From the NCBI GenBank assembly GCA_965207885.1, contig OZ242311.1:736001-800000 (forward strand): a stretch of 64,000 nucleotides of DNA, given 5' to 3'. A program made the translations under genes and the position numbers. The notes beneath the pieces were generated by a model. That model was not told the DNA's origin. It saw nothing but the letters and a program-made list of their open reading frames with translations, and did not search any database. This document shows positions 1 through 64,000 of this stretch, piece after piece. The stretch is from Candidatus Latescibacterota bacterium (lineage in GTDB: Bacteria; Latescibacterota; UBA2968). How positions within the stretch are numbered: position 1 is the stretch's first letter; each line of letters opens with the position of its first letter.

Positions 1-1
1 C

Positions 2-814
2 GCAGATGCGGCGCAATATCGCCGGTTGCACGTGATTGTGGGCGATGCCAATATGTCGGAGTATATGACGGCGCTCAAGGTGGGGTCAACGGCGCTGGTG
101 ATCGATTTGATTGAGGCGGATTGTTTGCCCGATTATCGGCTGAAGGATCCGATTGCGGCGATGAAGAATATCGCCCGGGATCAGTCGCATGCGTGGCTGG
201 TAGAGGTCGAGGGCCCCGGCCATCGCCTCGTTCCTGCGGTTGAAATTCAGGATGCGTTTTTGACTCTGGCACGACGCGAGTTTGCCGGGCGGGATCGAGA
301 GACGGATTGGGTGTTGTCTGCGTGGGAAGATGTGATAGAGAAGTTGAGCCGCGATCCAATGGATCTGGTGGGGGTGTGCGATTGGGTGACGAAGAAGTGG
401 CTGATCGATAGTTTTTGCGAGGCGGAGAATCTGGCGTGGGATAATCCCGATGATTTGTTCTGGATGCAGAGTCAGGATCTGGAATATAGCAATGTGGATC
501 GGGATGCGGGGTTGTATTATTTGCTGGAGTCGCAGGGGCAGATGGTGCGTCTGGTGGGCGATGATGAGGTGGCAGCGGCAATGTCGGAACCGCCTTCGGG
601 TACGCGGGCGTATTTTCGAGGACGCAGTTTGGAGAAGTTCGGCGATTATGTGTCGTCGATTAACTGGGATCGCATTGTGTTTAAACGCAATGGTCGCCAG
701 CATGCGGTGGATATGAAATTATTGGTGGATGAAGAGCGGGTGCAGCGTTATAATGAGGTACTCGATAGTTCGGAGACGTTGGAGAGTTTTTTAGAGGCGT
801 TGGAGAAAGTGTGA
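2..814 (+). CDS. dop: Dop/PafA-family protein, probably the Dop-like depupylase/deamidase (5' truncated by window edge)
   Basis: YRRLHVIVGDANMSE, DWVTKKWL, DLEYSNVD, TRAYFRG motifs; directly upstream of UBact and proteasome genes; a PafA-like paralogue follows. Confidence 0.8.
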   Translation, partial: ADAAQYRRLHVIVGDANMSEYMTALKVGSTALVIDLIEADCLPDYRLKDPIAAMKNIARDQSHAWLVEVEGPGHRLVPAVEIQDAFLTLARREFAGRDRETDWVLSAWEDVIEKLSRDPMDLVGVCDWVTKKWLIDSFCEAENLAWDNPDDLFWMQSQDLEYSNVDRDAGLYYLLESQGQMVRLVGDDEVAAAMSEPPSGTRAYFRGRSLEKFGDYVSSINWDRIVFKRNGRQHAVDMKLLVDEERVQRYNEVLDSSETLESFLEALEKV

Positions 815-947
815 AGTAGGAAGTGTGAAGTGTGAGGGGTGATTGTCATCGCGGCAGGGTGTAAGCCGCGATCCAGAAGATTTTGCCTTTTACTCTGTGT
901 TCATCGGTGTTCATCGGTGGTTGCTTTTTTCATTAAGGAGGCCGTAG

Positions 948-1139
948 ATGGATAAGGTCTTACAGTTTGAACGACGGACGAAGCCGGTCGATCCGGGAGG
1001 ACCTGGTCCGGGTGATGATGGCGATGGTGGCCCCGCGCGCCCGAAGGTGGAGCGGCCAGACACACGCGATTTGCTGCGGCGCATGCGGCGCGTTGATCCC
1101 AATCAGGCGCGGCGCTATCGCCAGCGTACAGGCGAGTAG
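948..1139 (+). CDS. ubact: UBact, prokaryotic ubiquitin-like (Pup-analogous) modifier
   Basis: 63 aa, low-complexity N-half, C-terminus LLRRMRRVDPNQARRYRQRTGE matches the UBact R[T/S]G[E/Q] end; RBS AAGGAGG; between dop and proteasome beta. Confidence 0.9.
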   Translation: MDKVLQFERRTKPVDPGGPGPGDDGDGGPARPKVERPDTRDLLRRMRRVDPNQARRYRQRTGE

Positions 1140-1142
1140 CTT

Positions 1143-1946
1143 ATGCAATCGGGTGGGGATTTTGTCGATTTGTTGCGGCAATCGGGCTACCGGTTTCCGG
1201 GTGAGAATTTGGGCGATGTACAGGCCGAGCGCGCGTTGCCTTTTGAGCCTACGGATGCGACGACGATTCTGGCATTTCAATATGCCGATGGGGTGCTCGT
1301 TGCAGGCGATCGCCGCGCCACTGCGGGCAATATGGTGCTTTACGACCGCGCGGATAAGGTGATCGATCTGGATGCGTTTTCGGTGATGGCGATTTCAGGG
1401 TCGCCTTCGATTGCGTTTGAGATTGCGCGTATTCTGGAGCATGCGTTTCAGTATTATCGCCGCCGTTTGCTTCAGGAGATGAGTTTGCAGGCGAAGTTGC
1501 GCCGGTTGTCGCTGTTGATCAAGGATAATTTGCCGATGGCGATGCAGGGTATTGGCGCTGTGATTCCCATTTTTGCGACGTATGACCGGGTGGATGCGCG
1601 GGGTAAAATTTATTTTTACGATGCGCTGGGGGCGCAGTTCGAGAGTGCGGATTTTACGACGACGGGGTCGGGGTCGCCGGCGATTCGCGGGGCGATGTAT
1701 TATTTGAATCGCTGGGGCGGTCGGCGGTTTGTGGATATGGATCGCGATGCGGCTATCGGGCACGCGCTCCAGCTTCTGGATACGGCGTCGGAATACGATT
1801 CGGCGACGGGTCGATACGAGCGGTCGGCTGATATTTTTCCGTCGGTGAAGACGATTACGGCGTCGGGTTTGGAAGAGATCGAGACCGAGGCGTTGCGACA
1901 GCTCTATGTTCAATATGTGGATGGGGAGGAGGCGGGACGCGCATGA
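1143..1946 (+). CDS. prcB: 20S proteasome beta subunit
   Basis: Propeptide then TTILAFQYADGVLVAGDRRAT; GSGS motif; operon context. Confidence 0.9.
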   Translation: MQSGGDFVDLLRQSGYRFPGENLGDVQAERALPFEPTDATTILAFQYADGVLVAGDRRATAGNMVLYDRADKVIDLDAFSVMAISGSPSIAFEIARILEHAFQYYRRRLLQEMSLQAKLRRLSLLIKDNLPMAMQGIGAVIPIFATYDRVDARGKIYFYDALGAQFESADFTTTGSGSPAIRGAMYYLNRWGGRRFVDMDRDAAIGHALQLLDTASEYDSATGRYERSADIFPSVKTITASGLEEIETEALRQLYVQYVDGEEAGRA

Positions 1947-2740
1947 TGTTGTCTGATGAGCCGTATCGCTGGGCAGAGGCTGTTGCGAATCGGCGCGATT
2001 ATATTGAAGATCAGATCCGGACGGGGAGTCCGGTCGTGGGTGTGGGTTACGAGGGCGGTGTTTTGTTGTTGACGCTGTCGCAGAGTCAGCAGAAGGTGTT
2101 TGAGGTGTACGATCGCCTCTTGCTCGCGGGGATTGGGCATTCGACGGATATCGAGAATCTGCGGCAGGCTGCGATTGATATGGCGCATTCGATTGGGTTT
2201 AATTATTCAGAAGACGATGTGACACTGCGCCAGATTGTGTATTTTGGTCTCGGTCCTGCGATTAAGGCGGGGTTTGACGATGTGGTGCGGTCTCCTTTTT
2301 TGGCGCGGGTGCTTCTCGCGGAGTTAGATGGGCAGGAGGGCGCGCATATTTTTTATTCTGTGGATTACGATGGCGCGTTTCACCGGCACGAGAAATGGGC
2401 TGCTGTGGGGGGCGTTGTGGAGGCGGATGTGATGATGGTGCGCGAGTTGTCGGGTTTGGATACGGAGGCGTTGTCACTATCTGATGCCGCAGGTGCCGCG
2501 CTTCGCGCATGGGCAATGGGGCGATGGATTGGGAAGATGGATGAGGTGCCCACCGATGCCGACGCGTTGGATCAGGTGGTCGGGGAGGTCGATGTGGCTG
2601 ATGTGCTTGGGACGGAGTTGAAGGATCTGGAGGTGGAGGCGGTGGTGCTCGAGCGGTCGCGGGTAGGTAAAAACAAGTACCGCAATGTCGATGCAGAAGA
2701 AATTGCGCCCGCGCTGGCGCAGTTCATTGAGAATGCGTAA
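1943..2740 (+). CDS. prcA: 20S proteasome alpha subunit
   Basis: GSPVVGV, KVFEVYDRLLLAGIG, DIENLR, YSEDDVT motifs; ATGA overlap with beta. Confidence 0.85.
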   Translation: MMLSDEPYRWAEAVANRRDYIEDQIRTGSPVVGVGYEGGVLLLTLSQSQQKVFEVYDRLLLAGIGHSTDIENLRQAAIDMAHSIGFNYSEDDVTLRQIVYFGLGPAIKAGFDDVVRSPFLARVLLAELDGQEGAHIFYSVDYDGAFHRHEKWAAVGGVVEADVMMVRELSGLDTEALSLSDAAGAALRAWAMGRWIGKMDEVPTDADALDQVVGEVDVADVLGTELKDLEVEAVVLERSRVGKNKYRNVDAEEIAPALAQFIENA

Positions 2741-2848
2741 GAAGCGGTCAACGGTCGGCAATTAGAGCCGTCATTGCGGCATGCTTAAAGCCGCAATCCA
2801 GTGGGTGGTGGAAGGGAAGGGCTGAAAGCTGAAAATTGAGGGGTCCCA

Positions 2849-4309
2849 ATGAGAGATCGCATTTTTGGCATAGAAACCGAGTATGGGTGTTTGGCTCCCG
2901 AGCACGAGGGTTTTGTGAGTCCCGATACCATTTCGGTGAAGGTTAAGGATCACATTTTTCACGTTGACCGTATCGGGATTGTGGATATTCACTATCGCGG
3001 ACGGGATGAACCCCCGGGCAATGGGGGTTTTTTGTTTAATGCCGGGCGGGTTTATATCGATATGGGGCATCTGGAATACGCGACGCCGGAGTGTATGGGG
3101 TTGTGGGATATTGTGGCTTTTGATCGGGCTGGCGATCTCATTTTGCACCGGGCATTGCACGCGCTGGGGTTGGCTAAAGAAGCGGCGTTTTTGAAGAATA
3201 ATATCGATCACTATACGGGCGCGACGTTTGGCTGTCACGAAAATTATCTGGTCAGGCGCAATGTGCCTTTTTCAACGGTTGTCATTCCCGCGCTGTTGCC
3301 GTTTTTGGTGACGCGCCAGATTTTTTGCGGTGCAGGTCGCGTGGGCAGTTATGACGACAGTTTTTATTATTATGGGCACAATGCGCGCGATGTGACCAAC
3401 CGGGAAGATCCGGTGGATTTCCAGATTTCTCAGCGTGCGGATCATATTGTGACTGAGATTTATCAGTGGATTCAGTTTTCTCGCGCGATTATCAATACGC
3501 GAGATGAACCGCTGGCCGATCACAGCAAGTACCGCCGTTTGCACCTTCTGGTGGGCGATTCAAATATGTCGGAGTATGCGACGGCACTGAAGGTTGGCAC
3601 GACTGCGATGGTGCTGAATCTTCTGGAGCGGAAGATTTTTCCGGGGGATGTGGTGGAGTTGGGCGATCCGGTGTGGGCACTGAAGGAGATTTCGCGCGAT
3701 CCAACACATAAGTGGATTCTGGACCGGCAGAATGGGCGGTCTATTTCGGCTATTGATATACAGCGCGTTTATCTGGATTTGTCGCAGCGCTATTTGAGGG
3801 GTCTGGATGAGGAGTCGGATTGGGTGCTGGATGAGTGGGAGCGCACGCTGGATGATCTGGAGTCCGATCCGATGCAGTTGACAGATCGTCTGGACTGGGT
3901 GGCGAAGAAGTGGTTGTTGGATGCGTTTCGCGAGTCGGAGAATTTGAGCTGGGACGATCCGTGGTTGCAGAGTTTGGATCTGGAGTATCACAATATCGAT
4001 CCCAATCGCGGGTTGTATTTCGATCTGGAGCAACAGGGTAAGATGAAGCGCGTGTTGACCGATGATCGCGTTGAAGAGGCTTGTGGGACGCCTCCGGCTG
4101 ATACGCGGGCAAAGGCGCGGGCGGCAATGGTGAAGACGTTGTCGCAAAATCGGGTGCGGTATATTGTGGATTGGGATTCGGTGTATTTGGAAAATGATTA
4201 CCATTTGAGTTTTCGCGATCCGTTTGATACGTATGACGAGGCGGTAGAGGCGTTTGCCGAGGAGGTCGAGATCGCGTCGAAGATGATGGGGTTGAGAAGG
4301 GGGAAGTAG
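2849..4309 (+). CDS. pafA: Pup/UBact-protein ligase (PafA family)
   Basis: RIFGIETEYG, NAGRVYIDMGHLEYATPEC, FGCHENYL, NTRDEPLAD..YRRLHL motifs. Confidence 0.88.
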   Translation: MRDRIFGIETEYGCLAPEHEGFVSPDTISVKVKDHIFHVDRIGIVDIHYRGRDEPPGNGGFLFNAGRVYIDMGHLEYATPECMGLWDIVAFDRAGDLILHRALHALGLAKEAAFLKNNIDHYTGATFGCHENYLVRRNVPFSTVVIPALLPFLVTRQIFCGAGRVGSYDDSFYYYGHNARDVTNREDPVDFQISQRADHIVTEIYQWIQFSRAIINTRDEPLADHSKYRRLHLLVGDSNMSEYATALKVGTTAMVLNLLERKIFPGDVVELGDPVWALKEISRDPTHKWILDRQNGRSISAIDIQRVYLDLSQRYLRGLDEESDWVLDEWERTLDDLESDPMQLTDRLDWVAKKWLLDAFRESENLSWDDPWLQSLDLEYHNIDPNRGLYFDLEQQGKMKRVLTDDRVEEACGTPPADTRAKARAAMVKTLSQNRVRYIVDWDSVYLENDYHLSFRDPFDTYDEAVEAFAEEVEIASKMMGLRRGK

Positions 4310-4385
4310 GAAGGGTGAAGGAGGAAGTAGGAAGTGAGAAGTAGGAAGTGAGAAGGGGGAAGTAGGAAGGGTGAAGTGGGAAGGA
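4303..4385 (+). repeat. Heptamer tandem tract GAAGTAG/GAAGTGT-like (also ~808-836, 7370-7474, 13573-13650, 54778-54829)
   Basis: Directly visible degenerate 7-mer arrays at gene ends. Confidence 0.85.
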
Positions 4386-4424
4386 TGTAGGGGCGACCCC
4401 CTGTGGTCGCCCGTTTTTTTTTGC

Positions 4425-4655
4425 TTATCTCTTTCCCAAAACTACAACTTCTTCGTCTTTTTTCATTCGTTCTATGACTATGAACATTTCCAATGCTGTT
4501 TGGCATTCATTAGGGTCTTCAAATGTGACAGACGACCTTATAACTTCGGTCTGTGAAAAAAAGTCTTTTCCTGCCCATACATATTTGTGGGGCCCTTGAT
4601 TTGTGTAGTCTTCTAAAGACGACTCTTCATCATCAATAACGTAAAATTGTATCAT
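4425..4655 (-). CDS. Small hypothetical protein (76 aa)
   Basis: ATG at 4655 preceded by AGGAGAGAAGGA; AT-rich region; weak by-eye resemblance to YegP/DUF1508. Confidence 0.5.
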   Translation of the reverse strand: MIQFYVIDDEESSLEDYTNQGPHKYVWAGKDFFSQTEVIRSSVTFEDPNECQTALEMFIVIERMKKDEEVVVLGKR

Positions 4656-4767
4656 TCCTTCTCTCCTATTTTTGCGCATGGGCATGAGTGAGCCTATCGG
4701 CATGGTATAGATTTCCCTTTGCAAAGTCAACCTATATTTGACAAAACACCAGGAGGATTGCATATCA

Positions 4768-4830
4768 ATAAATGTAGCAAACCGTACGATTTTCGAGCAC
4801 GACAGCATCGACATTCTGCGGGAAATCAAC
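4768..4830 (+). pseudogene. Possible N-terminal remnant of a DNA methyltransferase (N4/N6 type)
   Basis: Frame reads INVANRTIFEHDSIDILREIN after RBS AGGAGG (4751); resembles the 'NRTIFxxDNLxILRGI' start of beta-class MTases; no DPPF/Y follows. Confidence 0.35.
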
Positions 4831-4892
4831 TTTTTGAAACTCTTGATGAGTCTTCTAAATAATCTAAAAGCCTTCTACATCATCCCGCTTTT

Positions 4893-5438
4893 TTAGCCCC
4901 GCCTGCTTCTTCCGCCGCGTCGTCCAGAGTAGTGGCGAGAGCTCATGGGCAGGTACGCGCGGGCGATTTTTTGACTGGCGCGGTCGAGTTTGGTATAGTC
5001 GGGGATTTTGTAGCGTTTGCGCGTTATGGCGTCGGTGAATACGATTTCGGGAAATGCGTTGAGGTTGAGGTTCTGATCGCCGCGGATTGTGAAGCGCATA
5101 GGTCCCGCGTCGGTGTTGATGTCCCAGGTTGTGCCGCCTTCTTTGTTGCTTTCGATGTTGAGTATGGTCTGGATTTTGGGGATGTCATAGCGGTTTTTGA
5201 GGTGTTCTTCAACGCGTGTCCGGGATTGTGGGTTTAATCCGTCGAGTGTGGGCAACAGGCCCAGTTCGGTTCCGTCCCGGTCGCGGAGGCTGATCCATTG
5301 GTCGGGCGTGGAAAAGGGGAAGCAGCGCGCGATGTGATCGATGTGTAGTTCTTCTCCGTCGGCACAGAGGATCAGGCTGTCGCCGTTTTGACGTATGTCA
5401 ATGGTTTCGGGGATGAGTTGTTGTATCATGATATCCAT
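4893..5438 (-). CDS. DUF1854 domain protein
   Basis: RCFPFSTPDQWISLRDRDGTELG, Y.IP.I..I, WDINTDAG motifs; downstream of ABC exporter. Confidence 0.75.
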   Translation of the reverse strand: MDIMIQQLIPETIDIRQNGDSLILCADGEELHIDHIARCFPFSTPDQWISLRDRDGTELGLLPTLDGLNPQSRTRVEEHLKNRYDIPKIQTILNIESNKEGGTTWDINTDAGPMRFTIRGDQNLNLNAFPEIVFTDAITRKRYKIPDYTKLDRASQKIARAYLPMSSRHYSGRRGGRSRRG

Positions 5439-5582
5439 GTGGAGGTCTCCGTAGGGGACGGCCCCTGTGCCGTCCCGTCTGTCATCGCGGCATGGTGTTA
5501 GCCGCGATCCAGAGGTTTTGATTTTGCCTTTCGCTTTTTGCCTTTCATCCGTGTTTATCTGTGTTCATCGGTGGTTGCTTTT

Positions 5583-7367
5583 TTACGCTTCTTCCAACGC
5601 GAATTGCATGTCGCACAGGCGGGCGTAGAGGCCGTCGCTGGCGAGTAGCTGGGTGTGTGTGCCGTATTCGACGATTTTGCCGCGGTCGATGACGTAGAGG
5701 CAGTCGGCGCGGCGCACGGTGGATAGGCGATGGGCGATCGCAAAGGTGGTGCGGCCTTCCATGAGGCGTTCGAGTGCTTTTTGGATGAGCATTTCGGTTT
5801 CGGTGTCAACAGAAGATGTGGCTTCGTCCAGGATGAGGATGCGCGGGTTGTTGAGGATGGCGCGGGCTATGGATATGCGCTGTTTTTCGCCGCCGGATAA
5901 GCGCACGCCCCGTTCGCCTATGTGGGTGTCATAAGCGTCCGGGAATCCGCAGACGAAGTCGTGGGCGTTGGCCATCATGGCGGCGTTGATGATGTCGGTT
6001 TCGGTGGCGTTGAGTTTGCCATAAGCGATGTTTTCGCGGATGGTTCCGTTGAAGAGGAAGGGTTCTTGTAAGACCATGCCGATTTGGCTGCGCAAAGATG
6101 CGCGTTGCATGTTTTTGAGGTCATGACCGTCAACGCATACGGTGCCAGAGTCGGGGTCGTAGAATCGGCAGATGAGGTTGATGATGGTGGTTTTGCCCGC
6201 GCCGCTGGGCCCGACGAGGCCGATGAGTTGCCCGGGTTGTGCGATGAGGGATACGCCCTGGAGGACGGGGGGTCCGTGTTCGTAGGCAAAGGTGACGTTT
6301 TGAAATTCAACGCGGCCGTTCAGGCGGTCAAAGGGGAGGGCGTTGGGGGTGTCTTTTATTTCGGGCTGGGTGTCCAGGATTTCAAAGATGCGACGCGCTG
6401 AGGCGGCTGCGCGCACGATGGTGTCGTTGATGCGGGTAAGGCTTTCTACGGGTCCGTAGAAGCGCCAGAGAAAGCTTTGAAAGGCGAAGAGGGTGCCGAT
6501 GGTGAGGTCGCCCGAGATGATTTGTCGCCCGCCAAAGAGGAGGACGAGGAGGGGTCCCATGGAGATGATGAATCGGGCGAGGGGAAAGAAGGCGACGCGG
6601 GTTTTGATGATGGTGATGCTGATGGTGAGGAAGGCTTTGCATTTTTGGGTGAAGCGAGAGAGTTCGTGGCCTTCGCGGGCAAAGCATTTGATGACGCGGA
6701 TGCCGGAGAGGTTGTCTTGCAAGAGGGCGCTGATGTCGGCTATGCGTTCGCGCGCCATGGTGTAATAGGGGCGTATGGTGCGGTTGTAGAAGATGATGAG
6801 GATGCTGTATAGGGGCATGGGCAACAGGGTGATGAGGGCGAGTTCAAAGCTGAGGCCAAAGAGGATGCTGCCGTAGATGACGATGGTTGCGATATTGACG
6901 AGTACGCGTTCCAGGGTGTCTGTGACGGTGTATTGGAGGGATTCGACGTCGGCGGTTACGCGCGACATGAGTTCGCCCGTGCTGCGGTCGTTGTAGAAGC
7001 GCAGGCCCAGGTGCTGGAGGTGGTCATAGACCTGGACGCGGAGGCTGAAGAGGATGTCCTGGCCCGTTCGGTTGAGGAGGTAGCGGTTGATGAAGCTGAA
7101 GATGGTGTGGAGGATATAGACGCCGAGGAGGAGCAGGGCGTAGTATTGGAGGAGGTCGAAGTCGGTTGCGATTTTTGTGTCGGAGAAGTCGTCGCCAATA
7201 TAATTCCCTTCTGTGAAGTAGGGGGTTAAGATGTTGTCGATGACTTCGCGCATGAGCAGGGGTTGCGCGGCATCCAGGCCGATCATGACGAGGGTGGCGC
7301 CGATGCCGATGCTCACGCGGCCCAGGTAAGGGCGAACATAGGTGACGAGGCGGAGGAAGACGTTCAT
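5583..7367 (-). CDS. ABC transporter, fused permease/ATP-binding protein
   Basis: TM N-half, Walker A GPSGAGKT, LSGGEKQR, ILDEATSSVD; likely start MNVFLRL (upstream ORF extension runs through repeats). Confidence 0.92.
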   Translation of the reverse strand: MNVFLRLVTYVRPYLGRVSIGIGATLVMIGLDAAQPLLMREVIDNILTPYFTEGNYIGDDFSDTKIATDFDLLQYYALLLLGVYILHTIFSFINRYLLNRTGQDILFSLRVQVYDHLQHLGLRFYNDRSTGELMSRVTADVESLQYTVTDTLERVLVNIATIVIYGSILFGLSFELALITLLPMPLYSILIIFYNRTIRPYYTMARERIADISALLQDNLSGIRVIKCFAREGHELSRFTQKCKAFLTISITIIKTRVAFFPLARFIISMGPLLVLLFGGRQIISGDLTIGTLFAFQSFLWRFYGPVESLTRINDTIVRAAASARRIFEILDTQPEIKDTPNALPFDRLNGRVEFQNVTFAYEHGPPVLQGVSLIAQPGQLIGLVGPSGAGKTTIINLICRFYDPDSGTVCVDGHDLKNMQRASLRSQIGMVLQEPFLFNGTIRENIAYGKLNATETDIINAAMMANAHDFVCGFPDAYDTHIGERGVRLSGGEKQRISIARAILNNPRILILDEATSSVDTETEMLIQKALERLMEGRTTFAIAHRLSTVRRADCLYVIDRGKIVEYGTHTQLLASDGLYARLCDMQFALEEA

Positions 7368-7536
7368 GGGAAGTGTGAAGTGTGAAGGTTGAAGTGTGAA
7401 ACGGTTTACAACTGGTCGTTTCTCAGACCAGTTCACGTTGAAGGTTGAAGGTTGAAGTGTGAAGGTTGAAGTGTGTAGGGGCGAGGCATGCGTCATCGCG
7501 GTATGGTTTTTAGCCGCGATCCAGAGGTTTTGTTTG

Positions 7537-8160
7537 TTACGCGTTGATAATCTGATCGGTGGATACAATTTCAACGCCCTGTTGCTGCCATTCATCTACC
7601 AGGCGGTCCCCGCGTTCGGGGTTGATGGCTTGTGCGGCGTCCAGGACGAGCTGTATGGGCGCTGTGTTGCGGTTTAAGAAGCCGTTGATGGCGTAGGCGT
7701 TGCATACGTCGAGGGCTACGCCATAGAGGACGATGCGGTCGGGTTTGATGGCGTTGAGTACAGGTTCGACGTTGGGGTTGGTGAAGACATCGAAACGCTG
7801 TTTGCGAAAGATGATTTCACCGCGGTGTTTTTGTACCCGGCTGATGAGGTCGCCCGGGGCGTCCGGGTCGATCCAGAGGGGATTTTGCGGTTGGGTTTCG
7901 GGTACTTTTTTTTGTCCTTCTGTGCCGGCGATGCAGTGGGGCGGAAAGGTTTCCAGGAAGTCCGGGTTGTCTGAGATTTCAGGGTCGTCTATCTGGTGGT
8001 TGTCAACCGAGCCGTAGATGGGGATGTCCCGTTGTCTGGCATGGTCTGTGAGTTTTTTGAGGTTCGGCAAGCGCTTTTCCGATGCGGTGACGTAGAGTTT
8101 GCCGTCGGGCATGATGAAGTCGTATTGGGTATCGACATCCCAGAATATGACGCCGGGCAT
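7537..8160 (-). CDS. Isochorismatase/nicotinamidase-like cysteine hydrolase
   Basis: DVDTQYDF, FPPHC, FRKQRFDVF, GVALDVC; RBS AAGGAG before ATG 8160. Confidence 0.85.
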   Translation of the reverse strand: MPGVIFWDVDTQYDFIMPDGKLYVTASEKRLPNLKKLTDHARQRDIPIYGSVDNHQIDDPEISDNPDFLETFPPHCIAGTEGQKKVPETQPQNPLWIDPDAPGDLISRVQKHRGEIIFRKQRFDVFTNPNVEPVLNAIKPDRIVLYGVALDVCNAYAINGFLNRNTAPIQLVLDAAQAINPERGDRLVDEWQQQGVEIVSTDQIINA

Positions 8161-8328
8161 GGGGTACTCCTTTATTGATCTGCGATCAGATTGTAGGGGA
8201 CGGCCCCTGTGCCGTCCCGTCATTGCGGCATGGTCCCCTGCTTAAAGCATGCAGGGGCATGCTTAGCCGCAATCCAGAGGTTTTGGGTGGTGGGGCAGGG
8301 TTCGTCTATGAACTGGCCTGAGAAGCGG

Positions 8329-9564
8329 TCAGTTGTACCCCGCTCCGTCTATTCGTGTTTTGTACAAAAAGTATTTTTCCCTCACAGTAGCGAATTCCTC
8401 CAATTCCCCTTCCCATCGCTCCCATATTTCCCGCGCGCTGTCGCCTTTTAGGAGGGCTTCGCGCACGGTGCTGGTTCCCATGGCCTGGTCAAAGCGGTCA
8501 TACCGGTCTTTTGGGATTTTGAATTCGGGATATGTTGCCACGAGGTGTGCGAGTATGGATATTTCTGTGCGCGTGGGTCGAAAGGCGATGGGGTCTGTTA
8601 TGTGCAGGCATATAGCCTGTACTTTTTTGTCGCGAAACAGCCATGTGTCGGGTTCAAATATTATGGGTTGAAATTCTACGCCGGGCAGTTGCAGGGCGTT
8701 CAGGTCGCGGGCTGTTTTTTCTGCGTTGATCCACGGCGCGCCAGCGATTTGAAAGGGCATGTCGGTTCCTATGCCGATGTGCAGGGTTCCCAATGCGCCA
8801 ATGGTTCCGGTTGCAGCAAAGGTTATGGCAGATTCGGGCGATGGGATGTTGGGCGATGGCTCGACCCAGTCGCGTCCGATGTCCGCCCAGCGCGTGTTGC
8901 GCTGGTAGCCTTCCATGGGGACGACGGTGAGGGAACAGGCGAGCAGGTGTTCGCGGTTGAGATATCGGGCGAGTTCTCCTGCTGTGAGTCCATACGCGCG
9001 GGGTACTGGATAGAGTCCTCCAACTAATGATCGCCATTTTTCTTCGGTTATGGGTCCATCTACGGTTAGTCCGCCGAGGGGATTGGGGCGGTCGAGGACG
9101 ATGACGCGCTTGTCGTGTTCGCCCGCCGCTTTTATGACTTTGGTCAGGCTCCAGATGTAGGTGTAGGCTCTGCTGCCCACGTCCTGTATGTCGTAGATTA
9201 TGACGTCGATGTTGTCCAGTGCGGATTTTAAGGAACGGTCACTTCCGTAGAGGGAATATACGGGCAGGCTGTCCATTTGCGTGTCGCGCACGTGTTCGCC
9301 CGCTTTTGCCTCTGCTTTGATTCCGTGTTCAAGTGCGAATAGGGCGACGAGATTTACGTCCGGGTGCTGTTGCAGGGCGGCGATTGTTGTGATGCCTGTT
9401 TTTGTGCGTCCCGTGGGGTTGGTGATCAGGCCGACCCGTGCATTTTCTGTTAGATGGGTGTGGTGTTCCAAAAATACATCTACACCCATTTGTAGCTCCT
9501 GTTTTTGCGAGGTGCAGTTGAGACAGATGGAAAGAAGGAGTATGGAGGTACACAATCTACCCAT
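8329..9564 (-). CDS. DUF1343/NamZ exo-beta-N-acetylmuramidase family, probable lipoprotein
   Basis: GLITNPTG, LFALEHG, DIQDVGSRAYTY, LDRPNPLGG, PSPNIP motifs; signal peptide with Cys. Confidence 0.88.
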   Translation of the reverse strand: MGRLCTSILLLSICLNCTSQKQELQMGVDVFLEHHTHLTENARVGLITNPTGRTKTGITTIAALQQHPDVNLVALFALEHGIKAEAKAGEHVRDTQMDSLPVYSLYGSDRSLKSALDNIDVIIYDIQDVGSRAYTYIWSLTKVIKAAGEHDKRVIVLDRPNPLGGLTVDGPITEEKWRSLVGGLYPVPRAYGLTAGELARYLNREHLLACSLTVVPMEGYQRNTRWADIGRDWVEPSPNIPSPESAITFAATGTIGALGTLHIGIGTDMPFQIAGAPWINAEKTARDLNALQLPGVEFQPIIFEPDTWLFRDKKVQAICLHITDPIAFRPTRTEISILAHLVATYPEFKIPKDRYDRFDQAMGTSTVREALLKGDSAREIWERWEGELEEFATVREKYFLYKTRIDGAGYN

Positions 9565-9582
9565 TTTTACGCTTCCAGATAA

Positions 9583-9618
9583 AAAACGGGCAGTTGCACA
9601 CATGCGACTGCCCGTTTT
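9583..9618 (-). terminator. Intrinsic terminator
   Basis: AAAACGGGCAGTtGCA-loop-TGCgACTGCCCGTTTT hairpin with U-tract on - strand after 9645 gene. Confidence 0.7.
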
Positions 9619-9644
9619 GTTACATCAACCCGTTTTTGCTTTTT

Positions 9645-9857
9645 CTATACAGTCTCAACAGTTCGCGCCAGTTTTTTCCATTTCCCAAAGGCTTTCCAGT
9701 TGATGGTTTCGCGTTCACCATTGCAATTTAATATGCCTGCTTGCAAATATTCTCTAATTCGTCCTTTTACCTGTTGGGGAGATATGTTCAATTGTGTAGC
9801 AGCAACTTCTTCACCAATCCCAGCCTCCAGCAGTTTTAACAATGCCGTGTCGTCCAT
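9645..9857 (-). CDS. Small winged-helix/HTH-like protein
   Basis: EEVAATQLNISPQQVKGRIREYLQAGIL HTH-like pattern; RBS GAGGA; followed by terminator. Confidence 0.6.
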   Translation of the reverse strand: MDDTALLKLLEAGIGEEVAATQLNISPQQVKGRIREYLQAGILNCNGERETINWKAFGKWKKLARTVETV

Positions 9858-10162
9858 GGCAGGGTTCCTCAAGAGATGTGAAACACACTACACCGCTCTC
9901 TGATAGAAAGAGAGAATCGGAACGAATTGTAGAGGAAAAAAAGCGAGATACTCGGAAGGTGAGGAAGGGCACAGTTAGCAAAGATAGGGGAAGCTCTACA
10001 AAAGAATGGCTAATACCCGAAATTCCGCGTTCTCACTCAATATGCAATATAGTCATTCTCCACTTATATGCAAGGTAAATCATAAAGGTGAAGATATTGT
10101 TAATCCGCGATTCGTTGATGAACTGCTGGCGCAGTTGTACCCCGTTCCGTCTATTCGTTGAC

Positions 10163-11593
10163 TCAAACCGCAGGCAAGGACGCGTGGTCGTTTGTTTCGT
10201 GTTGCCACAGTCGAATGCGGGCTGCGATTTCCCGCGCCCGGTCGCGGTGCGCAGGGTCGTCGAAGAGGTTGGTTTCTTCATAGGGGTCGTTGTTCAGGTC
10301 GAATAATTCGCACTGGTCGCCGGCACATAAGTTGAGTTTCCACCGGTCTCCGGTTACGGCACAGCGCCAGGGCAAGGTTGACATGAGGTTGATTTTGGGA
10401 TTGCCCAGGTTGCGGTCGCCAATGCCGTTCCATTCCATGAATGCGGTGTGGTCGCGCAGGTCGGCATCGCCGTTTAAGACGTCGGCACACGGGCGGCCCG
10501 GGAGGGTTTCTAATAGTGGCTGATTGGCGAGTTCCACAAGGGTGGCGATCAGGTCCGCGTGTCCAAAGACGCCGTCGATACGCTTTTGCGATTGGGTGAG
10601 CCACGGGACGCTTAAGATCATGGGTACGCGCGCGGATTCTTCGTAGAATGCGCGTTTTTCGAACATGGCGTGGTCGCCTGCCATTTCACCGTGGTCGCTG
10701 GTGACGGCAAGGATGGTGTTTTCCATTTGTCCGGTTTCTTCCAGTGCCTGTACCATGCGGCCTATGGCGTCGTCGATGATTTTTACGTTGCCGTAGTATT
10801 GCGCCCGCAGTTTTCGCCAGGATTTTTCTTGTCGCATGTCATGACCTTCAACTCTGTTGCTGAGGTAGTGTTCTGCGCGCGCGCGGTTAAATAAGGCGTG
10901 TCCTTCTGATTTTTTCATAAAGGTGGGACCTACGGGTAGGGCATCGGGGTCGTACATGCCGTCGTAGGGGCCGGTCATTGGGGGGTGTGGCTCAAATGTG
11001 CTGAATACGAGGAGCCAGGGGCGGTCTGTGTTTTCCCGGATGAATCGCTCGGAGTGGTTGGCGATGAAGGTGCCCATCTGGTATTCTGCGGGGAGTTGGG
11101 ATCGCTGGCGCGGTGAGTAGATGATTTCTCCAGTGGCGCTGTTGTTTTGGGGTTCTATGCCCTGTTCTTTCATCCAGTAGTAATAGCTGCTGAAGGGCAG
11201 GCCAGGGCGGGAGTATTTGTTGCGGTGGTCGTCTTCTGTGCTGATCCATTCGTCGAATCCGTGTTGTCGCACGGAGTCGTCGCCGAGGTGCCATTTTCCA
11301 AACATGGCTTTTCGATAGGTGTCGGGTAGCATTTCTGCGATGGATGGGATTTCATCGCGCAATATGTCCCGGTTGACCATGCATTCGTGATTGTGCGGGT
11401 ACAGGCCCGTCATGAGGGATCCGCGCGCAGGGGTGCATACGGGTTGTGTGACGTAGGTGTTTTCAAAGACGAAGCTGCGCTCTGCCAATGCGTCTTGATG
11501 CGGCGATTGTATCCAGTCGTTGCCGTAACACCGCAGGGTGTCCGTGCGCTGTTGGTCGCTGATGAAGAGCAGGATGTTCGGTTGTTCTGCCAT
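10163..11593 (-). CDS. Sulfatase (formylglycine-dependent)
   Basis: PNILLFISDQQR, CTPAR, GKWHLG, SDHGE. Confidence 0.92.
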   Translation of the reverse strand: MAEQPNILLFISDQQRTDTLRCYGNDWIQSPHQDALAERSFVFENTYVTQPVCTPARGSLMTGLYPHNHECMVNRDILRDEIPSIAEMLPDTYRKAMFGKWHLGDDSVRQHGFDEWISTEDDHRNKYSRPGLPFSSYYYWMKEQGIEPQNNSATGEIIYSPRQRSQLPAEYQMGTFIANHSERFIRENTDRPWLLVFSTFEPHPPMTGPYDGMYDPDALPVGPTFMKKSEGHALFNRARAEHYLSNRVEGHDMRQEKSWRKLRAQYYGNVKIIDDAIGRMVQALEETGQMENTILAVTSDHGEMAGDHAMFEKRAFYEESARVPMILSVPWLTQSQKRIDGVFGHADLIATLVELANQPLLETLPGRPCADVLNGDADLRDHTAFMEWNGIGDRNLGNPKINLMSTLPWRCAVTGDRWKLNLCAGDQCELFDLNNDPYEETNLFDDPAHRDRAREIAARIRLWQHETNDHASLPAV

Positions 11594-11732
11594 GCGGTTA
11601 CTCCTTTTTGTGGGTGAGATAATTTGTGTAAATTTACACAAAAAATGATCCTATATCAAAGGTCATATTTTGTCGCCTGCTTTGCGAATTATTGTTTATA
11701 TTGTGCAGTCCATTTTTTTTGAGGAGAGCATT

Positions 11733-12257
11733 TTGCAGGTGTTAAGAGCATATATCCGATTTGTCGATGGATTAAACGAGCGCGTTGGGCGTGTTGTTTC
11801 GTGGCTTACTGCTGTGCTGGTGGCGGTGGTGTGTTACGATGTTTTTACCCGCTATGTGCTGAAGAATAGCCTGGTGGCTGTTCAGGAGTTGGAATGGCAT
11901 TTGTTCGCGCTCATTTTTCTTTTGGGCGCTGCGTATTCGCTCAAGCACGATCAACACGTGCGCGTGGATGTGTTTTATAGCCGGTTTTCTCCGCGCAAAC
12001 AGGCGTGGGTGAATTTGATTGGTAGTGTTCTGTTTTTGATTCCGTTTTGCGTTATTGTGATTGTGAGTTCGCGGTATTTTGTGGTTAGTGCTTTCCACAT
12101 TGGGGAGACGTCACCCGATCCGGGAGGCCTACCCGCGCGTTGGGTGCTCAAGGCGGCTATTCCACTGGGTTTTGTTCTGCTTTTGCTACAGGGCCTAAGT
12201 CTGGCGTGTCGGTCTTTGCTTTCCGTCCTGGGGCACGATGAGGAGGTGGATGGATGA
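11733..12257 (+). CDS. TRAP transporter small permease (DctQ)
   Basis: QELEWHLF, HVRVDVFY; RBS GAGGAG before TTG. Confidence 0.88.
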   Translation: MQVLRAYIRFVDGLNERVGRVVSWLTAVLVAVVCYDVFTRYVLKNSLVAVQELEWHLFALIFLLGAAYSLKHDQHVRVDVFYSRFSPRKQAWVNLIGSVLFLIPFCVIVIVSSRYFVVSAFHIGETSPDPGGLPARWVLKAAIPLGFVLLLLQGLSLACRSLLSVLGHDEEVDG

Positions 12258-13573
12258 TTGAGGCGATGCCCCTGATTCTGTTTGGCGTTCTTTTTCTTCT
12301 TCTTTTGATCGGTTTTCCCGTTGCGTTTACGCTGGGTGGCGTTTCTTTTATTCTGGGCTATTTGACGTTTGGTCCGGCTTTTTTCAATCTTTTGCCCTTG
12401 CGTATCTGGGGTGTGATGACGAATTACGTGCTGATTGCCGTGCCTTTGTTTGTGTTTATGGGGGTGATGCTGGAGAAGTCCGGGCTGGCTGAGAATTTGC
12501 TGGAGACGATGGCGTTGCTTTTTGGGCATTTGCGCGGTGGACTGGCGATTTCTGTGGTTGCTGTGGGGGCGCTGTTCGGGGCTTCTACGGGGATTGTGGG
12601 CGCGACTGTGGTTACGATGGGTTTGCTGAGTTTGCCGACGATGCTGAAGCGGGGATACCGCCCCGAGGTTGCCGCAGGGACGATTTCAGCGTCGGGTACG
12701 CTGGGGCAGATTATTCCGCCGAGTATTGTGCTGGTGCTATTGGGTAGTGTGCTGAATGTTCCGATTGGGGATATGTTTGTGGGTGCTGTGTTGCCCGGGT
12801 TTATTCTGGTTGGTTTTTATGCGGTTTATCTGATTCTGGTTGCGATTTTTAAATCCGAGTGGGTACCGGCAATGCCAGAGGAGGAGCTCGCGCAATTTCA
12901 CGGCAGGGCGATGGTGAAGCGCGTTTTGCAGGCGTTTGTTCTGCCGGCTGTTCTGGTTGTTGCGGTGCTGGGTTCTATTTTTGCGGGGGTTGCTTCGCCT
13001 ACCGAGGCGGCAGCCGTGGGTGCGTTTGGCGCGACGCTTTTGACGGTGTTGCAAAAGCGGTTTTCATATCGGACGCTGAAGTCGGTGATGGTGGAGACGA
13101 CGCATCTGACGTGTATGGTTTTTCTTATTCTGGTGGGGGCTACGGCGTTTGGTCTGGTGTTTCGCGGTATGCACGGGGATGCGTATTTGACGAATCTGAT
13201 TCTGTCGGCGAATATGAGTCCGGGGGCGTTTCTCGCGCTTGTGATGGTTATGATTTTTGTGGCGGGATTTTTTATCGATTTTATCGAGATTACGTTTATT
13301 ATTGTTCCGGTTGTGGCGCCTATTTTTGTGACGTTGGGGGTGGATCCTCTGTGGTTGGGTATTTTGATTGCGATGAATTTGCAGACTTCTTTTTTGACGC
13401 CGCCGTTTGGTTTTGCGCTTTTTTATCTGAAGGGGGTCGCGCCGCCCGAGGTCCGCACGGGCCATATTTATCGGGGGATTATTCCGTTTATTATTATTCA
13501 GCTTATTGGGCTGGCGCTGGTTATTACGTTTCCCGAGATGGCGACGTCTTTGCCAAAATATTTGGGGGGATAG
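12254..13573 (+). CDS. TRAP transporter large permease (DctM)
   Basis: GTLGQIIPPS, ASPTEAAAVG, NLQTSFLTPPFG. Confidence 0.92.
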   Translation: MIEAMPLILFGVLFLLLLIGFPVAFTLGGVSFILGYLTFGPAFFNLLPLRIWGVMTNYVLIAVPLFVFMGVMLEKSGLAENLLETMALLFGHLRGGLAISVVAVGALFGASTGIVGATVVTMGLLSLPTMLKRGYRPEVAAGTISASGTLGQIIPPSIVLVLLGSVLNVPIGDMFVGAVLPGFILVGFYAVYLILVAIFKSEWVPAMPEEELAQFHGRAMVKRVLQAFVLPAVLVVAVLGSIFAGVASPTEAAAVGAFGATLLTVLQKRFSYRTLKSVMVETTHLTCMVFLILVGATAFGLVFRGMHGDAYLTNLILSANMSPGAFLALVMVMIFVAGFFIDFIEITFIIVPVVAPIFVTLGVDPLWLGILIAMNLQTSFLTPPFGFALFYLKGVAPPEVRTGHIYRGIIPFIIIQLIGLALVITFPEMATSLPKYLGG

Positions 13574-13649
13574 AAGTGTGAAGGAGGAAGTGTGAAGGAG
13601 GAAGGGGGAGGGTGGCTTTCTAACTTCTACCTTCTCACTTCACACTTCA

Positions 13650-14759
13650 TCATGCACTCAAGTTCTCGTAATAGATTTTTTCCGATATCGCCGCCCAGCC
13701 GTGCATTTTTTTGCGAAATGATTCATATGCTTCATATACTTTTTTGCTCATGGCATCGGCTGCGACGAGTTCATCTATGACTTCTCTGGCGTATTTTTGA
13801 AGTATGTCGAGGACTTCGTCGGGGAATTTTTTCAGTATGACGTTGTGGTCTTTTATGAGGGTTTGCAGGTGCGCGTTGTTTTTGGCTTCAAATTCCGATA
13901 GTGCCCAGGCATTTGCGCGCGCTGCGGCGGTTCGCACGATGTCTTGCAGGTTTTTGGGCAGGGTTTGATATGCGGATTTGTTGACGATGAGTTCTATGAC
14001 GGTGCCGGGTTCGTGCCAGCCGGGATAATAATAGTATTTGGCGGCTTTGTAAAAGCCCATGAGTGTGTCGTGATAGGGTCCGATCCATTCGGTTGCGTCG
14101 ATGACGCCGCGTTCGAGGTTGGTGAAAATTTCTGCGCCGGCTGATAAGATAGCGGATCCGCCGGCTTTGGAGATGACTTTGCCGCCGAGGCCCGGGATGC
14201 GCATTTTGAGGCCCTGAAGGTCGCTTGTGGCGTTGATTTCGCGGTTGAACCAGCCGCCCATTTGCACGCCGGTGTTGCCTGCGGGGATGGGGATGAGGTT
14301 AAATGGGGCGTAGAGTTCTTCCCATAAGGCGAGGCCTCCGCCGCTGGTGATCCAGGCGTTCATTTGTTGGGCGTTCATGCCAAAGGGTACAGAGGCAAAG
14401 AATTGGGTTGCCTGCGCTTTTCCCGCCCAGTAATACGCGGCGCCGTGACACATTTCCGCGGTTCCCGCGCTGACGGCGTCAAAGCCTTCGAGGGGGGGTA
14501 TGAGTTCGCCGCCGCCATAGACCTGTATTTTGAGCTGGCCTTCGGACATTTCTTCTGTCCATTTGGCGATGTGTTCAGCGGATTCTCCCAGGATGGGGAA
14601 GTGCGGCGGCCAGGTTGTGACCATTTTCCATTCGTATTTTTTGCGCGTTTGTACAGCGGGTGCCCCGGTTTCCTGGGGGGATGCACAGCCCGCCAATAGC
14701 GCAGCACCGCCGGCAAGTCCGGCTTTTTTTATGAAGTCGCGTCGTTTTACTCGTTCCAT
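13650..14759 (-). CDS. TRAP substrate-binding protein (DctP/TakP), Tat lipoprotein
   Basis: KRRDFIK twin-arginine plus LAGC; GNTGVQMGGWF, KMRIPGLGG, YYYPGWHEPG. Confidence 0.92.
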   Translation of the reverse strand: MERVKRRDFIKKAGLAGGAALLAGCASPQETGAPAVQTRKKYEWKMVTTWPPHFPILGESAEHIAKWTEEMSEGQLKIQVYGGGELIPPLEGFDAVSAGTAEMCHGAAYYWAGKAQATQFFASVPFGMNAQQMNAWITSGGGLALWEELYAPFNLIPIPAGNTGVQMGGWFNREINATSDLQGLKMRIPGLGGKVISKAGGSAILSAGAEIFTNLERGVIDATEWIGPYHDTLMGFYKAAKYYYYPGWHEPGTVIELIVNKSAYQTLPKNLQDIVRTAAARANAWALSEFEAKNNAHLQTLIKDHNVILKKFPDEVLDILQKYAREVIDELVAADAMSKKVYEAYESFRKKMHGWAAISEKIYYENLSA

Positions 14760-14839
14760 TGTGTCTCCGATGTGTCTCCGATTTAATTGAGGGTTTTGTA
14801 CAAATCAAATTATACACCCTCTCAATATAAATAAAAAAT

Positions 14840-16036
14840 CATAGTACACGACAAAACCTAAATCGGGTTAAAATCTGGCGGATTAATCAGTAAACGAATG
14901 CATTTGAGGAACTGCTGGGCTTGTTGGTGTATATTGAGCAGGACATACTGCAAATAGTCCAACCCATATCGGAAGAGACTTTTTTCCATCCGTCCGTGGT
15001 TTTTGACCTTCAAAGGTTTTGTAAGGGCGATCCATTCGCCGATGATATGGGCCCAGGTGCAGGCAATAGCCAAAAGCGCGATGAGTTTTTCAATGCGATC
15101 TTGATGTATAAGGTGGGTCTCTTCCAGATTAAATCCTCGACTTTTCAAATTTGCAAAAAGGACTTCAATGCCCCAACGTTTTTTATACACCTCCAATGCG
15201 ACTTGACGTTGTTGGTTGCTTGCAAGAATGAGGTATTGATCCTTCAATCTTAGTGCAGACACATACACAGGTAGGTCATAAACGCGGCGAGGTCTTTGTA
15301 GGCTGACCTGCTGATGGATGTGCAAATTTTCAAAGAGTTTTTTTATGGGTATCTCTCTATCTGCCCTTGAGACAAGGGCATTTTCCTTGATGCGGATGAC
15401 AAAAGGGATGTTTTGTGTGTCTAACCACGCAAACCATTCTCTTCCAATGAATTCTCTATCTGCCAATACAACGCGGATATGAGACTTGGGAATGCGCGTA
15501 AGCACCTGTTTCATCAAATTGATACGCTCATCACTATTGGAATTGCCTCGTTTTTTTAACAAGTGCCAACACATAGGAAAGGCGACCCCTTCATAGATAA
15601 TGCCTGCGGTTAGGATGTTGATATTGAATTTGCCTAACTTCCAATTAGTGCGATCTATTGAGACTGCAAAATCGGTCTTTATAGGTAATAAGTGCAAGAT
15701 CAGTCGCGTCACGGCTTCATAAGGAATGTCAAACTCAGCGAAAAAACGCTGTATCCTGCGGTAATTTGATTGCGGTTTGACCTGTCCATTTAGCGCATTA
15801 GCCAATTTGGCGAAGTTGACCCTGCTCAGCTTGACCAAAGACAAGATGAAGGCCGCTGTGAAAGTGATGCGTGCTTTATGCCACCCAAAATGGCCTTGCA
15901 ATACATGGTGAAGTTGTATAACTTGACGAGACATAGACCTGTGCCTTGTTGAGATGAGAAGGTTCGTTTTCACACATTCAAACCTAACTCTTTTTCACGT
16001 TTTGCACAGGTCTTTTATTTTTTGTCGTGTACTTTA
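14840..16036 (-). mobile_element. IS4-family insertion sequence, copy 1
   Basis: TIRs CATAGTACACGACAAAA (14840) / TTTTGTCGTGTACttta (to 16036); imperfect 9-bp TSD ATAAAAAAT/ATAAAACAT. Confidence 0.85.
14858..15973 (-). CDS. IS4-family DDE transposase
   Basis: YRRIQRFF, IDRTNW, ADREF, YKKRWGIEVLFANLK (Y-R-E-K motif). Confidence 0.92.
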   Translation of the reverse strand: MKTNLLISTRHRSMSRQVIQLHHVLQGHFGWHKARITFTAAFILSLVKLSRVNFAKLANALNGQVKPQSNYRRIQRFFAEFDIPYEAVTRLILHLLPIKTDFAVSIDRTNWKLGKFNINILTAGIIYEGVAFPMCWHLLKKRGNSNSDERINLMKQVLTRIPKSHIRVVLADREFIGREWFAWLDTQNIPFVIRIKENALVSRADREIPIKKLFENLHIHQQVSLQRPRRVYDLPVYVSALRLKDQYLILASNQQRQVALEVYKKRWGIEVLFANLKSRGFNLEETHLIHQDRIEKLIALLAIACTWAHIIGEWIALTKPLKVKNHGRMEKSLFRYGLDYLQYVLLNIHQQAQQFLKCIRLLINPPDFNPI

Positions 16037-16102
16037 ATAAAACATAGAAAAAGTTTGAACCTTTTGGCATAATAGGATAAATCAAAATTTTTTTGTCCGC
16101 TC

Positions 16103-16132
16103 TTGACAAGTGTAACCGTATATGGTTACATT
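16103..16132 (+). promoter_or_regulatory. Sigma70 promoter with palindromic operator of the TA module
   Basis: TTGACA-N18-TACATT overlapping palindrome TGTAACC-gtatat-GGTTACA; ATG follows 5 nt later (leaderless). Confidence 0.7.
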
Positions 16133-16137
16133 TAAGA

Positions 16138-16332
16138 ATGGGTAGAATTCGGCGAGGAAATTTCATTTTTGTGTTTTGGGCTGGCGACCATCCCCCAAGA
16201 CACGTTCACGTCTATCGGTCGGGTAAGCTGGTCGTTAAATGGGATTTGGAAAATAATAGGGCGATGAAGGGAAAGCCGACGGGTCAAATTTTAAAATATA
16301 TACGAGAATTGCAAGATAGGGGAGCGCTTTGA
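16138..16332 (+). CDS. DUF4160-like putative toxin
   Basis: DHPPRHVHV motif, 64 aa, overlaps partner gene. Confidence 0.7.
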   Translation: MGRIRRGNFIFVFWAGDHPPRHVHVYRSGKLVVKWDLENNRAMKGKPTGQILKYIRELQDRGAL

Positions 16333-16802
16333 AAATTCGAAAAGTTGTGCCGAATAATCGGAAGAAGGCTTTTGAGGTTCACACGTACAATAATACCTAT
16401 CTGTTTCCCTATGCGGTTGTGCGACCAATACCGCAAAAAGGGCGCTGGGTTGTCAAAGTTTATGTCGATTCCGAGTTGGATAATGAAGGGTTTGTCTATG
16501 TGCTCGCTTCTGGAGATGAGGGGACGGTTCATATCGATCATGTGCTCGAATACAATCGCGATCCCGGTTATATGGCAGATTTGTTGCTCTATGAGTTGAC
16601 GTGCCGGGTTCGGGAGGCTGTGGAGAAGTCGCCGTTGAGTACCCGTGAGATTATTCGTCGGCTGGGTACATCACCCGCGCAATACTATCGTCTTCTGGAC
16701 CAGACCAATTATCGCAAATCCGTTCGGCAAATGTTCGCGTTATTTCATATTGTGAACTGTAAGGTCGAATTTGTGGTAGAAGCTGATTGCTTTGTCAAAT
16801 AA
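16329..16802 (+). CDS. Putative antitoxin with C-terminal HTH
   Basis: TTGA overlap; LSTREIIRRLGTSPAQYYRLLD HTH. Confidence 0.7.
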   Translation: MKIRKVVPNNRKKAFEVHTYNNTYLFPYAVVRPIPQKGRWVVKVYVDSELDNEGFVYVLASGDEGTVHIDHVLEYNRDPGYMADLLLYELTCRVREAVEKSPLSTREIIRRLGTSPAQYYRLLDQTNYRKSVRQMFALFHIVNCKVEFVVEADCFVK

Positions 16803-17028
16803 GTTTTTTGCGTTAATCCACTGGACTCCTGCTTTCGCAGGAGTGACGAACGCTGGTTGTCATTGCGGCATGATGTTGAGCCGCAATCCAGTCTATCGGA
16901 AAAACATATCAGTAAATTTTTTTGACAGACTATGATGTTACGCAGTAAAAAAGTTTGAACCTTTTGATACAACAGGTGTATGCTATGGATAGAGACGCGC
17001 AGGTAAATCACGTATTGTTTGGTTTTTT

Positions 17029-17616
17029 ATGTTCCTGAAAAAATATCACACGCTTTCCGATGAAAAGCTCATGTCCCGCATTCAGCGGGGCGATACGGCC
17101 GCTTTTGACGAACTCTATACCCGATATAGCAAGCGGATGCTTTATTATTTTCATCGCATGCTGGGGGGGGACGAGGAGAAGGCGCAGGATTTTTTGCAGG
17201 ATTTGTTTTTGAAAATTGTCGAGAAGCCCGCCCGTTTTAAGCGGGGGAATGCGTTTGCGTCCTGGCTTTATACGGTTGCACACAATATGTGCAAGAATGA
17301 GTATCGCAAGCAGAGTGTGCGGAAGGTTGTGGTTAATGATCCCGATATCGATATGCATTGTGGGTGGGTTGATGGTGCTTATGCCATAGAAAAGGCGTGC
17401 GATGAACGGGCTTTTTTGCGCGCGCTGATGGATGAACTGGATAAGCTCAGTGTGGATCAGCGCACGACGTTTTTATTGCGGCATCAGGAGTGTCGCAGTA
17501 TTCGAGAGATTAGCGAGATTCTCCAGTGTCCCGAGGGGACGGTTAAATCGAGGCTGCACCATGTTACGCAGAAGCTGGCAGAAAGACTTCAGGGGCGAAA
17601 TTCCCTGTGTGGATGA
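17029..17616 (+). CDS. ECF sigma-70 factor
   Basis: AFDELY.RY, AQDFLQDLFLK, FASWLYTVAHN, EISEILQCPEGTVKSRL. Confidence 0.92.
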   Translation: MFLKKYHTLSDEKLMSRIQRGDTAAFDELYTRYSKRMLYYFHRMLGGDEEKAQDFLQDLFLKIVEKPARFKRGNAFASWLYTVAHNMCKNEYRKQSVRKVVVNDPDIDMHCGWVDGAYAIEKACDERAFLRALMDELDKLSVDQRTTFLLRHQECRSIREISEILQCPEGTVKSRLHHVTQKLAERLQGRNSLCG

Positions 17617-17626
17617 GGAGATGGAT

Positions 17627-18037
17627 ATGAGGCGGGTTATTCCGTTTAAAAGGAAAGAGAATGTGGATGAGTTGCTGAGCCAGGTGCTCGTGGTTCCCAG
17701 GTCCGGCGGTCTTGAACCCGATCCGGCGATTCGCAATGCTGTTGTTGCTCAGATGTCTGCACGAGAACGCGGTGGGTTCAATGTGTTGCGTTCTTTCAGG
17801 TTTTCGGTGCGCTTGCCCGTTTATCAGATGGCTTTTGCGATGGGGATTGTCCTGTTTGCTGTTTTGGGTATCCGCCAGTCGCAGCCCGATCCCGCGACGA
17901 CAGGGTCCCCCGAATCGCCAGTTGCGGTTATGGATACGAGCCGGACCGATTCTCCCCGGGTTTCGTTTTCGGATACGCTCTCACAACGCGCTATTACTAC
18001 TATTTTTTCCGCTTCGAGTCCTGTAGATAGTCTTTGA
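17627..18037 (+). CDS. Putative membrane anti-sigma factor
   Basis: Directly after ECF gene, RBS GAGGAG, one TM helix. Confidence 0.6.
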   Translation: MRRVIPFKRKENVDELLSQVLVVPRSGGLEPDPAIRNAVVAQMSARERGGFNVLRSFRFSVRLPVYQMAFAMGIVLFAVLGIRQSQPDPATTGSPESPVAVMDTSRTDSPRVSFSDTLSQRAITTIFSASSPVDSL

Positions 18038-18038
18038 T

Positions 18039-19136
18039 TTAGAAGACGATCAGGCCTCGCGCGACTTCTCCAGCCGCCAGCGCGTCAAAGGCTTCGTTGG
18101 CTCCTTCGAGATCAAATCGCCGGGTTACGAGTTCGTCGATTTTTAGTTTTCCAGCGAGGTAGAGTTCTACCATGCGCGGGAAGTCGTCATAGATTCTCGC
18201 ACTTCCATACCTGCAGCCGCGCAGGATGCGTTCGTTGGACTGGAGGCTGCCGGTGTCAAATGTGACGGTGGAACCGGTGGGAGGCAGGCCGATGAGCAAG
18301 CACTGGCCCCTGGATGCGAGACAGTCCCAGGCTTGATTGATGACTTGCGCGTTGCCGACTGCTACAAATGAATAATCCGCGCCGCGTCCGGTGAGGTCTT
18401 TTATGGCTTCGACCGGATTTTCTTTGCTGGCGTCTATGGTGTGTGTTGCGCCAAAGGATTTCGCGTATTCCAGTTTGGCGGGGTTGATATCGACTGCTAT
18501 GATGGGGTGTGCCTGTACCAGGGTTCCGCCCTGTATGACGTTGAGGCCAATTCCCCCGGTGCCGAATACGGCCATGCTCGCTCCGGGCGTTACGGCTGCT
18601 GTGTTGATGACGGAGCCTACGCCGGTCATGACGGAGCAGCCGATTAAGGCGGCTACTTCGAGGGGCATGTCTTCCCGGATGGGGACGGCACAAGAGGCGG
18701 GCATGACGGAATATGAGGCGTAGCTACACGCGGGTCCGTAATGGTACACGGTTTGGCCTTTTATTTTCATTCTGGATGTGCCGTCCATTAATACGCCTTT
18801 GCCCGGTGGGGTGCGTTCACACAGGTGCGATAGTCCGGTTGCGCAGTAGTGACAGCGCCCGCATGTCGATGCCCAGGATAGGATGACGTGGTCGCCGGGT
18901 TTTACGTGTCGAACGCCGGGTCCCACTTCTTCGACGATTCCAGCCCCTTCATCGCCGAGTACCATGGGCATTGGATATCCGGTCCAGCTGCCATCTACGA
19001 CGTGCAAACAACTGTGACATACGCCAGTGGCGGTCATGCGTACCATGACTTCGTCTTCTTTCGGTCCTTCCAGGTCCAGGTCCGCTACTTCCAGCGGTCT
19101 TCCCGGCTCATAGAGTAGCGATGCTTGCATTTTCAT
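18039..19136 (-). CDS. Zn-dependent alcohol dehydrogenase (MDR, class III-like)
   Basis: GVCHS, GDEGAG, CGRCHYC, GCSVMTG, GTGGIG. Confidence 0.92.
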   Translation of the reverse strand: MKMQASLLYEPGRPLEVADLDLEGPKEDEVMVRMTATGVCHSCLHVVDGSWTGYPMPMVLGDEGAGIVEEVGPGVRHVKPGDHVILSWASTCGRCHYCATGLSHLCERTPPGKGVLMDGTSRMKIKGQTVYHYGPACSYASYSVMPASCAVPIREDMPLEVAALIGCSVMTGVGSVINTAAVTPGASMAVFGTGGIGLNVIQGGTLVQAHPIIAVDINPAKLEYAKSFGATHTIDASKENPVEAIKDLTGRGADYSFVAVGNAQVINQAWDCLASRGQCLLIGLPPTGSTVTFDTGSLQSNERILRGCRYGSARIYDDFPRMVELYLAGKLKIDELVTRRFDLEGANEAFDALAAGEVARGLIVF

Positions 19137-19326
19137 GGGGTGTCTCCTTAAAAAATGATGTGTTTCTTGTTTTAATTCATGCCTATCAACAGAGCCGTCA
19201 TCGCGGCATGTTTTTAGCCGCGATCCAGAAGGTTTTATCTGCCTTTGATTTCGCCTTTGATTTTGCCTTTCATCCTGTCCATCCTTTCATCCTGCCCATC
19301 CTGATTCAGACTGTGGTTGACTTCCC

Positions 19327-20658
19327 CTACACCATAACCTCCGGCGTCTCATTCGGCGAGCGGCCGTCGGAATTGTTGACCTTGGATCCGCTCGGTGCAG
19401 CGATGTGCCCCTCTGGCAAGAGGGGATCATTTGTTTCTTCCATCCATGTGTGCAATCGATGGCTCAGACCTTTCCGCACAGTTGCCATGTCTTCCCGGTC
19501 GATGATGTTGTGCGTTTCATCGGGGTCGAATATGAGGTCGTACAACATTTCCTGATCGCGCGGCAATTTTTCCCAGTTTTGATTGAGTAGGTACGCTTTT
19601 GTAGGTGTGTCATCTACGTTGGGCAATACGAGTTTGTCGCGGTTGTCGTATCGCCGGATATATTTGTATCTTTCGGTGCGGATGCTCCGCATGGGTTCGT
19701 ACGCGGCGTGATAGGTGACTTCTGAAAAGATTTCTTCCCGATGGCGGTCTTCGTTTATCAGAGGGTGCAGGGATTTTCCCTGTACGTGGTCGGGTGTTTC
19801 TATGCCGGCAGCGCGATATGCCGTGGGTAACAGGTCCATCAGGCTGACCATCGCGTTTATGACTTTTCCGCCTTCAAATCCGCCGGGTCCGCGTATGATG
19901 AGGTACACGCCGATGCCGTGGTCTGTCAGGTTGCACATGTTGCGCGGAAATTGCAGGCCGTGATCGGCAAAGCAGAATACGAGGGTGTTGTCGGATAGGC
20001 CGGTTTCTTCGAGTGCTGCGAGTACGTTGCCGTAGTGGTTGTCCATGATGCGCGCAGAGGCTTTGTAGTCGGCTGTGTCTGCCCGGGTTTCCGGTGTGTC
20101 GGGCAGGGGACGAGGTGGGGTGCAGTATTGTTCGCGTTCTGCGGGGTATTTGTCGGGTTCGGCACTGTGAAATGGTCGGTGCGTTTCGTTTAGGCCGAGG
20201 TTGAGGAAGAAGGGTTGTTGGGGTGCGTTTTTTATGAAATCCACGACGGCGTCCGCGGGTTCGATCCATTTGGGCTGTCCGGGGTAATTTGTGTCCAGTC
20301 CGGAGAGGATTTCGTCGTATCCAATGGTGTCCAGGTCCGGTGCGGTATGTTCCACGCCAGCGGTTGCGGTGAAATAGCCATGTGTCTTGAAGATGCGGGC
20401 TGCATGCCAGTCGTAATTCGTCATGGCAAAGCCGCGGTGTGCAAGGCCTGTCATGCCACAGGTGTGGGGGTACATGCCGGTTAAGAAGCTGGCTCTGCTG
20501 GGCGAACAGGTGGGGGCTGTGGCATACGCCCGCCGAAATAAGACGCCTTGTTCTGACAGTTGCTGCATGTGCGGCGTTGGTACGGCGTGTCCGTAGGGTT
20601 CAATATAGGTTCCGGTGTTGTGCGAGTGCATAAATAAGATGTTTGGTCGGTCGTTCAT
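19327..20658 (-). CDS. Sulfatase (sulfamidase-like)
   Basis: RPNILF, CSPSR, ETHRPF, ADHG. Confidence 0.9.
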   Translation of the reverse strand: MNDRPNILFMHSHNTGTYIEPYGHAVPTPHMQQLSEQGVLFRRAYATAPTCSPSRASFLTGMYPHTCGMTGLAHRGFAMTNYDWHAARIFKTHGYFTATAGVEHTAPDLDTIGYDEILSGLDTNYPGQPKWIEPADAVVDFIKNAPQQPFFLNLGLNETHRPFHSAEPDKYPAEREQYCTPPRPLPDTPETRADTADYKASARIMDNHYGNVLAALEETGLSDNTLVFCFADHGLQFPRNMCNLTDHGIGVYLIIRGPGGFEGGKVINAMVSLMDLLPTAYRAAGIETPDHVQGKSLHPLINEDRHREEIFSEVTYHAAYEPMRSIRTERYKYIRRYDNRDKLVLPNVDDTPTKAYLLNQNWEKLPRDQEMLYDLIFDPDETHNIIDREDMATVRKGLSHRLHTWMEETNDPLLPEGHIAAPSGSKVNNSDGRSPNETPEVMV

Positions 20659-20801
20659 GCAATCCTTCCTTGTGGTGGGGCTTGTTTGTTTATATCTTAA
20701 TCCGCCCATTGTAATGGATTTGTCGCGGAATTGAAATAGTTTTTTCACTTTTAACTTCACATCCTGAAAATTCAGGGCTATTTCGCAGGAGAATTGGATC
20801 A

Positions 20802-21416
20802 ATGAAGAAGGTTTTTATCTATTTGGATAATTCCAATATTTTTATTAGCGCACAAGAGGCCGCTGCAGAGCGTGAGGGGGAGGCCGCTCGCTCGCGCGTG
20901 CGTATTCATTTTCGCAATCTTCTCGCTCTGGCACATGCAGGCCGACCGATTGAGCGGGCGATAGCTGTTGGCTCTATTCCACCAGAGTTGCGTCAGATGT
21001 GGAATCGCCTCGAGAATGAGGATGTTGAGGTGCAGTTGTTGGAACGCGGGGCATTGCAGGGTAGCGAACAGGGCGTGGATCAAGTTTTGCAAACGATTAT
21101 GCTTCGAGATACTGTAGATTATAATGGCGTACCGGGCATTGCTGTTCTCCTTACCGGCGATGGTAGTGGCTTTGTCGATGGCGTTGGATTTCACGCGGAC
21201 ATAGAGCGCATGCATGGCAGGGGCTGGGATATAGAAGTGCTGTCTTGGCGTCACAGTTGCAACCGCCGCATGCGGGAATGGGCAGAGGAGAACGGAAAGT
21301 TTATCGCATTGGATGATTTCTACAATAGCATTACGTTCCTGGAAGGCGCGTGGCCGGGACAACCCGTTGCAGACCCGCGGTATGCAGAGCCATTGCAACT
21401 CGACTTGCGCTCATAA
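20802..21416 (+). CDS. NYN/LabA-like PIN-fold protein
   Basis: IYLDNSNIF, EQGVD, LLTGDG acidic motifs. Confidence 0.82.
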   Translation: MKKVFIYLDNSNIFISAQEAAAEREGEAARSRVRIHFRNLLALAHAGRPIERAIAVGSIPPELRQMWNRLENEDVEVQLLERGALQGSEQGVDQVLQTIMLRDTVDYNGVPGIAVLLTGDGSGFVDGVGFHADIERMHGRGWDIEVLSWRHSCNRRMREWAEENGKFIALDDFYNSITFLEGAWPGQPVADPRYAEPLQLDLRS

Positions 21417-21439
21417 AGAAAACGATCTCATCTCCCGTC

Positions 21440-21925
21440 ATGGATATTCACCCTCTTGTTACACACTTTCCCATTGTCTTGTTGGTCATTGGCGTTGTTT
21501 GTGATGCGATTGGCATATTGCGTCACCGCGATTTTTTTGTGCGAGTGGGGTTTTTGCTCTTTTCGCTCGGTGCTTTGACCGCGATTCCGGTCGCACTCAC
21601 AGGGGATAGTGCTGCCGAGGTTGCGCAACATATCGATGGTATTGCCGCAGATTTAGAGGTTCACGATACGCTGGGTACGGTCACCGCGTTTCTGGCTGTT
21701 GCGCTGGCACTGGTACGCACGCATTTTGTTTTGAAGAAGAAATTTGTCGGGTTTGTTCGCTATGTGTATCTCGTTTTTGGTCTTGTTACTGCGGGTCTGG
21801 TGTGCGCGGCGGGATATACGGGTGGATATCTGGTTTATTTTTACGGCGCTGGAACAGAGCCAGTCACGTCGCAGATTGAGTTGGAAAAGCGCGTGCCGCG
21901 AGTCGATAAATTTGAGAGCAGGTAG
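21440..21925 (+). CDS. DUF2231 membrane protein
   Basis: HPLVTHFPI, TM helices, GGYLVY..G. Confidence 0.8.
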   Translation: MDIHPLVTHFPIVLLVIGVVCDAIGILRHRDFFVRVGFLLFSLGALTAIPVALTGDSAAEVAQHIDGIAADLEVHDTLGTVTAFLAVALALVRTHFVLKKKFVGFVRYVYLVFGLVTAGLVCAAGYTGGYLVYFYGAGTEPVTSQIELEKRVPRVDKFESR

Positions 21926-21930
21926 AGACA

Positions 21931-22647
21931 ATGCCGATTTATCTCAAAAATCCGCACAGTATTCTGGCGGTGCTGAAAAAGCGTCCGCAGGATATTTTCG
22001 AGATTCGATTGCCTGCCAAACCGAGCGGTGATGCGTGGCGGACTGTGCGGGAACGGGCAGAGGAGATCGGTGTGCGCGTGTTTTTCGGGCGGGGCGAACA
22101 GGGGTCTGTGCGGCAGGGTCGGTCTCGTGGAGGAGACGCTGAAGCTGCGGTTAAAGAACATCCGGGTTGTGATCTCGCGGAGCTGTTTGCCGATAATGGG
22201 GGTCTTTTTTTGGCGCTGGATACGGTTCAGGATCCGCAAAATTTGGGGGCGGTTTTTCGCACGGCGGCTTTTTTTGGGGTGCGCGGTGTTTTGCTTAGTC
22301 GAGATCGTTCCGCTTCGATGACGGGCGCGGTTTACGATGTTGCTTCGGGGGGTGTCGAGTATGTTCCGTTTTCTGTTCAGACAAATTTGAGCCGGGCGTT
22401 GGATGTGGCGAAGGATGCGGGGTTGTGGGTTTTGGGGACTTCTGAGCATGCGGAGAAGGATCTGAGCGCGTTTTCGGCGGATCGCCCCTGGCTTCTGGTG
22501 CTGGGGAATGAGGAGAGCGGGATGCGACGCCTTACGCGCGATAAGTGCGACGAGGTATGCCGCATTGCCCCCCGCGGCGCTATCGGGTCTCTGAATGTGT
22601 CTGCCGCTGCCGCGATTTGTATGCATCATTTTACAAGGGATGAGTAA
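21931..22647 (+). CDS. TrmH/RlmB-family SPOUT RNA methyltransferase
   Basis: QDPQNLGAVFRTA, LVLGNEESG, SLNVSAAA. Confidence 0.9.
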   Translation: MPIYLKNPHSILAVLKKRPQDIFEIRLPAKPSGDAWRTVRERAEEIGVRVFFGRGEQGSVRQGRSRGGDAEAAVKEHPGCDLAELFADNGGLFLALDTVQDPQNLGAVFRTAAFFGVRGVLLSRDRSASMTGAVYDVASGGVEYVPFSVQTNLSRALDVAKDAGLWVLGTSEHAEKDLSAFSADRPWLLVLGNEESGMRRLTRDKCDEVCRIAPRGAIGSLNVSAAAAICMHHFTRDE

Positions 22648-22775
22648 TAACAGAGACGTATCCAATATGTAGGGGCGGGCCCCGTGCCCGCCCGTCATCG
22701 CGGCATGTTTTTGAGCCGCGATCCAGAAGGTTTTTATTTTCGATTGTACCATAAAACTCATAATAGGAGATTATA

Positions 22776-24203
22776 ATGCCAGATAACAGACCAAATATTT
22801 TACTTATTATGACGGATCAGCAGCGCGGCGATTGCCTGGGGATTGAGGGCCATCCCGTGTTGCAGACGCCCAATCTGGACTATATGGCTGCGTCGGGGGT
22901 GCGTTTTCGCCACGCTTATTCGGCTTGTCCGGTGTGTGTGCCGGCTCGCCGTACGGTGATTACGGGGCGCAAGCCGAGCAATCACGGTGCGCTTCAAAAT
23001 GCCCAGGCACCGCTGCCGTGGCCGACTTTGCCCGGGGTTTTGCGCGATGCGGGATATCGCACCCATCTTTCGGGCAAGGCCCACTGGGGTCCGCCTGCGA
23101 GGGAGTTGGGGTTTGATTCTGCGGAATGGGCAGATAGTCCGATTTCAGGGGTTGATAATGATTATCAGAAGTATGTGCGGGAGAATGGTGCGGCGTGGCA
23201 CCGGGCTTCCGATGCGCACGGGATGTATAGCAATGGTTTTCCAGGGCGTCCGTGGCATTTGGATGAGCATTTGCATTTTACGAACTGGTGTACGCAGAAG
23301 GGGCTGGAGTTTATCGATTCGCAAAGGGGGGATCAGCCGTGGTTTTTGGCGGTTAATTTTATCCATCCGCACCAGCCGGTTACGCCGCCTGCGCATTATT
23401 TTGATAAGTATATGGCGATGGATTTGCCCGAGCCTTATGTGGGGGATTGGGCGCGGGTTTTTGACGGTCCCGTGCGGGGGTTGCAGCCGGAGTGCTGGCG
23501 CTTGTGTCTGGATCCTCCGGTTATGAAGGCGACGCGCGCGGGTTATTACGGGTGTGTCGAACATATTGATCATCAGATTGCGCGTCTGGTGAGTGGTCGC
23601 GTGTTGCCGGATAATACGATTGTGGTGTTTGCTTCTGATCACGGAGAGATGCTGGGGGATCATCAGTGGCTGCGTAAGCGCAATCCCTTTGAGCCGTCTG
23701 CGCGGGTTCCGCTGTTGATGAAGTTTCCCGATGGTTTAGGGTTGCCGCAGGAGCAGGTGATCGAGCGTCCGGTTGAGTTGATGGATATTATGCCGACGTT
23801 GCTCGATGCGGTGGGGGTTCCGATTCCGGATACGGTGGATGGGGAGAGTGTTTTGCCGATTATTCGCGATTCACAAGCAGAATGGCGAGATTATGTGCAT
23901 GGCGAGTGCGCGAGTGTGCCTACGTCGAATAGCGGGATGCAATACGTGACGGATGGCAAGCGCAAGTTCGCGTATTTGCCCGGGCAGGGGCGGGAGTTGT
24001 TTTTCGATGTGGAAAATGATCCATGTGAGATGACCAATCTGGCGGATGATCCAGGGTGGGCGGATGAGATCGCAATGTGGCGGTCCCGTCTTATTGGGGA
24101 GCTGATCGGGTGCCCCGAGGGCTTTACTGATGGCGAACAGCTTCTGGTGAAAGACGGCCCAACTGCGGGGACGATTCCGGTTTGGGAAGGGTATGAAGGG
24201 TGA
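22776..24203 (+). CDS. Arylsulfatase/choline-sulfatase-like
   Basis: RPNILLIMTDQQR, CVPAR, SDHGEMLGDH. Confidence 0.92.
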   Translation: MPDNRPNILLIMTDQQRGDCLGIEGHPVLQTPNLDYMAASGVRFRHAYSACPVCVPARRTVITGRKPSNHGALQNAQAPLPWPTLPGVLRDAGYRTHLSGKAHWGPPARELGFDSAEWADSPISGVDNDYQKYVRENGAAWHRASDAHGMYSNGFPGRPWHLDEHLHFTNWCTQKGLEFIDSQRGDQPWFLAVNFIHPHQPVTPPAHYFDKYMAMDLPEPYVGDWARVFDGPVRGLQPECWRLCLDPPVMKATRAGYYGCVEHIDHQIARLVSGRVLPDNTIVVFASDHGEMLGDHQWLRKRNPFEPSARVPLLMKFPDGLGLPQEQVIERPVELMDIMPTLLDAVGVPIPDTVDGESVLPIIRDSQAEWRDYVHGECASVPTSNSGMQYVTDGKRKFAYLPGQGRELFFDVENDPCEMTNLADDPGWADEIAMWRSRLIGELIGCPEGFTDGEQLLVKDGPTAGTIPVWEGYEG

Positions 24204-24227
24204 AGCACTCGTCATCGCGGTATGTTT

Positions 24228-25799
24228 TTAGCCGCGATCCAGAAGGTTTTGCTTTTGCCTTAGATCCTTCCCAGTCATTTCATCGGGTTTTGGCAGGTTG
24301 AGGAGGGAGAGCAGGGTGGGGGCGACGTCGCGCAAGGTGCCGCCTTCGCGGAGTTTTCCCCTGTAGGTGGGGTCAGCGAGTACAAAGGGTACGGGGTTGG
24401 TGGTGTGTGCGGTGTGGGGTTCGCCGGTGTCGTAGTGGATCATTTGTTCGGCGTTGCCATGATCAGCGGTGACGATGGCTGCGCCGTTTGCGTTTTCTAT
24501 GGCTTGGAGGACGCGGTCCAGGCAGGTGTCAACTGTGGTGACGGCGTGTATGGCGGCTTTGAGGATGCCGGTGTGGCCCACCATGTCGGGGTTGGCGAAG
24601 TTGCATATTGCGGTGTCGTATTGGTTGGTTGCGATGGCCTCTGTGAATCGGTCTGCGATTTCAGGTGCGCTCATTTCGGGTTTGTGGTCGTAGGTGGGGA
24701 CGTCTTTGGGGGATGGTACGAGGATGCGTTCTTCTCCGTCAAAGGGCGTTTCTTGTTGGCCGTTAAAGAAGAAGGTGACGTGGGCGTATTTTTCTGTTTC
24801 TGCGATGCGTAGTTGTCGTTTGTTGGCCCGGGCGATGACCGATCCGCAGATGTTGGGCATGTTTTGCGAGAGGGTTTCGGGGGGGTAGGCGATGCCCGTG
24901 ACGGGTACGTCGGCTTCGTATCGGGTGAGGGTGGTGAAGTGGGTGTTGGGCCAGGTGTGGCGTTGAAAGCCGTCGAAGTTTTTGAGTGCAAAGGCGCGGG
25001 TGATTTGCCGGGGTCTGTCTCCTCGGAAGTTGAAGAAGATGACGCTGTCCCCGTCTTTTATGGTGGGGTTGCCAGCGATGGCGATGGGTTTGATGAATTC
25101 GTCGGTTTCACCGCGGTTATAGGCGTTTTGTATGGCTGTGATGGGATGGGTTTCTGTGATGCCTTTGCCCTGTGTGAGGAGGTCATAGGCGATTTGGGTG
25201 CGTTCCCAGCGGTGGTCGCGATCCATGGCGTAATACCGCCCGGATATGGAGGCTATGCGGCCTATGCCATGGGTTTTGAACATGGCGAGGAGCTCGCTCA
25301 TGCGGTGGATTGCGCTTTGGGGCGGTGTGTCGCGCCCATCTGTGAAGGCGTGGATATAGACGCGGTCTGAGGGGAGGCCGCGCTCGGCTGCCATTTTGAT
25401 GAGGCTCTCGTAGTGACTGGGCCAGGCGTGTACGCCGCCGTCAGAGACGAGGCCGATGAGATGGAGGTTGCGGTTGTGGTTTTTGATGCGGTCTATGGCG
25501 GCGATTAGAGCTTCGTTTTTGTACAGGCTGCCGTCTCGTATGCGGTCGTCGATCTGGGTCATGGCTTGCATGACGGTGCGTCCCGCACCGAGGTTGAGGT
25601 GCCCGACTTCGGAGTTGCCCATGAGTCCGTCGGGTAGTCCGACTGCGCGTCCAGAAGTGTTGAGGGTGGTGTGGGCGCAATTGGCCCAGATGCGGTCCAT
25701 TGTCGGGGTGCTGGCAAGGGCCACGGCGTTGTGGTCCCGGCGCGGGTTTATTCCCCAGCCGTCGAGGATGATGAGTGCGACAAAGCGTTGGTTGGTCAT
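24228..25799 (-). CDS. gpmI: 2,3-bisphosphoglycerate-independent phosphoglycerate mutase
   Basis: LIILDGWG, MGNSEVGH, GRYYAMDRD, AETEKYAHVTFFFNG, ADHGNAE. Confidence 0.96.
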   Translation of the reverse strand: MTNQRFVALIILDGWGINPRRDHNAVALASTPTMDRIWANCAHTTLNTSGRAVGLPDGLMGNSEVGHLNLGAGRTVMQAMTQIDDRIRDGSLYKNEALIAAIDRIKNHNRNLHLIGLVSDGGVHAWPSHYESLIKMAAERGLPSDRVYIHAFTDGRDTPPQSAIHRMSELLAMFKTHGIGRIASISGRYYAMDRDHRWERTQIAYDLLTQGKGITETHPITAIQNAYNRGETDEFIKPIAIAGNPTIKDGDSVIFFNFRGDRPRQITRAFALKNFDGFQRHTWPNTHFTTLTRYEADVPVTGIAYPPETLSQNMPNICGSVIARANKRQLRIAETEKYAHVTFFFNGQQETPFDGEERILVPSPKDVPTYDHKPEMSAPEIADRFTEAIATNQYDTAICNFANPDMVGHTGILKAAIHAVTTVDTCLDRVLQAIENANGAAIVTADHGNAEQMIHYDTGEPHTAHTTNPVPFVLADPTYRGKLREGGTLRDVAPTLLSLLNLPKPDEMTGKDLRQKQNLLDRG

Positions 25800-26004
25800 G
25801 GTGGTGTCAGTTGTCCGTTGTAGGGGCGAGGCATGCGTCATCGCGGCATGCTTAAAGCCGCGATCCAGAAATTTAACGAGAGAAAATATATATTCTTCCC
25901 AATCCAATCAAGTGCGAAGCGTACAAAAAGAGTTTGAAAATACGGGTTGTTGTGGTATTTTTCTCATCCTGTGCAATTAAATAACACGAAAAGAGGAACT
26001 GTTT

Positions 26005-28686
26005 ATGAGTCAAACGCATAATCCTTTGAATTCGCGCGATACACTTTCTACAATGGCGGGTGATCTCGCAATTTTTCGGCTGGATCGGTTGGAGGTTGAT
26101 GGGGTTGGGGCTGTGTCGAGTTTGCCGTTTTCCGTGCGGGTGCTGCTCGAGGCGGCACTGCGAAATCTGGATGGGTATCAGGTGCGGGAGGAAGATGTGG
26201 AGACGCTGGCGAATTGGAATGCGGCCAATCCCAATCCGATAGAGATACCGTTTAAGCCCGCGCGGGTGGTGTTGCAAGATTTTACGGGTGTGCCTTCGCT
26301 GGTGGATCTGGCGGCGTTGCGTTCGGCTATGGGGCGCATGGGGGGCGATGCAAGTCGGGTTGAGCCGTTGATTCCGGTGGATCTGGTTGTGGATCATTCG
26401 GTACAGGTGGATAGTTTTGCAAATTCGGATGCGTTGCGGAGAAATGCAGAGATCGAGTTTGAGCGCAATCGGGAGCGGTATGAGTTTTTGCGCTGGGGTG
26501 CGAATGCGTTTGAGAGTTTCAGGGTGGTGCCGCCGCTGACGGGTATTGTGCATCAGGTCAATCTCGAGTATCTGGCGAAGGGGGTTATTGCCCGGGATGG
26601 CGTGGCTTTTCCCGATAGTCTGGTGGGGGCAGATTCACATACGACGATGATTAATGGCCTGGGTGTGGTGGGCTGGGGTGTGGGGGGTATTGAGGCAGAG
26701 GCGGTGATGCTGGGGCAGCCGATTTATATGCTGACGCCCGAGGTTGTCGGGTTCAAATTGGATGGGCAGTTGCCCGAGGGTACGACGGCGACGGATTTGA
26801 CGTTGACGGTGGTTCAGATGTTGCGCGAGAAGGGCGTGGTGGATAAGTTTGTCGAGTTTTACGGCACGGGGTTGACGGGTATTGGGCTGGCAGATCGCGC
26901 GACGATTGCCAATATGGCGCCGGAATACGGGGCGACGATGGGGTTTTTCCCGGTGGATGATGAGACGTTGCGTTATCTGGCGCGTACGGGTCGCACGGCG
27001 GCAGAGGTGGATGTGGTTGAGCGGTATGCGAAGGAGCAGGGTTTGTTTCGTACAGATGATACGCCGGAGCCGCGGTTTACGGATACGCTTGAACTGGATT
27101 TGAGTACGGTGGAGCCGAGTTTGGCCGGTCCAAAACGGCCGCAGGATCGCATTGCGCTGGGGCAGATGAAGGATGCTTTTGAGGGCGCGTTGCGCGCACC
27201 CGTGGGCAATAGTGGTTTTGGGCTGGATGATGAGGCGGTTCAAAAGAGGACGAATGGCGCGCTCGGGCACGGGGCAGTGGTGATTGCGGCGATTACGAGT
27301 TGTACCAATACGAGCAATCCTTCTGTGATGGTGGCCGCTGGTTTGTTGGCGAAGAAGGCGGCGGAGAAGGGGTTGAAGGTTCACGCTCATGTGAAGACGA
27401 GTCTGGCGCCGGGTTCGCGCGTGGTGTCGGATTATCTCGATCAGGCGGGTTTGACGCCGTATCTGGAGCAGTTGGGTTTTCACACGGTGGGTTATGGCTG
27501 TACGACGTGTATTGGCAATAGCGGGCCGTTGCCCGATCCGGTGGTTGCCGCGATTCACGAGGATGATCTGGTTGCGGCGTCGGTGTTGAGTGGGAATCGC
27601 AATTTTGAAGGTCGCGTGCATCCGCATGTGAAGGCGAATTATCTGGCTTCGCCGCCGCTGGTTGTGGCTTATGCTCTGGCGGGGCGGGTGGATCTGGATT
27701 TGACTGCGGAGCCGATAGGGGTAGATAGGGATGGCAATGCGGTGTTTTTGCGCGATCTCTGGCCCAGTCAGGATGAGATTGGCAATACGATTGCACGGGC
27801 GCTGAAGCCGGATATGTTTGAGGCGCGTTATGGCAATGTGTTTGAGGGCAATGAGATGTGGAATGCGGTTGGCGGGCAAGAGGGGGATCTCTATGGGTGG
27901 CAGGCGGAGAGTACTTATGTGCAGGAGCCGCCGTTTTTTGTGGATTTGTCGCCGGAGTTAGACGCGATTACAGATATTAGAGGTGCGCGGGTGCTGGCGC
28001 AATTGGGCGATTCGGTGACGACGGATCACATTTCTCCGGCGGGTTCGATTGCGGTGGATAGCCCGGCGGGACAGTTTTTGATCGCTCGAGGGGTTGAGCC
28101 GAAGGATTTCAATTCTTATGGTTCGCGGCGGGGCAATCACGAGGTGATGATGCGGGGTACGTTTGCGAATATTCGCATTCGCAATTCGCTGGTGCCAGGG
28201 ACAGAGGGCGGTGTGACGGTGCATCTGCCTTCGGGTGAGCAGATGAGTATTTACGATGCGGCGATGCGGTATGTGGATGAGGACGTGCCGTCGATTGTGA
28301 TCGCGGGCGCGGAATACGGTTCGGGATCGTCGCGCGATTGGGCGGCTAAGGGTCCGTTACTTCTGGGCGTGCGCGCGGTGCTTGTGGAGAGTTTTGAGCG
28401 CATTCATCGCAGCAATCTGGTGGGTATGGGGGTGTTGCCGCTGGAGTTTGTGGATGGTGAGAGTGCCGAGTCGCTGGGGCTTACGGGGCGGGAGGTGTAC
28501 GATATTACGGGTTTGAGCGATGATTTGCAGCCTTTGCAAGATGTGGCGGTGACGGCGACGGATGAGGATGGGAATGTGAAGTCGTTTTCTGCGACGGTGC
28601 GTATCGATACGCCTGTGGAGATCGATTATTATCGCAATGGGGGGATTTTGCATACGGTGTTGCGGGGGTTTTTGAAGGATCAATAA
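26005..28686 (+). CDS. acnA: Aconitate hydratase A
   Basis: [52 protein letters not shown]. Confidence 0.97.
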
Positions 28687-29273
28687 TGGAGATTGCAAAG
28701 ATGGAAACTGTCTTGCATTTTCAGCCGGTGATCGAGGTGAGTGATGAGGATTTTTATGCGTTTTGCCAACTCAATCGCGATGTTTGCATTGAGCGCAATG
28801 CGCAGGGAGATGTGATTATTATGCCACCAGCGGGGGGTGAGACGAGCGAGCGCAATGCAGAGATTACTATGCAGTTGCGGTTTTGGGCAAAAGGGGATGG
28901 TACGGGTGCGAGTTTTGATTCGTCAGGTGGATTTCAGTTGCCCAATGGGGCGGTGCGGTCGCCCGATGCCGCATGGATTGAATATACGCGGCTGATGGCA
29001 TTGTCTTCAGAAGACCGACGCAAGTTTGTTCCATTATGTCCCGATTTTGTCATTGAATTGCGGTCGGAAAGTGATCAGTTGGCCCCATTGCAGGAAAAGA
29101 TGCGGGAATATCTCGATAATGGCCTTAGTTTGGGGTGGTTGATTGATCCATATACACGGCGCGTTTATGTGTATCGCTCTGGATTGCCCATAGAGGAATT
29201 GGAGCAGCCTTCGCGCATTTCTGGCGATCCTGTTTTGCGGGGATTTGAGCTGGATCTGGATGAGATTTGGTGA
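28686..29273 (+). CDS. Uma2-family (DUF820) endonuclease-like protein
   Basis: RSPDAAW, PDFVIELRS, LGWLIDP. Confidence 0.9.
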   Translation: MEIAKMETVLHFQPVIEVSDEDFYAFCQLNRDVCIERNAQGDVIIMPPAGGETSERNAEITMQLRFWAKGDGTGASFDSSGGFQLPNGAVRSPDAAWIEYTRLMALSSEDRRKFVPLCPDFVIELRSESDQLAPLQEKMREYLDNGLSLGWLIDPYTRRVYVYRSGLPIEELEQPSRISGDPVLRGFELDLDEIW

Positions 29274-29325
29274 ATGGATACCCATTTAAAAAACCGAGTA
29301 CATTACAAAGATGTACTCGGTTTTT

Positions 29326-30690
29326 TTATTTTTGAAAATGCGCGTCCTGTTCTTTGCGTATTGTCCAGAGGGGGTCGTTGTCTTTGGGTTGTATCGCGCT
29401 TGCGGTGATGAATGCGCCAGCGGGGATGTCCTGGGTGAGGATATTGCCGTTGGCCATGTGGAAGGGGAGGGGGTTGTCGGGCGCGACAGGTAGCGCAGGG
29501 CGCATGAGGTATTCGATGTTTTTGCTGTGGTCGTTGCCGATCTGGTCGCCGGCTTTGAGGGGTTCTTTTGCACGGCCTACAACGTCGAAGGATGGGCGGT
29601 AGTCGGTGGTGCCCGTGGGCAGGTTTAAGAGGCCAGCGACGAGTGTTGTGATGGGTGTTTCGACGCCGCAGAGGTGATAGGGTCGGTAGATGAGGGCTGT
29701 GGTGCCTTTTTTGTTGGGGATGAGTCCTTTGGTGGTGAGGATGTGGCGGGAGTAGTCGTTTTCACAGGCGATGACGATGAAGACGCCGCCGCCCAGGCCG
29801 GGTTCGTTTGCCTGGCGCAGGCAGGAGACGCAGTCGATGACGCCGCGATGGGATAAGATGCCGCCGTCTTCTCTGGGCGCGAGGACTTCGGGTATTTCAA
29901 CGGTGCGGACTACGGGGGTGTGCAGGGTGTCTATATCGGGTATGAGGCCGGTGGCATTGGCGGCGATGGTGAGTTCGGTGACGTCATAACCGGCGATGGC
30001 GCCGAGTTCGCCCATGATTTGGCGGCGTTGTGCGATGTGAGCCGAGGGGTTTTGGGCAGAGAATATCCGTTCGTCGGGGATCTGGATTTTGCCTTTGGAC
30101 CAGACGATGGCGTTGGTTTGCGGGTCGTAAACGCGGTCGGAGTCCAGTGATTTGCCCCCGCAGAGGACTTCGAGGCCCAGGCTGCGCGCCCATTGCACGA
30201 GGCCCATGAGCAGGCCGTGCTGGTCGCCGTCAACAGCGGTATAGACGCGTCCGGCTTTGTCTGCGAGGTGTTTGAGGATGGGTCCGACGGTGACGTCGGT
30301 TTCTTTGGATACCATGGCGACGTGTTTGCCGTGTCGGATGGCTTCTATGCCGTGTTTTGCGCCTGCACTCGGGACGCCTGTGGATTCTACGATGACGTCG
30401 AGGGGCAGGTCCATCATTTGCATGGCGTCGGTGAGGATGACGTGTTTGCCCTGTTCTATGGCTTTGGTTGCCTGTTGGGTGGTGTCGCAGATGATGGTTT
30501 TGTCGGTGTCCAGGCCCGCGTGATGATATGCATTTTGGGCTGCGTCCGGGTTTGTGTCGCAGACGACGGGTACGTGGAGTTGATCGACGACGCGCGATTG
30601 CGTGACGAGGGCTGTGGCGTAGTGTCCGGTGCCGATGACGCCAACGCGTACGGTGCGGTCAATTTGGGCGAAGAGCTGGTGGTAGACCAT
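29326..30690 (-). CDS. Homoserine dehydrogenase-like oxidoreductase with C-terminal SAF domain
   Basis: GVIGTG, ETDVTVGP, DGDQHG, YRPYHLCGVET. Confidence 0.8.
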   Translation of the reverse strand: MVYHQLFAQIDRTVRVGVIGTGHYATALVTQSRVVDQLHVPVVCDTNPDAAQNAYHHAGLDTDKTIICDTTQQATKAIEQGKHVILTDAMQMMDLPLDVIVESTGVPSAGAKHGIEAIRHGKHVAMVSKETDVTVGPILKHLADKAGRVYTAVDGDQHGLLMGLVQWARSLGLEVLCGGKSLDSDRVYDPQTNAIVWSKGKIQIPDERIFSAQNPSAHIAQRRQIMGELGAIAGYDVTELTIAANATGLIPDIDTLHTPVVRTVEIPEVLAPREDGGILSHRGVIDCVSCLRQANEPGLGGGVFIVIACENDYSRHILTTKGLIPNKKGTTALIYRPYHLCGVETPITTLVAGLLNLPTGTTDYRPSFDVVGRAKEPLKAGDQIGNDHSKNIEYLMRPALPVAPDNPLPFHMANGNILTQDIPAGAFITASAIQPKDNDPLWTIRKEQDAHFQK

Positions 30691-30706
30691 GGTGGTTTCC
30701 CGGGGG

Positions 30707-31366
30707 TTATGGTATTGCGATGACGCGAGCCGGTGCGCCATCGGCTTCGGGGATTTTTAAGGGCAGGGCGAAGAAGGATACGCGGTCTGTTGCTATCCTG
30801 CCCGTGTTGCAGATGTATTCGATGAGGATGATGCCTTCGCGCAAGAGTATGTCGTGGGTTACGAATTCGGAAAGGGGTGCTCTCTCGCCACTGAGCAACT
30901 GGCGAATGGGGTAGTCCTGGGGAAAGTCAAATGCGATGGCGCGGATGTTTTGTGCGCGTAGCCATTTTGCGGCGGCGCGCGACATGTAGGGTGCGCGGGT
31001 CCAGAATTCGGGGGTTTGATGCGATTCTACTTCGTCCCACCGCGTTTTCATGACGACGATGTCTCCAGGCCGTATGTGCTGTCCGGCAGCGCGAATCTGT
31101 GCTTCGGTGATCGGCGTTTCCGGCGCGATGCCCGAGAGATCGACGACTGCGGCTTGTCCCACGATTTGGTCGAGTTCGGTTTCGCTGGTGGTGGGTCCTT
31201 CCGGGAACATGTGGCGAGGCGCATCGACGTGCGTAAATCCGTGGACGGCCCATCCCATGTGGGTCACTTGCGCCATGTCGCCGGTTTCAAAACTGCTTTT
31301 GAGGCTGCGCTCAACGGGCCAGCGGAAGTGGTCGGCAATGGGCATGGTGAGGTCGATGATGGGCAT
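30707..31366 (-). CDS. Cyclase family (kynurenine formamidase-like) metal hydrolase
   Basis: HGFTHVDAPRH, ALPLKI..ADGAPARVIA. Confidence 0.88.
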   Translation of the reverse strand: MPIIDLTMPIADHFRWPVERSLKSSFETGDMAQVTHMGWAVHGFTHVDAPRHMFPEGPTTSETELDQIVGQAAVVDLSGIAPETPITEAQIRAAGQHIRPGDIVVMKTRWDEVESHQTPEFWTRAPYMSRAAAKWLRAQNIRAIAFDFPQDYPIRQLLSGERAPLSEFVTHDILLREGIILIEYICNTGRIATDRVSFFALPLKIPEADGAPARVIAIP

Positions 31367-31368
31367 TG

Positions 31369-31974
31369 TTAGATGTTTTCACGCGTTTCGAGCAGGGCTA
31401 TGATTTGCAATGCGGCTTCTTGTGGGGTGGTGTCAACGGTGTGTATGACGAGTTCGGGGTTTTCAGGGGGTTCATAGGGGTCAGAGATGCCGGTGAAGTT
31501 GGGTATTTCACCTGTGCGCGCTTTTTTGTACAGGCCCTTTGGGTCGCGTTCTTCACATACGTCGAGCGGGGTGTTGATGAATACTTCGATGAAGTCTTTG
31601 TCTTCCATGAGTTCGCGCACGCCGTCGCGGTCGGTGCGATAGGGGCTTACAAAGCTGGATAGGGTGATGATGCCAGCGTCGGCAAAGAGTTTGCCGACTT
31701 CGCCGATGCGGCGGATGTTTTCAGCGCGGTCTTCGGCTGAGAATCCGAGGTTTTTGTTGAGTCCGTGGCGGATGTTGTCGCCGTCGAGTACGTAGGCCAT
31801 GCGCCCGCGTTCGATCAGGGCGTGTTCCGTGGTGAATGCGATGGTGCTTTTGCCGGAGCTGGGCAGTCCGGTGAGCCAGATGAGTGCGCCTTTTTGTTCG
31901 AGCAGGTCTTCGCGCTGTTTGCGCGCGACATGGCCTTCGTGCCAGACGATGTTGGTGGCTTTGACTTCGGTCAA
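31369..31974 (-). CDS. cysC: Adenylyl-sulfate kinase
   Basis: WLTGLPSSGKST, LDGDNIRHGL, RDPKGLYKKAR. Confidence 0.96.
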   Translation of the reverse strand: MTEVKATNIVWHEGHVARKQREDLLEQKGALIWLTGLPSSGKSTIAFTTEHALIERGRMAYVLDGDNIRHGLNKNLGFSAEDRAENIRRIGEVGKLFADAGIITLSSFVSPYRTDRDGVRELMEDKDFIEVFINTPLDVCEERDPKGLYKKARTGEIPNFTGISDPYEPPENPELVIHTVDTTPQEAALQIIALLETRENI

Positions 31975-32202
31975 GAGATTCCTCCTGGTAAAGATTAAAA
32001 TGCGTTTTGGACGCTTTAAGATACCAAATTTTGGGTGTGAGGATGTAAGAATATTTAGTAGTCAGTAGTCAGTGTGGAGGCGAGGCATGCCTCGCCCGTC
32101 ATTGCGGCATGCTGTAAGCCGCAATCCAGTGGTTTTTTTTATTGTTGTTATACTCCTTGTGGTATAATTTAACGTTTAAACAACGAGACAGGAGGGAAAG
32201 CC

Positions 32203-33369
32203 ATGGCCGAGCGTAAGAAAATTGCAGCGGTGATTACGTCGTATTTCCCGCGGTCACATGCCGATGTGATTGTGACGAAGTTTTTGAAGGGGTTTCCAAC
32301 AGATAATGGGTTGCTTTCGCCAGAGGTGGATGTGGTGTCGATGTATCTGGATCAGGTGCATTTCGGACAGGATATCGGGTGCGCGATTGCAGAGGAATTC
32401 GATGTGCCGATGTATGGGAGTATTAATCAGGCGTTGACTTTGGGCGGTGATAAGCTGGCGGTGGATGGGGTGTTGCTGATTGGCGAGCACGGCGATTATC
32501 CCTGGAATGAGAAGGAGCAACATATGTATCCCCGCAAGTATTTTTTTGAGCAGATTTGCGGGGTGTTCGCTTCGTCGGGGCGGTCTGTGCCGGTGTTTAG
32601 CGATAAGCATCTTTCGTATAATTGGCACGATGCAAAGTGGATGTGTGATCGCGCGCGGGAGCTGGAGGTGCCGTTTATGGCGGGGTCGTCTCTGCCGCTT
32701 GCATGGCGCAAGCCGTGGCTTGAGTATGAGTTGGATACGGAGATTGAGACGGCGATGTCGGTGGCTTTTGGGGGGCTTGATTCTTATGGTTTTCACGCGT
32801 TGGAGACGCTGCAGTGTATGGTTGAGCGCCGCGCGGGTGGAGAGACGGGGATTGTGGCGGTGCAGTGTCTGGAGGGGGATGATGTCTGGGCGTCGGATGC
32901 GTGGGATCGCGATTTGTACGCGGCGGCGATAGCGCATATTGAGGCGAAGGAAGATGGCGATGCGCGCGAGCATTGCGAGAATCCGGCTGTTTTTTTGATA
33001 GAGTATGCAGATGGGTTGAGGGCGGCGACGTTTATGTTGAATGGGTACACGCGAGGGTGGGGTTTTGCGGCGCGGCGCAATGGCGCAGTGGATAATATGC
33101 GCGTTTTTTTGCCGGATAATCCGCATGCGCATTTCAGTTATTTGAGTTTGAATATTCAGCAGATGTTTTTGACGGGTAAGTCTCAGTATCCGGTTGAGCG
33201 CACGTTGCTGATTTCCGGTGCGCTGGAGGCGTTGATAGATTCGCGGTATGAGGGGTACAGGCGGATTGAGACGCCGCATCTGGATATATCTTATCGTTCT
33301 TATGAGGAGATGCCGATTCGGCCCACGAATCCCGATCCGATAGGCGCGAGTTTGGTGCCGTTTGATTAA
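32203..33369 (+). CDS. Conserved hypothetical oxidoreductase-like protein
   Basis: Long ORF with RBS GGAGG; GEHGDYP, FSDKHLS, YGFHALE (Gfo/Idh-like pattern). Confidence 0.7.
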   Translation: MAERKKIAAVITSYFPRSHADVIVTKFLKGFPTDNGLLSPEVDVVSMYLDQVHFGQDIGCAIAEEFDVPMYGSINQALTLGGDKLAVDGVLLIGEHGDYPWNEKEQHMYPRKYFFEQICGVFASSGRSVPVFSDKHLSYNWHDAKWMCDRARELEVPFMAGSSLPLAWRKPWLEYELDTEIETAMSVAFGGLDSYGFHALETLQCMVERRAGGETGIVAVQCLEGDDVWASDAWDRDLYAAAIAHIEAKEDGDAREHCENPAVFLIEYADGLRAATFMLNGYTRGWGFAARRNGAVDNMRVFLPDNPHAHFSYLSLNIQQMFLTGKSQYPVERTLLISGALEALIDSRYEGYRRIETPHLDISYRSYEEMPIRPTNPDPIGASLVPFD

Positions 33370-33486
33370 TTTGTGTCTCTGTTCGAATGTCATTGCGGTA
33401 TGGTCCCCTGCTTAAATCATGCAGGGGCATGCTTGAGCCGCCACGCGAAGCATGACGCCAGTAATCCAGTGTTTTTTGGAAAACCT

Positions 33487-33846
33487 ATGGGCGATTCCTT
33501 ATTGCTAAAGTGTGTTAAAAATCCCGAGCGCGAGCGGGTTTATACGATTGATTTTGAGACGTCGGAGTTTACGGCGCTGTACGCGGTGACAGGGCAGCCG
33601 ATTTTTGCCGCGATTTCGATTTCTTATGTGCCAGGAGAGGTGTGTGTGGAGCAGATGTCGTTGAAGCGGTATTTGGGATCGTTTCGGGATGAGAAGGTGT
33701 TTTACGAGGGAGCGGTTAATAAAATTGTGGATGATTTTGTAGCGGCGTGCGATCCTCTATCGTTAGATGTGACAGGTGATTTTACGGTACGAGGTGGGAT
33801 TGAGACGCGGGTGTCTGTGGCGTATGAGCGCGAGGATGAGGTATGA
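33487..33846 (+). CDS. QueF-like T-fold protein lacking the catalytic Cys/Asp
   Basis: EFTALYAVTGQPIFA in place of EFTSLCPxTGQPDFA; SLK.Y..SFR and RGG retained. Confidence 0.8.
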   Translation: MGDSLLLKCVKNPERERVYTIDFETSEFTALYAVTGQPIFAAISISYVPGEVCVEQMSLKRYLGSFRDEKVFYEGAVNKIVDDFVAACDPLSLDVTGDFTVRGGIETRVSVAYEREDEV

Positions 33847-34193
33847 GTGTGTTAGAGGCGTTTGACAATCCGAATCCAGAGCGGCGTTATACGATTGAGT
33901 TTACGTTTCCGGAGTTTACGTCGCTGTGTCCCAAGACGGGGCAGCCGGATTTTGCGACGATTGTGATCTGGTATGTTCCGGGTCCGCGGTGTGTGGAGTT
34001 GCGGTCGCTGAAGCACTATTTCTGGTCGTTCCGAGATCAGGGGATTTATATGGAGCCTGTGACGAATCAGATTTTGAACGATCTGGTAGATCTGTGCGAT
34101 CCGATTGAGATGGAGGTGATCAGCCGTTTCAATATTCGCGGTGGTGTAGATCACGAGATTACGGCGTCGTATCAGCGGGCAGATGAGGGGTAG
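33843..34193 (+). CDS. queF: preQ1 synthase / nitrile reductase QueF (type I)
   Basis: EFTSLCPKTGQPDFA, ELRSLKHY, RGG. Confidence 0.85.
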   Translation: MSVLEAFDNPNPERRYTIEFTFPEFTSLCPKTGQPDFATIVIWYVPGPRCVELRSLKHYFWSFRDQGIYMEPVTNQILNDLVDLCDPIEMEVISRFNIRGGVDHEITASYQRADEG

Positions 34194-36111
34194 AGAAACC
34201 CCGCTCATTCTCACCCACCGCAGGCTTCGACGCACCGAAGATCACATCAACCCCTCTGCCTTGAAGGGCTGGAATGTGCGTGTTGATTGATGTGGCACTT
34301 AGCGGGTTTCCTCTCAAATCAACCCTATCTTCACTGCTCAATCCCGTATTTGCCACTAATGGCGAGATATCCACGATGGTGTTGTAGTTAAGATATAGCC
34401 ATTTCAGACCGGTCAAGCCTGAGAGTACCGATATGTCCGAGATGGTGTTGCGCGAAAGACTTAGCCCCGTCAGATAGTTTAAGCCCGCCAGTGCCGAGAC
34501 ATCCGAGATCGCGTTTTCGCCAAGCGCCAGATATACCAGATTTGTCAAGTTCGCCAGTGCCGAGACATCTGAGATCGCGTTTTCGCCAAGCGCCAGTATT
34601 ATCAGGTTGGTCAAGCCTGCCAGTGCCGACACATCTGAGATCGCGTTGCCGCCAAGCCCCAGCCTTTCCAACCTGGTCAAGCCCGCCAGTGCCGAGACAT
34701 CTGAGATCGCGTTGCCGCCAAGCCCCAGCACTATCAGGTTGGTCAAGCCCGCCAGTGCCGACACGTCCGAGATGTTGTTAGAGCTAAGATCCAGTCCTAT
34801 CAGGTTGGTCAAGCCTGCCAGTGCCGACACGTCCGAGATGTTGTTAGAGATAAAATTCAGCCCTTCCAGATTTGTCAAGTTCGCAAGCGGCGATATATCC
34901 GAGGTAAAGTTGTCTCTAAGATCCAGTCGTTTCAGATTTGTCAAGTTCGCAAGCGGCGATATATCCGAGGTAAAGTTGTCTCTAAGATCCAGTTCTTCCA
35001 GATTTGTTAAGTTCACAAGCGGCGATATATCCGAGATTAAGTTATGCCGTAGCCATAGCGTTGTCAGACTGGTCAAGTGCCCCAGCGCGGATACATCTGT
35101 AAGGCCAGTGAAGGAAAGCTCCAGGCTTGTCAGGTTGGTCAGGCTTGATAATGGCGAGAGGTCGTATATACGGTTACTATTACTCCAACCTGCATCAAAC
35201 ACGTGCTCCATACCAAGATTTAAACTTGTCAGACGAGTTGCAAACTCCAGTCCGGTCAAATCTCTGATGTTCGAGTTCGGCACTTCCAGAACGGTCAAGC
35301 TCGCTATCTCCCTCCTTCTGATCGGCGCACCACTCGCCTTGCCCAGACTGTCCGCAATGACCGCACGCAGGTTTGCATCTGGAATGTCAACGATCAATGT
35401 ACTGCCACCGCCAGAAGAAGGCCCTCCTTTGCCAAAGCTGCTGCTAAAAAGCAGAAAATCGCCAAAGCCAATCGCACCATCGCTGTTCAGATCGTACTTC
35501 GCTTCATATCGCCCATCGCCCTGATGTGCCCCAAACTGACCCGCAAACGCTAAAAAGTCGGAAAAATTAACCATACCATCGCCGTCGAAGTCCGATGTGA
35601 GGGCTTGAAACTGTAACTCAACGCGCGTATTCAGGGTTACAGCCTCAAATTGCCCACCCCGACTGAGTTCTGCACGCACCAACCGAATTGCCGTGCCTGA
35701 AAATCCGGCTGTTGTGCGAAAGCGAACTGTACCCACCAGACCGCTGTTGGCAGTTGCTTGACCACCGAGAGATGCGATGCCAATCTCGACAAAACCTGTA
35801 CCTTGCTCTGGGAGTGCCTGAGCATTGGGCAATACGTCTCCCACGCCAAAGCCCTCGTAAGTCACTTGACTGGCATCGTATTCAAAGCGCACCGCAAGGC
35901 CGTTCGCATTTTGTATATCTTTGCCGAAGATCTGAATGGCGACAACCTGATCAGCAGACACATTGAGGGACGTGACCGCTTGATCACCCGCGGTATCATT
36001 TACATCCAGCGATAGGGAAAAGCTATTTTGTGCCGAAAGAGACGGGGGGTGTATCAGAAGCGCGAGTATTGATAAAATTGATAGAATTAGATTCCGCATC
36101 GGTTTCTGCAT
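34159..36111 (-). CDS. Secreted cohesin-like + EF-hand/dockerin-like + internalin-like LRR protein
   Basis: Signal peptide; beta-rich N-domain; DFDGDGMVNFSDF/DLNSDGAIGFGDF pair; IPDANLR cap and ~14 22-aa LRRs. Confidence 0.85.
   Translation of the reverse strand: MQKPMRNLILSILSILALLIHPPSLSAQNSFSLSLDVNDTAGDQAVTSLNVSADQVVAIQIFGKDIQNANGLAVRFEYDASQVTYEGFGVGDVLPNAQALPEQGTGFVEIGIASLGGQATANSGLVGTVRFRTTAGFSGTAIRLVRAELSRGGQFEAVTLNTRVELQFQALTSDFDGDGMVNFSDFLAFAGQFGAHQGDGRYEAKYDLNSDGAIGFGDFLLFSSSFGKGGPSSGGGSTLIVDIPDANLRAVIADSLGKASGAPIRRREIASLTVLEVPNSNIRDLTGLEFATRLTSLNLGMEHVFDAGWSNSNRIYDLSPLSSLTNLTSLELSFTGLTDVSALGHLTSLTTLWLRHNLISDISPLVNLTNLEELDLRDNFTSDISPLANLTNLKRLDLRDNFTSDISPLANLTNLEGLNFISNNISDVSALAGLTNLIGLDLSSNNISDVSALAGLTNLIVLGLGGNAISDVSALAGLTRLERLGLGGNAISDVSALAGLTNLIILALGENAISDVSALANLTNLVYLALGENAISDVSALAGLNYLTGLSLSRNTISDISVLSGLTGLKWLYLNYNTIVDISPLVANTGLSSEDRVDLRGNPLSATSINTHIPALQGRGVDVIFGASKPAVGENERGFSTPHLPADTTP
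34400..35160 (-). repeat. 66-bp tandem coding repeats (LRR units)
   Basis: Recurring GCCAGTGCCGA(G/C)AC(A/G)TC(T/C)GAGAT and GCAAGCGGCGATATATCCGAGGTAAAGTTGTCTCTAAGATCCAGT at 66-bp spacing. Confidence 0.9.
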
Positions 36112-36187
36112 GAGTTACAAATTCCTTTTGATTAAAACTGACTGCTTGTTTTTCTCACGGTTGACCGCTAATCGCTGACAGCTTATT

Positions 36188-36871
36188 TTAGTTATTTATC
36201 GCCAGTCGCGTCGCTTCTAAGAACGTTTCGTAGTTCCAAGAACCATTAAGCTTACGGACAATCACACCCCTGGCGTCCAGAAAGAAAGATGTGGGATAGC
36301 CTGTAACCTCATACGCATTGTTCACTTCTCCCGTCGAGTCGAGAACAAAAGTCCAGGTGTACCCGTATCCTGTGACAAAACGCTGCACCTGGATGCGTGT
36401 TTCTCGTACGTCAATGCCGACGATCTGGATAGAGTCGCCCATGGTATTTTGCAATTTTTGCATGGCGGGCATTTCAATAATACAGGGACTACACCAGGTT
36501 GCCCAGAAGTTGAGGAATACGGGTTTGCCGCGCTGTTCATAGAGGTTGAATGATTCGCCAGTGAGGGTTCTCAGCGTAAAGTCAGGGGCTTGCATCCCAA
36601 CTTGAATACCAACGGGAGCTGTTGGGACAGGTGTGGTTGTTGTTTCCTGCCCGTAGAATTGGGCAAAAATGACAAAGTCCCGAAAATCGACTGCGCCATC
36701 CCCGTTCAGGTCAAACCGGGTCTGGGTTGTCCCATACCCCTGTGAAAATGCGATAAAATCGGCAAAATCCACTTTGCCGCTGTTATTGAAATCGCAATCT
36801 GATGGGGTTGCCGCTGCGTGTACATAGGCAGGTAGGAGCAGTAATATCAATGTGAGGACATACTTAAACAT
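36188..36871 (-). CDS. Secreted TlpA/ResA-like thiol-disulfide oxidoreductase with N-terminal EF-hand/dockerin-like tag
   Basis: NFWATWCSPC, YPTSFF; DFNNSGKVDFADF/DLNGDGAVDFRDF. Confidence 0.88.
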   Translation of the reverse strand: MFKYVLTLILLLLPAYVHAAATPSDCDFNNSGKVDFADFIAFSQGYGTTQTRFDLNGDGAVDFRDFVIFAQFYGQETTTTPVPTAPVGIQVGMQAPDFTLRTLTGESFNLYEQRGKPVFLNFWATWCSPCIIEMPAMQKLQNTMGDSIQIVGIDVRETRIQVQRFVTGYGYTWTFVLDSTGEVNNAYEVTGYPTSFFLDARGVIVRKLNGSWNYETFLEATRLAINN

Positions 36872-37169
36872 GAGCATACCTCCAGAAAATGCAGGCATAT
36901 TCATTTAAAAGTAGCAGGCAACTTTCGTGCCAAAAGTATCTTTTCTATTTAATAATATTATGCGAAATAATTTTTAAAAAAATAGCCAATTAAAAACTCG
37001 TTGTCAAGATTAGAGTGCGAAATAATTAGCAGTATTTTTGATGTCCAGAATGAATGCCCACAATCGGACCATCCACAAAATAAAAAGCAAGCGTGAAGCA
37101 TGCCCAAATCATTCAGATGAGAGACGTGAAGGGTAATAAAATTAGTGCAACGACGAAGGGAGTATATGT

Positions 37170-38489
37170 TTGATGTGCGTTCCCAAGGATAGGATACATG
37201 TGTCAGATCTGGCGCGTGAGATTGAGCGTCTAATTGCACAGGGTGAATTGTGGCCGGGCTTTGATCCGCTCGCGATTCCTCTTGTTTTTTATGACGGTGA
37301 CGATACATACCTTTTTCGGTGTTCGGAGGTTCCCGAGGGTTTCAGGGAGATGCGGGTTGGTGAATGCGATGTGTTCGTGTACGATGGACGCTATCCCGTC
37401 GTGACTGCCAGCAGTGTTGTCGAGATTGAGGGAACGCCGGCAGCCAGTGTTATGTTCGATGGATCGGCAAATCAATCGCCGACAGTTATAGCTTCGTTAG
37501 CAATTCACGAGGCATTTCATGTCTATCAACAGGCTTGTCATCCCACCTGGCAGGGAAACGAAACTGTGCTTTATCTTTATCCGGTGGATGATGCGGATTT
37601 GCTGTCTCTTCGGCGGATGGAGACAGAGGCGTTGCGACGGGCGCTCGCTGCGAATGGGTCCGAGGAGAAGCGATGTTGGACGTTGCGGGCACTCAGGGCG
37701 CGGCAGGATCGATATGCGGGGATGGATCCGGAGTTTTCTACCTATGAACGGGGTACAGAGTTGCTGGAAGGACTTGCCTCTTATGTGGAGGCGATGTCTG
37801 TGGGACAGATGAGTGTGGATTTGCCACGGGAGGGTTATGCCGCGAATGAGGTGCGCGGACGCTGCTACGAGATAGGGCATGCGCTTGCGGTTTTGCTCGA
37901 TGCGTTTGCGCCAATGTGGAAGACGGTGTTTGAAGCGGATGATGAGCAGGCGTTGGATTTATATCTCGCGGAAGTTCTCGAAAAGAGAGATGGGGGGCGT
38001 CAGTGTGGTGACTTTACCGAGGCGGAGATCGCGCATTTTGAAGCTGTTGCGAAAGAAGATGTGCAAGATCTGCTTGCACAGCGGTCTGAGGAAAAGCGGG
38101 CGTTTGATTCACAGGCGGGAATGCGCTTGTCTGTTATAGCACCTGATACAGTTCCTCTGCGGGCGAGCGGTTGGGATCCCAGTAATCTCATGATTGTAGA
38201 GGGGGGTGTTCTTCATACGCGGTTCGTTAATATCCGTCACGAGAGTGGTCAAGTAGAGATGCTGACGGATAGGATGGATGATGTTGTGGCGCTGACTGTG
38301 GCAAAGGGTCCCCATCCGCTGATGAATGGCGTTCTGAGGTTGACGATAGCGGGGCTTGATGCATTAGAGGTGGTGTCTGACGGCGAGGCGGTGAATATTT
38401 CTGGCTCTGGCCTGACCGCCCAATTCACCAATGCAACCGTGGATGAAAATGATGGGCAGGTTACTGTATATCTGGATAAGCAGAACTGA
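37170..38489 (+). CDS. Hypothetical protein, putative zinc metallopeptidase
   Basis: IHEAFHVYQ (HExxH) and downstream EGLASYVE; start uncertain. Confidence 0.6.
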   Translation: MMCVPKDRIHVSDLAREIERLIAQGELWPGFDPLAIPLVFYDGDDTYLFRCSEVPEGFREMRVGECDVFVYDGRYPVVTASSVVEIEGTPAASVMFDGSANQSPTVIASLAIHEAFHVYQQACHPTWQGNETVLYLYPVDDADLLSLRRMETEALRRALAANGSEEKRCWTLRALRARQDRYAGMDPEFSTYERGTELLEGLASYVEAMSVGQMSVDLPREGYAANEVRGRCYEIGHALAVLLDAFAPMWKTVFEADDEQALDLYLAEVLEKRDGGRQCGDFTEAEIAHFEAVAKEDVQDLLAQRSEEKRAFDSQAGMRLSVIAPDTVPLRASGWDPSNLMIVEGGVLHTRFVNIRHESGQVEMLTDRMDDVVALTVAKGPHPLMNGVLRLTIAGLDALEVVSDGEAVNISGSGLTAQFTNATVDENDGQVTVYLDKQN

Positions 38490-38519
38490 GCATTTTTACG
38501 AAAAAAAAGCCCATAGGAC

Positions 38520-38548
38520 TTGCTTTAGTCTAAAAGGTCTGTTATAAT
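38520..38548 (+). promoter_or_regulatory. Sigma70 promoter with extended -10
   Basis: TTGCTT-N17-TATAAT preceded by TGn. Confidence 0.7.
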
Positions 38549-38592
38549 TCCATAGACGGAGTATAGACCACTACACACGAAGAAAGAAACCC

Positions 38593-38880
38593 ATGCAGAT
38601 TCCGACACCACAAGACAAACTGTCCGAAATGGACGCCCGCCTGGCGCGCGTCGAGGGAATTGCTGAACAAATGAACACGCGCTTAACTAGCCTTGAAACC
38701 CGCGTTGACAACGGCTTTTCCAATATAGACACCCGGTTGACCAACATGGATACCCGGTTGACCAACATGGACACTCGCAATAACAGCAATTTCAGGTGGC
38801 TTATTGGCCTGCTAGTCGTTGTGTTGCTTGCAAATGTCGGTACAGCCGTTTCAATCATCATGACCTTTGCTAAGCCCTGA
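38593..38880 (+). CDS. Heptad-repeat coiled-coil protein with C-terminal TM helix
   Basis: RLARVEG..EQMNTRL, DTRLTNM repeats (21-bp units 38728-38777), FRWLIGLLVVVLL. Confidence 0.75.
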   Translation: MQIPTPQDKLSEMDARLARVEGIAEQMNTRLTSLETRVDNGFSNIDTRLTNMDTRLTNMDTRNNSNFRWLIGLLVVVLLANVGTAVSIIMTFAKP

Positions 38881-38927
38881 ACAGAAAAGGGCTTCTCGAA
38901 TGCGCCACTACAAATATGAAATTTCTC

Positions 38928-38958
38928 CCCCGGTCTCAATTTAAGATCGGGTTTTTTA
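38928..38958 (+). terminator. Intrinsic terminator
   Basis: CCCGGTCT...AGATCGGG hairpin followed by T-run. Confidence 0.6.
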
Positions 38959-39050
38959 TTTTATCACTTCACTTTATACTTTATTGCCGATACGTAAGTG
39001 CCTATAATTGGATTAGTGCAGTATCAATCGCATAAAAAGAGGAGAGAGTC

Positions 39051-39860
39051 ATGTCTGTGCTTACGGAAGACGAGATCCGTTTTTTCAAACGCGAAGGCTA
39101 TCTGGTGAAGAAGGGTGCTCTGGATCCCGAGTTGTGCGCCCGTGCGCGCGAGCGCCTGTGGGACGATCCGCCGCCGAGTCTGAAGAAAGACGATCCCGAT
39201 TCGTGGGTGGGTCCCATTAAGCCGGAAGAGGAATCAATGGATAGCAGCAATTACAAGCGCGGTTATCGCTGGCAATACCGCAAGGTGGGCAGAGAGCCCT
39301 GGATGGTCGAGTTGTTGGCAAAAAATCCGGTTGTGTGGGGTGCTGCGGAGCAGATGCTGGGTAAGAATAATTTCCCAGAGCCTACAGGTGTGCGCGGTAT
39401 TTATTGCACGTTGCCCTATGGTGATGTGGAGCGCCAACCGCGTCATTTGCATGTGGATGCCCATGCGTTCAATTTTGCAGTGGTGGGTTATATCGATCAC
39501 GTTCCCGAAGATGGCGGCGGTTTTACGGTGTGGCCCAAGAGCCATCGCACGTTTTTCTTCGATTACCAGACGCGCTATCTCAGGGAGCCATTGCCCCGGA
39601 TGGAGAAGCATAGAGAGGCGTTTCAATCTTGTGACGAGAATTCATATCAGACACATGGCGAACCCGGTGATATTGTTTTCTGGCATCACCGCATTGGGCA
39701 TATGGCGTCGGCCAATTATTCGCGGCAGATTCGAAAGGCGGTGTTGTACGATTTCAAGCTGAACGATATGCCCCAGCTTCAGGAAGAACCTCCGGGGGAT
39801 GATATCTGGGTCGATTGGACAGATGATGTACGGGATGTGTCGATTGAGGATGGGGAATGA
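39051..39860 (+). CDS. Phytanoyl-CoA dioxygenase (PhyH) family Fe/2OG enzyme, canonical HxD
   Basis: FFKREGYLV, LHVDAH, GGFTVWPKSH, GDIVFWH...H. Confidence 0.85.
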   Translation: MSVLTEDEIRFFKREGYLVKKGALDPELCARARERLWDDPPPSLKKDDPDSWVGPIKPEEESMDSSNYKRGYRWQYRKVGREPWMVELLAKNPVVWGAAEQMLGKNNFPEPTGVRGIYCTLPYGDVERQPRHLHVDAHAFNFAVVGYIDHVPEDGGGFTVWPKSHRTFFFDYQTRYLREPLPRMEKHREAFQSCDENSYQTHGEPGDIVFWHHRIGHMASANYSRQIRKAVLYDFKLNDMPQLQEEPPGDDIWVDWTDDVRDVSIEDGE

Positions 39861-39875
39861 GGGGAGGGTCATCGA

Positions 39876-39968
39876 ATGGATGTTCAATTTTGGGCATTGA
39901 TCTGGGTGGGGGTTGTGGTTATTGTGCTGGGTGTGCTGTTGTATTATGTGATTAAGTCTTATAAATAA
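39876..39968 (+). CDS. Small single-TM protein (30 aa), below ORF-track cutoff
   Basis: MDVQFWALIWVGVVVIVLGVLLYYVIKSYK; RBS GGGGAGG; fills gap between co-oriented genes. Confidence 0.6.
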   Translation: MDVQFWALIWVGVVVIVLGVLLYYVIKSYK

Positions 39969-39984
39969 TCAGGGGATTTATCCG

Positions 39985-41556
39985 ATGGTAGAAGTGCAGC
40001 AATATGCAGTGTGCGATTTTGAATTGTATGCGGATGTGGGTGATAAGAATCCATTTGCGGTGGAAGTGACGGCAACTTTTACACACGAACTGGGCGGGGT
40101 GGTTGAAAATCTGCCCGGTTTTTTTGATGGGGATAAGTGGGTTGTCCGTTTTAGTCCGGGTGCAGAAGGTGTTTGGACGGGGTGTTCTCGGTCTGAGCTT
40201 TCGGGTCTGGATGGGGCTGAGTGGCATGTGCAGTGTGTGGCAAATGAGAATCGCGATGTGCATGGTTTGCTGGGTATTGATCCGGAATACCCACAGCGGT
40301 TTGCCTGGTCTGATGGTGCGCCGTTTTTATATCTGGGTTTTGAGTGCGATTGGTTGTTCAGCTATCACCAGGCAGATGCGGCGCGGTGTTATGGTCATGT
40401 CGATCTGGTTGCGAGCCGGGGGTTCAATTGTTTTGTTATGAATTTATATGCCCATACGGGTTTTGGTTCGCGACCGAATGACGATACGCGCCCTGTGTTG
40501 CCCGAGTACCTTTTTGGTCCACCGGAGATGTATTTGTTCGAGGGCACGAATGATGCGCCGGATCACGATCGGATGAATATCGATTTTTTTCGCGATTTTG
40601 ATCGCTTGATGCGCTATTTGCACGGGAAGGGGATTGTGGTTCATCTGATGTTGCAGGTGCAAAATAAGCAGGTGAATTGGCCGGCGCGCGAGACAGACGC
40701 AGACGATCGGTTCTGGCGCTATGCGGTTGCGCGGTACCAGGCTTTTGGGAATGTGATCTGGGATGTGGGCAAGGAGAGCAAGAATCTGTATCGGGAGATG
40801 GGCGATCACGATTATGTTCTGGATCGTATGGATATTATTCGCGGGGCGGATGCGTATGGGCATTTGCTGACGGTACACGATGTTGAACTCCGAAATGCGG
40901 GTACGCTGTCTGAACCGGATCGCCAGTCGGATTTTGTGACGGATCAGGTGCATTTGTCCGATGCGGCGCGCTATAATCGGGAGGCGATTCGCAGGATGCG
41001 GAATTCGGGTACGCCTTATGTGAATGTGGAGTACGGGTATGAGCTTGCCGAGGAACAACTCAAGACTTATCGCGGGCGCACGACTGCCGAATGGGATGAT
41101 ATTTTGAAGTGGACGTGGGCGATTTATGCGGCAGGCGCATATCCGTGTTATTATTACGACAATACGTCGTGGGATTTGATCAAGTTTGAGCCGGTGCCAG
41201 AGAGCTGGATGAGGTATCGGGAGTTGCGGGATTTTTTGGAGGGGCTACCGTTTAATCAGATGGTTGGGGATAATGAATATGTGGAGCGCGGTCTTTGTCT
41301 GGCGCTGGCGGGAGATGCGTATTTGGTGTATCTGCCCGAGGGGGGCGATACGCGTATTGATTTGTCCGATGTGCAGGAGGAGACGCCGATAGCGGTGGAT
41401 TGGATGGCGATTTTGACGGGTGAACGGAGCGGTGGAGAGATGAAAAAGTCGAGTGATTGGGGTGGGTTTAATACCGATTTGGTCAATCCGTTTAGCGATA
41501 AGGATCAGCCGTGTGTTGTGGGTTTATGGGTGGGAGGAAAGGGAGCTATACGGTAG
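39985..41556 (+). CDS. DUF5060/DUF4038 (apiosidase-like) glycoside hydrolase-like protein
   Basis: NPF..V.A.F, GFFDG.KW.VRF, RYAVARYQAFGNVIWD, VNVEYGYE. Confidence 0.75.
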   Translation: MVEVQQYAVCDFELYADVGDKNPFAVEVTATFTHELGGVVENLPGFFDGDKWVVRFSPGAEGVWTGCSRSELSGLDGAEWHVQCVANENRDVHGLLGIDPEYPQRFAWSDGAPFLYLGFECDWLFSYHQADAARCYGHVDLVASRGFNCFVMNLYAHTGFGSRPNDDTRPVLPEYLFGPPEMYLFEGTNDAPDHDRMNIDFFRDFDRLMRYLHGKGIVVHLMLQVQNKQVNWPARETDADDRFWRYAVARYQAFGNVIWDVGKESKNLYREMGDHDYVLDRMDIIRGADAYGHLLTVHDVELRNAGTLSEPDRQSDFVTDQVHLSDAARYNREAIRRMRNSGTPYVNVEYGYELAEEQLKTYRGRTTAEWDDILKWTWAIYAAGAYPCYYYDNTSWDLIKFEPVPESWMRYRELRDFLEGLPFNQMVGDNEYVERGLCLALAGDAYLVYLPEGGDTRIDLSDVQEETPIAVDWMAILTGERSGGEMKKSSDWGGFNTDLVNPFSDKDQPCVVGLWVGGKGAIR

Positions 41557-41791
41557 AAAGTGCCTGTTGGTTTTGTATGAGTATATTCGGGTTGGGATTT
41601 TTATTGGGTACTGGGAGTCCCTGTTCTTTCAAGAGTTCAACATGTTCTTCCATTCCCCATTTTGCTTTGAACAGGCAATCTTCAATGGAATGTCCAACTC
41701 CTGTAAAACCTTCCAGTTCTGGGGAGTAAAAGCCAAAGAAATCCGGCTCTTCTGTGGCTTCAATGACTAATGAGTAGGGTAGATCAAGCAT
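41546..41791 (-). CDS. hicB: HicB-family antitoxin (short, no DNA-binding domain)
   Basis: YSPELEGFTGVGHSIEDC, LLKEQGLPVP. Confidence 0.8.
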   Translation of the reverse strand: MLDLPYSLVIEATEEPDFFGFYSPELEGFTGVGHSIEDCLFKAKWGMEEHVELLKEQGLPVPNKNPNPNILIQNQQALSTV

Positions 41792-41801
41792 TGTTATGTT
41801 C

Positions 41802-41993
41802 CTACGGACGTTTAATTCCTGCGGCTTTCACTATAGCATGATAAGTGCCTGTTGGGACTTCCTTTGATCCGTGATAATCCACGCGAACGAGTTTATCCCA
41901 GCCAGGTTTTCCGTAATATCGAATAGAGCCTTTTTGTTTTACAATTCTAAAGCCATTCTTTGTGAGGAGCCTCACCAGTTCGCTGAATTTCAA
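41802..41993 (-). CDS. hicA: HicA-family toxin
   Basis: ELVRLL..NGF....KGS, H.SKEVP.GT...I.K.AG; upstream of hicB. Confidence 0.78.
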   Translation of the reverse strand: MKFSELVRLLTKNGFRIVKQKGSIRYYGKPGWDKLVRVDYHGSKEVPTGTYHAIVKAAGIKRP

Positions 41994-42086
41994 GAATTAT
42001 TCCTGTGTATCGAATTGGAGAGCGGTCTATTTTATTCAAAATACGGATTATTGAAACAAGAGTCAATAATCCGATTTGGATCTGCC

Positions 42087-42932
42087 ATGAGCATTGATCG
42101 ATATTTTTTGGGCTGTCCGATTTGGGGCAATAAAGAGTGGGTGGGCGAGTTGTTTGCGCCCGATGTTGTGCAAAAAGATTTTTTGCGACAGTACGCCTCT
42201 GTGTTTAATACTGTGGAGGGTAATACCACTTTTTACGGTTTGCCTTCGGATAAAGCCGCGATGCGCTGGCTGGCTGATACGCCGTCGGGTTTTCGCTTTG
42301 CGCTCAAGTTTCCGCGTGCGATTAGCCACGATAAGCGGTTGCGAAATGCCGAGTTGGAGACGGCCGCGTTTATAGATGTTCTCACGGTATTACAGGATCG
42401 GGTGGGTCCGTCATTTTTGCAGTTGCCGCCGTCTTATGGGCCAGCTGACTTGCCGGTGTTGGACAGGTATTTGGATGCGTTGCCCGATACATTTTCTTAT
42501 GCTGTGGAGATTCGGCACCATCTGTTTTTTGCCGAGGCAGAAAATGAGTTGAATGCGGTGCTCAAAAGCCATGGGGTGGATCGCGTGGTGTTTGATACGC
42601 GTGGGGTGCATAGTGCGCAAGTAGCAAGTAACAAGCCAAAGGTCCCCGTTCGGTTTCTTGCGACGGGGCGTTTTCCTTTTGTGAGGTTTGTCGGGCATCC
42701 GGAGGTTGACGAGAATCTGCCGCTTCTGGCGGAGTGGGTGCCGGTGGTTGCCAATTGGATACGCGAGGGGCGAACGCCGTTTGTGTTTATGCATGCGCCC
42801 GATGATTTTTACGCGCCGCAGTTGGCGCGCCATTTTCATCAGATGTTGTCCAGAGATATAGATGTCGGCGAGATGCCGTCCTGGCCCGCAGAACAGGGCG
42901 AAGAGGAGCCTGTGCAGATGGATTTGTTTTGA
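42087..42932 (+). CDS. DUF72 (YecE) family protein
   Basis: FNTVEGNTTFY, FALKFP, FLQLPP, VEIRH, VFMHAPD. Confidence 0.9.
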   Translation: MSIDRYFLGCPIWGNKEWVGELFAPDVVQKDFLRQYASVFNTVEGNTTFYGLPSDKAAMRWLADTPSGFRFALKFPRAISHDKRLRNAELETAAFIDVLTVLQDRVGPSFLQLPPSYGPADLPVLDRYLDALPDTFSYAVEIRHHLFFAEAENELNAVLKSHGVDRVVFDTRGVHSAQVASNKPKVPVRFLATGRFPFVRFVGHPEVDENLPLLAEWVPVVANWIREGRTPFVFMHAPDDFYAPQLARHFHQMLSRDIDVGEMPSWPAEQGEEEPVQMDLF

Positions 42933-43044
42933 TAAAAACTGTTTTTCTTTTTTTACCCTGTCGAAAAAAATTGACTTTTGGAAATTTCAGGTTCATTTAT
43001 GTTTGTGTTAAAAAATATTCATCTGTTTCAAAAGGAGAAGCCTT

Positions 43045-43902
43045 ATGGATGCGCGCGAGCGATATTTCTGGGATTTGACGGGATACCTCGTCGTGAAAGG
43101 CGTGTTGTCAAAGGAGGAGGTTGCACGGGCGAATGATATTGTGGATCGCTACTGGGATCGGGTTGAGGTCGGCGGTTCAACGGCGAGGAAGTCGGTTGCT
43201 TTTGCCGGTACGGGACGTCCTATGTTGCCCGGTATTCTCGAGTTTCCAAAACCCGATTGCGATCCTTTCAGGGAGATGCTGGCACATCCGGTGCTGGTGC
43301 AGTATCTCAATGTGATGTGTGGCAAGGGTTTTCGGCTGGATCACGGTCCGATGTTTATTGTGAGTAATAAGGGTACGGCAGGCCATACGATGCACGGGAA
43401 TGGCGAGCCACATCGGCCGTATGTTGCGTATCACCATCAGAATGGCAAGCCGTGGGTGGGTGGTGTGACTGTGGCGTGGCAGTTGCACGATTGCGAGGAG
43501 GGTATGGGGGGATTTGCCTGTGTGCCATCGAGCCATAAGTCGATGTTTCCGATGCCCAAAGGTGTGAGTACAGGAGACGACGATATGGGCTTGATCAAGC
43601 AGCCAGTGGTGGAGGCTGGCGATGTTGTCTTTTTTATGGATAGCGCGCAATCACACGGGGCAACGCCGTGGAAGCTGGATACGACGCGGCGGTCCATTTT
43701 GTTCAAATACACAGCGCGCACATGTGTGCGCAGCGGTCTTGCACGGGAGGTGTCGCCGCCTGAGATTTATTGGGATCGAGAAATTGTCGAGGATATGACG
43801 CCCGAGCAGTTGTCGGTTATGTATGGTCCTTATTCCAATCACAGGGGCCGCGTGCCGTCTCTGGAGGTCTGTGATGATGGGGTCGTGCGGATAGAGGCGT
43901 AG
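43045..43902 (+). CDS. PhyH-fold Fe/2OG enzyme, HxN variant
   Basis: RYFWDLTGYLVV, FRLDHGP, MHGNG, SHG..PW, RRSILFKY. Confidence 0.85.
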   Translation: MDARERYFWDLTGYLVVKGVLSKEEVARANDIVDRYWDRVEVGGSTARKSVAFAGTGRPMLPGILEFPKPDCDPFREMLAHPVLVQYLNVMCGKGFRLDHGPMFIVSNKGTAGHTMHGNGEPHRPYVAYHHQNGKPWVGGVTVAWQLHDCEEGMGGFACVPSSHKSMFPMPKGVSTGDDDMGLIKQPVVEAGDVVFFMDSAQSHGATPWKLDTTRRSILFKYTARTCVRSGLAREVSPPEIYWDREIVEDMTPEQLSVMYGPYSNHRGRVPSLEVCDDGVVRIEA

Positions 43903-43925
43903 TATAAGAATAGGAGCGTTTTACC

Positions 43926-44795
43926 ATGGGTAATAATCTTTATACAGTGAGCGAAGAGGAGAAGTACTTTTTTGATTTGCGCGGCTATCTGGTCGTGCGG
44001 GGTGCTCTGTCTGCGGATGAGGTCAAGGCGTGTAATGATGCGATTGATCACTATGGGGATGAGATCAGGACGCGGTCTATTGAAGATGGCGGCCTGGCGC
44101 GGGGTTCGTCCGTGCTTACGGGGAAAGAGGGCAGGCGCGAGCTTACGGGTATGTTGGGCTGGCCCGAACCCTATCGCGAGCCGTTTCGGAAGTTGCTGGT
44201 TCATCCGGTTGTGGTGAGTCGTTTGAATGAGTTTAGCGGTAAGGGTTTTCGCCTGGATCACGGACCCCTGTTGATTAGCGCGCACAAAGGAGCAGAAGGT
44301 CATACACTGCACGGCGGTGGCGAGCCGTTTAGCCAGTCGGTGTGGTATCACCAGCAGAATGGGAAGATTTTTTGTCGGGGTATTACAGTGGCGTGGCAAT
44401 TGACGGATGTGAATGAGGGCGATGGTGGTTTTGCCTGTGTGCCAGGGAGCCATAAGACTGCGGAGCCGACACCTGCTGAGGTGCGTTCTGTAGAGGACGA
44501 TATGGGGCTGGTTTATCAACCGGTGATGAAGGCGGGCGATGTGCTATTTTTTGCGGAGACGATGACGCATGGTACGCTGCCGTGGTGCAGCGATGGGGAG
44601 CGGCGTTCTGGGCTTTATAAGTACGCTTCTCGCGCAGCGGCTCGCGCTGTGGGTAAGTATTTTACGCCCGAGGATCGCTATGGCGATTGGGTCAGTGAAT
44701 TGACGCCTGAACAACAAGCGGTTTTGTACGGTCCCGGGGTTCACGGCCAGTTGCCCCTGCTGGAGTCCGATGGCGAAACAACGCGGGTTGTGTAG
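43926..44795 (+). CDS. PhyH-fold Fe/2OG enzyme, HxG variant
   Basis: KYFFDLRGYLVV, FRLDHGP, LHGGG, VPGSHK, THGTLPW. Confidence 0.85.
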   Translation: MGNNLYTVSEEEKYFFDLRGYLVVRGALSADEVKACNDAIDHYGDEIRTRSIEDGGLARGSSVLTGKEGRRELTGMLGWPEPYREPFRKLLVHPVVVSRLNEFSGKGFRLDHGPLLISAHKGAEGHTLHGGGEPFSQSVWYHQQNGKIFCRGITVAWQLTDVNEGDGGFACVPGSHKTAEPTPAEVRSVEDDMGLVYQPVMKAGDVLFFAETMTHGTLPWCSDGERRSGLYKYASRAAARAVGKYFTPEDRYGDWVSELTPEQQAVLYGPGVHGQLPLLESDGETTRVV

Positions 44796-44945
44796 AAGTT
44801 ATCAGCAGTCAGCGGTCAGCAGTCAGGAAATCAGAGGTTTTAGAGCCGTCATTGCGGCAGGGTTCAAGCCGCAATCCAGAGGGTGTGGATGGGTGGGGTG
44901 CTGAAAGCTGATGGCTGAAAGCTGATCGCTCACAAGGAGCAAACG

Positions 44946-45845
44946 ATGGATGCCAGAGAGCGATACTACTGGGATGTGACGGGACATCTGGTGGTGCGCG
45001 ATGTTCTGTCGCAGGAAGAATTGGATGCGGTGAACAATGTGTTGGATTACGTCATTGGCACTGGTATTGTTCACCAGAGTGAGGATAATCACGGGGCAGC
45101 AGATTCTACGTTTTTGCGGGGGACGGGTTCGCGCTGGGTACACGGTACCAGTTTGCTGGAGTTGCCCCTGCCGTATTGCGATCCTGTTCGCAATTTGCTG
45201 GCTCATCCGGTTGTTGTGAAGTATTTGAATGTGATGTGTGGGAAGGGTTTCAGGCTGGATCACGGTCCCCAGTTCAATAATGCGGTGAAGGGTACGGCGG
45301 GTCTGGTCATGCACGGCGCGGGGGAGCCGCATCGAGAATATGTGGCTTATCACCATCAGAATGGCGAGATGTATTGCGGCGGGGTGACTGTGACGTGGAA
45401 TTTGACGGATTGTCCAGCGGGTAAGGGGGGATTTGCTTCGGTGCCCGGGTCACATAAGTCGAAGTTTCAGATGCCGATTGGGGTTCGCAATTGCGATGAG
45501 GATATGGGTGCGGTTGCCAATCCGGGGATTCGAGCCGGCGATGTGCTGTTTTTTATGGATGGGGCGCAATCCCACGGTACGCATCCGTGGCAAAATGATC
45601 ACGACCGCAGGTCTATTCTTTTTAAGTACGCTTCCCGCACAGCGACGCGACAGGGTCCGTCGAATGCGGTTTGTCATCCCGAGATATTTTGGGATCGGGA
45701 TATTGTAGATGGGATGTCGATGGAGGAGCGCGCGGTGATGTACGGTCCGTGTTCTGCACCGCCGAGCGATGAGATGTTTCTGGTGGTTGAAGATGATGGT
45801 GCGGTTCGGCTGGAGAATACGCGGGATCAACAGGCTGCGGATTGA
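44946..45845 (+). CDS. PhyH-fold Fe/2OG enzyme, HxA variant
   Basis: RYYWDVTGHLVV, FRLDHGP, MHGAG, VPGSHK, SHGTHPW. Confidence 0.85.
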   Translation: MDARERYYWDVTGHLVVRDVLSQEELDAVNNVLDYVIGTGIVHQSEDNHGAADSTFLRGTGSRWVHGTSLLELPLPYCDPVRNLLAHPVVVKYLNVMCGKGFRLDHGPQFNNAVKGTAGLVMHGAGEPHREYVAYHHQNGEMYCGGVTVTWNLTDCPAGKGGFASVPGSHKSKFQMPIGVRNCDEDMGAVANPGIRAGDVLFFMDGAQSHGTHPWQNDHDRRSILFKYASRTATRQGPSNAVCHPEIFWDRDIVDGMSMEERAVMYGPCSAPPSDEMFLVVEDDGAVRLENTRDQQAAD

Positions 45846-45916
45846 GTAGGGGCGGTGCCCCCGTATAAAGTCACTACGGGGCAGGCTCCCGTTTGTCATC
45901 GCGGCATGATTAAAGC

Positions 45917-45958
45917 AGAGGCTCCTGGAGATGCGATCTTCAGGAGCCTTTTATTTTT
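45917..45958. terminator. Probable terminator between convergent genes
   Basis: AGGCTCCTGGAGA-tgcga-TCTTCAGGAGCCT followed by T-rich run. Confidence 0.7.
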
Positions 45959-47498
45959 ACTCCGCATATTGATTGGCGAAGATGATAAAGTCGGTAAAGT
46001 TGATGTGTCCATCTCCGTTGAGGTCAAAGTGTCGCTGATAGCTGGTGTCGCCCCGGTTCAGGCCAAAGTTCTGGACGAATAGGAGAAAGTCGGCGAAGTC
46101 CCGTTGTCCATTGCCATTGAAGTCTATGCTTATTTCGCCGCCCCTGCCAACGGTGAGGGCGATGTTTTCGTCGCCTATTTGGTAGGGTATGTATTCCATG
46201 ACCGCCAGGAGCATTTCATCGGTGGTTTTGTCGCCCCATGTCAAGTTGCGGGGGGGATAATTGGGGTTGAGTGGGTTGTTTGTGGTGTTGTCGTAGGTGG
46301 TGATGGCGTGGATTTGGGATCCCGCAGCTATTTTTTGATATTGGGTGAAGGTGTAATTGCCCTGCCAGTTAAAATCCCAGTCCTGGATACGGATGAGGTT
46401 GGTGCGGTTGCCCTGTGGGTCCGTGGCATAGATTTCCCAGGATTTGCCCAATAAGTGCATGTGGGGATAGATGGACAGGAGGCTGATGTCCCGATTGATG
46501 AAGAGTGTTGTGCGAAATGTTTTGATTTGATCTTTCGGGATGACAAAGAGGTCGTCGATTTTGATTTTTTCTACGGGGGTGCCGCCGTGTCGCTCCTCCC
46601 CGAGCAGGACTCTGAATATTCTGCTCAGTGTTTTACCGTCGGTGGTGAGCGGTGCAAAGCTGATAAAGCCCACTTCTCTTTCGATGGGTTCTTTTTTGAA
46701 GAATATGTTGATGCTGGATTGATCGGATTCTGCAAGGGGCCAGGGTGCGTAGTGTACCTGGATCAGTAAGTCGGAGTTTTTGGGCAGTATGTGTCCAACG
46801 CCTTTGGGATATATCGGGGGTTTTGCGCCGGGTGTATATCCGGGGAGGACAACAGCGGTTGGCGCGCCGAATGCACCAAAGGATTCGTAACCGTATTCTT
46901 CCGGGGTTTCGAGGTCTCTTTGGCGGGCAGTGCCCGTGATGTCGGCGCCGATGAGGGCGTGGTGAACGATTCTGCTGTTGCCGGGGCGAAATTCAACGGC
47001 TTCGACTTCCCGGTCTTCTGTGAGGTGGGTTGGGATGACAAAGACCTGGTACTGGTCCTCGTTGTCGCCGCGGATTGTAAAGGGTTCTGCCATTGTGAGT
47101 ACGAGGTCGGGGGTGCCGAGTACAGAGCCTGTTGGAAATTCCGGCATGGGTGCTTCAAGGGCGATATCGCCCTGGGGAAAGCCGGCGTTGACCCAATTTG
47201 AGATGGTGTTGATTTCTGTTTTGGTGAGTGTTCTCGCGCCGATGTGCTGGCTGTAGTTGTAATCGGGTTTCCACGGGGGCATGTACTGGGTTTCTGTGAC
47301 GTATTTGATCATGTCTGCATATGCCGCGATTTCGCTGTAATTTGTGAGGGGCATAGGCCCTATTTCACCGTTGCGATGACACGATGTGCAGTTGTTGTAT
47401 ATGATTGACGAGACGTGTTCGCTAAAGGTGGGGGCTTTCGCGTGCGGCGAGGCAACGGCGAGGAGGATCGCGAGTATGGAGAGGGTAAGTGGTCGCAT
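45957..47498 (-). CDS. Secreted cytochrome c + copper type II (PHM/DBH-like) monooxygenase with C-terminal EF-hand/dockerin-like tag
   Basis: CTSCH heme motif, IVHHA, PHMHLLG, WDFNWQ, DEM; DFNGNGQRDFADF/DLNGDGHINFTDF. Confidence 0.82.
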   Translation of the reverse strand: MRPLTLSILAILLAVASPHAKAPTFSEHVSSIIYNNCTSCHRNGEIGPMPLTNYSEIAAYADMIKYVTETQYMPPWKPDYNYSQHIGARTLTKTEINTISNWVNAGFPQGDIALEAPMPEFPTGSVLGTPDLVLTMAEPFTIRGDNEDQYQVFVIPTHLTEDREVEAVEFRPGNSRIVHHALIGADITGTARQRDLETPEEYGYESFGAFGAPTAVVLPGYTPGAKPPIYPKGVGHILPKNSDLLIQVHYAPWPLAESDQSSINIFFKKEPIEREVGFISFAPLTTDGKTLSRIFRVLLGEERHGGTPVEKIKIDDLFVIPKDQIKTFRTTLFINRDISLLSIYPHMHLLGKSWEIYATDPQGNRTNLIRIQDWDFNWQGNYTFTQYQKIAAGSQIHAITTYDNTTNNPLNPNYPPRNLTWGDKTTDEMLLAVMEYIPYQIGDENIALTVGRGGEISIDFNGNGQRDFADFLLFVQNFGLNRGDTSYQRHFDLNGDGHINFTDFIIFANQYAE

Positions 47499-47502
47499 GG
47501 CT

Positions 47503-48030
47503 TTATTCCTTTGTATTTTGCCATGAGGTTATGATGCAGCCAATGGCCCGGGTCTGGCGAAATGCCGGGGGTTTTTCGTCCTTTAGAGAATTCAGTACAT
47601 CTGTGAGGTCGTGTTCGGTGACGATGCGGCGTCTTTTGCCCAGGCTCGCAAAGGTGTTGTCAATGCGCCCTCGATAGATGGCGGTGTGCGATGTGTCGGC
47701 AACGACGACTTCTGGCGTGATGGTTGCTCCCAGTCGGTTCACCCATGTGTGGGTGGCGTCCCCGATACAGGTGAATGGCAAGGCGTATTTTTCTTTGAAC
47801 GCGGCAATTGTGGCTGGCGTGGAGAGTCGATTGGGGAATACGCCGATGAATTCGAGTTTTTCAGATGCGTACTGCGCGTGCAATTTTTTGAGTGTTAAGG
47901 TGTAATGCCGCGAGACCGGACAGGTTTCTCCCATAAAGATATAAATTTTATACGGCGCACACAACCCCGTTCCGGATGAGAGGAGGAGGGCGACCGCAAT
48001 ACAGAAGATTTTAGTTGTTATCTTATGCAT
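47503..48030 (-). CDS. Secreted redoxin (AhpC/TSA-like) protein
   Basis: ETCPVS, ATITPE, YRGRIDN, AIGCII. Confidence 0.8.
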   Translation of the reverse strand: MHKITTKIFCIAVALLLSSGTGLCAPYKIYIFMGETCPVSRHYTLTLKKLHAQYASEKLEFIGVFPNRLSTPATIAAFKEKYALPFTCIGDATHTWVNRLGATITPEVVVADTSHTAIYRGRIDNTFASLGKRRRIVTEHDLTDVLNSLKDEKPPAFRQTRAIGCIITSWQNTKE

Positions 48031-48099
48031 CAATAATCCTATGAATAGTGCTGTCATCGCGTCAGGAGTAAAGCCGCGATCCAGTGGTTTTGGTTGTTA

Positions 48100-49338
48100 T
48101 TAGTCCAGTAATTTGCCGCCGCCAAACATGGTGGCGATGTCGCGCTGGATGTCCGCCGGGGTGAGGGGCCAGCCCGCAGCGCGAAGCGATTCGTATTTGT
48201 CGATGAAGACGGGGGCGATGACGCCGATGGAGTGGGTCCATTTGTAGAGGAGTTGGTCCAGGATGCGGGCGTCGGAGTGCTGGGGTACAAAGCTGGTGCC
48301 GAGGAGTTCGAGGCGTTCGGCTGTGATTTCCCGGATGATGCTGGGGTTGTTCAAGAACCACCAGCAGCCAAAGGGGTGTACGTTGGGGAATTTGCGGCCC
48401 GTGACGCAGAGTTCGTGCTGGTTTTCGCGCGAGAGGAGTGTGATGAGGAAGTTGACGTCGGGCCAATCGCGTGCGATGCGTTCGAGGTTGGCGATGTCCC
48501 ATTTGCCCAGGCTGTCGCCGCCGTCTTTGAGGGTTGGGTTGACCTGTCGGGTGACGCCGATCATCATTGCCGAGGGGATTTGCAGTTCCCGGGCTGTGGG
48601 ATATACGACGTTGCCCATCATTTGGGAGATGCTGTCTTCAGAGGGGTAGGCAAAGTCCGGGGGGAGCGATATGGCCATGTATCGGGCGTTCATTTTTTGT
48701 GCCCAGTCGGTGAGGTAGCGACGCAGTTCCGAGAAGGTTTTGTCGGTTAGGTGGTCTTCGACGTCGTATCCCAGGCCGCGGAGTTTGCCGGCGGGGGCGG
48801 GCCAGTTCATGAGCGCGCTGTCCAGGCGCAGGACAGCCCTGAAGCGCGAGTCGATGTCTATGCCCTGTTGCCACATGGGTCCTTCGGTGTCGTCGAGGGG
48901 GTCGTTGGTCATATAGACGCAGGCGACGCCGGCGCTTTCAAAGACCATGTCGGTGTATTCTTCAGGTGTTTTTGAGTTGTGGAATGCGCGAAATTCGGAC
49001 AGGTCTTTTGCGCGGGGGTTCAGTCCCAGGCGGTTCATGACGGTGACGATGCCGAGTTGGGCTTCGGATATTGGGGAGCTGTTGCCGACGAAGAGTTGTT
49101 GCCAGATGATGTCGGCCTGTTCTGTGGTGGGCATGTTGTTGAATGTGTCAACTGCGATGCCTTCGGGCAACATGCGCGAGCATTCGGCTTTGAGATAGTG
49201 ATAGGTCAATAGTTCGTCGGGTCCCGCCAGGTAGAGTTCGCCCATGGAGGCGGGGTAGAGGTGGGTGTGTATATCGACGATGGCGTGGTTTTGAAATGCG
49301 TTGTGTACGGCTTCTGCGATTGAAAAATCGGACATCAT
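48100..49338 (-). CDS. Uronate (glucuronate) isomerase, Bh0493-type
   Basis: DIHTHL, LLTYHYL, MTNDP, FGCWWF, PQHSDAR. Confidence 0.85.
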   Translation of the reverse strand: MMSDFSIAEAVHNAFQNHAIVDIHTHLYPASMGELYLAGPDELLTYHYLKAECSRMLPEGIAVDTFNNMPTTEQADIIWQQLFVGNSSPISEAQLGIVTVMNRLGLNPRAKDLSEFRAFHNSKTPEEYTDMVFESAGVACVYMTNDPLDDTEGPMWQQGIDIDSRFRAVLRLDSALMNWPAPAGKLRGLGYDVEDHLTDKTFSELRRYLTDWAQKMNARYMAISLPPDFAYPSEDSISQMMGNVVYPTARELQIPSAMMIGVTRQVNPTLKDGGDSLGKWDIANLERIARDWPDVNFLITLLSRENQHELCVTGRKFPNVHPFGCWWFLNNPSIIREITAERLELLGTSFVPQHSDARILDQLLYKWTHSIGVIAPVFIDKYESLRAAGWPLTPADIQRDIATMFGGGKLLD

Positions 49339-49581
49339 AGTTCTCCCTTATCTTACAGCCCGTAAGCCCCAACAGCTTTAGCGTTGGGTCGCATGGCGAA
49401 GGGCTTCCGAATCCCTGCTTTCGCAGGGACATGCTTATGGTGCGGTGCTTCCGTGTAAAATCATCACGGAACATGCTTAGCATGGTGGCACATTGCTCAA
49501 GGCAATGTGGGCGGTGGAGCGGTGTACAAGTGCGCCAGCACTTCATCGACCAAAATCATCCGTTCACTGACTACATAAAAC

Positions 49582-49610
49582 TTGCATAAACCACTGTTTT
49601 TGTGTATATT
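49582..49610 (+). promoter_or_regulatory. tnpB promoter (leaderless transcript likely)
   Basis: TTGCAT-N17-TATATT, ATG at 49617. Confidence 0.65.
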
Positions 49611-49616
49611 TACATT

Positions 49617-50723
49617 ATGGAATACTTAACATACAAATACAAAATGTATAGTCTCTGTGATCGCAATATGTATATCCATAGGGATATAGATTCTTTTGCT
49701 GAGGTGTATAATCATTTCATTGCCTTGCACAAGCGATACTATCGGCGTTTTGGCAAATATCCGAGTAAGTTCACAATGATTAACCATTTGGCAAAGCTGA
49801 AAAGAACAACACGCTTTGCACATTGGCGTTTGTTGCCGTCACAGGCATTGCAAAATGTGGTTGAGCGTATAGACTTTGGCTATCAGAAATTCTTTGCCAG
49901 AGATAATAAGCGTCCGCCCACATTCAGGTCTCGCTTTCGGTATCAGTCCTATACGCTGAAGCAAGCAGGATACAAATTCCTCGAGCGTAACAAGGTGCGT
50001 ATTGGCAAGCGTATATTCAGATACCATAAGAGCAGAAAGTTCGATGTAGAGCGTATCAAGACGGTCACAATCAAACGTGACCGCGTAGGCGATTTGTGGC
50101 TATGTGTTGTTGCAAAAGCTGGGGGTATCAAGTCATTCATTATCAAGAACGGTAAAACCGCAGGTTTTGATTTTGGCTTGCAAATATATCTAACAGCCTC
50201 AGACAGCACAAGGACACAATCGCCATTGTTCTTCAATCGTAATTCGAGGAAAGTCAAAAAGGCTCATCGCAATCTTTCTCGTAAGAAGAAAGGTAGCAAC
50301 AATCGTCACAGGGCAAGAGTAAATCATGCCAGAGTGCATAGGCGCGTTGCTAATCAGCGCAGAGACTATCACTGGCAACTTGCCTATCAACTGTGTAAAG
50401 ACTATGACGTAATGTATTTTGAAACGCTGAATATCGACGCCATGAAAGCGTTGTGGGGCAGAAAGATTAGCGATTTGGGCTTCTCAGACTTTTTGAACAT
50501 TCTCAAGTATGTTGCCAAAAAGACGGGCAAGGTTGTCAAACAAATCGACAAATGGCTACCCACGTCAAAGACATGCTCTGCTTGTGATACAGTGAAAGAG
50601 AATCTTGAATTGCGAGAGAGAACATTCCATTGTTGCGCATGTGGCCTTGAGATGGATAGAGACCTCAACGCGGCGATAAACATTCACAGGTGGGGGCGTC
50701 CACCTATGGCGGAGGTAGCGTAA
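49617..50723 (+). CDS. tnpB: RNA-guided endonuclease TnpB
   Basis: RuvC I GFDFGL, RuvC II YFETLN, Zn finger CSAC..CCACG, RuvC III DRDLNAAINI all intact. Confidence 0.92.
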   Translation: MEYLTYKYKMYSLCDRNMYIHRDIDSFAEVYNHFIALHKRYYRRFGKYPSKFTMINHLAKLKRTTRFAHWRLLPSQALQNVVERIDFGYQKFFARDNKRPPTFRSRFRYQSYTLKQAGYKFLERNKVRIGKRIFRYHKSRKFDVERIKTVTIKRDRVGDLWLCVVAKAGGIKSFIIKNGKTAGFDFGLQIYLTASDSTRTQSPLFFNRNSRKVKKAHRNLSRKKKGSNNRHRARVNHARVHRRVANQRRDYHWQLAYQLCKDYDVMYFETLNIDAMKALWGRKISDLGFSDFLNILKYVAKKTGKVVKQIDKWLPTSKTCSACDTVKENLELRERTFHCCACGLEMDRDLNAAINIHRWGRPPMAEVA

Positions 50724-50846
50724 GACTTGCCGAACTTCGGGGAAGCAAGCAACTACTGTTGATCCCACAATCCCTGCTGAAGCAACAAGATTCTATAATC
50801 CCAATGCTTTAGATTTGGGAGTACGTCAAATTTTTAAATAAAAGCC
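50690..50846 (+). ncRNA. Predicted TnpB omega/reRNA: scaffold to 50829 plus flank-derived guide
   Basis: Established TnpB biology; GGCGGAGG..GTAAGAC and right-end hairpin; 5' boundary approximate. Confidence 0.6.
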
Positions 50847-52044
50847 CATAGTACACGACAAAAAATAAAAGACCTGTGAAAAAAGCTAAAAAGAGTTAGG
50901 TTTGAATGTCCCAAGACAAACCTTTCTCATCTTAACAAGGCACAGGTCTATGTCTCCTGAAACTATTGAACTTCAAACGATTATGCAAGGATATTTTCAC
51001 TGGCATAAAGCCCGAATAACGTTTACCGCTGCGTTCATATTGTCGCTGATAAAATTGCGTAGCGTCAATTTTATGAAACTGGCAAACGCACTCAATGGAA
51101 CCGTCAAGCAGAAATCTAATTATCGTCGTATCCAACGCTTCTTTGCCCACTTTGCCTTACCCTATGCGTGTGTGAGACAATTGATCTTGCACTTATTACC
51201 TATAAAGTCGGATTTTATAGTCTCAATAGATCGCACCAATTGGAAGTTGGGAAAATTCAATATCAACATCCTAACCGCAGGCATTATCTATGAAGGGGTC
51301 GCCTTTCCTATCTGTTGGCACTTGTTAAAAAAACGGGGCAATTCCAATAGTGATGAGCGTATCCATTTGATGCAAGAAATGCTCAACTGCATCTGCAAAT
51401 CGCATATCCGCGTTGTCGTCGCAGACAGAGAATTTATTGGAAGAGAATGGTTTAGGTGGTTAGACACACAAAATATACCCTTTGTTATTCGCATCAAGGA
51501 AAACGCTCTTGTCTCATCAGGCGGTAGAGAGATCCCCATAAGAAAACGGTTTGAAAATCTTAATATCCATCAGCAGGTCAACTTGTGCAAACGCCACCGC
51601 GTTTATGACCTGCCTGTATATCTGTCTGCACTAAGATTGAAGGACCAATACCTCATTCTTGCCAGCAACCAAAAAGGTCAAGCCGCATTGGATACCTATA
51701 AAAAACGATGGGGCATTGAAGTCCTTTTTGCCAATCTTAAAAGTCGAGGATTTAATCTGGAAGAGACCCATCTTATACATCAAGACCGCATTGAGAAACT
51801 CATCGCGCTTTTGGCCATTGCCTGCATCTGGGCGCATATCATCGGCGAATGGATAGCAAAAACAAATCCTTTGACGATCAAAAATCACGGGCGGATGGAG
51901 AAAAGTCTCTTCCGATATGGGTTGGACTATTTGCAGTATGTCCTGCTCAATATAAACCAACAAACCCAACAGTTCCTCATATGCATTCGTTTACTGAGTA
52001 ATCCGCCACTGTTTAAAACAATTTAAGTTTTGTCGTGTACCATG
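50847..52044 (+). mobile_element. IS4-family insertion sequence, copy 2
   Basis: TIRs CATAGTACACGACAAAA / TTTTGTCGTGTACCATG; perfect 9-bp TSD ATAAAAGCC (50838-50846, 52045-52053). Confidence 0.92.
50902..52026 (+). CDS. IS4-family DDE transposase
   Basis: Homologous to 14858-15973; IDRTNW, ADREF, YKKRWGIEVLF. Confidence 0.92.
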   Translation: MNVPRQTFLILTRHRSMSPETIELQTIMQGYFHWHKARITFTAAFILSLIKLRSVNFMKLANALNGTVKQKSNYRRIQRFFAHFALPYACVRQLILHLLPIKSDFIVSIDRTNWKLGKFNINILTAGIIYEGVAFPICWHLLKKRGNSNSDERIHLMQEMLNCICKSHIRVVVADREFIGREWFRWLDTQNIPFVIRIKENALVSSGGREIPIRKRFENLNIHQQVNLCKRHRVYDLPVYLSALRLKDQYLILASNQKGQAALDTYKKRWGIEVLFANLKSRGFNLEETHLIHQDRIEKLIALLAIACIWAHIIGEWIAKTNPLTIKNHGRMEKSLFRYGLDYLQYVLLNINQQTQQFLICIRLLSNPPLFKTI

Positions 52045-52884
52045 ATAAAAGCCTTCAACTAATTCTAAAAATTCGCGCCAGCTTTTGATTTCGACATGGG
52101 GGTCGGGTCCATCGAGTGGGGCGTCCAAACGGTTGTACCATACGGCGCCCATGCCGGCGTTGTGCGCGGCTGCGATATCGTATTGTGGTGAGTTGCCCAC
52201 ATACCATACGTCTGCGGGTTTGAATCCGAGTTTGGCGGCGGCGGTTTCCAACAAGAGGGGATGGGGTTTGCGTACCCAGTAGTCGGCGCTGGACATGAGA
52301 AAGCGGAAGTAGTCCGCGATTCCCTGTTGTTCGATTTCCCATATCAATGTGTTGCCGCAAAATGCGGCGTTGCTGACGATGCCCATTGGTATGTTTTTGT
52401 TTCGCAATATTTCGAGGACGTATTCTACGCCCGGTTCGGGTTGCCACGATGTTGCCGCACGCCAGAATACGCGTTCGACTTCTTCAGGTGTGCGGTCAAA
52501 GGTGATGTGCAGGGCTTCATAGACGTGGCGCTGGATGATGTGGGGATGAAATTCTACTTGTGCTTTTTCCCTGCGGGGTATGAGGTCGCGGTTGAGTCTT
52601 TTTATTTGGTTGTCAATGTCTGCGACTGTGTAACCCAATGGGTTGTTGGCGATGTTAAGTGTGGCCGCATGCCCGGCTTCTGGGTCGAATTTGAGGTATG
52701 TCAAGAGGGTGTCGCCCAGGTCAAATAAGATGCCGAGCGGTTTTCGCAAGGTGAGCCGTTCTTCGAGCAGGGGGTGTGGTTCTTCAAGGGTTTCTTCCTC
52801 GATGATCTGCTCTTCTTCGGTTTCTTCACCGCGTGTGGTCTCAGGTGTGCGTTCACGCATGTTTTTTGGGTTTTGTCGTTCCAT
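51991..52884 (-). CDS. HAD-superfamily hydrolase; C-terminus altered by IS4 insertion
   Basis: LFDLGDTL, IVSN, KPHP, YVGNSPQYDI. Confidence 0.88.
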   Translation of the reverse strand: MERQNPKNMRERTPETTRGEETEEEQIIEEETLEEPHPLLEERLTLRKPLGILFDLGDTLLTYLKFDPEAGHAATLNIANNPLGYTVADIDNQIKRLNRDLIPRREKAQVEFHPHIIQRHVYEALHITFDRTPEEVERVFWRAATSWQPEPGVEYVLEILRNKNIPMGIVSNAAFCGNTLIWEIEQQGIADYFRFLMSSADYWVRKPHPLLLETAAAKLGFKPADVWYVGNSPQYDIAAAHNAGMGAVWYNRLDAPLDGPDPHVEIKSWREFLELVEGFYHGTRQNLNCFKQWRITQ

Positions 52885-53073
52885 GTTTGTATGTCCATTT
52901 CACTGTGTTTCCAAATTATATAATGAGAAGGGGAATGAGGCAAGAAAGAATGTTGCGTTGTTGTAGGGGCGACCCCCTGTGGTCGCCCGCCAAAAATGAT
53001 ATGGCTTTTCAGGGTGTAAGGAATTATCATAACTTGCGATGTGACATAGCTACTATTGACAAGGAGTACGACA

Positions 53074-53913
53074 ATGGTTCCAGATCTCGATGTTTATTTG
53101 TTTGATTTGCGCGGGTACTTGCATTTGGAGGGGGCGCTGACGGATGATGAGGTTCAGGTGTTGAACGATTGTTTGGATGAGATTCCCGCGCTGAAGCCGG
53201 GGGAGTGGTACGGGTATGTTCAAGGCCATTCGTATGGCGATGTGACGTCGGGGATCAATTATCAGCAGATTTACGAGGCGGGCGAGCCGTTTGAAGATCT
53301 GATTGATCATCCGTCGTGGTTCGAGCATGTGAAGCTTTTTATCGGTGCGGAGGGGACGTTTGATCACCATCACGGTCCGATGTTTATCGATGAGTGTTTG
53401 GCAAATTTTCGCGAGCCGGGCGAGGCGATTGGCTTGCATTCGGGTGGGTTTCCGCCGATTGCGAGGAATCAGTTCCGGTATCACGGGGGGCGGTTTATGT
53501 GCGGGCAGGTCAATGTGCTGATGGCGCTGACGGATATCGGTCCGGGCGATGGGGGGACGATGTTGATTCCGGGGAGTCACAAGTCGAATTTCAGGCATCC
53601 GTATTACGATAAGCAGAGGATGGGAGAGGACAGGTCTGTGGATGGGACGGTGGGCGCGATTGAGGTGTTTATGAAGGCGGGCGATGCGCTCGTTTTTGTG
53701 GATGGAATTTCACACGGGTCGGCGAAGCGGGTGAATGCGGGGACGCGGCGCATTGTGGTGTATCGATACGGGCCTTCGTGGGGGAATTTCCGGCACGGGT
53801 ACCAGCCTTCGCCAGAGTTGCTGGAACGCCTCACGCCTCAACGCCGCCGTATTGTGCAACCGCAAGTGCTGCTCCCAAGGGAACCGCAGGTGAAAGATAA
53901 GAGTGAGCTGTAA
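53074..53913 (+). CDS. PhyH-fold Fe/2OG enzyme, HxG variant
   Basis: YLFDLRGYL, LHSGG, IPGSHK, SHGS, RRIVVYRY; RBS AAGGAG. Confidence 0.85.
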   Translation: MVPDLDVYLFDLRGYLHLEGALTDDEVQVLNDCLDEIPALKPGEWYGYVQGHSYGDVTSGINYQQIYEAGEPFEDLIDHPSWFEHVKLFIGAEGTFDHHHGPMFIDECLANFREPGEAIGLHSGGFPPIARNQFRYHGGRFMCGQVNVLMALTDIGPGDGGTMLIPGSHKSNFRHPYYDKQRMGEDRSVDGTVGAIEVFMKAGDALVFVDGISHGSAKRVNAGTRRIVVYRYGPSWGNFRHGYQPSPELLERLTPQRRRIVQPQVLLPREPQVKDKSEL

Positions 53914-53922
53914 ATAAGTGGT

Positions 53923-54765
53923 TCAGCACGTCACCCCGAGTTCGTCGCCGCCGAAGATGGCGAGGCGTTCTTTTGCGGTCATTTCCTCGGTGCTTTCGGG
54001 GCGGTAGTGGTATTGCAGTGCCCTGCGCCGGTGAGAGGATCGGTTGGTTGGGCTGCCGTGATGGGTCATGCCGTGCCAGAAGAGGCATCCGCCGGGGTCG
54101 AGGGGGACGGTGATGTTTCTGGGGACGGCGACGTCTGTGTCGCATATTTGCCAGTCGCGTCGCCTGAAATGCGGGATGGGTCCTTCGCGATGGGAGCCGG
54201 GGATGATGTGCAAGCACCCGTTTGCTTCTGTGGCGGCGTCGATGGCGATCCATACGCCGACGACGGTGGTGCCAACGGGATAGTTGAAATAGGCGCAGTC
54301 CTGATGCCAGGGTTTTTCGCGGCCGATGTGCGGGGGTTTGATCAGTCCCATGTCCTGAAAGAGTACGGGTGTGTCGTCCATCATGCGGGAGAGGACGGAG
54401 AGGATGTTGGGGGCGTGGGCGAGGTCGTTGAGCCGCGTGTCATGATCGACGAATTTCCAGATTTTACGCACGCTGTCGCGGCGCGCTTTGCCTGTGAGTT
54501 CGGAAAATTGTCCGCGTTTGGCGGCTTCGGCCATTATGCCTTTGAAGTCCTGGCTCTTGCCGTCGATGAGGTCCCACATGGCCTGGCCCGCGGATTTGGT
54601 TTGTTGTGGCGTGAATGCCCGTTGAATGGCGAGGTATCCCTGTTCGTGGAATCGGGCGATTTGACGGTCGTCGATGTCGGCGAGGGTGTCGAGGTAGTCT
54701 GCCCGTCTGGTCGTTTCATAGAGGGATGGGTCGTGCATCGCGATGGGTGTTTCGGCGGTTGCCAT
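53923..54765 (-). CDS. Phytanoyl-CoA dioxygenase family, canonical HxD
   Basis: KPWHQD, WIAID..TEANGCL..IPGSH, HHGS..N.S...RR. Confidence 0.9.
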   Translation of the reverse strand: MATAETPIAMHDPSLYETTRRADYLDTLADIDDRQIARFHEQGYLAIQRAFTPQQTKSAGQAMWDLIDGKSQDFKGIMAEAAKRGQFSELTGKARRDSVRKIWKFVDHDTRLNDLAHAPNILSVLSRMMDDTPVLFQDMGLIKPPHIGREKPWHQDCAYFNYPVGTTVVGVWIAIDAATEANGCLHIIPGSHREGPIPHFRRRDWQICDTDVAVPRNITVPLDPGGCLFWHGMTHHGSPTNRSSHRRRALQYHYRPESTEEMTAKERLAIFGGDELGVTC

Positions 54766-54842
54766 GGGAGGCTCCTGTGAAGTAGGAAGTGTGAAGTAAG
54801 AAGTGTGAAGTAAGAAGTGTGAAGTGTGAATTTCAGGGATTG

Positions 54843-56555
54843 TCAATTGCCAAAACTCTGAACAAAAATTAGAAAATCTTCAAGGTCGATGGAACCACTA
54901 CTGTCTAAGTCTGCTGTCGCGTTAAATGCAGGATCGCCAATTTTTTTTCCAAAACTCTGAACAAAAATCAGAAAGTCCGCAAGATCTACCTTGCCGTTGC
55001 CGTCTAAATCTGGATTTGGAATAGTGGTAGATACCCACTCGGGGGCGTCAACCATAACGCTGGCATAGATTTCGTCTATTTGCTTTTTAAGCCGGGCAAC
55101 GATGTCTGGATGTTGGCTTGCGATATTTGTCTGCTGCCCGATATCGACAGATAAATCGTACAGCTCCACCCGACCGATGCCTCCGGCTTTGATTGCAGGG
55201 ATTGAAGCCTCCGGAAATTGGTTCAGTTTTATATATTGCATGCGCAGCTTCTCCGCCTCCGGGTTGTCAAACCTTCTGTTGATCATCTGAGTCCGATCGA
55301 TATTTTCCTCGCCCATTATTTCTCCGATCTGCTCCAGTATGGCATTCATAGCATCCCGATTATTTGGCAAGCTAAAGTTGCGAAATCCAATCAGCGTATA
55401 ATTGCCCTTTCTGAGCGACATAGCGGGCCATCCTTCTGGCCTCAGCCAGAACAGCGGTTTATGGCGTTGGAATTGATTCGCATTTCCAGTTAGCAATGGC
55501 GTAAGGTCAGAACCATCCAGATAAACGCCCTCGGGTTTGTCGATACCGAGCAATCCGCAAATCGTCGGTAGTAGATCGACCATGCCAGCAGGTTCATGCG
55601 CAACGCGTCCTTGCGTAATCCGACCAGGGGCATAGAAAATACCCGGTACGCGGTGGCCGCCTTCAAAGTTAGAGCCTTTCTGGCCGCGCAAATTGCCGAC
55701 GCGGTCTGAGCGATAGCTGCCGTTGTCAGATGAGTAAACAATGATCGTGTTTTCCAGCGAGTTGATCTGCCGCAGTTTGGATAACAAACGGGCAATTGCC
55801 CGGTCGGTATTGTCAACCGTGGCGGTATAAATCGCCGCGGGATCATTCAAGCGGCCGTATTGCGAGACAATTTCGTCTGGCGCGGCAAGCTGAGCATGCG
55901 GTTCGTGAAACCATATATTGAGAAAAAAGGGCGCATTGGAATCGCGCTCATTGTCCAACCACGAGATCGCTTCATCGACGACAATCTGGCAGGCATACCC
56001 TTCAATTTTTCCGACCCGCTCGCCGTTGCGAATAAAGTTCACGGGATTTCTGTGGCTTGGGTTGGCATTGTTTTCTGTGGCAAACCAGTAGTCAAAGCCG
56101 TGCATGTCCGGCGTGGGTTTGTTCTTGCCCCTATACGGCAGACCCAGATGCCATTTGCCAAAGTGCGCTGTGGCATAGTTGTGTTCCTTCAGAACCTCGG
56201 CCAACGTTGTCTCGCGCTCCAGCAAATGCATGTTGTGATGAATGTCGCTAATTGCATTGTAAACACCTGCGCGTATGTGATGCCGCCCGGTCAGTGCCAC
56301 GGCACGCGAGGGTGAGCAGATCGCACACCCGGCATGAAAGTCCGTGAAGCGCACACCTTTTGCCGCCATCTCATCCAGCGTTGGCGTCATGGCGGGTCCG
56401 CCGTAACAGCCAATATCCTTCCACCCCAGATCATCGACAAATAGAACCACCACATTGGGCGACATACCCGCGGCACACGCGCGCGAGTTCATTGATGCCA
56501 ATAGAAACCACAGGACAAATGATAAAATAGAGAGAGCAAGTGATCTGATATTTAT
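54843..56555 (-). CDS. Secreted arylsulfatase with C-terminal EF-hand/dockerin-like tag
   Basis: CSPSR, GKWHLG, SSDNG; tag DLDGNGKVDLADF/DLDSSGSIDLEDF; signal peptide begins at ATA 56555. Confidence 0.88.
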   Translation of the reverse strand: MNIRSLALSILSFVLWFLLASMNSRACAAGMSPNVVVLFVDDLGWKDIGCYGGPAMTPTLDEMAAKGVRFTDFHAGCAICSPSRAVALTGRHHIRAGVYNAISDIHHNMHLLERETTLAEVLKEHNYATAHFGKWHLGLPYRGKNKPTPDMHGFDYWFATENNANPSHRNPVNFIRNGERVGKIEGYACQIVVDEAISWLDNERDSNAPFFLNIWFHEPHAQLAAPDEIVSQYGRLNDPAAIYTATVDNTDRAIARLLSKLRQINSLENTIIVYSSDNGSYRSDRVGNLRGQKGSNFEGGHRVPGIFYAPGRITQGRVAHEPAGMVDLLPTICGLLGIDKPEGVYLDGSDLTPLLTGNANQFQRHKPLFWLRPEGWPAMSLRKGNYTLIGFRNFSLPNNRDAMNAILEQIGEIMGEENIDRTQMINRRFDNPEAEKLRMQYIKLNQFPEASIPAIKAGGIGRVELYDLSVDIGQQTNIASQHPDIVARLKKQIDEIYASVMVDAPEWVSTTIPNPDLDGNGKVDLADFLIFVQSFGKKIGDPAFNATADLDSSGSIDLEDFLIFVQSFGN

Positions 56556-56557
56556 GG

Positions 56558-57805
56558 CTAATGTCCCCTGTTCTGAAGTGCTTCGATAAATCCATCGTAA
56601 GCCGGTTTGGGCTGCAGGTGATCATCGAATAAGAGCGGCCATTCGGGACGGCCCTGACTTCGGCCAGCCTGTATGAGCCAGGTGTCCGGGTCCGCTATTC
56701 CCCATATCGTGATGCCAAATCGCTGCGCTTCCGGTACCTGGTGGAAAGCTGTCACGATTTCTATGACGCGTTTTTTTTGCAATTCGAGCCGCTCTTGAGT
56801 CGGTGCGGACAGGTCGCCATCGGGATTGATGCGGATGTCCATCTCGGAGATGTGTAGTTTGAGTCCCCGTCGCACGATTTCGTCAATGGTTTCTCGTATT
56901 GCCGAGATGTCTGGGGATTTGTAGGAAATATGCATTTGCAAACCGACCCCGTCTATGGGAATGCCGCGTGTCTGAAAATCGTCCAGCATGTTTAGCATGC
57001 CAGCGCGTTTGGCGCGGGCCCAGGGCTGCGATGTGCCGTAATCGTTGTAAAATAGCAATACATCGGGGTCTGCTTCACGGGCATACTGAAACAGGCGGGC
57101 GATGTAGTCATTCCCCATACGCTGGCTGAACAAGTTGTCGCGCACCTTTCCAGTGCCGTCAATGCCTTCGTTGACTACGTCCCAACTGACGACCCGCCCG
57201 CGATACCGCTGCACCACTGTTGTGATATATTCCTTTATGGCTGCTTCAAAGGCCGCATCGTCCCCCGAGAAGTTTTCCATCCAGGTAGGCACGGCATTGT
57301 GCCACAGCAACGTATGACCATGGACCTGCATGTTGTTGGCTTCCGCAAAATCCACGAGCGCGTCTGCTCTGCGCCAGTCATAGGTGCCGGGTCCCGTTGA
57401 AATCGGCTTCGGCTTCATTTCCCATCCGCCGGTTATGCTGCTGAACGTCCTTTTGACGATAGACACCCGGGTATCATCGGTCAAATACTTCGTCTGGAGG
57501 GACACCCCTACCGGATAATCGGCCAGATCTTTTAGTTCAACAGATTGACCGAAAACCGCGACAAACGCGAGAAAGTCCTGGATATTAACGGTGTTGTCGC
57601 CATTAAAATCCATTTTGCTATCAAAACCTTCCTCCGATGAAGTCTTTCCGAAAGCCGCGGCAAATGCGAGAAAGTCTTGAATATCAACCTTCCGATTGCC
57701 ATCAAAATCTGCGCGTGCCAGGTCGGTTTGTGCATGGGCAAGACTGGTCAGAATAGGTGTTAATCCCAGTGCGAGACATAAAAGGATTTTTGTGTGTTTT
57801 TGCAT
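56558..57805 (-). CDS. GH10 endo-1,4-beta-xylanase with N-terminal EF-hand/dockerin-like tag
   Basis: HGHTLLWH, WDVVNE, FYNDY, GLQMH, ISEMD; signal peptide. Confidence 0.92.
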   Translation of the reverse strand: MQKHTKILLCLALGLTPILTSLAHAQTDLARADFDGNRKVDIQDFLAFAAAFGKTSSEEGFDSKMDFNGDNTVNIQDFLAFVAVFGQSVELKDLADYPVGVSLQTKYLTDDTRVSIVKRTFSSITGGWEMKPKPISTGPGTYDWRRADALVDFAEANNMQVHGHTLLWHNAVPTWMENFSGDDAAFEAAIKEYITTVVQRYRGRVVSWDVVNEGIDGTGKVRDNLFSQRMGNDYIARLFQYAREADPDVLLFYNDYGTSQPWARAKRAGMLNMLDDFQTRGIPIDGVGLQMHISYKSPDISAIRETIDEIVRRGLKLHISEMDIRINPDGDLSAPTQERLELQKKRVIEIVTAFHQVPEAQRFGITIWGIADPDTWLIQAGRSQGRPEWPLLFDDHLQPKPAYDGFIEALQNRGH

Positions 57806-57945
57806 GATGCCAGATAAGTAGAGGGTGAATACTTGTTTATCGCTATACGAATGAGTTTGTCTTGCGAGGCCATCGCGTTCTGGCTACTTTGGGTATCGCA
57901 TTTTACACATCTTTCAATGAAGTGTCAATAATATCGGAGTTCATT

Positions 57946-60003
57946 ATGTCCAGAATTCAACCCCTACCTCTTCCTCAGTATTTTAATCCCGAGACTTTTA
58001 TGCTATCTCGCTGGGAAGAGGGCAAGATGTACCATGCGCCGCGTCAGGCGGCTGAGTTTGCCAATGATCTTCTGGCGAATGGCGCGCGCGAGGATATCGA
58101 TTTGGCTGAAAAGGTTCTCGATGCGATGCTGGCGTGTCAGGAGACCCGTGAAGGCGATCCTCATTTGGGGAATTTTCTCTGGGAGCGCGAGGACGAGGTG
58201 GTGGAAGATTTGAATGCGGTCCAGTTTTGTCTTTTTCAGCTTATTCCTTTGATGATTAATTATGGGGATGTGCTTTCTGAGGATTTGCAAGACCGCGTCC
58301 GGCAGAGTATTCGCCTGGGGCTGGAAGAGGTTCGCCGGATTGATGTTCATTTTCGCTATACGAATATTGTGGTTAAGGATATTACCAATACGTGTTTGGG
58401 CGGGGAGTTGCTTGGGGATGAGGCGTTCAAGAGTCGGGGGTATGAGAAGTTCCGGGCGTGGATGGATTTTATGACTCGAAATGGCTGTGCGTACGAGTTT
58501 AATAGTCCGAATTACGCGAATGTGGCGATGCGCGTTTTGCACAGGCTGGGCGAGCTGGTCCAGCACGTGCCCACGCGCATTGGTGCCAGGGCGATGTGCG
58601 CGCGTATTGGCCTTTCCGCAGCCCTGCATATTCATCCGCCTACGGGGCGCTGGGCAGGTCCTTTTAGCCGGGCGTACCGTCACGCGCTTTTTTGCCAGTC
58701 GCCGCCGGAGATTGGTGATTTTCGAGAATATATTGAGATGGGTATTCTTCCCGATTGGCTGTCCGATGCGGTCGATTACCGTCCGGAGACGTTTTTTCTT
58801 TCGGAGACGGCTGATTCGGAAAATGGCGTGGGGATTTCTACGTATCACAGTCCTTCGTTTGCGCTGGGGGTTTCGTCTCAGGAGCTTCGCAGTCAGACGA
58901 ATCGCTTTATTACCGGGCAGTCGAGTGTTTTTATCGCGCATCACAAGACGGGTACAGATCAGACGGGTATTATTTATTCCCGGTATGTGCTGGATGACCA
59001 CTGGCTCGGGTCGTTTCGGTCAACGCCCGCGCGGTCCAATGATCAGATTCTTTTTGAGGAGGGGCAGTGTCACAATGTTCAGGATGGTTCCCGGGCGATT
59101 GTGCTTTATTCGCCGAAGGATCTGGGCGCGATGGCGCCACGGAGCAGTGCCAAAGCCGTTGTGTGCTGGCACGATCGCAGTCTGGTTGATGAGATTTGGG
59201 TTGGTGATGAGAAGGTGGAGTCCCTGCCGTTCGATGTTCCGGAAGGTGCTACGGTTGGTGTTGCGCTCGGTCCCGTTCTTTCCGCGATTCGTCCGCTTGC
59301 GCGTACGGATCTGGGGCGGAATGCGCCTCTTCGTCTGGTGGCATACGATACGCATCTTTTTTTCGAGCTATATAATTATCTGGGTCCGTCCAAGACGTTC
59401 TGGGAGCAGGGACATCCGGGTTCTTTTTATCAGGGCAAACCCCGGTGCGGTTTTTATGCGGAGATGGCTGAGCGGTCGGATTATGCCGATGTGCAATCTT
59501 TTGTGCGGGCGGTTGCTGGCGGTGCTCTGATAGATGATGCTGCGCTTCCTGTGACTTATGAAGCGGGGAAGACGCGGCCGTGGTCTGTGGAATATACCCG
59601 GGATGGGGAGCGTCTCGGTATTGAGATCGATTTGCTGGCGTGGGTTCTGCAGAAGCGCTGGACGCAGGAGGGTGTCCTGGGCTGGCCTCCGCTTGAGTCG
59701 CCGTTCGCCCGTCAGAGTTGTACGGGTGAAATCTCGGTTGGTGACGCTACGTTGATCTGCGGAAGACAGCCCGCATGGCTTTTTGCATGTTCGGAGACCG
59801 AGCGCTATGTGGCTGCTTTTTACGGGGTGGAGCCTGAACCGCTGACGCTTACGGTGCCCGAGGGTGAGGTTCATGTCGAGGCGATGGGGACGGGTATTGT
59901 TGTTTGGGATAAGGGTAACGTTACCGTCGAAGCTGTCCAGTGCGCGGGTGTTGAGATTGCGGGTGGGCGTATGGTTTCTTGTATTACAGCGGAGGGCGCG
60001 TGA
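57946..60003 (+). CDS. Large hypothetical protein
   Basis: 685-aa ORF with RBS GGAG; YTNI and EFNSPNY motifs reminiscent of helical-barrel lyase-like proteins. Confidence 0.7.
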   Translation: MSRIQPLPLPQYFNPETFMLSRWEEGKMYHAPRQAAEFANDLLANGAREDIDLAEKVLDAMLACQETREGDPHLGNFLWEREDEVVEDLNAVQFCLFQLIPLMINYGDVLSEDLQDRVRQSIRLGLEEVRRIDVHFRYTNIVVKDITNTCLGGELLGDEAFKSRGYEKFRAWMDFMTRNGCAYEFNSPNYANVAMRVLHRLGELVQHVPTRIGARAMCARIGLSAALHIHPPTGRWAGPFSRAYRHALFCQSPPEIGDFREYIEMGILPDWLSDAVDYRPETFFLSETADSENGVGISTYHSPSFALGVSSQELRSQTNRFITGQSSVFIAHHKTGTDQTGIIYSRYVLDDHWLGSFRSTPARSNDQILFEEGQCHNVQDGSRAIVLYSPKDLGAMAPRSSAKAVVCWHDRSLVDEIWVGDEKVESLPFDVPEGATVGVALGPVLSAIRPLARTDLGRNAPLRLVAYDTHLFFELYNYLGPSKTFWEQGHPGSFYQGKPRCGFYAEMAERSDYADVQSFVRAVAGGALIDDAALPVTYEAGKTRPWSVEYTRDGERLGIEIDLLAWVLQKRWTQEGVLGWPPLESPFARQSCTGEISVGDATLICGRQPAWLFACSETERYVAAFYGVEPEPLTLTVPEGEVHVEAMGTGIVVWDKGNVTVEAVQCAGVEIAGGRMVSCITAEGA

Positions 60004-60599
60004 AGATTTTACTGACGGGTTTTGAACCCTGGGCAGAGTGGTCGTCCAATCCATCGGGTGTTGTGGCTGAGTCTCTGGACGGGTCTTCGATTGGTGGATG
60101 CGAGGTTGTTTCGGCTGTGTTGCCGGTTGTTCACGGGGCGGATATTGATCGGGTTGCTCCGCTGATTGCAGAGCACGAGCCGGTGGCGGTGGTGTGTTTG
60201 GGGTTGCACGGTTCTGCGTCTGCGCTCCATGTCGAGCGCGTTGGGATTAATTTGAAGGTGGTAGATGGGGTCGATTATCCCATTGTTGAAGGAGGTCCGG
60301 ATGCCTATTTTGCAACTGTGCCGACCCGGGCTATGGTTCAGCGGATGGTGGATGCCGGGGTGCCGGCGAGGCTGACGTATTCGGCGGGTACGTTTTTGTG
60401 CAATCACATTATGTATTCTGTGTTGCATCTGGTCGCTGAGGATGATCTGCCTGCGGGGTTTATTCACATGCCGCCTACGCCAGAGCTTGTTACGGAGTTG
60501 GGCAGGTCGCAGCCGAGTATGGCGTTGGAGACGATTCGCACAGGTGTGGTTGCCGGGGTTACGGCTGTGGTGGAAAATATAAAGGTCAGGAGGGTGTGA
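60000..60599 (+). CDS. pcp: Pyroglutamyl-peptidase I
   Basis: ILLTGFEP, NPS, VERVGIN, AGTFLCN, GFIHMP (Glu/Cys/His triad). Confidence 0.92.
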   Translation: MKILLTGFEPWAEWSSNPSGVVAESLDGSSIGGCEVVSAVLPVVHGADIDRVAPLIAEHEPVAVVCLGLHGSASALHVERVGINLKVVDGVDYPIVEGGPDAYFATVPTRAMVQRMVDAGVPARLTYSAGTFLCNHIMYSVLHLVAEDDLPAGFIHMPPTPELVTELGRSQPSMALETIRTGVVAGVTAVVENIKVRRV

Positions 60600-61684
60600 T
60601 GTCGAAGATCAAAATGGGGATTATTGGTTGCGGCGCGATTGCACAGGTGCAGCATATGCCCAATCTGGGTGTTTTGCACGCGCTTTATGAGGTGACGTGG
60701 GTGTGCGATATTTCGCCGGGGTTGGCGCGGTGGCTGGCAGAGGTTTTTGGCGTGCCGAATTTTACGACGGATCCGCATGAGTTGTTACAGGCGCGGGATG
60801 TGGATGCGGTGATTTTGTGCCATGCGGATCCGAAGACGGAACTGGCGGTGGCGGCTTTTGAGGCGGGTAAGCATGTGTTTATTGAGAAGCCGATGTGTTA
60901 TTCGCTTGAGGAAGTGGATGCGATATGTGCCGCGAAGGAGCGAGCGGGTACGGTGGGGCAGGTGGGCTATATGAAGGTCTATGATCCGGCGTATGAGTTG
61001 GCACGGGAGGAGGTGGGGGATGCGGGCGATGTGCGTTTTGTGCAGGTGAATCATTTGCATCCGAATAATAATTTGCATTTGAAGCAGTTTGAGTTGACCT
61101 ATTTTGACGATTTGCCGCCCGAAGCGGCAGTTGAGAGAAACAAAGCGCGGCAGGCGGCTTTGAAGCAGGCGGTGGGCGATGTGTCAGGTGATGTTGCGCG
61201 GGCGTTTTTTACGCTGTCGGGGAGTATGATTCACGATTTGTACGGGTTGCGTCTGATGCTGGGCAATCCGACTGATGTGGTGGGTACCGAGGTGTGGCAA
61301 GGCGGGCGGGCGATGACGACGATTCTGCAATATGCATCGGGGGCGCGGTGCGTGGCTACGTGGATCGATTTGCCCGATCTGTGGCATTTTAAGGAGACGC
61401 TCGAGGTTCACAAGGACGATAAGCGCGTTATTTTGTCGTATCCCACGGGTTTTGCACGGGGGATTTTGTCAACGCTGGATGTGCTGGAGATTCACGCCAA
61501 TGGGTCCCACGGTACGCGCAGTCCCGAAATTGATTGGGAGAGTCCGTTTGTGAGAGAGCTTCGGCATTTTCACGCGTGTATTACAGATGGCGAGCCGTGC
61601 CGCACACCCGTGGAAGATGCGCGGTACGATATTGGGTTGATTATTGATATTACACGGGGGTATGTGGATGGGGGGGACAAATAA
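60596..61684 (+). CDS. Gfo/Idh/MocA oxidoreductase
   Basis: GIIGCGAIA, GKHVFIEKP, MIHD. Confidence 0.9.
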   Translation: MMSKIKMGIIGCGAIAQVQHMPNLGVLHALYEVTWVCDISPGLARWLAEVFGVPNFTTDPHELLQARDVDAVILCHADPKTELAVAAFEAGKHVFIEKPMCYSLEEVDAICAAKERAGTVGQVGYMKVYDPAYELAREEVGDAGDVRFVQVNHLHPNNNLHLKQFELTYFDDLPPEAAVERNKARQAALKQAVGDVSGDVARAFFTLSGSMIHDLYGLRLMLGNPTDVVGTEVWQGGRAMTTILQYASGARCVATWIDLPDLWHFKETLEVHKDDKRVILSYPTGFARGILSTLDVLEIHANGSHGTRSPEIDWESPFVRELRHFHACITDGEPCRTPVEDARYDIGLIIDITRGYVDGGDK

Positions 61685-61720
61685 ACAATGGTTTGGTAAA
61701 GGGGAGTTTAACCAAAAGGA

Positions 61721-61749
61721 TTGACATAATATAACTAATTAGCTATAAT
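61721..61749 (+). promoter_or_regulatory. Consensus sigma70 promoter with overlapping near-palindromic operator
   Basis: TTGACA-N17-TATAAT; TATAACTAATTAGCTATA near-palindrome. Confidence 0.8.
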
Positions 61750-61778
61750 TAGAGCATGGAACGTGAAGGAGGAAGACC

Positions 61779-62105
61779 ATGGGTGAGGATATCAAAGTTG
61801 AAGAGAGCAGTGGCAATATTTTTTTAGATTTGGGCTTTGGTGAAGAGGAAGCAAAAGAGGAGTTGCTCAAAGCCCAACTCGGTGCGGAAATTTTTCGAAT
61901 TCTCGAATACCGCAAGCTGACTCAGACAAAGGCCGCGAGGATTCTGGAAGTTAAGCAGCCAGAAATTTCCCGGCTTAAAAGCGGTAAGTTTTCCTATTAC
62001 AGCGTTGAACGGCTGATGCGGTTTCTCAATCGCCTCAATTGCGAGGTCAGCATTCATATTGCATGGCCGGAGAGTGAAGGGGCCAAAAGGGTTATTGCGG
62101 TATAG
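61779..62105 (+). CDS. XRE-family HTH (HigA-like antitoxin)
   Basis: SSGNIFLDLG, LTQ.KAA..L.V.QP.ISRL, SVERLMRFL. Confidence 0.88.
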   Translation: MGEDIKVEESSGNIFLDLGFGEEEAKEELLKAQLGAEIFRILEYRKLTQTKAARILEVKQPEISRLKSGKFSYYSVERLMRFLNRLNCEVSIHIAWPESEGAKRVIAV

Positions 62106-62126
62106 TTTATCAAGTTGAATCTGATT

Positions 62127-62169
62127 AAAAGAAGCACCCGATCAATCTCATCTGATCAGGTGCTTTTTT
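62127..62169. terminator. Bidirectional terminator
   Basis: AAAAGAAGCACCcGATCA...TGATCaGGTGCTTTTTT between convergent genes. Confidence 0.75.
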
Positions 62170-62186
62170 AGTTAATTCAGTTCAAC

Positions 62187-64000
62187 CTACGCCGCACTCC
62201 GTCCCTGTCTCGCTTTTGCCTCCCGGCGGTTGTGCCATTCGACCACGATGGGCGATGCGACAAATGCCGAGGAGTAGGTTCCCACGATGACGCCGATGAG
62301 CAGGGCGAATGCAAAGTCGCGGATTACTTCTCCGCCCAGGAAGATGAGAGAGAGGACGACGAGCATGGTGGTGCCCGAGGTGAGTACCGTGCGGTTGAGA
62401 CACTCGTTGATGGCGCGGTTGATTACGCTGCTAAAGGTGTCGCGGCGATACAATTTGATGTCTTCGCGGATGCGGTCATAAACCACGATTGTATCGTTGA
62501 GGGAGTATCCCACAATGGTGAGCAGGGCCGCCACAATGGCCAGGGAGATCTCCCAATTTAGAACTGAAAAGATCCCGAGGGTGATCATGACGTCGTGGAA
62601 TAGGGCGATGACGGCTGCAATCCCAAATTCGATCTGTCTGAAGCGCCACCACACGTAAATGATAATGAGAATCATTGCGACGAGGATGGCATATACGGCA
62701 TTGGTCTTGAGTTCTTCGCCAATTTTGGGTCCGACGGCTTCCTGCCGCCGCAACCACTCGGTCTCGTCTTGAATATTGCCGGCAAAATCGGATTTGAGTC
62801 TGGTTTTTATGGCATCTGCAATGGCTGTGCCTTCGGCTTCTTCTTCAACGCGAATGAGGATGTCGTTGACCGAGCCGAATTCTTTGATTTCGCTGTTGCG
62901 CAGGTCCATGCTCTGGTCCTCAACGCGGACGTCGCCCAGAGACTGGCGGATGTCGCCGATAGAGGCCGGGGGATCAAAGTGCAATTCGAGCAATGTGCCC
63001 CCGGCAAAGTCGATGCCCAGGTTATAACCACCTTTGGTGATGGTGGATCCCAGGCCGAACAGGATGAGAACAGCCGATAGGATGAACGCGCCCCGTCGAA
63101 CACCGAGAAAGTTGATGCTGGTGTCGCCAAATACGCGCAGCCTGCCGATGCTGAGGCGGGGATTGACCTGGCGCGAGACAATGGTGTCGTAAATGGTGCG
63201 CGTGACAAAGATGGCGGTGAACATTGAGGAGATGATACCGATCATCAGGGTGAGTGCAAATCCCTTGATGGGACCGGTGCCGTATTGGTAGAGCACGATG
63301 GCGGTGATGATGGTGGTTACGTTGGCATCTACGATGGTCTGAACGGCGCGCGCATAACCATTTTCAATGGCTACCCGCAGGGTTTTTTCCGCGCGCAATT
63401 CCTCGCGGATGCGTTCGAGGATCAGCACGTTGGCATCCACTGCCATACCTATGGTTAAGATAATACCCGCTATGCCGGGCAGGGTGAGTGTGCCTTGAAA
63501 TGCCGCGAGTATGGCCATGACAAAGACGAGGTTGAGCACGAGGGCGAGGTCGGCGACGAGGCCCGAGAAACCGTAGTAGATGACCATGAAGACGATGACG
63601 ATGGCCAGGCCAATGAGGGCTGCATTTCTGCCCTGTTCTATGGAGTCGCGCCCAAGCGATGGTCCCACGGTGCGGTCTTCGACGATGTTGACATCGGCGG
63701 GTAGCGCACCCGCGCGCAGGACTATTGCGAGGTCTTTGGCTTCATCAACCGTGCCCGTGCCTTCGATTATGCCCGAGCCCTGGCTGATTTTGGAGCGGAT
63801 TGTGGGTGCGGAATAGACCTGATCGTCGAGGATGATGGCCATGCGTTCGCCCACATTGGCGCCTGTGACCCGTCCAAAGAGGCGCACGCCCTGGCTGGTG
63901 GTGGTAAAGTTGACGATGGGTTGACCGGCGTTTTCAAAGGATTGCCCGGTTGTGACAGAGGCATCGGAGAGGATTTCGCCCGTCATTTCTACGCGCCTTT
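62187..64000 (-). CDS. secDF: Protein translocase subunit SecDF (5' truncated by window edge)
   Basis: LRAGALPA, IGMAVDANV..ERIREE, GIDFAGG, GYSLNDTIVVYDRIRE. Confidence 0.96.
   Translation of the reverse strand, partial: RRVEMTGEILSDASVTTGQSFENAGQPIVNFTTTSQGVRLFGRVTGANVGERMAIILDDQVYSAPTIRSKISQGSGIIEGTGTVDEAKDLAIVLRAGALPADVNIVEDRTVGPSLGRDSIEQGRNAALIGLAIVIVFMVIYYGFSGLVADLALVLNLVFVMAILAAFQGTLTLPGIAGIILTIGMAVDANVLILERIREELRAEKTLRVAIENGYARAVQTIVDANVTTIITAIVLYQYGTGPIKGFALTLMIGIISSMFTAIFVTRTIYDTIVSRQVNPRLSIGRLRVFGDTSINFLGVRRGAFILSAVLILFGLGSTITKGGYNLGIDFAGGTLLELHFDPPASIGDIRQSLGDVRVEDQSMDLRNSEIKEFGSVNDILIRVEEEAEGTAIADAIKTRLKSDFAGNIQDETEWLRRQEAVGPKIGEELKTNAVYAILVAMILIIIYVWWRFRQIEFGIAAVIALFHDVMITLGIFSVLNWEISLAIVAALLTIVGYSLNDTIVVYDRIREDIKLYRRDTFSSVINRAINECLNRTVLTSGTTMLVVLSLIFLGGEVIRDFAFALLIGVIVGTYSSAFVASPIVVEWHNRREAKARQGRSAA

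Follow-up and report, generated by a model that had tools for sequence, protein, structure and literature searches.

Four genes in the window (the whole stretch of DNA that was analysed, 64,000 nucleotides long) probably encode Fe(II)/2-oxoglutarate (2OG) oxygenases of the PhyH fold. As judged from sequence comparison, they would fall into the branch of HygX and share its relocated carboxylate, with an acid shortly before the distal His taking the place of the acid of the canonical HxD motif.

Genes and iron-site motifs

P1 (43045–43902, forward strand, 285 amino acids), P2 (43926–44795, forward strand, 289 amino acids) and P3 (44946–45845, forward strand, 299 amino acids) are tandem open reading frames on the same strand with matches to Pfam PhyH (PF05721; E-values of 1.5e-10, 3e-14 and 3.5e-11, respectively). 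P1 and P2 are paralogues with 51% identity, and P3 is 58% identical to P1. The AF2 models of P1 and P2 have pLDDT values of 91.2 and 94.7. At the position of the HxD motif the three proteins read MHGN, LHGG and MHGA, with the codons of the first His exactly at 43393 (H117 of P1), 44310 (H129 of P2) and 45312 (H123 of P3). The distal His (SHG/THG) and the Arg segment RRS are retained. Two ordinary PhyH paralogues of the window keep the canonical motif, namely P5 (39051–39860, forward strand) as HVD and P6 (53923–54846, reverse strand, PhyH E-value 3.7e-36) as HQD. On all these points our results agree with the preliminary description.

A fourth member of the subfamily, which had been overlooked there, is P4 (53056–53913, forward strand, 285 amino acids, PhyH E-value 1.3e-17). 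Its first motif is L-H128-S-G, comprising H128 (codon 53437), S129 and G130. Also overlooked was a conserved Asp or Glu located four to five residues ahead of the distal His in all four proteins.

The residue two positions after the first His is N119 in P1 (after G118), G131 in P2 (after G130), A125 in P3 (after G124) and G130 in P4, giving the motifs HGN, HGG, HGA and HSG. The acid is D199 (codon 43639) in P1, E211 (codon 44556) in P2, D205 (codon 45558) in P3 and D216 (codon 53701) in P4. It is followed by the distal His at H204 (codon 43654), H215 (codon 44568), H210 (codon 45573) and H220, respectively, which corresponds to the subtypes D-x4-H for P1 and P3, E-x3-H for P2 and D-x3-H for P4. 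The Arg residues are R215-R216, R226-R227, R221-R222 and R231 in the same order. Both His, the acid and the Arg are thus present in each of the four proteins.

In the proposed active site, the iron would be bound by two His and one carboxylate, the latter contributed from a different place than in HxD, i.e. from the acid at the end of the strand that precedes the distal His. From alignment and conservation we infer that this acid ligates the metal. The Arg 11 residues past the distal His would bind 2OG. Since the triad would be complete in P1–P4, no halide site would be free, and hydroxylation or a related oxidation (cyclisation, desaturation) is to be expected. The substrate would not be carrier-bound and is probably polar.

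HygX as the closest solved relative

HygX of Streptomyces hygroscopicus (PDB 4XC9, 4XCA, 4XCB, 4ZPI) is the Fe(II)/2OG oxygenase that makes the orthoester of hygromycin B. It is the best PDB sequence match of P2, with an E-value of 1.1e-8 for P2 alone and 5.8e-30 for the family profile. The profile alignment places LHGG of P2 on LHGG of HygX and the E-x3-H of the family on the E-x3-H of HygX. Comparison of the predicted folds again yielded HygX as the best match, both for P2 (Foldseek E-value 2.8e-16; VIA Z 23.1 and rmsd 2.3 over 213 residues, with 21.6 for the next entry) and for P1 (Z 24.6, rmsd 2.8 over 212 residues, with 20.4 for the next entry). A review gives the iron site of HygX as H-X-G ... 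E-X3-H with a relocated carboxylate (PMC13374393).

The window proteins thus have in common with HygX the PhyH fold, H-x-G instead of HxD and the acid just before the distal His, which P2 matches residue for residue. HygX and P1–P4 also share the Arg that follows the distal His. However, the identity between HygX and the window proteins is only 19–23%, and the latter have about ten more residues in the stretch from the FRLD strand to the first His. Lys137 of HygX is replaced by Thr in P1, P2 and P3 and by Asn in P4, leaving no Lys to fill the vacated site, and P1 and P3 have Asp together with one extra loop residue (D-x4-H). Genes for aminoglycoside or orthosomycin biosynthesis, as expected for a HygX-type gene context, were sought near the window genes and not found. 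For HygX, we found no description of a paired or fused architecture. By their sequences, the window genes appear HygX-like at the metal site, yet they are not HygX orthologues.

Conservation of the relocated acid

The motif E-x3-H is present in 119 of 120 homologues of P2, the sole exception being a truncated sequence, and D-x4-H is present in 119 of 120 homologues of P1. Variation is seen in both sets at the position two past the first His, with A (50), S (36), N (27), Q (4) and one each of R, T and G for P1, and A (57), G (39), S (23) and Q (1) for P2. Among 111 catalytic-type representative domains of the subfamily none has Asp or Glu at that position (0/111), so the non-acid residue is no chance substitution.

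The two spacings can be reconciled by the strand register. DSSP assignments of the AF2 models show that the strand leading up to E211 in P2 is the one at whose end D199 lies in P1. Counted from the GD anchor, D199, E211 and the Glu of HygX are all found at +6. The D-x4-H of P1 and P3 aligns to the acid column of E-x3-H with a one-residue insertion after the acid, so that the acid of these two proteins stands five before the His because the loop is one residue longer. Where an acid is present in the x4 subtype, it is always Asp and never Glu, suggesting a geometric constraint.

The relocated column lacks an acid in 19 of the 111 representative domains (G, A and once H), and 11 of these 19 share the x4 spacing of P1 and P3. 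Some lineages can therefore do without the acid. Such acid-less members of the clade, none of which is encoded in the window, may have true two-His sites with unusual chemistry. With regard to a possible halide site, E211 and D216 align with the ligand Glu of HygX, which would make a carboxylate available in P2 and P4. D199 and D205 are conserved and in the strand register of HygX, but they stand five before the His and some x4 relatives are acid-less; the assignment of the relocated acid as an iron ligand is least certain for P1 and P3.

Complementarity among the paralogues of the genome

The genome holds 189 ORFs with PhyH-like matches, and the clade as a whole counts 4067 representatives at E ≤0.001. 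We compared 187 PhyH domain units of this genome, using two alignments in combination because the jackhmmer alignment seeded with canonical sequences put the first His of both P3 and P4 in the wrong place; 28 of the 187 units were left unassigned. In 43 units the position two past the first His is not acidic, and 41 of these have Asp or Glu in the strand-anchored column. Among 116 canonical HxD/E units, such an acid is present in six and absent in 104, while four are ambiguous between the two alignments and two have no distal His. The complementarity of the two acids corresponds to a Fisher p of ~3e-28, to be read with the reservation that paralogues are not independent.

The strand-anchored column was used for counting because distance from the His is misleading: an acid five before the distal His also occurs in 27 of 117 canonical paralogues, where it lies on the other face of the strand, and ectoine hydroxylases have one in the same manner. 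In P5 and P6 the strand-anchored column holds His and Gly, respectively. The six canonical HxD units with an acid in the same column indicate that an acid there is no proof of ligation.

Pairing, fusion and predicted dimer

In 50 of 53 related loci from MAGs of Latescibacterota, Poribacteria, Gemmatimonadota and Dehalococcoidia, an E-x3-H gene adjoins a D-x4-H gene. A P3-like gene (at least 83% identity, blastp best hit) was found in 11 of the 20 closest loci (P2 identity of at least 87%). The genome also encodes two-domain proteins, and their N-domain is P2-like and their C-domain P1-like in 6/6 cases. In the phylogenetic tree, P2 joins the fused N-domains (support 98/90) and P1 and P3 join the fused C-domains (100/99), with P4 in a separate D-x3-H clade (99/94).

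The predicted complex of P2 and P1 reached a score of 0.86, compared to 0.00 for the best control. In the calibration, 116 of the 157 complexes with a solved structure attained this mark, as did 2 of the 215 mismatched pairs; our prediction differs from the calibration in that it used its own alignments and included two Fe ions, for which no contacts were reported. Contact agreement between runs was at least 93%, with a partner pLDDT of at least 90. The predicted subunit interface takes in most of FRLD (to D111 in P2 and to L98 in P1, with the following His not among the interface residues listed) and the Glu of GEP. The prediction does not separate a heterodimer from two homodimers, and its high score may stem from resemblance to PhyH-fold dimers of known structure, for instance TlxIJ (7VBQ). 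Taking the pairing and the fusions into account as well, P2 (E-x3-H) and P1 or P3 (D-x4-H) might act as a heterotypic dimer. Pairing, fusions and predicted dimerisation are new in this analysis.

A comparable arrangement is found in TlxI/TlxJ (PDB 7VBQ), a fungal heterodimeric oxygenase of the PhyH fold whose two paralogous subunits are likewise encoded together, and both of its chains are among the fold matches (Z 21.1 and 19.9). In contrast to the window proteins, TlxJ has a canonical triad. All catalytic residues are kept in both window partners, and the bacterial dimer is a predicted one. We suggest tentatively, as a possibility that we would not yet favour, that the P2 type and the P1/P3 type form an obligate heterodimer across sponge-symbiont lineages of four phyla, repeatedly fused with a dead first half as scaffold. 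This would be a widespread bacterial counterpart of TlxI/TlxJ. Within the clade, the carboxylate would have changed its place one or more times and disappeared from some lineages.

Alternative interpretations

The preliminary description had proposed P1–P3 as candidate radical halogenases, and the N, G or A two after their first His is indeed the mark used for Fe/2OG halogenases (PMC13519999). Such enzymes would have a two-His iron with a halide in the third site, at least in P1 and P3, with the acid displaced by one residue. Like P1–P3, the carrier-protein-dependent halogenases SyrB2 and CytC3 (PDB 2FCT and 3GJA, TIGR01762) have the PhyH fold and a non-acid residue in their HQA motif. An ungapped count back from the distal His even places a Ser four before it in P1, as in SyrB2 and CytC3, and the acid is altogether missing from some relatives of the x4 type. 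In the alignment, however, SyrB2 and CytC3 have Ser at the column that holds Asp or Glu in P1–P4, the column of the HygX Glu. D-x4-H is kept in the P1 homologues, whereas the supposed halide-gate residue drifts between A, S, N, Q, R, T and G. Profile matches to SyrB2 and CytC3 are weak (E ~1e-6) compared to 6e-30 for HygX. Against the TIGR01762 cut-off of 226.3 bits, P2 reaches 16.4 and P4 13.9 bits, and neither P1 nor P3 gives a match at E ≤0.1. Across the whole genome TIGR01762 has 41 matches, none of them above the cut-off and none of them P1–P4, and the best (94.2 bits) is a canonical HQD protein. A Pfam scan of 12 window neighbours and of 25 neighbours in three distant loci revealed no carrier protein, NRPS or PKS. 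We therefore consider halogenation by P1–P4 very unlikely and do not retain the halogenase label, although the accompanying view is borne out that the PhyH subfamily is non-canonical, expanded and free-standing and lacks an NRPS/PKS context. The further suggestion that another residue supplies the third ligand seems right in spirit, but the residues named for it were the wrong ones. The Asp and His of RLDHG align to Leu and Glu in HygX; conservation of this Asp reaches only 79%, and the His falls below the 70% mark for conserved columns. In P4, Phe stands in place of the Glu of GEP.

The relocated carboxylate also has to be weighed against a site with two His only. AspH (human aspartate/asparagine beta-hydroxylase) is a natural 2OG hydroxylase that chelates its iron in this way, according to the abstract of PMC10947486. 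Although devoid of the canonical carboxylate, it still acts as a hydroxylase, so H-x-G alone does not imply halogenation. If P1–P4 worked in the same manner, the Asp or Glu would be a second-sphere or substrate-binding residue, and the products would again be oxygenated rather than halogenated. The acid missing in 19/111 representatives would fit this, as would the six genome units with an acid in the same column beside the canonical Asp, where it is not needed as a ligand. Nevertheless, the nearest solved relative HygX has its ligand at exactly that position, the complementarity of 41/43 versus 6/116 fits a swap of the ligand position, and the exclusive use of Asp in the x4 subtype speaks against it as well. 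AspH belongs to another branch of the fold and is not known to have a relocated acid. SyrB2, CytC3 and AspH are absent among the 50 VIA entries listed for the P1 or P2 model, but these are re-ranked Foldseek hits and their absence says nothing about a difference in fold. On balance, we regard a two-His site in P1–P4 as unlikely. It is extremely unlikely that any of the tandem copies serves without catalysis as a partner or scaffold like TlxI, which is the catalytically dead partner of TlxJ (PMC12141560). Fused bacterial relatives do have one dead half of this kind: their P2-like N-domain lacks the first His and usually the second, in this genome in 6/6 cases with the distal His changed to Gln, and the His loss recurs in 8/8 representatives with both domains aligned. 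In P1–P4, by contrast, both His, the acid and the Arg are intact and conserved in homologues. We thus return to oxygenases with a relocated carboxylate as the probable identity of P1–P4.

Gene context, repeat and expression

Only the pair itself is conserved in the gene context; a looser recurrence is seen for sulfatase, apiosidase-like, heparinase-like and BNR genes. The gene neighbourhoods in the window and at the distant loci gave no clue to the substrate. The spacer between P2 and P3 contains a short palindromic dispersed repeat (44844–44884, without strand assignment), which is not part of the enzymes. Genome-wide there are 24 copies of its 30-nt core when up to 3 mismatches are allowed, and many unrelated metatranscriptome contigs terminate in this repeat. 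Contigs from RNA libraries are 90–95% identical to P1 and P2, one of them (1843 nt) covering both genes. This is only a hint of expression, because the contigs stem from relatives and DNA carry-over is possible.

Implications for the PhyH family

Poribacteria living as sponge symbionts have an exceptional abundance of pfam05721, with more than 1.9% of genes, as stated in the available part of the study by Kamke et al. (2014, PMC3909097). The present genome, with its 189 ORFs, is similarly rich in PhyH. In contrast to our findings, the iron-site variant and the pairing are unmentioned in that part of the study, and the closest records here are from Latescibacterota. The literature covered, with subscription journals outside its scope, contained no account of the iron site or pairing of this clade.

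Taken together, the window genes are probably ordinary oxygenases. The rule that H-x-G/A denotes a halogenase is in use in annotation pipelines (PMC13519999). The clade described here breaks this rule, and it is large, with its 4067 representatives and dozens of copies within individual sponge-symbiont genomes. Given this size and the rule-breaking motif, motif screens would yield many false halogenase calls. An Asp or Glu four or five before the distal His offers a simple second check against such calls. The pairing of two subtypes and their fusion provide a testable lead to the organisation of the large PhyH expansion in sponge symbionts.

Motifs of the PhyH-fold genes

Three PhyH-fold genes, P1 (43045-43902, 285 aa), P2 (43926-44795, 289 aa) and P3 (44946-45845, 299 aa), stand in tandem on the + strand, and each exceeds the Pfam cut-off for PF05721 (E 1.5e-10, 3e-14 and 3.5e-11, respectively). 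At the first iron motif they read M-H-G-N (His codon 43393), L-H-G-G (44310) and M-H-G-A (45312), while retaining the distal His and the Arg segment RRS. ORFs and motif positions thus agree with the preliminary description, as do two ordinary PhyH paralogues with HVD (39051-39860) and HQD (53923-54846, - strand). A fourth subfamily member, P4 (53056-53913, L-H-S-G, Pfam PhyH E 1.3e-17), was absent from it. Identity to P1 is 51% for P2, 58% for P3 and 26% for P4. All four proteins carry an acid shortly before the distal His, which we call the relocated acid. The spacing is x3 in P2 (E211, H215) and P4 (D216, H220), and x4 in P1 (D199, H204) and P3 (D205, H210).

Association of the relocated acid with the first motif

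The single 6.23-Mb contig of this genome holds 189 ORFs with PhyH-like matches, from which 187 domain units spanning both motifs were obtained. The first motif was classed by two independent alignments and the acid was read in the column anchored on the preceding GD strand. Among 43 units with a non-acid two positions after the first His, 41 have D/E in this column and two have none; ambiguous cases and losses of the distal His were not found in this class. The 116 canonical HxD/E units comprise six with D/E, four ambiguous, 104 without D/E and two without a distal His. The remaining 28 of the 187 units could not be assigned to either class. Fisher's test of first motif against column acid yields p ~3e-28, a value that overstates independence since the paralogues share ancestry. 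Because six canonical units also have the column acid, its presence alone is no proof of ligation.

The distal His is preceded at five residues by an acid in 27 of 117 canonical paralogues as well, and in ectoine hydroxylases. Counted from the GD anchor, that acid is at +5 and on the opposite strand face, whereas D199 of P1, D205 of P3, E211 of P2 and the Glu of HygX, a Streptomyces hygroscopicus Fe(II)/2OG oxygenase, are all at +6. DSSP on AF2 models agrees with this register: the strand is V194-D199 in P1, while in P2 it covers V206-A210 and E211 comes directly after it; the additional P1 residue falls in the loop behind the strand.

Conservation of the relocated acid

E-x3-H is present in 119 of the 120 best P2 homologues (60-99% identity), the sole exception being a truncated protein, and D-x4-H in 119 of 120 P1 homologues (50-97% identity). 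Two positions after the first His, the same P2 homologues have A (57), G (39), S (23) or Q (1), and those of P1 have A (50), S (36), N (27), Q (4) or R, T and G (one each). The acid, kept in 119/120 homologues, is therefore much more strongly constrained than the supposed halide gate, a residue that varies.

For the wider subfamily, the best 150 of 4067 representatives were aligned, giving 111 catalytic-type domains. None of these has D/E two positions after the first His; the relocated column is acidic in 92 (87 x3, 5 x4) and non-acid in 19 (P0123, P0125-P0128, P0131, P0134, P0140, P0147, P0148, P0157, P0170, P0176, P0184, P0218, P0224, P0249, P0255 and P0259). Within this sample of the best 150, 11 of the 19 acid-less representatives share x4 spacing with P1 and P3, therefore the acid can be lost in the P1/P3-type branch. 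At the column of P2 R151, D/E is found in 63% of the 19 and in 2% of the remaining representatives of the sample. The acid-less proteins may hold the ligand at a third location, or they may have a true two-His site; it is these representatives, and not the window proteins, that are candidates for such a site. Judged from HygX-like spacing, metal ligation by E211 of P2 and D216 of P4 is well supported, and we infer the same role, with less certainty, for D199 of P1 and D205 of P3.

Closest solved protein and choice between functions

The closest solved protein to the window family is HygX. With P2 alone, a PDB sequence search returned seven distinct sequences at E up to 1, with HygX (4XC9, 4XCA, 4XCB, 4ZPI) on top at E 1.1e-8. 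A 90-member family profile matched HygX at E 5.8e-30, followed by ectoine hydroxylase at 8.8e-17; CytC3 and SyrB2 gave 7.3e-7 and 1.1e-6. According to a review (PMC13374393), the iron site of HygX has the motif H-X-G ... E-X3-H, its carboxylate having moved. In the profile alignment, the family LHGG falls on LHGG of HygX, and N-E-A-L-M-H-G of HygX lies under the family F-x-E-x3-H-G. AF2 models of P2 and P1 had pLDDT values of 94.7 and 91.2. HygX chains ranked first in Foldseek with the P2 model (E 2.8e-16), and VIA-align against HygX gave Z 23.1 for P2 (rmsd 2.3, 213 aligned, next entry 21.6) and Z 24.6 for P1 (rmsd 2.8, 212 aligned, next entry 20.4).

The preliminary description had proposed P1-P3 as candidate halogenases, a label that is not supported: HygX is closest, the relocated acid is kept and scores for NCBIfam TIGR01762 ('chlorinating enzyme', cut-off 226.3 bits) are far below the cut-off, P2 reaching 16.4 bits and P4 13.9 bits, and neither P1 nor P3 matching at E ≤ 0.1. 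SyrB2 and CytC3, aligned via a SyrB2-like paralogue of this genome as a bridge, share H-Q-A at the first motif, but their second motif is F-W-S-x-x-M-H and therefore has Ser where P1-P4 have D/E. A missing acid in the first motif is in any case compatible with hydroxylation, as the abstract of PMC10947486 describes AspH as a two-His 2OG enzyme that is yet a plain hydroxylase. The whole genome has 41 TIGR01762 matches, all below the cut-off, and P1-P4 are not among them; the top match (94.2 bits) has a canonical WHQD. The two best-matching proteins, C1:3470877-3471617 and C1:505988-506740 (94 and 68 bits; C1 is the contig of this genome), combine WHQD with a Glu four residues ahead of the distal His and look like hydroxylase relatives of SyrB2. 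The suggested absence of an NRPS/PKS context held: a search of 12 window neighbours, and of 25 more in three distant loci, found no carrier protein, NRPS or PKS.

The Asp or His of RLDHG and the Glu of G-E-P had been named as alternative ligands, and all three are rejected. The G-E-P Glu is Phe in P4. Across 115 catalytic-type domains, the FRLD Asp is conserved at 79% and the following His at less than 70%; in HygX the two align to Leu and Glu. In a predicted P2-P1 complex, the interface takes in P2 106-111 (KGFRLD) and E133, together with P1 94-98 and E121, a position that would explain the conservation of these residues without a metal role.

Gene pairs, fusions and predicted dimer

P2 relatives were collected from 53 loci in MAGs titled Latescibacterota, Poribacteria, Gemmatimonadota and Dehalococcoidia. 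An E-x3-H gene adjoins a D-x4-H gene in 50 of them; the three exceptions are a short contig, a G-x4-H locus and one ambiguous to the motif pattern. No further neighbour gene is conserved across phyla at these loci, although sulfatase genes recur. P2 identity is 87-98% for the closest relatives, in Latescibacterota-titled MAGs, and 63-76% in those of the other three groups. The latter range is high for members of different phyla, suggesting that sponge symbionts have exchanged genes.

This genome also encodes six proteins of ~600 aa with two PhyH domains (C1:3887836-3889599, 4961308-4963113, 4959464-4961269, 5138406-5140175, 3883057-3884889 and 1841098-1842882). In 6/6 the N-domain matches P2 best (174-196 bits vs 143-166 for P1) and the C-domain P1 (256-272 vs 213-224 for P2). 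The C-domain is P1-like and intact with D-x4-H, whereas the N-domain lacks the first His, and its distal His is replaced by Gln; the first His is likewise missing from the N-domain in 8/8 representatives with both domains aligned. An ML tree of 38 domains, with two canonical outgroups on long branches, joins P2 to the N-domains (support 98/90) and P1, P3 and one more paralogue to the C-domains (100/99), the two clades being sisters (95/90). The fusions resemble the fungal TlxI/TlxJ heterodimer, whose catalytic subunit is supported by a dead partner (PMC12141560), in that they too have a dead half.

The P2+P1 complex, predicted with custom alignments and iron included, scored 0.86, and the best of three controls 0.00; a score of 0.86 is reached by 116/157 solved complexes and 2/215 mismatched pairs. 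Contact agreement between runs was at least 93% and partner pLDDT at least 90. The PDB holds PhyH-fold dimers, so likeness may account for this pass, and at 51% identity a paralogue should pass even with homodimers as the true assemblies.

Setting

DNA of the window is present in public sponge metagenomes of several studies, and a passage of a 2014 study on Poribacteria reports extreme PhyH gene abundance in sponge symbionts (PMC3909097). Four RNA libraries yield contigs with 90-95% identity over P1 and P2, with DNA carry-over being possible; one contig of 1843 nt spans both genes. The P2-P3 spacer contains a palindrome (44844-44884), at which many unrelated metatranscriptome contigs terminate. 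If up to 3 mismatches are allowed, the genome contains 24 copies of its 30-nt core, and the element resembles dispersed repeats of the REP type. Another hairpin follows P3 (45859-45892).

An IS605 OrfB/TnpB-like gene (Cas12f1-like TNB domain) and a DDE transposase gene (49602-50723 and 50902-52026) occupy a low-GC patch (0.426) between the gene at 48100-49338 and a HAD hydrolase gene. Dockerin-type domains are encoded at 45957-47498, 36188-36904, 54843-56501 and 34159-36111 (all - strand), the carriers being a CxxCH-containing Cu-monooxygenase-like protein, a thioredoxin-like protein, a sulfatase and an LRR protein. Most 2-kb + strand bins of the window show a strongly positive GC skew (G over C), roughly +0.1 to +0.35.

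Conclusion

Taken as a whole, P1-P4 are most likely new members of a known group, the HygX-type oxygenases, in which the carboxylate is relocated. New over the known type are the D-x4-H subtype, the paired form and the fusions; the within-genome contingency table of first motif against relocated acid is a further contribution.
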